In this document: positions 1 to 32,000 of the stretch, in pieces
How positions within the stretch are numbered: the stretch's first letter is position 1
How the letters are laid out: every line of letters begins with the position of its first letter
Origin: an archaeon
Lineage (GTDB): Archaea > Asgardarchaeota > Thorarchaeia > Thorarchaeales > Thorarchaeaceae
Direction of reading: 5' to 3'
Length of the DNA stretch: 32,000 nt
Assembly (NCBI GenBank): GCA_024275415.1
Contig: JAJRZD010000051.1
Span: 60,001-92,000, forward strand
The notes under the pieces: model-generated
Told to the model about the DNA's origin: nothing
What the model saw: the letters and a program-made list of their open reading frames with translations, nothing else
The model's database searches: none
Program-made: the position numbers and the translations under genes

Positions 1-7450: not shown

Positions 7451-8200
7451 ATGAAACGGAGCATGATAAATCCCAATAGCATTGCTACAATTACATTTGC
7501 AATGATTCTCGCCGGAGTCGCATTATGGGGCACGAACACTGTGGCTTCGGTGGTTGTCTTTACGATTGCATTGGCGATAATCACGATTACAATTTGGGAT
7601 GTCTTTGTTTCGAGGATAGAACTCGAAACAGGATTTGCTACAACGAGATACAATAAACAAGCACTCTCTCCAAATTCGCTAATAGACATTGAGAGGAAGA
7701 TGCAATCAAAGCTTGAACAGATTGAAAGGGGTTATGACCAATTCCTAGAAGATGTCGATGACCCGGACCTCATCGAGAACACTATTGAGGATTACGATGC
7801 GGAGATACCAATCGAGTTGCTAGATGGTATTAGTGGGGAGATCTGCGAAAGAATCGAGAGTATCGGAATTCTGGATATCGACGAGCTGGCGATAGCAGAC
7901 CCGGACGAGATTGCAGAGGCTGCAAGAGTGCCCAAACAGATCGCAGAACAATGGGTCTTAGACGCCAAGGCGTTGTTTGTTGGTGCTCAGTTATCGAGTC
8001 TAATCCCTCTATCAATGGCTGAGGCAAAGGATGTTTTGAGGAGCATCGAGGAATCGGTTATCTCAGGAATGCTGAAGATGCCTGTGGATTACGAGCTGCC
8101 TATAACAAAAGTCGAGAAGTGGATTAATAGGGCAAACAAGCTGGTTTCATCTTTTGATGTGTCTGAGATTCAGAAGCTCCTTGAAGAAGAGGAACACTGA
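7451..8200 (+). CDS. Membrane-anchored helix-hairpin-helix protein (DUF4332-like)
   Basis: Two N-terminal hydrophobic helices and an acidic linker, then LLDGISG...IGILDIDELAIADPDEIA...W and a second unit ending VEKWINRA. Confidence 0.65.
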   Translation: MKRSMINPNSIATITFAMILAGVALWGTNTVASVVVFTIALAIITITIWDVFVSRIELETGFATTRYNKQALSPNSLIDIERKMQSKLEQIERGYDQFLEDVDDPDLIENTIEDYDAEIPIELLDGISGEICERIESIGILDIDELAIADPDEIAEAARVPKQIAEQWVLDAKALFVGAQLSSLIPLSMAEAKDVLRSIEESVISGMLKMPVDYELPITKVEKWINRANKLVSSFDVSEIQKLLEEEEH

Positions 8201-8296
8201 GGAACAAACTACAACGTCCGAGCTCAGCGTATAACAACTGATAAAAAGAAGTCAATTTCTGTCTTGGCGATGACAAAAGCCTGAAAGTGCAGAAAT

Positions 8297-8812
8297 ATGA
8301 GTGATGACTATACTATCCGCCAATTCCAACGTGAAGATATACGGGCAGTTGTCAATATTAACAAGTCTTGCCTTCCTGAGAACTACCCTGACCAGTTCTT
8401 TCTGGGCCTGCATCATCATGCACCAAAGTCGTTCCTTGTTGCCGAGTGTGATGACGAGGTCTGTGGCTACATCATGTGTCGAATCGAACGCGGGATTTCC
8501 AGTTTTAAGAAGGCTCCAGTGAAGAAAGGACATATTGTTTCTGTGGCCGTAAGACACGAATACAGGAACAAGGGTATCGGAACCCAATTGATCCGGGCTG
8601 CAATCGAAGGAATGAGAGAGTATGGAGCATCTGAGTTCTTCTTGGAGGTACGGAAGACAAACGAGGCGGCCATTGCGGTCTACGAGAATCTCAGTTTTGA
8701 AATCAAGCGCGTCCTGAAAGGGTACTACCGGGATGGGGAAGATGCATACCTGATGGCACGTCAGAGTGGACTTGATGAGGAGGAATCTGATACTGGCGAA
8801 CAAACCAATTGA
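8297..8812 (+). CDS. ard1: N-terminal acetyltransferase, Ard1/RimI family
   Basis: LPENY, GYIMCRIE, GHIVSVAV, acetyl-CoA motif RNKGIG, LEVR and YYRDGEDAYLM. Confidence 0.92.
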   Translation: MSDDYTIRQFQREDIRAVVNINKSCLPENYPDQFFLGLHHHAPKSFLVAECDDEVCGYIMCRIERGISSFKKAPVKKGHIVSVAVRHEYRNKGIGTQLIRAAIEGMREYGASEFFLEVRKTNEAAIAVYENLSFEIKRVLKGYYRDGEDAYLMARQSGLDEEESDTGEQTN

Positions 8813-8813
8813 T

Positions 8814-9710
8814 GTGCATCTAATCCCCGAATGTGCTCCTTGCATCATGAAGAGCTTGCAGATATTAGTCCCACTCCTTGAAACTGAGAATGAAGCCCAG
8901 ATGAAACTCTTTGCACATGCTTACAAAAGGTTGGCAGAGGGATATGCGAAAAAGATTCCTCCGGTCATTCTTTCCATCAAGCTGTACCAAGAACTCTATG
9001 AGATGGGAAACACCTACGACCCCTACAGGAAGTTGAAGGATCAGAGTATAGCAGCAGCAGAACAGGCGCTTCCACACGTCGAGGCTGAGATTGGTAAGTA
9101 CGAAGGTTACCAGAAGCTTCGTGCCGCACTGGCTGCATCTATTGCAGGGAACCTGATTGATTTCAACACGGCATATCATGAGCCAGAGCTGGACGCACTC
9201 AATGATGGGTTTATGAATATCATAAGAGAAGGATTCGCGCTGGACGACTCACAGCACCTCTGGAATCGCATCACAGCAGCATCAGGGACTGTAGCGGTTC
9301 TTGGGGACAATGCCGGAGAAACCCTCTTCGATATCCCGCTCCTAGAAATCCTTCACGCCAAGGGCTGGGATATCGTGTACGTGGTAAAGGCAAGACCGAT
9401 GATCAATGATGCGACAAGGGAGGATATTAAGGGTTCTAGAATCCCAGATTTGGCCACTATTGCAGATAATGGCGGATGGGCACATGGTGTCCCTCGACAA
9501 TTTGTTTCACTGGAATTCCTCGATACAGTCGCAAATAGTGACCTTGTCCTGTCGAAGGGGCAAGCCAACGTTGAAACTTTCCCTGAGATCCAGAAGGAGC
9601 TGGGCATAGAAACATACTACATCATGCGGGCCAAGTGTCCACACATTGCCAATGCATTAGGTGCAAACGTCGGTGACAATGTCATTGCACGCAGACCACA
9701 GATTATGTGA
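8814..9710 (+). CDS. DUF89/ARMT1-like damage-control metal-dependent phosphatase
   Basis: ECAPC, GNLIDF, GDNAGE, INDAT, KGQANVE and AKCPHIA. A GTG start at 8814, directly after the ard1 stop, is preferred over 8766. Confidence 0.88.
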   Translation: MHLIPECAPCIMKSLQILVPLLETENEAQMKLFAHAYKRLAEGYAKKIPPVILSIKLYQELYEMGNTYDPYRKLKDQSIAAAEQALPHVEAEIGKYEGYQKLRAALAASIAGNLIDFNTAYHEPELDALNDGFMNIIREGFALDDSQHLWNRITAASGTVAVLGDNAGETLFDIPLLEILHAKGWDIVYVVKARPMINDATREDIKGSRIPDLATIADNGGWAHGVPRQFVSLEFLDTVANSDLVLSKGQANVETFPEIQKELGIETYYIMRAKCPHIANALGANVGDNVIARRPQIM

Positions 9711-9782
9711 TTGTGCCACTTGGCAACCTTTTTATTCGTGCTCCGCAGCCCAGCTAGCTGCCAACCATGTCCTAAGACAAGG

Positions 9783-9790
9783 TTTAAATA
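9783..9790 (+). promoter_or_regulatory. TATA box upstream of thermosome gene
   Basis: TTTAAATA preceded by purine-rich AGACAAGG, ~100 nt before the ATG at 9888. Confidence 0.5.
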
Positions 9791-9887
9791 AAATCAACCG
9801 GAGTCCATGTACAGTTTTATCCAGAACTGCAGAGGACATTCACGATGCGGTCTGGATTCTTAAGAAATGTTCCGGAGGAACTTGAGA

Positions 9888-11522
9888 ATGAGTCAACAAC
9901 CAGTGATAATATTACGAGAGGACACTGAGCGTACGAGAGGCAGAGATGCCCAACGGAATAACATCATGGCTGCAGTTGTGATTGCTGAAGCTGTCAAGTC
10001 GGCATTAGGTCCCAAGGGTATGGACAAGATGCTCGTAGATAGTTTTGGAGACGTCACTGTCAGTAATGATGGTGCTACCATCCTGAAAGAGATGGACGTA
10101 GCCCACCCAGCAGCCAAAATGGTCATTGAGGTTTCAAAGACCCTTGACGCTGAGGTTGGCGATGGAACCACTACAGCTGCCGTACTGACTGGTACTCTGT
10201 TGAAAGAGGCAGACACTCTACTTGACCAGAAGATCCACCCAACGACTATAATCAGCGGGTACAGGAAAGCAACCGAGAAGGCGTTGAAGGTTATTGACGA
10301 AGTTGCAGAAGAGGTTGACCCTTCCAGTCCATCCTTCAAGAAGATCCTAACAGATGTGGCAAAAACCTCGATGTCGAGCAAATTCGTTTCTGGCTCCAAA
10401 GACCAGCTGGCAAAATTGGTAGTTGAGGCAGTCTTGTCCGTCGCAAAAGAGAGGACGGGCGATGAAGACATCAACATGGACGACATCCCACGCCAGAAGC
10501 AGAAGGGCATGCCTGTTACCAGCACAGAACTCGTGAAAGGGATCGTGTTGGACAAAGAGATCGTCCACCCAGGAATGCCAAAGAAGATCGAGAAGGCAAA
10601 GATTGCTCTCCTAGAGGCTCCAATCGAGATTACAAAGACTGAGTTTGATGCAAAGATTGCTATAACCAACCCAGCAGCTATGCAACAGTTCCTTGATGAG
10701 GAAGAAAGGATGCTTAGAAACCTGACTGACAAGATCATCGAGGCTGGTGCCAACGTTGTGATTGCCCAGAAAGGTATCGATGACGTAGCCCAACACTTCC
10801 TTGCAAAGGCCGGCATTCTGGCGGTTCGAAGGATTAAGAAATCCGATATCGAACGCTTGCACAAAGCGACTGGTGCTACTATCGTGTCCAAGATTCAGAA
10901 CCTGACCAGCGATGATCTAGGCGAGGCTGCGATTGTCGAGCAGCGGCAGGTCGGAGAGGACAAGATGCTCTTTGTAGAGGGAACCCCCAAGTCATCTGTT
11001 GTCACAATCCTTGTTCGAGGAGGCACTGACCACGTAGTTGATGAGGTAGACCGTGCATTGAACGATGCACTCTACGTAGTCAGAGATGTGCTCATCCATC
11101 CAGCAATTACCTACGGAGGTGGGTCACTTGCCAGCGTTATCGCGAAGGAACTCAGGGAATATTCGGCAAAACTTGAGGGACGTGAGCAGTACGCTGTGAA
11201 CTCCTATGCGGACGCAATAGAAGTGCTACCAGCAACATTGGCAGAGAATGCTGGCTTGGATCCTATCGATATCCTCGTTGACTTGAGGTCTGCACATGCT
11301 GAGGGTAAGGTCACCTATGGAGTAGACATAGGAAAAGGTAAAGTAGGGGACATGAAGAAGGCAAAGGTTGTAGAATCAGCCCTTGTCAACAAGCAAATCG
11401 TCATGTCCGCAGCCGAGGCAGCACAGATGATCCTCAAGATAGATGATGTCATTAGCTCCAAGAGCTCTGGCGGTCCGGGCGGCGGAATGCCTGGCGGCGA
11501 TAGTGACTCTGACGACGAATAG
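9888..11522 (+). CDS. ths: Thermosome (group II chaperonin) subunit
   Basis: LGPKGMDKML, NDGATIL, GDGTTTA, GGG and LKIDDVI motifs, with a GGM-containing acidic tail. Start at MSQQP. Confidence 0.97.
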   Translation: MSQQPVIILREDTERTRGRDAQRNNIMAAVVIAEAVKSALGPKGMDKMLVDSFGDVTVSNDGATILKEMDVAHPAAKMVIEVSKTLDAEVGDGTTTAAVLTGTLLKEADTLLDQKIHPTTIISGYRKATEKALKVIDEVAEEVDPSSPSFKKILTDVAKTSMSSKFVSGSKDQLAKLVVEAVLSVAKERTGDEDINMDDIPRQKQKGMPVTSTELVKGIVLDKEIVHPGMPKKIEKAKIALLEAPIEITKTEFDAKIAITNPAAMQQFLDEEERMLRNLTDKIIEAGANVVIAQKGIDDVAQHFLAKAGILAVRRIKKSDIERLHKATGATIVSKIQNLTSDDLGEAAIVEQRQVGEDKMLFVEGTPKSSVVTILVRGGTDHVVDEVDRALNDALYVVRDVLIHPAITYGGGSLASVIAKELREYSAKLEGREQYAVNSYADAIEVLPATLAENAGLDPIDILVDLRSAHAEGKVTYGVDIGKGKVGDMKKAKVVESALVNKQIVMSAAEAAQMILKIDDVISSKSSGGPGGGMPGGDSDSDDE

Positions 11523-11558
11523 AAAGAGTCAAACGTGCTTGAGTAGGTGGACGAACTC

Positions 11559-12239
11559 ATGTCTGAAGACCCCGAAATCAAACAACCAACTGAAGAGGAA
11601 GAAACCCCGGATACACTAACGCCAGCAGAGCTGGTAAACATTCTGACGAACATCCAGGGTGTTGGTCCTAAGAACGCTGAGAAGTTAGTAGAGCAAGGAT
11701 ACGATTCCATAAGCAAGGTCGCAGAGGCTGACCCTGAGGAATTAGCTACTGCGATCTCTGGATTCAGCGTGTCCAAGGCAGAAGGGATTATCGAGAAAGC
11801 AAATGCCCTTCTAGAGCTCATCAAAAGTGGGGTCGTCGATGTTACGGGGAAGGTCAAGAAGACAAAGAGAAAGAAGGCTCCTGAACCAGACCCGGTAGTA
11901 CACGAGTTGCCACCTGGAGAAGATATCAAGGCAGTGATGGAGAGAGATTCACTTCTGACCGGTCGTGAGCAAGAAAACGTCGAGATAGGAATCCCTACAG
12001 GTCAGAAATGGCTGAGCAAATTCGAAAAGGCAAGAATCATTGGTGCTCGGGCACTTCAGATCTCGATGGGTGCCCCCATTCTCGTAAACGCCTCGAAAGC
12101 TCCATCGGGGCTCTTCGAAATTGCAGAGATGGAGCTTCGCTCGGGGGTACTTCCCATGACGATCAGAAGAACTCTCCCCACTGGCAAATACTACGACATC
12201 CCTCTATCAGTTCTATTGAAGCACACGCGACTGGACTGA
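11559..12239 (+). CDS. rpoK: RNA polymerase subunit Rpo6 (RpoK) with N-terminal acidic tail, HhH domain and basic linker
   Basis: Rpo6 core LSKFEKARIIGARALQISMGAP...ELRSGVLPMTIRR (~11991-12212). HhH LTNIQGVGPKNAEKL...GFSVSKAEGII (~11643-11801). One continuous ORF. Confidence 0.9.
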   Translation: MSEDPEIKQPTEEEETPDTLTPAELVNILTNIQGVGPKNAEKLVEQGYDSISKVAEADPEELATAISGFSVSKAEGIIEKANALLELIKSGVVDVTGKVKKTKRKKAPEPDPVVHELPPGEDIKAVMERDSLLTGREQENVEIGIPTGQKWLSKFEKARIIGARALQISMGAPILVNASKAPSGLFEIAEMELRSGVLPMTIRRTLPTGKYYDIPLSVLLKHTRLD

Positions 12240-12267
12240 GCTAGTCCAGTCATCCCTCTTTCTTTTC
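12229..12267 (+). terminator. Hairpin + pyrimidine tract at end of ths-rpoK
   Basis: Perfect 9-bp stem GACTGGACT/AGTCCAGTC with a 5-nt loop spanning the stop codon, followed by CCCTCTTTCTTTTC. Confidence 0.55.
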
Positions 12268-12279
12268 GTCATAGCACGC

Positions 12280-12287
12280 CTTAAATA
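12280..12287 (+). promoter_or_regulatory. TATA box for MgtC/DUF4010 gene
   Basis: CTTAAATA ends 40 nt before the TTG at 12328. Confidence 0.45.
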
Positions 12288-12327
12288 TCGAATATTTCCT
12301 CTGTTCTGGTCTGGATAGTGAGATTAG

Positions 12328-13671
12328 TTGCAAAGTGGACTAGAATTACTCAGCGCTGATTTGATCCTCAGACTGGCTGTTGGCTTCTCAGTCGGAGGGC
12401 TCATTGGTCTAGAAAGGCAGAAGAAGCAGGAACACGACAGGACAATTGGGGTACGCTCTTTTGGACTGCACAGCCTTCTCGGAACCCTGGCCGCATATTC
12501 ATTCCATGTTTCTGGGAATCCGATAGTCCTAATCTATGCAACAGCCATCTCAATCATGATAGTCGGCGTATATCTCTATCAAAAGATCATCCGGTCTATG
12601 CGAAAGGGAATGACCACATCCATTGTGTTTGCGATGTCATACGTCCGTGGGACATTGGTAGGTATCGATATGCCTCCCGAGGGCCAACTCCTAGGAACCC
12701 TTCAGATTCTCGCAATGACAGTTTCATTCATGGTCTTTCTTGTCCTTGGGTTCAAGCAGGAGCTCTCCACCGCACTTGCAGGTGTTACTCATGATGAAAT
12801 GATTAGCGCTGCTGAGCTAGGTGTGGTGATACTGTTCTTCTGGCCCCTTATCCCACAGACGGTGCCAGCTCCCGGGTTGCCGAATGGATTCCCGATTTTC
12901 ACCACTTATCTCCTAGTGGTCATCCTGCTATCAATCAGCTTCGTGAACTATATCTTGGTCAAGAAATACAAAGACCGAGGCGAATATTTCTTTGGCTTCT
13001 TCGGAGGGTTTGCTAACAGCGAGGCAACAGTCACAAGCCTGACAGAGAACTACGTGAAAACCGAAAGGAAAAAGGTCGGTCTCACATCAGTATCGACAAT
13101 CTTTGCAAATCTGGCAATGGTGATCCGTAACGGAGTGTTGGTCATCATCCTCGACCCTACATTGAGCATATTCAGATACTACCTCATCCCCTTTGGGATA
13201 CTCTTTGTCGTAGGTGTATTCCGGTTCATCTACGAGCACAGGAATAGAGATGTGGATAGGAAACAGGAGCTGGATGCCAAGCTCGTTTCGCCTTTCGAGT
13301 TCGGTGCAGCACTACGGTTTGCGCTGGTCTTCGGTGCGATCCTCTATGTTTCCTTGGTGGCACAGGAACTGGCAAGCGATGTCGGGTTCCTTGCTGCCGC
13401 GACTATCGGTGGGCTCGTAAATGCTGGCGCCGTGGTCACGACAGCTGCGATAGCATACAATCAGGGAGCTGGAAGCATATCATTGGTCACTGCTGCGTAT
13501 GCTGTAATCATCGCCACCACAATGGCTGTCATGAACAAGATCATCTTCGTGTATCAAGCAGACAGGGATACCAAACTAGTGAAAGTGATTGCCCGTGATG
13601 CCCTGCTCATGGCTTCGGGAGTCATCATTTACCTCCTGCTCATCTTCACTGGAGCTATTCAAGGAATCTGA
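12328..13671 (+). CDS. MgtC/SapB + DUF4010 polytopic membrane protein
   Basis: GGLIGLERQ...GVRSFGL (MgtC N-terminus), FFGGFANSEA and SPFEFGAALRFAL, with more than 10 hydrophobic segments. Confidence 0.85.
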   Translation: MQSGLELLSADLILRLAVGFSVGGLIGLERQKKQEHDRTIGVRSFGLHSLLGTLAAYSFHVSGNPIVLIYATAISIMIVGVYLYQKIIRSMRKGMTTSIVFAMSYVRGTLVGIDMPPEGQLLGTLQILAMTVSFMVFLVLGFKQELSTALAGVTHDEMISAAELGVVILFFWPLIPQTVPAPGLPNGFPIFTTYLLVVILLSISFVNYILVKKYKDRGEYFFGFFGGFANSEATVTSLTENYVKTERKKVGLTSVSTIFANLAMVIRNGVLVIILDPTLSIFRYYLIPFGILFVVGVFRFIYEHRNRDVDRKQELDAKLVSPFEFGAALRFALVFGAILYVSLVAQELASDVGFLAAATIGGLVNAGAVVTTAAIAYNQGAGSISLVTAAYAVIIATTMAVMNKIIFVYQADRDTKLVKVIARDALLMASGVIIYLLLIFTGAIQGI

Positions 13672-13843
13672 GGTAGGAAAAAGCCCATCTCAGTTGCCAT
13701 GAAAACACTTAAAGAACGAATATAGCGAGGGACATATGGTGACGAAATATGAAAGATGGTGGACTCGTTCATCTACTTTTTGGATAATCTTGCAGAAGAC
13801 GCCATCATAGCCGTTACTGTCGAATCGTATGGAGGATTCAGAT

Positions 13844-15163
13844 ATGGTTGATATGAGAACAGTCAGGGGTATGAGAGACCTCATGGGAGATGAGATGAGA
13901 GCGAGGAATTTTCTCGTCAGTCAGGCAACGCGAGTTTTCGAGTCCTTCGGATATGAGCCGTTGGATTCGCCAGTAATGGAGCTATGGGAAACTCTCTCTG
14001 CCAAAGGTGGAGAGGACGTCGAGGCTGAAACATTCAAATTCACTGACAAGGGAGCGCGCGAGGTCGGGCTGAGGTTCGACCTCACAGTACCGCTTGCTCG
14101 GATTGTCGCATCGAACCCCCATCTACGAAAGCCCTTCAAGAGATACGCCATTGGAAAGGCGTGGAGATATGATAGGCCTCAAGCAGGGAGATACCGCGAG
14201 TTCATGCAGGCAGATGTTGACATCATCGGAGCTGCTAGTCCTGTCGCGGATGCAGAGGTCGTATTGGTGGCTTTGGAATTTCTTAGTCGAACACTGAAAG
14301 AGAAGTACATTATCAAAATCAATAACCGGAAAGTATTGAAGGGGCTGACAGAAGTGGCTGGCGTCGAGGACAGTCTTGCTCACGAATGCTTCCGATCCAT
14401 TGACAAGCTTGATAAGATCGGGAAAGATGGCGTGCTAGAGGAACTAGCATCGAGGGGGATTCCGAAGGACGCCACTCAGACCCTGCTAGATGCGCTGGAC
14501 ATCGGTGGCTCGGGTAATAACGCCCTTGAGGAATTCGCAGAACTTCTTGCCAATTCAGAGGTAGGGAAAGAGGGGGTCGGGGAGCTGAAGGTCATGTCCG
14601 ATGTGTTCGAGGAGGTAGGGGTGTCTGACCTGATTCGGTTCGAGATGTCGCTCGCGCGTGGTTTGGACTATTACACTGGTCCTGTGTTCGAGGGGCGGTT
14701 TTTGGGAAAGCCTAAGGTCGGCTCAATCTTAGGAGGAGGACGATATGACCACCTGATAGAGAAGTTCTGTGGCACACCTACCCCAGCCACGGGAATCTCA
14801 TTGGGGATAGACCGCATTATCGATATCATCATTGCAAAAGGACTCCCAGATAAGCTCAGCAAGGGGTTGGATGTGTTCATCGCTCCATTGAGAAAGAACC
14901 TTGCAAGCAAAGGCATGAAGGTAGCAATCCAGCTTATCAAGGAAGGAATGAGCGTAGAGGTCGGTCTATTAGGTAGGTCTCTAGGGAAGCTCCTTGAATA
15001 TGCGGAATCGAAAGGCGCAAGGTACACAATCATTATCGGGCCCAAAGACATTGAGAAGAATTCTGTGAGTGTACGAGATATGAAAGAGAAAGACACCCGT
15101 CAGGTTGGCATCGATGAGGTTGTCGGGTTCTTCAAGAACACTGAAGATAAACTAGAATGGTGA
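13844..15163 (+). CDS. hisS: Histidyl-tRNA synthetase
   Basis: VRGMRD, LRFDLTVP, WRYDRPQAGRYREFMQADVD, ARGLDYYTG and GGGRYD. SD GGAGG at 13831-13835 supports the ATG at 13844. Confidence 0.97.
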   Translation: MVDMRTVRGMRDLMGDEMRARNFLVSQATRVFESFGYEPLDSPVMELWETLSAKGGEDVEAETFKFTDKGAREVGLRFDLTVPLARIVASNPHLRKPFKRYAIGKAWRYDRPQAGRYREFMQADVDIIGAASPVADAEVVLVALEFLSRTLKEKYIIKINNRKVLKGLTEVAGVEDSLAHECFRSIDKLDKIGKDGVLEELASRGIPKDATQTLLDALDIGGSGNNALEEFAELLANSEVGKEGVGELKVMSDVFEEVGVSDLIRFEMSLARGLDYYTGPVFEGRFLGKPKVGSILGGGRYDHLIEKFCGTPTPATGISLGIDRIIDIIIAKGLPDKLSKGLDVFIAPLRKNLASKGMKVAIQLIKEGMSVEVGLLGRSLGKLLEYAESKGARYTIIIGPKDIEKNSVSVRDMKEKDTRQVGIDEVVGFFKNTEDKLEW

Positions 15164-15220
15164 GAGCAAGAAAAAGAAACCCTTTTCTCACACAATGCCG
15201 ATAGTGAAACGGAGATAGAG

Positions 15221-16060
15221 ATGACAAGACTTCCTGTAGTTGCGGGTCGCTTCTATGAAGGGACAGAAGAATCACTTCGCAAACGGATTACGGAATGCTT
15301 TCTTGGTCAGCTGGGCCCAGGAAGGTTGCCCGAGGGAGAACCAAGTTCTGTGCGTAGAATCAAGGCTTTGATAGCACCTCACGCTGGATACGTCTATTCA
15401 GGAATGCCCGCGGCGCATAGTTACTTGGAATTGTTCGAGGATGGCAAGCCTGAACACATAGTCATCATCGGCCCCAATCACACCGGAGTTGGAGCACCAG
15501 TCGCAGTATGCAATGACGACTGGGAAACACCACTGGGCTTGGCTAGGTTCGACGCTGGGCTTGGACACTTGATTGTTGAGAACAACGAGTATGCCACAAA
15601 CGATTGCATCGCTCATAGCTCTGAGCATTCCATAGAGGTGCAGATTCCTTTCCTGCAATTCGTCTTTGGTGAGGGTGTCAGTTTCGTTCCCATCTGCCTT
15701 GGCGACTACCGGTATGAAGTGGTAGAGTCACTTGGGAAGACCATAGCGGATCTGGCGAAAGATATGGACATACTGGTCATTGCAAGCTCTGACTTCACTC
15801 ATTTCGAAAGCGCCCAGAGTGCCAAGATGAAGGACAATCAGGCAATGGAGTACTTGGAGTATCTGGATCCAAAAGGGTTCCTAGAATTCGTGAAGCGTCA
15901 CAAGGTCAGTATCTGTGGCGCGGGACCGATAGCTGTTTCCCTTGTGTTTGCTAGGGAGCTTGGAGCAACGAACTTCAGACTTGTCAAATATACTACTTCT
16001 GGGGATGTCACTGGGGACAATAACAGCGTGGTCGCGTACGTATCCGCAAAGTTCGTTTGA
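15221..16060 (+). CDS. MEMO1 family protein (AmmeMemoRadiSam protein B)
   Basis: RLPVVAGRFY, PHAGYVYSG, GPNH, EHSIEVQIPF, SSDFTH, SICG and VVAY. Confidence 0.93.
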   Translation: MTRLPVVAGRFYEGTEESLRKRITECFLGQLGPGRLPEGEPSSVRRIKALIAPHAGYVYSGMPAAHSYLELFEDGKPEHIVIIGPNHTGVGAPVAVCNDDWETPLGLARFDAGLGHLIVENNEYATNDCIAHSSEHSIEVQIPFLQFVFGEGVSFVPICLGDYRYEVVESLGKTIADLAKDMDILVIASSDFTHFESAQSAKMKDNQAMEYLEYLDPKGFLEFVKRHKVSICGAGPIAVSLVFARELGATNFRLVKYTTSGDVTGDNNSVVAYVSAKFV

Positions 16061-16103
16061 AACAAAGACTGACATTCCGGAGCCAGCACTAATCTAAGAC
16101 ACG

Positions 16104-17369
16104 TTAGCTCAGCGGTTGTGTTTCTACTGGCATGTGCCTTTGCACTGTCCGAGGCAATCCGATGGCAGCCGTGACTCCACCGGCTACTGAAACGACAACT
16201 GCAACTGCTAGGGATGATGCAGCATTGCCAGTTGTATCGAATAGCACCCCTCCCAACAATGGGCCGACCACATAGGCACTGTTGCTTACTGCGCCCATGA
16301 CACCCATTATGCTCCCGTAAGATTGCACATCTGTCAGATCAGCAGTAAGTGCTTGGATTGTCGGGCCTCTCATGGAGATGGCAATACCAAGCACGGCACC
16401 GCCGAGGTAGAAGCCCACAACGTCTGTGGCAATCATAAATAGATACAACGATAATGCACCAATGAAAGACCCCATGACGATGAGCCACTTCCGGCCTAGT
16501 TTGTCGGACATCTTCCCGAATATGATATTACCAATGATGGTGATGACACCCAGCACGCCGAAGAATATCCCGATCTCCAAAGGGGAAATCCCATAGATAA
16601 TCACAATCTCAAGCGTGAAAGCGACTTCTAGGATTCCAAGAGCGAACATGTTTGCGAACATCGCGACACCTAAGGTCGAGTACGCTTTCGGGTTCCGCCT
16701 GAGAATGTCGATCACGGGAGGACGCGTGGCAGTCGCTCTCGTGCCTTCGGGTGTAGGTCTATCAGGTTCCTTGACAAAGACAACAATTGCAAGAAAGGTG
16801 ACTAAAGAGCCGATTGCAGCGATGATGAAAGGTAAGCGTATTCCGAGGAACTGGGCAAGAATTCCCCCAATTGTAGGACCGATTACGAAACCAAGCATAT
16901 TGCCCATACTGATGTAGCCCATGGCAGTTCCCCTATTCTTTGGTGTTGTCATATCTGAAACATATGCGTTGGCAGAGGGGTAGAACCCAGCAGATATTGC
17001 GCCTTCAATGGTACGGGCAAGGATCATCACTACGATATTCTGCGCGAAGGCATAGACCACATTAGCCAGTGCGAAGCCGACCATCGAGAACATCAGGATT
17101 GGTCTGCGCCCAGTCTTGTCGGAAAGGCGACCCATAGGACCAGCAAGCACGATGCGGGTCAATGCAAAGGAGGCTGCAAGAATCCCAAGATCCAAGGCAC
17201 TAGCACCAAGATTGACAACATAATAGGGGAAGATGGGTGTGACTATCCCAAAGCCAATTTGAAGGATAGTCAGAGAAATTGCCAGAGTAATGACCTGTCG
17301 CATTCCTTTTTCTGAGACTGAGGTATCACGAAACTCCAAGAAATCATCAGTTCCAGAGGTCTGTTCCAT
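16104..17369 (-). CDS. MFS transporter (DHA1/TetA-like)
   Basis: About 12 TM helices, motif A GRLSDKTGRR with its repeat GKMSDKLGRK, and GFVIGPTIGG. Confidence 0.9.
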   Translation of the reverse strand: MEQTSGTDDFLEFRDTSVSEKGMRQVITLAISLTILQIGFGIVTPIFPYYVVNLGASALDLGILAASFALTRIVLAGPMGRLSDKTGRRPILMFSMVGFALANVVYAFAQNIVVMILARTIEGAISAGFYPSANAYVSDMTTPKNRGTAMGYISMGNMLGFVIGPTIGGILAQFLGIRLPFIIAAIGSLVTFLAIVVFVKEPDRPTPEGTRATATRPPVIDILRRNPKAYSTLGVAMFANMFALGILEVAFTLEIVIIYGISPLEIGIFFGVLGVITIIGNIIFGKMSDKLGRKWLIVMGSFIGALSLYLFMIATDVVGFYLGGAVLGIAISMRGPTIQALTADLTDVQSYGSIMGVMGAVSNSAYVVGPLLGGVLFDTTGNAASSLAVAVVVSVAGGVTAAIGLPRTVQRHMPVETQPLS

Positions 17370-17431
17370 CTTACGTTACGCCCTGACCACCGCAATGATG
17401 TGGGCGCTTTTTCAGTCTTACTAGGAGGAAT

Positions 17432-17956
17432 TCACTTGTCTATGATGACCCTGCTGACACCTCGAATCGCAGTCAGAGTTTCAATTACTCTGCCAGGAAG
17501 CGGTTCGTGAGTTATGACCTTCATGCAAGGCTCCTCGTAGATTGCAACATCTTCTGCAAGGACTTGCCTGATTGCGATGCCGTGTCCAGCAATGCTAGAG
17601 GTAACCTCAGACAGTATCCCAGGGGTTTCGGGGGACTCGACATAGATGGTAACGACACCATAACCGAGATAGCGGCTTGCCTTCTCCAATGACGGACCGG
17701 CTGGAAGCAGCGACGAGAAGAAATTGTAGAGTTCAGGAATCTGACATATGTCCTCGGTGGTCGCCCTCACCGTTCTTCTATCGAACCCAAGTGCGTCACC
17801 AATCGACTTGAGAGGGACACGTATACGTCCGCATTTCACAATACCTGGGCCTTCGACTTTGAACCCATGCCTGACGATGGCCTGAGCGACAGCAAGTCTA
17901 CTTGGCGAATCCTTGAAGTGATCCACAATCTTCCGCCACACACTAACCGCATCCAT
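17432..17956 (-). CDS. ACT-domain protein, putative amino-acid-responsive regulator (COG2150-like)
   Basis: N-terminal HTH-like DRRTV segment and C-terminal ACT (PGILSEVTSSIAGHGIAIRQ). Its ATG overlaps the upstream TAA by 1 nt. Confidence 0.8.
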   Translation of the reverse strand: MDAVSVWRKIVDHFKDSPSRLAVAQAIVRHGFKVEGPGIVKCGRIRVPLKSIGDALGFDRRTVRATTEDICQIPELYNFFSSLLPAGPSLEKASRYLGYGVVTIYVESPETPGILSEVTSSIAGHGIAIRQVLAEDVAIYEEPCMKVITHEPLPGRVIETLTAIRGVSRVIIDK

Positions 17957-18492
17957 TAGACTATGAGCTTCTCCATAAGAACCTCATTGATATATCCCTT
18001 TGGCATAAGAAAATGTTTCTCCCTCATGCCAACTATATGATATCCAAGCGATTCATACAATCCTAGAGCAACATTGTTGGATTCAAAAGTGCTGAGGACA
18101 ATCTTCTCATATCGTTGTATTCGTCCAGCTTCCTCAACTGCGAGCATCAACGCCCTTCCGACACCTTTGCTTCTGTAGTGCTTTCTAACGATAATGCCTA
18201 AACGTGCAACGTGTTTTGATGCATGCCACTCCTCAGGTTGGAGGCTGACATGTCCGGCATACTCGCCCTCGACTCTGGCAACGAGCAACACTTCGCGGTT
18301 CGAATAGGTTCGCTGAATCCAGCGTGCCCACTCGCTTTGATTGGAACTCGGCTTTGTTGTGGGTAGCCACTTTCCTTCCTGTACGACCTCACAGAAGCAA
18401 TGGAACATCTCTGATGCGTCCGCAACCTTAGCATGTCGAACCACGACAGACTTCTGATCCTTTGTCAAGAAGACCCATTCATCCACACTCAT
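17956..18492 (-). CDS. GNAT family N-acetyltransferase
   Basis: LGIIVRKHYRSKGVGRALM, NNVALGLYESLG and EVLMEK. Confidence 0.88.
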   Translation of the reverse strand: MSVDEWVFLTKDQKSVVVRHAKVADASEMFHCFCEVVQEGKWLPTTKPSSNQSEWARWIQRTYSNREVLLVARVEGEYAGHVSLQPEEWHASKHVARLGIIVRKHYRSKGVGRALMLAVEEAGRIQRYEKIVLSTFESNNVALGLYESLGYHIVGMREKHFLMPKGYINEVLMEKLIV

Positions 18493-18507
18493 TCCCCCAA
18501 TGAAAGG

Positions 18508-19332
18508 TCAGTTGGAACTCGTAAGAGGGATATCTATTCGAGCCCCGGGCCTCGGGAGCGAGCAGACATAGACACGATCGACCTCAACCATGGCAGTATT
18601 CTCGTCCAGTTCCCTGAATGTACCTTTCATCTGGAAGACGGCAGGTTCAAGGGTGACAAGTGAAACCGCTACCCTTTGACCATCGGAGATGTTGTACCCT
18701 CTTTTCTGCTCTTGAGTCCGTTTCATGACAATGCGATTCGAATGTACAGGAAGCATCCCGAACTCTGGAAACCCTACTGGATAGCCATCTTCGTCAATGA
18801 ATGAGAGTATCTTTACCGCAGCAAGCTCACGAAACCGCTTAATGATTGGAAATGACATGTTGCCCTCACGAGTTTCGACATGGGGTACTTTCTTGGCGGC
18901 CATCTTTGCCTTGACAAAGCTGGACAATACGCTTATCTTAGAGATAAGGTGTTTCGCACTCACGGAAACAGGATTTGCTAGGCCAGCAGCCCGTGCATTA
19001 GTGTACTGACTGTACCTAAACAAGGGCGTCATGGCCATGAACTCAAAGACATCATCGTTCCGATGGTATGACTCGAATTCGGCCTTTATCAACCAGCTCT
19101 CAAGATCCATCGTGAGCACAAGAATCGACATCTCACGGTTCCCGTCAAGAAGGTTAAGTCTAGACTTGTAGGTCATGAAATCGCCATATACAAGCTGGGA
19201 CTTGTTGTAGACAGTCCATGACATCACTAGAGCACTGTTTGGCTCATTGTTCTTGTCCTTCGTGAACATGAACTTCGGGGTTTCAAATACACACATTGCA
19301 TCTACCAAATCGGATGGTAATAGTCTATCCAC
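18508..19332 (-). CDS. Tandem pyridoxamine 5'-phosphate oxidase-like (FMN split-barrel) domain protein
   Basis: Two similar halves: KFMFTKDKNNEPN...KSRLNL and KILSFIDEDGYP...RVAVSL...QMKGTF. The GTG start overlaps the activase stop by 8 nt. Confidence 0.7.
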   Translation of the reverse strand: MDRLLPSDLVDAMCVFETPKFMFTKDKNNEPNSALVMSWTVYNKSQLVYGDFMTYKSRLNLLDGNREMSILVLTMDLESWLIKAEFESYHRNDDVFEFMAMTPLFRYSQYTNARAAGLANPVSVSAKHLISKISVLSSFVKAKMAAKKVPHVETREGNMSFPIIKRFRELAAVKILSFIDEDGYPVGFPEFGMLPVHSNRIVMKRTQEQKRGYNISDGQRVAVSLVTLEPAVFQMKGTFRELDENTAMVEVDRVYVCSLPRPGARIDIPLTSSN

Positions 19333-20302
19333 AAGTATTCACCTCTCTCTGTGGTGTTGATGGTTGTGACCCGCGGTCTAGTTTTGTCATACCGGACCAG
19401 ACAACATTGACGACACCTTCGCTCCGGGCTACACGGGCCAGTTCTTCCATGTGATCCCTTTCAATCAGGTCGTAATCCTTCAATGGATATTCCAGCCCAA
19501 AGAGTCGGTATTTCTCAACACACATCTTGTTGAACGCGAGAAGGTCGTAGCGTTCTACATTAGGCAACTCAGAGCTGATAAAACGTGCGATGGCACGGAT
19601 GTTGTCTTTCGAGTCAGTGTGCATGGGGATGATTGGTGTCCGCACCCACACAGGAATGTCAGTCGAAGCAAGAGTCCTTATGTTAGCAAAGATACGTTCC
19701 AGAGGGATACCAGTGAACTCTGTATGCTTCTCAGGATCCAGATGTTTCACATCAAGAAGCACAAGATCCATATTGTCAATGACCTCTCGCCACACTTTGT
19801 CACTAGCATAAGCCGTTGTGTCCAGTGCAACATGAATGCCCTGAGACCTCAGATTCTGAGCGAGACGCACTACGAAATCAGCCTGTAGTAGGGGTTCACC
19901 ACCAGAAATAGTCACGCCACCATCTGAGGTATCAAAGAACACCTTGTCACGTATCAGTTCTTCTGCAAGTTCATTGACTTCACGTGACCGTCCAATGAGT
20001 TCCAACGCACCTGTTGGACAGACCTCTTCACAGATCCCGCAGACCTTGCATCTCTCGCGGTCAATCATCATGCCTTCGTGTGTCAGGTTCAGTGCCTTTT
20101 CAGGACATGCATCAACACATGCTCGATCACCGATGCATTTGCTCCCATGCCATACAAGGCGTGGTTCGGCGTCTATCGTTTCGATATTGTGGCACCAGAC
20201 ACATTTCAACGGACAACCCTTGAGGAACACTGTTGTTCGGATGCCGGGCCCATCCTCGGTCGAACAACGTTGAATGTTTGTGATAATCCCTGTTTCGCTC
20301 AT
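19325..20302 (-). CDS. Glycyl-radical enzyme activating enzyme (radical SAM, ferredoxin-insert type)
   Basis: DGPGIRTTVFLKGCPLKCVWCHN (CxxxCxxC), inserts CIGDRACVDACP and CKVCGICEEVCP, and GGVTISGGEP. Confidence 0.95.
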   Translation of the reverse strand: MSETGIITNIQRCSTEDGPGIRTTVFLKGCPLKCVWCHNIETIDAEPRLVWHGSKCIGDRACVDACPEKALNLTHEGMMIDRERCKVCGICEEVCPTGALELIGRSREVNELAEELIRDKVFFDTSDGGVTISGGEPLLQADFVVRLAQNLRSQGIHVALDTTAYASDKVWREVIDNMDLVLLDVKHLDPEKHTEFTGIPLERIFANIRTLASTDIPVWVRTPIIPMHTDSKDNIRAIARFISSELPNVERYDLLAFNKMCVEKYRLFGLEYPLKDYDLIERDHMEELARVARSEGVVNVVWSGMTKLDRGSQPSTPQREVNTCG

Positions 20303-22728
20303 TACAGACTGTGCTCCGTACGTCTGATAATCTCCTCTTGGAGCTCTCTTCCGATTTGCGTAAAGAACGCATTGTAACCGGTGACTCGAACCAAGAGATT
20401 GGAATACTTGTCTGGGTTCTTCTGTGCATCTCTGAGGGTTTCTGCATCGATGATATTGATCTGTAGAGCCGTACCGCCCACCTCGTTGTAGGCACGTAAG
20501 AAAGCGGCAAGTTTCTGAAGATGCTCGGGAGTACGAACCATCGAGGGGCTGATAGTGATAGTATGTGATGCGCCATTGGGGATGGTGCGTAATTCGAGCT
20601 TGCCAACAGACCGAGTCGAGGCAGTGGGTCCCTTCGAATCCATGCCTTGGACTGCTCCCACACCGCCGGAGAGAAATTCGCCTCGTCTTCTGCCATCGGG
20701 TGTCGCTGCGGTAATCGGGGCGAGAGGAATAAAGTAGTTCCAGCTTAGATAACCAGCACGGAACTTTCGTCCTGTGTACGGATTCTCGTACTTGCGGACC
20801 TCGGTCGCCCAGAAGGTGGAAAGGTCATGAGCTATCGAGTCTGCATAATCATCATCATTTCCGTACTTCGGTGCCTTCTGCCGGAGCAGCTGGCGCAATT
20901 CGTCATAGCCTTCAAAGTTTTTCCGAATGGCGTCCAACAGTTCCTTCATCGATACCCTGTTGGTTTCGTACACCATCTTCTTGACAGCACTTACCGAGTC
21001 AGTCAACGTGGCGATGCCCATGCCCTCCATGGTGTTGAAGTTCCAGATGGTGCCGCCTTCATTGATGTCCTTGCCATTTGCAGCACAGCCATCCATCAAC
21101 GCGCTCAGGTATGGAGTAGGTTGCCACTTTGCCCTGATGGTGTCAGCCATGTTCCCTGCATTCACAAGCAATCGCACCATCTCTGCGAGTTGTGCCTTGA
21201 CAGCGACAAGGAACTCTTCGTAAGTTGTGAAGGTCATAGGGTCTCCTGTACGTACACCCACTTGCTCGCCAGTTTCCAGATCGCGTCCGTCATTCAATGC
21301 AAGCTCGACAGCCTTGGCAAGATTGATGTTCACATCGACAGTATCTGAGCGGTCACAGCCTTGCATCGTGTTCTCAAGACAGCCGACAATGCCGTAATCC
21401 CACGCTTGCTCACGAGGGACTCCTTGCCAGACGAGACCTTCAATACTGTGCTCATCGAAGTTGAGCAGGAACGGCGAGCCCTGCGCCTTTGAAAGTATCT
21501 CGCAGATTCGTAGGAGCAGGTCATCTGGGGTGTTCCGGTGAATGCGGATGTTCGGCTTAGGCTCCAGCAGGTTCATCTCCTCGATGACTTCGAGGAGCAG
21601 CCATGTGAGCTCATTTGATACGTCCTCACCGTTGGGCCCACAGCCCCCTAATGTCACCAGTTGCCCAAAGCTAGAGTTGATTCCCTGATTGATTCCGAGC
21701 CGTCCTTGAAAATCATACACATAGTTGTGTTTTATCCAGTAACACTGCAAAAGTTCCTTTGCCTCGTCACGGGTAAGCTCGCCCGACTCGATGCTTGCCT
21801 TGTAAAAGGGATACATATACTGGTCGAACCTTCCATGTGATAATCCTGCACCCGGGTAAGATTCGGCAGCCATGACCAGGATGTGCGTTGTCCAGAGCGC
21901 TTGGAGGGCTTCCCACCACGTTTCAGGTGGTTCCCACGGCACTTTCCTGCAGATCCTCGCTATCTCCTGAAGTTCAGCCCTCCTTTTCGAGTCAGGTTCT
22001 TTTGCAGCAAGAAACTTTGCCTTTTCGGCATATCTCACGTTGAAATCACGGGCGGTTTCGCAGCTGAGGATCAATGATTGGACGAACTCCCTGTGGCTTT
22101 CAGAGATATCAGAGTTGAGAATCTCCTCAAACTCCTTGACAAGTCCTTTCATTCCGATACGCATTACCTTTGCATAGTTTGGTATGATGTGCCCTGGAGC
22201 GGAGGATGCAGTCCCGACGCCCACACTGTTAAGACGTTTGGCTTCTTTGAACCATTTTTGCATTTCCTTGTTCCGAATCTTGGTTTCGGACTTCGTGAGA
22301 GACTTTGACAGGGCGGTATTGAAATGAAATCCGACGATGAGTTCGCCATCGATGATCTCGATCGGTATGTACTTGGTCATGACCTCGTAGAAGAAGATAG
22401 CCCGTCGCATGGGCAGACCATGGTCATAATAGTCATCGGGCAGGTCAACATGGATTGCCATGGCTTGCAAGGTCGCATCAATCGAAGCGAAAAACTGGTA
22501 TATCGCAGGCTCGTTTGCCCAGTCGTGGTAGGAGTATACCTCATCCCACTCGTCCCCAGAGGTGAAGGAGATGACCTCATTGGTGAGATCACGTTCGTGG
22601 AATGAATAGAAGTGATCCCTGAGCTTCTTCACTCTTTCAGTCAAGTCTTCAGAAGGGGACCAGATAGAAACCATATCAGCATCGTGGTCAAGTGTCATGT
22701 AGCATTCTTCCCATCGGGCGGTACTCAA
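20302..22728 (-). CDS. Glycyl radical enzyme (PFL2/eliminase-like superfamily), substrate unassigned
   Basis: Cys loop GCLE (21373-21384, C450/E452), Gly loop RVTGY (G784), GRFDQY, PKYGNDD and ATPDGR. There is no PFL CC pair. Start is TTG 22728 or ATG 22698. Confidence 0.93.
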   Translation of the reverse strand: MSTARWEECYMTLDHDADMVSIWSPSEDLTERVKKLRDHFYSFHERDLTNEVISFTSGDEWDEVYSYHDWANEPAIYQFFASIDATLQAMAIHVDLPDDYYDHGLPMRRAIFFYEVMTKYIPIEIIDGELIVGFHFNTALSKSLTKSETKIRNKEMQKWFKEAKRLNSVGVGTASSAPGHIIPNYAKVMRIGMKGLVKEFEEILNSDISESHREFVQSLILSCETARDFNVRYAEKAKFLAAKEPDSKRRAELQEIARICRKVPWEPPETWWEALQALWTTHILVMAAESYPGAGLSHGRFDQYMYPFYKASIESGELTRDEAKELLQCYWIKHNYVYDFQGRLGINQGINSSFGQLVTLGGCGPNGEDVSNELTWLLLEVIEEMNLLEPKPNIRIHRNTPDDLLLRICEILSKAQGSPFLLNFDEHSIEGLVWQGVPREQAWDYGIVGCLENTMQGCDRSDTVDVNINLAKAVELALNDGRDLETGEQVGVRTGDPMTFTTYEEFLVAVKAQLAEMVRLLVNAGNMADTIRAKWQPTPYLSALMDGCAANGKDINEGGTIWNFNTMEGMGIATLTDSVSAVKKMVYETNRVSMKELLDAIRKNFEGYDELRQLLRQKAPKYGNDDDYADSIAHDLSTFWATEVRKYENPYTGRKFRAGYLSWNYFIPLAPITAATPDGRRRGEFLSGGVGAVQGMDSKGPTASTRSVGKLELRTIPNGASHTITISPSMVRTPEHLQKLAAFLRAYNEVGGTALQINIIDAETLRDAQKNPDKYSNLLVRVTGYNAFFTQIGRELQEEIIRRTEHSL

Positions 22729-22859
22729 TGGATTAACGCATGGGCTAATATATCTCCTGTTCGTACACCTTTCAAACTGGCGCTAGCCTTAAAAGTGGTA
22801 TAATTTCTTGTGGCGCATCCGCCCGAAACATATCAATTGGGTACTAGGAAGGCTTCAGA

Positions 22860-24413
22860 ATGAAGAGAGTGAATCTGGTAACAATACTGATAGTAACTTT
22901 GATGATTGTCGGCACGTTTAGCATTGCCCCCAATTCATTGGCAACCCATGAAAAAGTAGCTGAAGCACCGGTATTACCAGTTTCTACAGCAGGGTTTGAT
23001 TCCGATAACATTTCCGTGACATTAATCTCGCCTGCGAACAGGAGTACGCTTGTAGGGACTGTTGACCTGAATGTGACCATTACATCAGTGAACGGCCCCC
23101 TTAACCTGACGCTCTTCGTAGATGATGAAGTCTACTTCTCCGACTACAACAAGACCGAGATCACGCCGGGTTCGATGAATCTCACACTAGATACGACACT
23201 ACTCCCCGAAGGAGATCTGAACTTCACACTCCTCCTTGAAGACAACAGTTCAGGCATCGTTGACAAGGAAACCTACTATCTCGTATTTACAGTCGATAAT
23301 CACGGTGCACCTTCAATCGAGTTGGTATCTCATGTGGCCGGTGATACGTTCACGGGGATGGACAACCTGACCCTCAATATCACAGCAGACTATGCAGAAG
23401 TCTACCTCAACATCAGTGTGGATGGGGATCTGGTTCCAGAGTACAACGCTACCTTAGTTCCAGCAGGTCTTGGTAATTTCACGATAAATGGCACACGATA
23501 TGAGAATGGGCATCACCTCATTGATATCACAGTCTACACCGAAGAGGGATTAGAGGATACATTGTCGATTCAGTTGATCTTCTTGGACTATATCAGATTC
23601 TATCTGAATGACATCACAGAATATGCCCAGATAGCAGGAGATTACGAGTTCGACATCTCTATCGAATCACCATCTGACAATGTGACAATCAACGTATACG
23701 TCGACGGAACCTTTGATTCTTCGTGGGAATTCAAGGTATCGAATGAGAGCGTGATCCTCAAAGTCGATACTACAAAGTACTCGGAAGGTGAGCACAACTT
23801 CACATTCATCGCTGATGACGATGCCGGACATAAATGGATACGAAGGTGGGTCTTCACCATAGATAACCACGGAACTCCTACCATTGAGATTGTTTCACCA
23901 ACGGAGGATGTCGTGACAGGTCTTGCGGCATTCACAGTAAACATTGAGAGTACTTGGGATACTGTGACTGTGAGAGTCTATGTCGATGACGAGTCTGTCG
24001 CAAACTATACAGATGTTGCACCTGGAGAATTCACATTTTACCTAGATACGACCCCATTCACCAAGTGGGAACATACCCTCAGAGTGGTTGTTGAAACTGA
24101 GGAGAACGAAACTGCTGAGGTGGAGGAGGTCTTTGGCTTTGCGAACATCAGAATAGAAGAGATAGTCAGTCTGGCAATCCTTCTGGGAATCGCAATCGTC
24201 ATCCCGCTCATCAGAAAGAAAGGTGGTGAGCCCCTCAGACCAATCCTCATCTTAGATGTGATATACCTACTAGTGGTGGCAGCGGGCTTTCTGATAGCCG
24301 GGGTAACTACAATCCCATTTGCGCTCTGGCACTTCAATCTTGGAAGCATTTGGATCCTAGGCGGAATCCTAGTCGTCCTCAATTGGGTGTACCCACTGAT
24401 AACAGAGGAATGA
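22860..24413 (+). CDS. Cell-surface protein: signal peptide, four Ig-like beta domains, C-terminal ~3-TM anchor
   Basis: The repeated junction VFT(V/I)DNHG(A/T)P(S/T)IE(L/I)VS, the beta-rich composition, ~19 NxS/T sequons and three terminal hydrophobic segments. Confidence 0.8.
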   Translation: MKRVNLVTILIVTLMIVGTFSIAPNSLATHEKVAEAPVLPVSTAGFDSDNISVTLISPANRSTLVGTVDLNVTITSVNGPLNLTLFVDDEVYFSDYNKTEITPGSMNLTLDTTLLPEGDLNFTLLLEDNSSGIVDKETYYLVFTVDNHGAPSIELVSHVAGDTFTGMDNLTLNITADYAEVYLNISVDGDLVPEYNATLVPAGLGNFTINGTRYENGHHLIDITVYTEEGLEDTLSIQLIFLDYIRFYLNDITEYAQIAGDYEFDISIESPSDNVTINVYVDGTFDSSWEFKVSNESVILKVDTTKYSEGEHNFTFIADDDAGHKWIRRWVFTIDNHGTPTIEIVSPTEDVVTGLAAFTVNIESTWDTVTVRVYVDDESVANYTDVAPGEFTFYLDTTPFTKWEHTLRVVVETEENETAEVEEVFGFANIRIEEIVSLAILLGIAIVIPLIRKKGGEPLRPILILDVIYLLVVAAGFLIAGVTTIPFALWHFNLGSIWILGGILVVLNWVYPLITEE

Positions 24414-24414
24414 A

Positions 24415-25278
24415 CTAGAGTATCCTAGTGACCGGGATAAGGCGTGATTCGTCAACAGACCACCGAGCAGTTTTCTTGAACCTCGCGAGTTGGTCTTTGG
24501 GAATCATTCCTTTCACTTTCTTTATTCTCAGCACCTTCACTGCGGACAAGACCTTCGCAGCAATCGCTTTGAGATGGTCATCGTCCCGAGTGGTGATATC
24601 AACCGCAAAGGCTCCAGTGGTTGCATCTAGCTTCACTATCACTCCTGCGCCCACAACACGGTTCTTCTGATATAGCTCATAGACACGTCCCTTGTGGCCC
24701 TTGGTAACAATCATGTCCAAGAGCTCGCACATCTTGCCGGGTATAGCTATGTTCGAGAAATTAAGCGTGGGAGGAACCTTCTGGATGTCCTTCAGCTGTT
24801 TCAGACGAAGTCCCTTTATCAATGGCGTTTTTATCCTTGAAGGGGTAGTGGAAATCTCCAGAATTGACCCTCTCGCAAAGTAATCAATCTTCATCCAGTA
24901 GTTGTAGGCTTCTGGAGGCGTGAGCGATACTACGCGAGGCACCTTCTTTTCTTTGAATACCGTTTCGGCTGTCCGTGTGAGCAGCGTACCGATACCTTGC
25001 TTTTGGTTTCGCACATCCACGTCTAGGTTGCGGATGATGCCAACTTTCCCGATCACAGGATTCTTTTCAATGCGGAACACAATCTCTCCTACGACAGAGC
25101 CCTCTTCTTCAGCAACGAACCAGCCCCAGTTCCTGAAGCATATGCCCTTGTGTTCGTTCTTGACTTCTTCAACGGTCTGGTAGCCTCCTTCCTTGGTTCT
25201 GTAGAACCACCGAGTCGTCTGATAGACAGTAAGCAGATCCTTGCAGTCACGTATCCTACCTTTTCGTATTATGACCAT
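24415..25278 (-). CDS. GNAT family protein (N-terminal GNAT + probable second degenerate GNAT-like domain)
   Basis: LDVDVRNQKQGIGTLL acetyl-CoA motif. The C-terminal half shows a GNAT-like beta/alpha pattern without a clear motif. Confidence 0.75.
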   Translation of the reverse strand: MVIIRKGRIRDCKDLLTVYQTTRWFYRTKEGGYQTVEEVKNEHKGICFRNWGWFVAEEEGSVVGEIVFRIEKNPVIGKVGIIRNLDVDVRNQKQGIGTLLTRTAETVFKEKKVPRVVSLTPPEAYNYWMKIDYFARGSILEISTTPSRIKTPLIKGLRLKQLKDIQKVPPTLNFSNIAIPGKMCELLDMIVTKGHKGRVYELYQKNRVVGAGVIVKLDATTGAFAVDITTRDDDHLKAIAAKVLSAVKVLRIKKVKGMIPKDQLARFKKTARWSVDESRLIPVTRIL

Positions 25279-25355
25279 TGAGCATCAGTTCCGTGTCAGT
25301 GTTTATCTAAAATCAGGTTCGGGTCAGGTATAAACTGATGTAACACACAGTATGT

Positions 25356-26279
25356 CTACTGCAAACGCGAACTCATTTTCTGTGCAAGCTGTCCTAGTTC
25401 ATACGCAGACTTGCCGAAGATGTATAAGATAGGTTCCACTCCGACGCCACCAGGGACATTAATCCCCAACGTCCCCTTGGGACTTGAGGTTCTAGTCTTG
25501 AAGACCTGTTTTGCAATCTCATCGACTTCACTGACTGAAGTATCCAAAGATATTATCCGGACGCCTTCATTCCTTGCCACATCGATGACAATGTCTTTCC
25601 CGCTAAGACACAAGCATGCTCTATAGCGCGACCAGCGTTTCTTGACTTGCAGCAATAAAGAGGCTGTATGCCTAGAAGCTCCGAATTGGGGAGCTACAAA
25701 GGCTCTTGCCTTTCCATCCACCAGTGTAATCCTCCCCGGAACGCCAGCGACATCTTGTATTCCCTTTGCGTCCTTTGGACATGCCACAAGATTCGCCCTA
25801 ACTTCAGGTACAAGAAGGGAAAACCCCTTGGAGTCTTGAATGACATGAAGTGCTCTCTGGATATCCAGAATGACCATCGAACGAGCACTCAGCTCGACAT
25901 CAGAGCCCCCAATGAGCTCCGAACAGATCGAACAATCCTCTTCTTCGAGAAACGGGTAAGAGCGTTTGTGCATCAGGCATATTTCCGACCCGACCCTCAA
26001 AGACATACAGGTGCTACACACTTCTTTCAATATCTTTGATTTAGAATGTGATTCGTTAACAAGCTGGTCTACCAAGCGTTCTGCAAGGCTCTGAGCCTCT
26101 GTGTCAATTCTCCGTTTTCCTTCGTGCTGGCGCATGTATTTGCTTACAGCTGCTTGGGTCAAATCAAGTCGCTCTGCGATCTCGACCTGCGACAGTCCTC
26201 GCTCACTGAGCAGTCGTGCCAATGTTCCTCTGAGCGAAGGAAGGAATTCACGTTGTACAATCTCACATGGGGGACGCAA
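25356..26279 (-). CDS. thiR: ThiR-type thiamine-responsive repressor (HTH + Cys/His cluster + ThiN domain)
   Basis: RPPCE...SQVEIAERLDLTQAAVSKY HTH, CxxC..C..H..CxxC, and ThiN motifs PEVRANL, DVAGVPGRI and FGASRH. GGAGG lies 7 nt before the TTG at 26279. Divergent from a thiamine ABC transporter. Confidence 0.85.
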   Translation of the reverse strand: MRPPCEIVQREFLPSLRGTLARLLSERGLSQVEIAERLDLTQAAVSKYMRQHEGKRRIDTEAQSLAERLVDQLVNESHSKSKILKEVCSTCMSLRVGSEICLMHKRSYPFLEEEDCSICSELIGGSDVELSARSMVILDIQRALHVIQDSKGFSLLVPEVRANLVACPKDAKGIQDVAGVPGRITLVDGKARAFVAPQFGASRHTASLLLQVKKRWSRYRACLCLSGKDIVIDVARNEGVRIISLDTSVSEVDEIAKQVFKTRTSSPKGTLGINVPGGVGVEPILYIFGKSAYELGQLAQKMSSRLQ

Positions 26280-26318
26280 TGCATGGCCTCCAAGGCAATC
26301 TATATATGATGGTTCCTT

Positions 26319-26350
26319 GTTATAACTCTGTTGTATAACAGCGATATAAC
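26319..26350. promoter_or_regulatory. Candidate ThiR operator overlapping divergent thiR/thiB promoters
   Basis: Two overlapping TATAAC-N3-GTTATA-like palindromes: TATAACtctGTTgTA (26321-26335) and TATAACagcGaTATA (26334-26348). A third TATAAC half-site lies at 26345-26350. Confidence 0.6.
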
Positions 26351-26362
26351 TATTCGGTTGTG

Positions 26363-27487
26363 ATGAACATGTCTGCTTATTCAAGCCATAGAAATCCAAA
26401 AGTGACTATAGCTGCGATAGCAATCGCGGTTGTCATCATTGTAGGTGCATACGGGTTAGTGTTCTGGCAGGCCCCTAAGCCAACGCTCACAGTCTACACC
26501 TACGATAGTTTCATGCTTTGGGGAAGTGATCCCGACAATATCGATGAAACAGTCTTCGGGCCATTTGAGGACGAATACGGCATCGAAGTGAGGATCGAAC
26601 GACTCAATACAGATGCCAACGGCATTATCTCCAAATTGGTCGCCGAGCAGTCCAATCCTGTTGCAGATGTGGTCATCGGCATCGATAACATCCTCATTTT
26701 GCAGGCTCAAGCAAAGCAGGTTCTGGAACAATATACACCCTCCAACATCGACTTGGTTGAGCATTCCATCATTGATGCATTAGATCCCGACCACTATGTT
26801 ACACCATTTGACTTCGGTCTTGTGACGCTTATCCATAGAACATCAGAATTGAATGCAACTGTAAATCCGGGAATCGAGAACCTCACACTTACCAACTTGG
26901 TAGATATGGCGTCTATGCTTGTGACTGAGAACCCACATTTCAGTAGTCCAGGACTCTCATTCCTCTTGAGCCAGATAGCGGTCTATGAAAAGCTCATGAA
27001 CGCAGATTGGCGTGATTGGTGGCGTGCGGTCAAGGACGACATCGATGTGCAAGAGGGATGGACCGAGGCATGGACAAAATGGGACAGTGACTCCGCTCGC
27101 AAGATACTGGTAAGCTATGGCACAGACCCAGCCTATGATGCATCTTGGACAGGTGGCGCTCCTGATACAGCTGTCGCACCAATCTATTATGATGGCGTGG
27201 ATTATGCATGGATGCAGGTTGAGGGGATTGGTCTTGTGAAGAATGGACCGAATCCTACCCTCGCCAAGGCGTTCATAGACTACTGCCTCACAGCCGCTGT
27301 CCAAGACAATATTGCTCTCAACCAGTGGATGTTCCCTGCCAATACCAACGTTGAACTCGACCCAGTATTCGACTACGCACTGCAACTAGACGATGTTAGC
27401 CTTTTGAACGAGCTGCTGACAGGAACTGAGATAGCGACAAACCTCGAATCATGGCTGAATGCCTACGACGAGATCATGTTGGGATAG
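26363..27487 (+). CDS. thiB: Thiamine ABC transporter substrate-binding protein
   Basis: N-terminal membrane anchor, LTVYTYDSF, GIDN, PFDFG, SSPGLSFL, GWTEAW, VSYGTDPAY, QVEG and QWMFP. Confidence 0.88.
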   Translation: MNMSAYSSHRNPKVTIAAIAIAVVIIVGAYGLVFWQAPKPTLTVYTYDSFMLWGSDPDNIDETVFGPFEDEYGIEVRIERLNTDANGIISKLVAEQSNPVADVVIGIDNILILQAQAKQVLEQYTPSNIDLVEHSIIDALDPDHYVTPFDFGLVTLIHRTSELNATVNPGIENLTLTNLVDMASMLVTENPHFSSPGLSFLLSQIAVYEKLMNADWRDWWRAVKDDIDVQEGWTEAWTKWDSDSARKILVSYGTDPAYDASWTGGAPDTAVAPIYYDGVDYAWMQVEGIGLVKNGPNPTLAKAFIDYCLTAAVQDNIALNQWMFPANTNVELDPVFDYALQLDDVSLLNELLTGTEIATNLESWLNAYDEIMLG

Positions 27488-27500
27488 ATGAGGCGATTGG

Positions 27501-29147
27501 ATGAGAAGGGGAGGTGCCTTAAGGTCATCCTTGATGCTAATCCCCTTCATCCTTTTGATTGGGTTCCTAGTATATCCTGTTGCAATCGTCCTGATCCAAG
27601 GGCTGTTACAGCCTACGGGGTCATCCTTCCAAGAGGTAGTCGGCTCGTCGTTGACACAACGGATTATCCTGTTCACTGTTGGGCAGGCACTGGTCAGTAC
27701 AATGGTGGCGATGGTACTTGGAGTGCCAGGAGCCTTTGTCTTGACCAAGCTCCAGTTCCGGGGGAAGAATACGACCCGTGCATTGATGACCGTGCCCTTC
27801 ATACTTCCACCAATTGTCGTGGTCGTAGGGTTCCTAGAGGTGTTCGGACCAGGAGGCATCATAGACTCGATCTTGATGGCACTGCTCGGTTCAGATACAT
27901 CCATGTTCAACATCGCTACTGGGTACATCGGCATTATATTGGCTCATGCGTTCTACAATGCCCCTTTGTTCATACTCATGGTATCGGCATCTCTAGAAAG
28001 GCTGAACCCGGATATCGAGGAAATGGCTCAGATTCACGGGGCCACGTTCACTCAGAGGTTGAGAAGAATTATCGTCCCTCATATCAGGATCTCGATCCTA
28101 GCAGCATCCATTCTCACATTCCTTTTTAGCTTCATGTCATTCCCCATAGTCCTCGCTCTTGGAGAGGGAAGCTTCATGACAATTGAGGTTCAGATATGGA
28201 ATGCCTTCAGGTTCTTTGATTATGGCGAGGCTGCATCCCTTGCAATCATCCAGTTGCTAATCACCATGACGCTTGCTTATGCATACATTAGGACAGGGGT
28301 TCGAGAAAGAGAGGTGACCGGCAGAACCTCATATGTTCGAACGGTGAACATCGCTGACCTCTCTACCCCCACAAAGATCCTTCTCATAGTATACTCTTCG
28401 ATCCTGTTGATTCTGCTTGTCGGACCAATCCTTGCTATCATCCGTTCGGCGGTATATGACCCGAACACTCATGTCCTGACATTGCGAGGCTTTGAAAGCT
28501 TGCTCAACCCAGGAATGGATGGCGGCTTGATTCCGATGGTAAATTCATTGTTCTACGCCAGCCTTGCAACAGTCTTCTCAGTCATCCTTGGACTCCTATT
28601 AGTCTTCTCACAACAATCCAAGATGAGATTGATTCCAGACCTTACATCAATGGTCACGCTATTACCGCTTGGGGTTTCTGCCATTACCATCGCCTACGGA
28701 TTGATGATCGCTATAGCTGTGCCCTTGGGTCTAAGTACCAATCCCTGGCCACTGATTGTGGTCGCCCAGACGTTGATAGGTGTGCCATTCAGCGTTCGGG
28801 CAATCGAGATTACACGATCCAAAATCGACCCAGCAATTCTCGAACAGGCAGAATCCCTAGGAGCCAGTGCATTGCATAGAGTGTTCTTCGTTGAACTGCC
28901 CTTGCTCGCACCAGGCATTCTCGTGGCAGGGTTCTTTTCCTTTGCTATGGCGATAGGTGAGATGTCGGCCACGATATTCCTTGCACGTCCTGAGAACTTC
29001 ACCCTCGCAATCATAATCTATAGGTATTTATCGGTAAGGAAATTCGTTGAGGCTGGTGCAGCATCACTTTTCCTCGTGGTTATGTGTGTGGCAGCGTTCA
29101 TCATAATGGAACGCATCTCTGAGAATGGATATGGAGGCACAGTCTGA
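27501..29147 (+). CDS. thiP: Thiamine ABC transporter permease (duplicated ABC TM domains)
   Basis: Two EAA-type loops (EEMAQIHGA, EQAESLGA), PFILPPIVV, LAHAFYNAP and GEMSAT. Located directly after thiB. Confidence 0.85.
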   Translation: MRRGGALRSSLMLIPFILLIGFLVYPVAIVLIQGLLQPTGSSFQEVVGSSLTQRIILFTVGQALVSTMVAMVLGVPGAFVLTKLQFRGKNTTRALMTVPFILPPIVVVVGFLEVFGPGGIIDSILMALLGSDTSMFNIATGYIGIILAHAFYNAPLFILMVSASLERLNPDIEEMAQIHGATFTQRLRRIIVPHIRISILAASILTFLFSFMSFPIVLALGEGSFMTIEVQIWNAFRFFDYGEAASLAIIQLLITMTLAYAYIRTGVREREVTGRTSYVRTVNIADLSTPTKILLIVYSSILLILLVGPILAIIRSAVYDPNTHVLTLRGFESLLNPGMDGGLIPMVNSLFYASLATVFSVILGLLLVFSQQSKMRLIPDLTSMVTLLPLGVSAITIAYGLMIAIAVPLGLSTNPWPLIVVAQTLIGVPFSVRAIEITRSKIDPAILEQAESLGASALHRVFFVELPLLAPGILVAGFFSFAMAIGEMSATIFLARPENFTLAIIIYRYLSVRKFVEAGAASLFLVVMCVAAFIIMERISENGYGGTV

Positions 29148-30208
29148 TGGTCAATGTGACAATTGATGGGATGTGGAAGGAATTCTCAGATGGAACCGCA
29201 ATAGGGCCAATCGATCTTGAAGTCAGAGACGGCGAGTTGATTGTGCTCCTTGGACCCAGCGGGTCGGGAAAGACCACGACGCTTCGGATGGTTGCGGGGT
29301 TCATTCGCCCGGATCGAGGAAGGCTGTTGTTCGATGATGTCAATGTCATGCATGTCCCACCAAATGAGCGAAAGATTGGAATGGTTGTCCAATCAGTGGC
29401 ACTTTTCCCGAACATGGATGTCTTCCAAAACATAGCATTCGCACTTGAAGTGAGAGAATGGCCGCACGAAAAGGTGGTAAGGAGAGTAGAAGAACTGTCC
29501 GACCTAGTTGGGATCCGAAACCTCCTGCATAGAAAAATTACCGAGATCAGCGGTGGCGAAGGGCAACGGGTTGCATTGGCTAGAGCACTGGCCCACGGGC
29601 CTGAGCTGTTGTTGTTGGACGAGCCTCTTTCTGCACTAGATCCCAACCTTAGAGAAAGCCTTCAGATGGAGATCCGACGCATCCAGAAAGAGCTGCGGGT
29701 CACTACTATTTACGTTACTCACAACCAAGACGAGGCATTCGCGATTGCTGACCGGATCGCTGTCCTGAACGAAGGAGTCATCAACCAGGTCGGGACACCC
29801 TCGGATCTTTACGACCGCCCCTTGAACAGGTTTGTGGCCACCTTTCTTGGAAGAGGAAGCATCCTGGGTGGAGAAGTGACCAGTTGCGATGACAAGGGGT
29901 TCGAGGTCTCATTCGATGGACAAACTATGCACCTCCCAGGATATCAAGAGGTCGGCAATATCATTGAACTCTCAGTGAAGCCCGAAGACATCACAGTTAC
30001 AAGGTTCGGTGATGACGGACTTGAAGCCACAGTGGAGTCCATTGTATCTCAGCCCGGACGATATAGGGTACAGCTGAAGATAGGAAAGCATAGCCTTCAC
30101 ACCTTCATCTCAGCCAACACCCTGCCAGAACAGTTCCGTCCCGGTGAAAGGATCCGCATCACAATTGACCCGATGGAAGTTGCCATTCTAGCGGATACGA
30201 GTCCCTAG
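29147..30208 (+). CDS. thiQ: ABC transporter ATP-binding subunit (thiamine uptake, TOBE-containing)
   Basis: GPSGSGKTT, ISGGEGQRV, LLLDEP and VTH. The start overlaps the thiP stop (TGATG). Confidence 0.85.
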   Translation: MVNVTIDGMWKEFSDGTAIGPIDLEVRDGELIVLLGPSGSGKTTTLRMVAGFIRPDRGRLLFDDVNVMHVPPNERKIGMVVQSVALFPNMDVFQNIAFALEVREWPHEKVVRRVEELSDLVGIRNLLHRKITEISGGEGQRVALARALAHGPELLLLDEPLSALDPNLRESLQMEIRRIQKELRVTTIYVTHNQDEAFAIADRIAVLNEGVINQVGTPSDLYDRPLNRFVATFLGRGSILGGEVTSCDDKGFEVSFDGQTMHLPGYQEVGNIIELSVKPEDITVTRFGDDGLEATVESIVSQPGRYRVQLKIGKHSLHTFISANTLPEQFRPGERIRITIDPMEVAILADTSP

Positions 30209-31950
30209 AGGGGGATAGACGCACCAAAGCACTCCTCCAACTCTCGGAGAACCTTCCTCTTGATTTCCATTACATTGGTACCTTTACATTCTATGACCAG
30301 ATCTTGAAGAACTCCATTCTTTCGGTCATAGGTCAAAGTCACTGTTGCCTTTTCTATCTCGCTAGCATCGAACAGGTAGTGCGTACGGACGACCTCGCGC
30401 TTGTCCTGGACTTCTTCATCCACAGAAACTACCACCTTGTCGGCCAAATATCCCTCGATCTTTGCTGGGTCGCATCTTATGTTCAGTGATTGCCGGATCA
30501 TATGTTCTTTCTCAATCCTTCGACCCAGAAAATCCATGGCCTTCTTCAGACCTATAACTATCACTACCCACAGTATTATTGCACAGAGAAAGAATAGCAG
30601 AGGATATTCCAATGAGAGTTGTGCAAGTGGAGTGGTATACTCACCGGTGAAGGCCATGATGATATCGAAGGCAATAGTCCCCGATAGGACAAGCTGAATC
30701 ACATCAAGCACATCACCTGTCCGCTCACTGGCCTTGATGACCTCGCTAGTACTTCGGGTATTGTCACGCAGGGCACTGTATAGGCGACGCATCTGCTGCT
30801 CGATCTGAGTCGATAACAGAGTTTGAAGCCCTTCGACCTCACTCCTGATGCTATTCAGAACCAAGTCTATGTCGCGGATGCGGTTGAGTAGTGCCATGAA
30901 GCCATCGTCTATCGCAACTAGTGAGAGAAGGTCTGAGTCAATACTATCCTTTGATTTGCTCCATTGTTCATTTATCAGACCAAAACCGCGATCCAGATAA
31001 CCCCCTGTTGAATTCAGGATTGTATAATTAGCAGTTGCCTCGGTCAAGAGATTCTGGGCTTTAGTAATTACCGAGTAGTCGCCTTCTGTTGACCGCTCAA
31101 TGAGGTTTCTGGCTTCATTCAACTCATCATTCAGAAGGGATATCCTGTTGAACAGTGCATCAACGAATAGCTCTGCGCTTCTAAGTAAGCAGTAGTAAAT
31201 GACGAGGGATTCGTATTTCCGCCAATCAGGAGAAACAAGGAGTATCCCACCCTCGCCAATCATGATAAGGGTTCTATCTGTCGAAACCTCCTGCACGCTT
31301 CGGATATCATCCAGCACCTGCTCCAACTCGTTCTGGTAATCCTCGCCATCAAGGTATAACGAGACCTCGTCAAACGCTGGAGAGATTGAGGAGGCGATGA
31401 GCCCTACGAATTTGTATCTATTGTTGGCGGTTCCTTTGAAGACACAGTCCAAGATGCTTCGTTGATGATGTGTCAACAGAGTATCTATGAGCAGCGACGA
31501 GTCATACATGATATCTGGGATTACTCGTGAGATGAGGTCTAGAGAAGCAGTTGGGTCTTTGCCAATCTCTTTCCCTGTAATGTGTGTGATGCGGCATCCA
31601 TAGATCATGTTCCCCTCGTGGCTGAGGCGCATCCCTATCATCTCGTCCTGCACAATCGTATCTTCAGGATCCTGCATTGTTGCCTCGCATTGTATATACT
31701 CGGATGGCTTGTACTCGATGATTCGAACAGCACTACACTTCTTTTCGGATTGGAAAATTGCACGCTCCGGCCAGCTGTCCATCAACATCGTTACGAATTT
31801 ACCTTGCATGGATTTCTTGGCCATCAGTTTCTGATTGATAGACTCCAAGCTGTTCCGGTCACAGGGGATATACTCACTGAGGATCAACCTCACATCGCCC
31901 AGCTTGACGAATTCCTCCAGCTCATCTTTGATCTGACTTTTTGATGTCAC
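30205..31950 (-). CDS. Uncharacterised membrane protein with CorA/2-TM-like architecture
   Basis: An N-terminal alpha/beta region, a long helical stalk, two closely spaced TM helices and a small C-terminal alpha/beta domain. No GMN motif. AGGAGG upstream favours GTG 31950 over TTG 31974; an in-frame stop at 31996-31998 shows the gene is complete. Confidence 0.65.
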   Translation of the reverse strand: MTSKSQIKDELEEFVKLGDVRLILSEYIPCDRNSLESINQKLMAKKSMQGKFVTMLMDSWPERAIFQSEKKCSAVRIIEYKPSEYIQCEATMQDPEDTIVQDEMIGMRLSHEGNMIYGCRITHITGKEIGKDPTASLDLISRVIPDIMYDSSLLIDTLLTHHQRSILDCVFKGTANNRYKFVGLIASSISPAFDEVSLYLDGEDYQNELEQVLDDIRSVQEVSTDRTLIMIGEGGILLVSPDWRKYESLVIYYCLLRSAELFVDALFNRISLLNDELNEARNLIERSTEGDYSVITKAQNLLTEATANYTILNSTGGYLDRGFGLINEQWSKSKDSIDSDLLSLVAIDDGFMALLNRIRDIDLVLNSIRSEVEGLQTLLSTQIEQQMRRLYSALRDNTRSTSEVIKASERTGDVLDVIQLVLSGTIAFDIIMAFTGEYTTPLAQLSLEYPLLFFLCAIILWVVIVIGLKKAMDFLGRRIEKEHMIRQSLNIRCDPAKIEGYLADKVVVSVDEEVQDKREVVRTHYLFDASEIEKATVTLTYDRKNGVLQDLVIECKGTNVMEIKRKVLRELEECFGASIPL

Positions 31951-32000
31951 TCTTGATATCCTCCTTTTATTCAAGGGATGGAAAATACGGCTCGGTCAAA

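Follow-up and report, generated by a model that had tools for sequence, protein, structure and literature searches.

The window analysed here, a 32,000-nucleotide stretch of DNA from an archaeon of the family Thorarchaeaceae, carries a run of six genes headed by one for a glycyl radical enzyme (GRE). We refer to the product of the third gene, a tandem split-barrel protein, as P2. The features of the locus are as follows.

22729-22859, no strand assigned: divergent intergenic region between the GRE gene and an Ig-domain gene, with a TATA-like ATATATTA at ~22747-22754
20302-22728, minus strand: GRE open reading frame (PFL-like and Gly_radical), 808 aa from a TTG start
19325-20302, minus strand: GRE activase (TIGR02494), 325 aa
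18508-19332, minus strand: P2, tandem split-barrel protein, 274 aa, with a weak PNPOx_N match
17956-18492, minus strand: GNAT acetyltransferase (Acetyltransf_1), 178 aa
17432-17956, minus strand: TrpY-like regulator (wHTH+ACT; the "ACT" gene), 174 aa
16104-17369, minus strand: MFS transporter (MFS_1), 421 aa

The ORF coordinates reproduce exactly the six co-oriented genes with spacings of -1, -8, 15, -1 and 62 nt of the first-pass annotation: all lie on the minus strand and, read from the GRE to the MFS gene, the GRE gene overlaps the activase gene by 1 nt and the activase gene overlaps the P2 gene by 8 nt, 15 nt separate the P2 gene from the GNAT gene, which overlaps the regulator gene by 1 nt, and 62 nt separate the regulator and MFS genes. 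The true start of the GRE is most likely the ATG at 22698, giving a protein of 798 aa, because its orthologues are 798 to 799 aa long and because, on our reading of the sequence, the TATA-like ATATATTA lies ~50 nt upstream of that ATG. The divergent intergenic region with this element is a likely, putative promoter of the GRE-activase-P2 unit.

Against Pfam, the GRE scored 506.9 bits with PFL-like and 94.9 bits with Gly_radical. The glycyl radical motif RVxG[FWY] is satisfied by VRVTGYN, which places the radical residue at Gly784 (numbering here and below is that of the TTG ORF), and the catalytic Cys450, in VGCLENT, aligns with Cys433 of glycerol dehydratase (GDH) and with the corresponding cysteines of HypD and CutC. 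The loop reads Cys450-Leu-Glu452, with one cysteine only, and His180 is a dehydratase-type histidine; His180 and Glu452 form an eliminase-type pair equivalent to GDH His164 and the glutamate two residues past the GDH cysteine, residues that work together in the dehydratases. In an alignment of 32 orthologues (44-80% identity), His180, Cys450, Leu451, Glu452, Asn453, Thr454, Ser662, Trp663, Asn664, Tyr665 and Gly784 were invariant. By its sequence, the GRE carries the full residue set for glycyl/thiyl radical catalysis. PFL chemistry requires two adjacent cysteines; PflB/TdcE belong to the same superfamily and supply the automatic name of the orthologues, but their Cys-Cys pair is missing from the GRE.

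The solved structures closest to the GRE were those of eliminases, with GDH (1r8w) best at 432 bits, followed by CutC (408), HypD (401) and propanediol dehydratase (397); other relatives scored less (MasD, 247; TutD, 221; HPAD, 203; PFL, 102). None of the models of characterised families claimed it. Scores stood at 27-48% of the NCBIfam cut-offs for the characterised eliminase groups (GDH/PD, CutC, HypD, IslA and HpsG/HpfG), as with HypD (497; cut-off, 1100), HpsG (479; 1000) and CutC (436; 1050), and the subfamily model TIGR01774 gave 547 (678). Thus the earlier suggestion that the GRE lies outside all characterised isofunctional groups held, with the equivalogs far under cut-off and the best solved relative at 432 bits. 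On these motifs and scores we assign it to an uncharacterised "GCLEN / LSWNY" clade, whose signature motifs were found at no fewer than 586 loci among species-representative genomes, spread over Asgard archaea and many bacterial phyla.

With its best solved relatives, B12-independent GDH (DhaB1 with its activase DhaB2, Clostridium butyricum, 1R8W/1R9D) and propanediol dehydratase (5I2A), the GRE shares the ten-stranded GRE barrel family, RVxGY, the G-C-x-E loop, the His164 equivalent and an adjoining activase with a two-cluster insert. It differs from them in its loop (GCLENT rather than GCVEP), in one strand (GYLSWNY rather than GLYPSSI) and in a divergent N-terminus, of which the region ~45-100 did not align to other GREs; in place of the GDH substrate ligands H281, S282 and D447 it has Ala, Gly and Val. 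HypD (trans-4-hydroxy-L-proline dehydratase, 6VXC/6VXE, NF043068) falls in the same eliminase group and has the Cys-x-Glu and His pair, but its Asp278, which we take to be the amine ligand, aligns to Ala294 of the GRE. The pocket of the GRE differs from that of every characterised GRE. The source genome encodes a genuine HypD orthologue elsewhere (1186 bits).

A cognate radical-SAM activase directly adjoins the GRE gene. It scored 323.8 bits against TIGR02494 (cut-off, 174) and has the radical-SAM CX3CX2C motif at C30/C34/C37 and a ferredoxin-like two-cluster insert (Fer4 at residues 54-101). In a profile search of the whole genome it was the single match above cut-off; the genome holds three PFL-like (GRE) genes and one P2.

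The AlphaFold model of P2 was confident (pLDDT, 94.3) and contained two split beta-barrels, barrel 1 at residues ~5-130 and barrel 2 at ~160-258, joined by a helix at 132-146. Both halves match small FMN-binding split-barrel proteins, in keeping with the tandem split barrel proposed at first pass. In Foldseek comparisons of each half with FMN-binding proteins and HupZ, TM scores by target were 0.67-0.82, with a probability of 1.00 for the FMN-binding proteins. The halves superpose on proteins of ~120-150 aa, namely, the Desulfovibrio vulgaris FMN-binding protein (1AXJ/1WLK), Swol_0183 (3IN6), LDB0262 (2HTD) and haem-binding HupZ (5ESC). Those are single barrels that form homodimers, whereas in P2 the two barrels are linked covalently as a pseudo-dimer, the second of them divergent; P2 has 13-19% identity to those proteins, FRYNAY and PPxPG motifs of its own and a tie to a GRE gene. 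Against PNPOx_N (PF01243), P2 of the window scored 18.6 bits, under the cut-off of 28.1 (E, 0.0026), and 45 of 59 members of the P2 family matched this model; a P2 family profile search found HupZ (E, 2.9e-10) and the FMN-binding protein 3IN6 (E, 8.3e-9). HupZ, the closest sequence relative, is a haem-binding protein, going by its PDB entries. Conserved motifs of P2 are K-T/S-K/R-x-N-L, FRYNAY, DGYP..P and PPxPG. The first, which from related families we take to be an FMN-phosphate binder, is kept (as K-T-K-x-N-L) in barrel 1 only. From this fold and the one motif, we infer that P2 is a flavin-type protein. One Asgard family has a single-barrel form of 161 aa.

Co-occurrence of the split-barrel partner with the GRE clade, as the first-pass reading requires, was seen in Asgard archaea and in many bacterial phyla. 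Starting from the GRE, we found P2 beside it in 23 of 25 diverse sampled loci and in 54 of 59 species-representative loci whose downstream flank reaches 3 kb or more; the other five of these full-flank loci had neither P2 nor an activase near the GRE. Starting instead from distant P2 relatives (19-33% identity), we reached five places whose neighbours could be read, and each of them adjoins a GRE or its activase; two or more of the five lie on bacterial contigs (a sixth place starts almost at a contig end). In several lineages, the GRE directly abuts P2 with no activase between. Within Thorarchaeota, GRE and P2 have been lost together from two genomes (G370 and G372) in which the activase is still present at the syntenic site, and a third (G315) has a deletion scar in which GRE codons 22-106 are fused directly to P2 codons 224-270. 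By hand count, the 85 other genomes of the source genome's family comprised 47 with GRE and P2, 33 with neither, 3 with GRE only and 2 with P2 only, the five discordant cases consisting of the G315 scar and of matches that are short, partial or at a contig edge. Thus, in archaea and bacteria, P2 tracks the GRE clade and not the activase. We found no paper on a split-barrel partner of such a GRE.

Beyond the trio, no other conserved GRE neighbour was found in the sampled loci, whether aldehyde or alcohol dehydrogenase, transporter or pathway gene, and gene context therefore gives no handle on the substrate. GDH and propanediol dehydratase operons instead carry alcohol/aldehyde dehydrogenase or microcompartment genes, and those systems are not known to have a split-barrel partner.

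We tentatively favour, as somewhat less than probable, a system in which the GRE, its activase and a dedicated P2 carry out a radical elimination with P2 as a flavin-type, GRE-specific partner. The single activase of the genome would install the glycyl radical on the GRE, and the Cys450 thiyl radical would then take a hydrogen from a substrate that is small, polar, hydroxylated and probably uncharged, with Glu452 and His180 driving a dehydratase-type 1,2-elimination. A small polar hydroxylated compound undergoing radical elimination is our best guess at the substrate from the pocket residues; the invariant residue types there are Asn, Thr, Ser, Tyr and Trp. Arylacetate decarboxylases likewise have a C-x-E loop, and so the loop alone is no proof of elimination. 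P2, as a pseudo-dimer of FMN-binding-type barrels, would probably have one cofactor site, because only barrel 1 retains the K-T-K-x-N-L motif. Most likely it would reduce or otherwise process a reactive carbonyl or imine product, or supply redox equivalents that complete turnover. The product-reducing role is suggested by analogy with HypD, whose pathway product passes to the reductase ProC.

The strict co-occurrence and co-loss of P2 with the GRE rather than the activase would also be expected if P2 were a non-catalytic subunit or chaperone that, with or without a cofactor, stabilises the GRE, gates its glycyl-radical domain or quenches or protects the radical. The small subunits of benzylsuccinate synthase and 4-hydroxyphenylacetate decarboxylase offer a parallel for such a role; like the GRE studied here, the X-succinate synthases (BssA/TutD, 4PKC; MasD, 9O8U) and 4-hydroxyphenylacetate decarboxylase with HpdC have extra, family-specific partners. 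The lack of any additional conserved pathway gene is consistent with this role, the divergent GRE residues ~45-100 could be a docking surface, and P2 evolves much faster than the GRE (22-33% against 44-59% identity over the same distances), as accessory subunits often do. However, the partner of the X-succinate synthases is a small Fe-S protein, whereas P2 is a cysteine-poor 274-aa tandem split barrel that, unlike the known Fe-S small subunits, has no Cys clusters. Moreover, the kin of P2 are cofactor-binding split barrels and its barrel 1 has a phosphate-binding-type motif; the failure to find a GRE-P2 fusion protein is weak evidence in the same direction. We consider a purely structural or protective P2 rather unlikely.

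It is very unlikely that P2 stands in for flavodoxin, passing electrons to the activase so as to reduce its radical-SAM [4Fe-4S] cluster. P2 does lie directly 3' of the activase gene in most loci, with an 8-nt overlap here, and it is similar to small FMN electron carriers, for instance the FMN-binding protein of Desulfovibrio. However, one activase would have to serve three GREs in the source genome, yet the only P2 sits with the GRE of the window; Thorarchaeota that retain the activase for other GREs lost P2 along with this GRE; and several lineages have GRE and P2 adjacent with the activase absent from the locus.

The first-pass annotation had read all six genes as one pathway, in which the GRE cleaves an amino-acid or amine substrate, the split-barrel protein processes the product, the GNAT acetylates, the ACT protein senses and the MFS protein moves substrate or product. 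In its favour, the genes of the window share one orientation, with overlaps or short gaps as far as the regulator gene. The GNAT (64.4 bits against Acetyltransf_1) is nearest the phosphinothricin/arsinothricin N-acetyltransferases, a group that acts on amino-acid analogues, although its score with ArsN1a (71 bits) is far under the cut-off of 170. The product of the "ACT" gene does have a C-terminal ACT fold, a beta-alpha-beta-beta-alpha-beta unit at residues 100-173 that matches PGDH, IlvN and aspartate kinase, but it is not an ACT protein alone: its N-terminal part is modelled as helical, with a winged helix, and residues 7-170 cover positions 1-163 of the 163 of the TrpY_fam profile (NF053754) at 155.8 bits, below the cut-off of 180. 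Like the tryptophan-sensing archaeal regulator TrpY, it pairs a DNA-binding N-terminal half with a C-terminal ACT domain, a small-ligand sensor typically for amino acids; it differs in lying between the GNAT and MFS genes and not at a trp operon. The MFS protein belongs with the drug/H+ antiporters (Tet-like efflux type; MFS_1, 223.6 bits; TIGR00880, 154 bits). In addition, some Chloroflexota loci have inserted peptidase and amidohydrolase genes, with peptidase, creatininase or deaminase genes lying between GRE and activase. An amino-acid- or amine-type substrate is nonetheless a guess, faintly supported.

The distribution of the downstream genes speaks against the six-gene pathway. In the loci examined outside Thorarchaeota, no GNAT, regulator or MFS homologue lay beside the GRE. 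Within Thorarchaeota, one genome (G313) has the three genes at the same syntenic site without GRE, activase or P2; in G370 and G372 they come after the activase, without GRE or P2; in G315 the trio scar lies in a different context, with none of the three within 9 kb; and MFS orthologues at 60-66% identity occur in genomes without GRE and P2. Nor is the tight spacing 3' of P2 conserved across Thorarchaeota: in one other locus, P2 and GNAT are 61 nt apart, GNAT and regulator 23 nt, and regulator and MFS 61 nt; the corresponding distances in a second are 73, 115 and 66 nt. Adjacency there says little in any case, because the whole region, HisRS and Memo included, is syntenic. Since the three genes persist where the trio is absent, we regard them as a separate, Thorarchaeota-specific block that abuts the trio by chance, and the functional unit as three genes (GRE, activase and P2), not six. 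By the co-occurrence test set in advance, the split-barrel gene belongs with the GRE, and the GNAT, ACT and MFS genes do not. Co-transcription of all six in the source genome is possible, because the overlaps run on into the GNAT and regulator genes, but a shared pathway with acetylation and MFS transport is highly improbable.

That the GRE is a pyruvate or 2-oxoacid formate-lyase, or an alkyl- or benzylsuccinate synthase activating hydrocarbons, is scarcely credible despite the database names of its orthologues ("pyruvate formate lyase family protein" and "formate C-acetyltransferase"), the Ass/Bss labels given to Hermod- and Thorarchaeota homologues at 29-33% identity (PMC8163825) and the 2-oxoacid-formate lyases invoked in a cultured Asgard archaeon (PMC7015854), because the loop is Gly449-Cys450 with no Cys-Cys, PFL itself scores only 102 bits and TIGR01255 only 116 (cut-off, 994), the eliminases, at 397-432 bits, outscore the succinate synthases, at 221-247, the Glu/His pair matches that of the eliminases, and the locus has neither genes for small beta or gamma Fe-S subunits nor a fumarate-addition-type context. 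No small Cys-rich ORFs were conserved beside the GRE in the window or in the sampled loci. The published PFL and alkylsuccinate-synthase labels of Asgard GREs do not suit the GRE of the window.

Taken together, these results lead us back to a radical elimination carried out with P2 as a flavin-type partner of the GRE as the reading we tentatively prefer. The GRE-activase-P2 trio represents an unstudied oxygen-sensitive radical system common to hundreds of anaerobes.

The ORF reading of the window recovered six co-oriented genes at 16104-22728 on the minus strand, with junctions of −1, −8, +15, −1 and +62 nt, exactly as the first-pass annotation had described them:

20302-22728, minus strand, glycyl radical enzyme (GRE)
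19325-20302, minus strand, GRE activase
18508-19332, minus strand, P2, a 274-aa tandem split-barrel protein
17956-18492, minus strand, GNAT acetyltransferase
17432-17956, minus strand, TrpY-like regulator with an ACT domain
16104-17369, minus strand, MFS transporter

Domain searches assigned PFL-like and Gly_radical domains to the GRE and placed the activase in TIGR02494 (323.8 bits; cut-off, 174). P2 gave only a sub-threshold match to PNPOx_N, with no Pfam or NCBIfam family reaching its cut-off, and every one of its neighbors in the ESM Atlas is labeled "hypothetical protein." The 174-aa "ACT" protein matched the NCBIfam TrpY regulator family over its full length (155.8 bits; cut-off, 180), and the MFS transporter encoded by the last of the six genes is of the efflux type. 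As called, the GRE ORF begins with TTG (808 aa, the origin of the residue numbers used here); because its orthologues are 798 to 799 aa long and a TATA-like box lies ~50 nt upstream of an ATG at 22698, that ATG is the probable true start. The window (contig C30, 60001-92000) comes from an Asgard archaeon, and its genes have their nearest relatives in sequences named Candidatus Thorarchaeota. No tRNA or Rfam features were found within the window. Immediately following the gene for histidyl-tRNA synthetase is a Memo-like gene (AmmeMemoRadiSam system protein B; 15221-16060), which runs convergently with the MFS gene. In the stretches 22860-24413 and 24415-26399, a gene for a 517-aa Ig-domain (Big_7) protein, divergent from the GRE gene, is succeeded by genes for a second GNAT (287 aa) and an HTH-ThiN protein and then an ABC transporter, an order kept throughout Thorarchaeota with or without the GRE-activase-P2 trio.

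Relatives of P2 occurred in 175 of 400 Asgard genomes, sharing contigs with orthologues of the window GRE and usually lying 0.1 to 1.2 kb from the GRE 3′ end. All-against-all ORF clustering at 25 loci (the window plus 24 from different Asgard families and metagenomic or bacterial contigs) yielded only three conserved families around the GRE, namely, the GRE itself (25/25), P2 (23/25), and the activase (16/25). Starting from distant P2 relatives (19 to 33% identity), we found that all five places with readable neighbors adjoin a GRE or its activase, the sixth beginning almost at its contig end; these places include contigs with sigma-70 or GntR/TetR genes. A motif scan for the GRE clade (G[YM]LSWNY[WFY] plus Y[AG]xVGCLENT) on one-genome-per-species contigs gave at least 586 confirmed loci, distributed among the archaeal Thorarchaeota and Jordarchaeales and the bacterial Chloroflexota, Thermodesulfobacteriota, other "Deltaproteobacteria," Geothermincolales, Bacillota, Hydrogenedentota, Nitrospirales, Phycisphaerae, and Spirochaetes. 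From the best 80 of these at least 586 loci we drew the 59 with at least 3 kb of downstream sequence, and P2 was present in 54 of them. Besides spurious overlapping frames, clustering of the 25 and 80 loci revealed no further conserved neighbor of the GRE; the next most frequent real neighbor was an acyl-CoA-dehydrogenase-like gene, at 9 loci of the 80-locus set. The split-barrel gene does co-occur with the GRE in other genomes (23/25 and 54/59 loci), a check that the first-pass annotation had set, and the GRE has a dedicated split-barrel partner.

The GRE clade was present in most of the Lokiarchaeia- and Thorarchaeia-type genomes sampled. In a FastTree of 105 family members (loci L012-L115; a quick method, with a midpoint root), it was separated at full support from the other GREs of the window's genome, and its Asgard members were scattered at several places among the bacterial ones. 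Because the Asgard sequences fall in several places in this way, the module has probably moved between domains, and the topology points to repeated transfer. In the same tree, the Jordarchaeales GRE clusters with that of a Dehalococcoidia MAG, and one Thorarchaeota genus sits with other Asgard families, apart from the main Thorarchaeota clade.

The window GRE carries the glycine motif VRVTGYN and a Cys loop, VGCLENTMQG, with one catalytic cysteine, and the histidine of its PGH segment corresponds in alignment to His164 of glycerol dehydratase. Among solved structures, its best relatives are 1,2-eliminases (glycerol dehydratase, 432 bits; CutC, 408; HypD, 401; propanediol dehydratase, 397); the A. 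fulgidus PFL2 scored 398 bits, the X-succinate synthases 221 to 247 bits, and PFL 102 bits. All of the curated isofunctional models were missed by far (HypD, 497 bits against a cut-off of 1100; HpsG, 479 against 1000; CutC, 436 against 1050), as was the PFL2-3 subfamily model (547 against 678); as a control, another GRE of this genome reached 1186 bits on the HypD model. Substrate residues H281, S282, and D447 of glycerol dehydratase are replaced by Ala, Gly, and Val in the window GRE, and D278 of HypD is replaced by Ala. Among 32 orthologues (44 to 80% identity), the invariant residues include His180, Tyr291, Ser297, Cys450-Leu-Glu-Asn-Thr454, Thr463, Asn467, Leu661-Ser-Trp-Asn-Tyr665, and Gly784, a set that is polar and aromatic in character. 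Charged invariant residues in the listed segments are limited to Glu452 and the Arg300/Asp302 pair, the latter also kept by the other GREs compared. Identity between the Thorarchaeota GREs and those of Chloroflexota or Thermodesulfobacteriota is 53 to 60%. Judged from sequence, the catalytic apparatus is that of a GRE with an eliminase-type Cys-x-Glu and His, and the predicted pocket is unlike any characterized one. An arylacetate decarboxylase reading of the GCLE loop was rejected, since the IAD and HPAD models gave 319 and 278 bits against 436 to 547 for eliminase models and HPAD structures gave 203 to 264 bits against 432 for the best eliminase.

The AlphaFold model of P2 (pLDDT, 94.3; alignment of 59 relatives) consists of two split β-barrels linked by a helix. 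Each barrel superposes on small FMN-binding proteins and HupZ (TM by target, 0.67 to 0.82), and at the sequence level the family profile picks up HupZ (2.9e-10) and the FMN-binding protein 3IN6 (8.3e-9), confirming the earlier description of the third gene product as a tandem split barrel. The P2 sequence contains no cysteine clusters. Barrel 1 keeps a K-T/S-K/R-x-N-L motif, which we take to be the phosphate-binding helix of the split-barrel superfamily, and barrel 2 is without it; the motifs FRYNAY, DGYP..P, and PPxPG are conserved and family specific in the 59-relative alignment. One Asgard family (f16) has a P2 of ~161 aa with a single barrel (locus L027, G117:C1, 7424-7909), which can be aligned with either half of tandem P2, a match that fits a pseudo-dimer origin and suggests that tandem P2 arose by duplication of a homodimeric barrel.

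In the mechanism we propose, the GRE would carry out a dehydration-type radical 1,2-elimination, its substrate being small, polar, hydroxylated, and probably uncharged, and P2 would act as a flavin protein with a single site, either reducing or otherwise processing the reactive product or providing the redox equivalents for turnover. Alternatively, P2 may be a noncatalytic subunit or a radical protector. A complex prediction for GRE residues 70 to 808 with P2 residues 5 to 264, in which the GRE N terminus was cut away, scored 0.07 against a mark of 0.32, which speaks neither for nor against a complex, and a search for longer proteins found no GRE-P2 or activase-P2 fusions, which is weak evidence. 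A further reading, to which we assign a low probability, is that the reaction of the GRE clade is not redox neutral and that P2 delivers or accepts electrons, so that radical elimination is coupled to net reduction, as in anaerobic ribonucleotide reductase; reductive dehydroxylation serving as an electron sink would be one example. At Chloroflexota loci L053, L064, L081, L085, L098, L102, L108, and L109, the genes inserted between the GRE and activase-P2 encode an acyl-CoA dehydrogenase, a creatininase-family protein, a DAO-like flavoprotein, an adenosine deaminase, peptidases of families M28, C69, and M24, a Ser/Thr kinase, and an alpha-amylase. The peptidase/amidohydrolase bias among these inserts is compatible with a nitrogenous substrate and may or may not hint at one, the inserts being too dispersed to serve as evidence.

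P2 belongs to the GRE and not to the activase. At the syntenic site of two other Thorarchaeota genomes (G370 and G372), the order is Ig-domain gene/activase-GNAT-regulator-MFS/Memo, with the GRE and P2 gone and the activase kept. That P2 might instead be the reductant of the activase is weakened by this loss of P2 together with the GRE while the activase stays. Another Thorarchaeota genome, G313, is without any GRE and without an activase above the cut-off, and its site retains GNAT-regulator-MFS only. In a further one, G315, a deletion scar in a different genomic context (locus L116, G315:C30, 8763-9158) fuses GRE codons 22 to 106 directly to P2 codons 224 to 270 in one open frame of ~186 aa, and no other gene of the window occurs within 9 kb of it. 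A hand count over 85 other genomes of the family, descriptive only because related genomes are not independent, found the GRE and P2 together in 47 and both missing from 33; 3 had the GRE alone and 2 had P2 alone, these five cases being short, partial, or contig-edge matches plus the G315 scar. Furthermore, P2 immediately follows the GRE, with no activase at the locus, in several lineages.

The window activase is the sole GRE activase above the cut-off in a genome (92.9% complete) that holds two further GRE genes, three in total, and it probably serves all three, which would explain its retention in relatives after loss of the adjacent GRE and P2. One of the further GREs is a trans-4-hydroxy-L-proline dehydratase orthologue (contig C23:3424-5364, L007:1487-3858; NF043068, cut-off 1100). 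Its frame is broken by one TAA near the 5′ end, giving ORFs 1487-2119 and 1651-3858, and could represent a broken gene or an assembly error; it adjoins the gene for ribosomal protein L3, with no activase alongside. The other passes the PFL2-3 subfamily cut-off (contig C21:22743-24659, L008:1498-3843; 738.6 bits against 678), matches no equivalog, and may be another uncharacterized GRE. Its neighbors are genes for an aminotransferase and a KDG-kinase-like sugar kinase, and no dedicated activase accompanies it.

The first-pass annotation had extended the pathway through the GNAT, ACT, and MFS genes. At the loci examined outside Thorarchaeota, no such neighbors of the GRE were found, and the block persists in Thorarchaeota genomes without the trio, so that these genes fail the co-occurrence check set in that annotation. 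Adjacency within Thorarchaeota tells little because the whole region is syntenic there, from the ABC transporter, ThiN, second GNAT, and Ig-domain protein to HisRS, Memo, and beyond. The overlaps seen in the window become gaps of 23 to 115 nt at two other Thorarchaeota loci. A look for public sequencing runs covering the locus, RNA included, turned up none. GNAT, regulator, and MFS are an independent block. In the "ACT" protein, the N-terminal half is helical/winged-helix and the C-terminal part adopts an ACT fold resembling those of PGDH, IlvN, and aspartate kinase; the protein is most simply a ligand-sensing regulator of the GNAT/MFS pair. The best matches of the GNAT, all sub-threshold, are arsinothricin/phosphinothricin N-acetyltransferases, and a reasonable guess is that the three genes form a detoxification-and-efflux unit for an amino acid analogue. 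Overall, the initial proposal is partly supported, in that it holds for an uncharacterized GRE with a split-barrel partner and finds no support for a six-gene pathway.

In the literature searched, we found no description of a split-barrel, PNPOx, or FMN-binding protein as the partner of a GRE. The trio is a real, widespread, uncharacterized GRE system whose accessory protein is of a new kind. The new GRE functions described so far (on choline, hydroxyproline, isethionate, sulfopropanediol, and others) have each brought to light a part of anaerobic metabolism. In metabolic reconstructions relevant to syntrophy and to models of eukaryogenesis, GREs have been treated as 2-oxoacid formate-lyases, invoked for a cultured Asgard archaeon in PMC7015854, or as alkane/aromatic activating (PMC8163825). 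In PMC8163825, Hermod- and Thorarchaeota GRE homologues are named alkyl/benzylsuccinate synthases on the grounds of 29 to 33% identity, a lone cysteine that follows a glycine, and resemblance to the A. fulgidus PflD. These grounds fit eliminases equally, and by bit score the window GRE is much closer to eliminases. Two closed Asgard genomes in our sample (4.36 and 6.04 Mb) carry the trio, and their GREs have the invariant GCLE loop, which is incompatible with PFL chemistry. Because of this active-site loop, both the formate-lyase and the alkane/aromatic-activating readings are contradicted for the window GRE.

The Thorarchaeota offer natural experiments on this system in the loss of P2 with the GRE while the activase stays and in the deletion scar. 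The window's genome adds the probable sharing of one activase by three GREs. With a compact, portable three-gene unit and mesophilic bacterial versions available, heterologous expression can test its function directly. If radical elimination is indeed coupled to net reduction, the trio would represent a new catalytic arrangement among non-RNR glycyl radical enzymes, and it would be at work in many sediment anaerobes as well as most of the Lokiarchaeia and Thorarchaeia.
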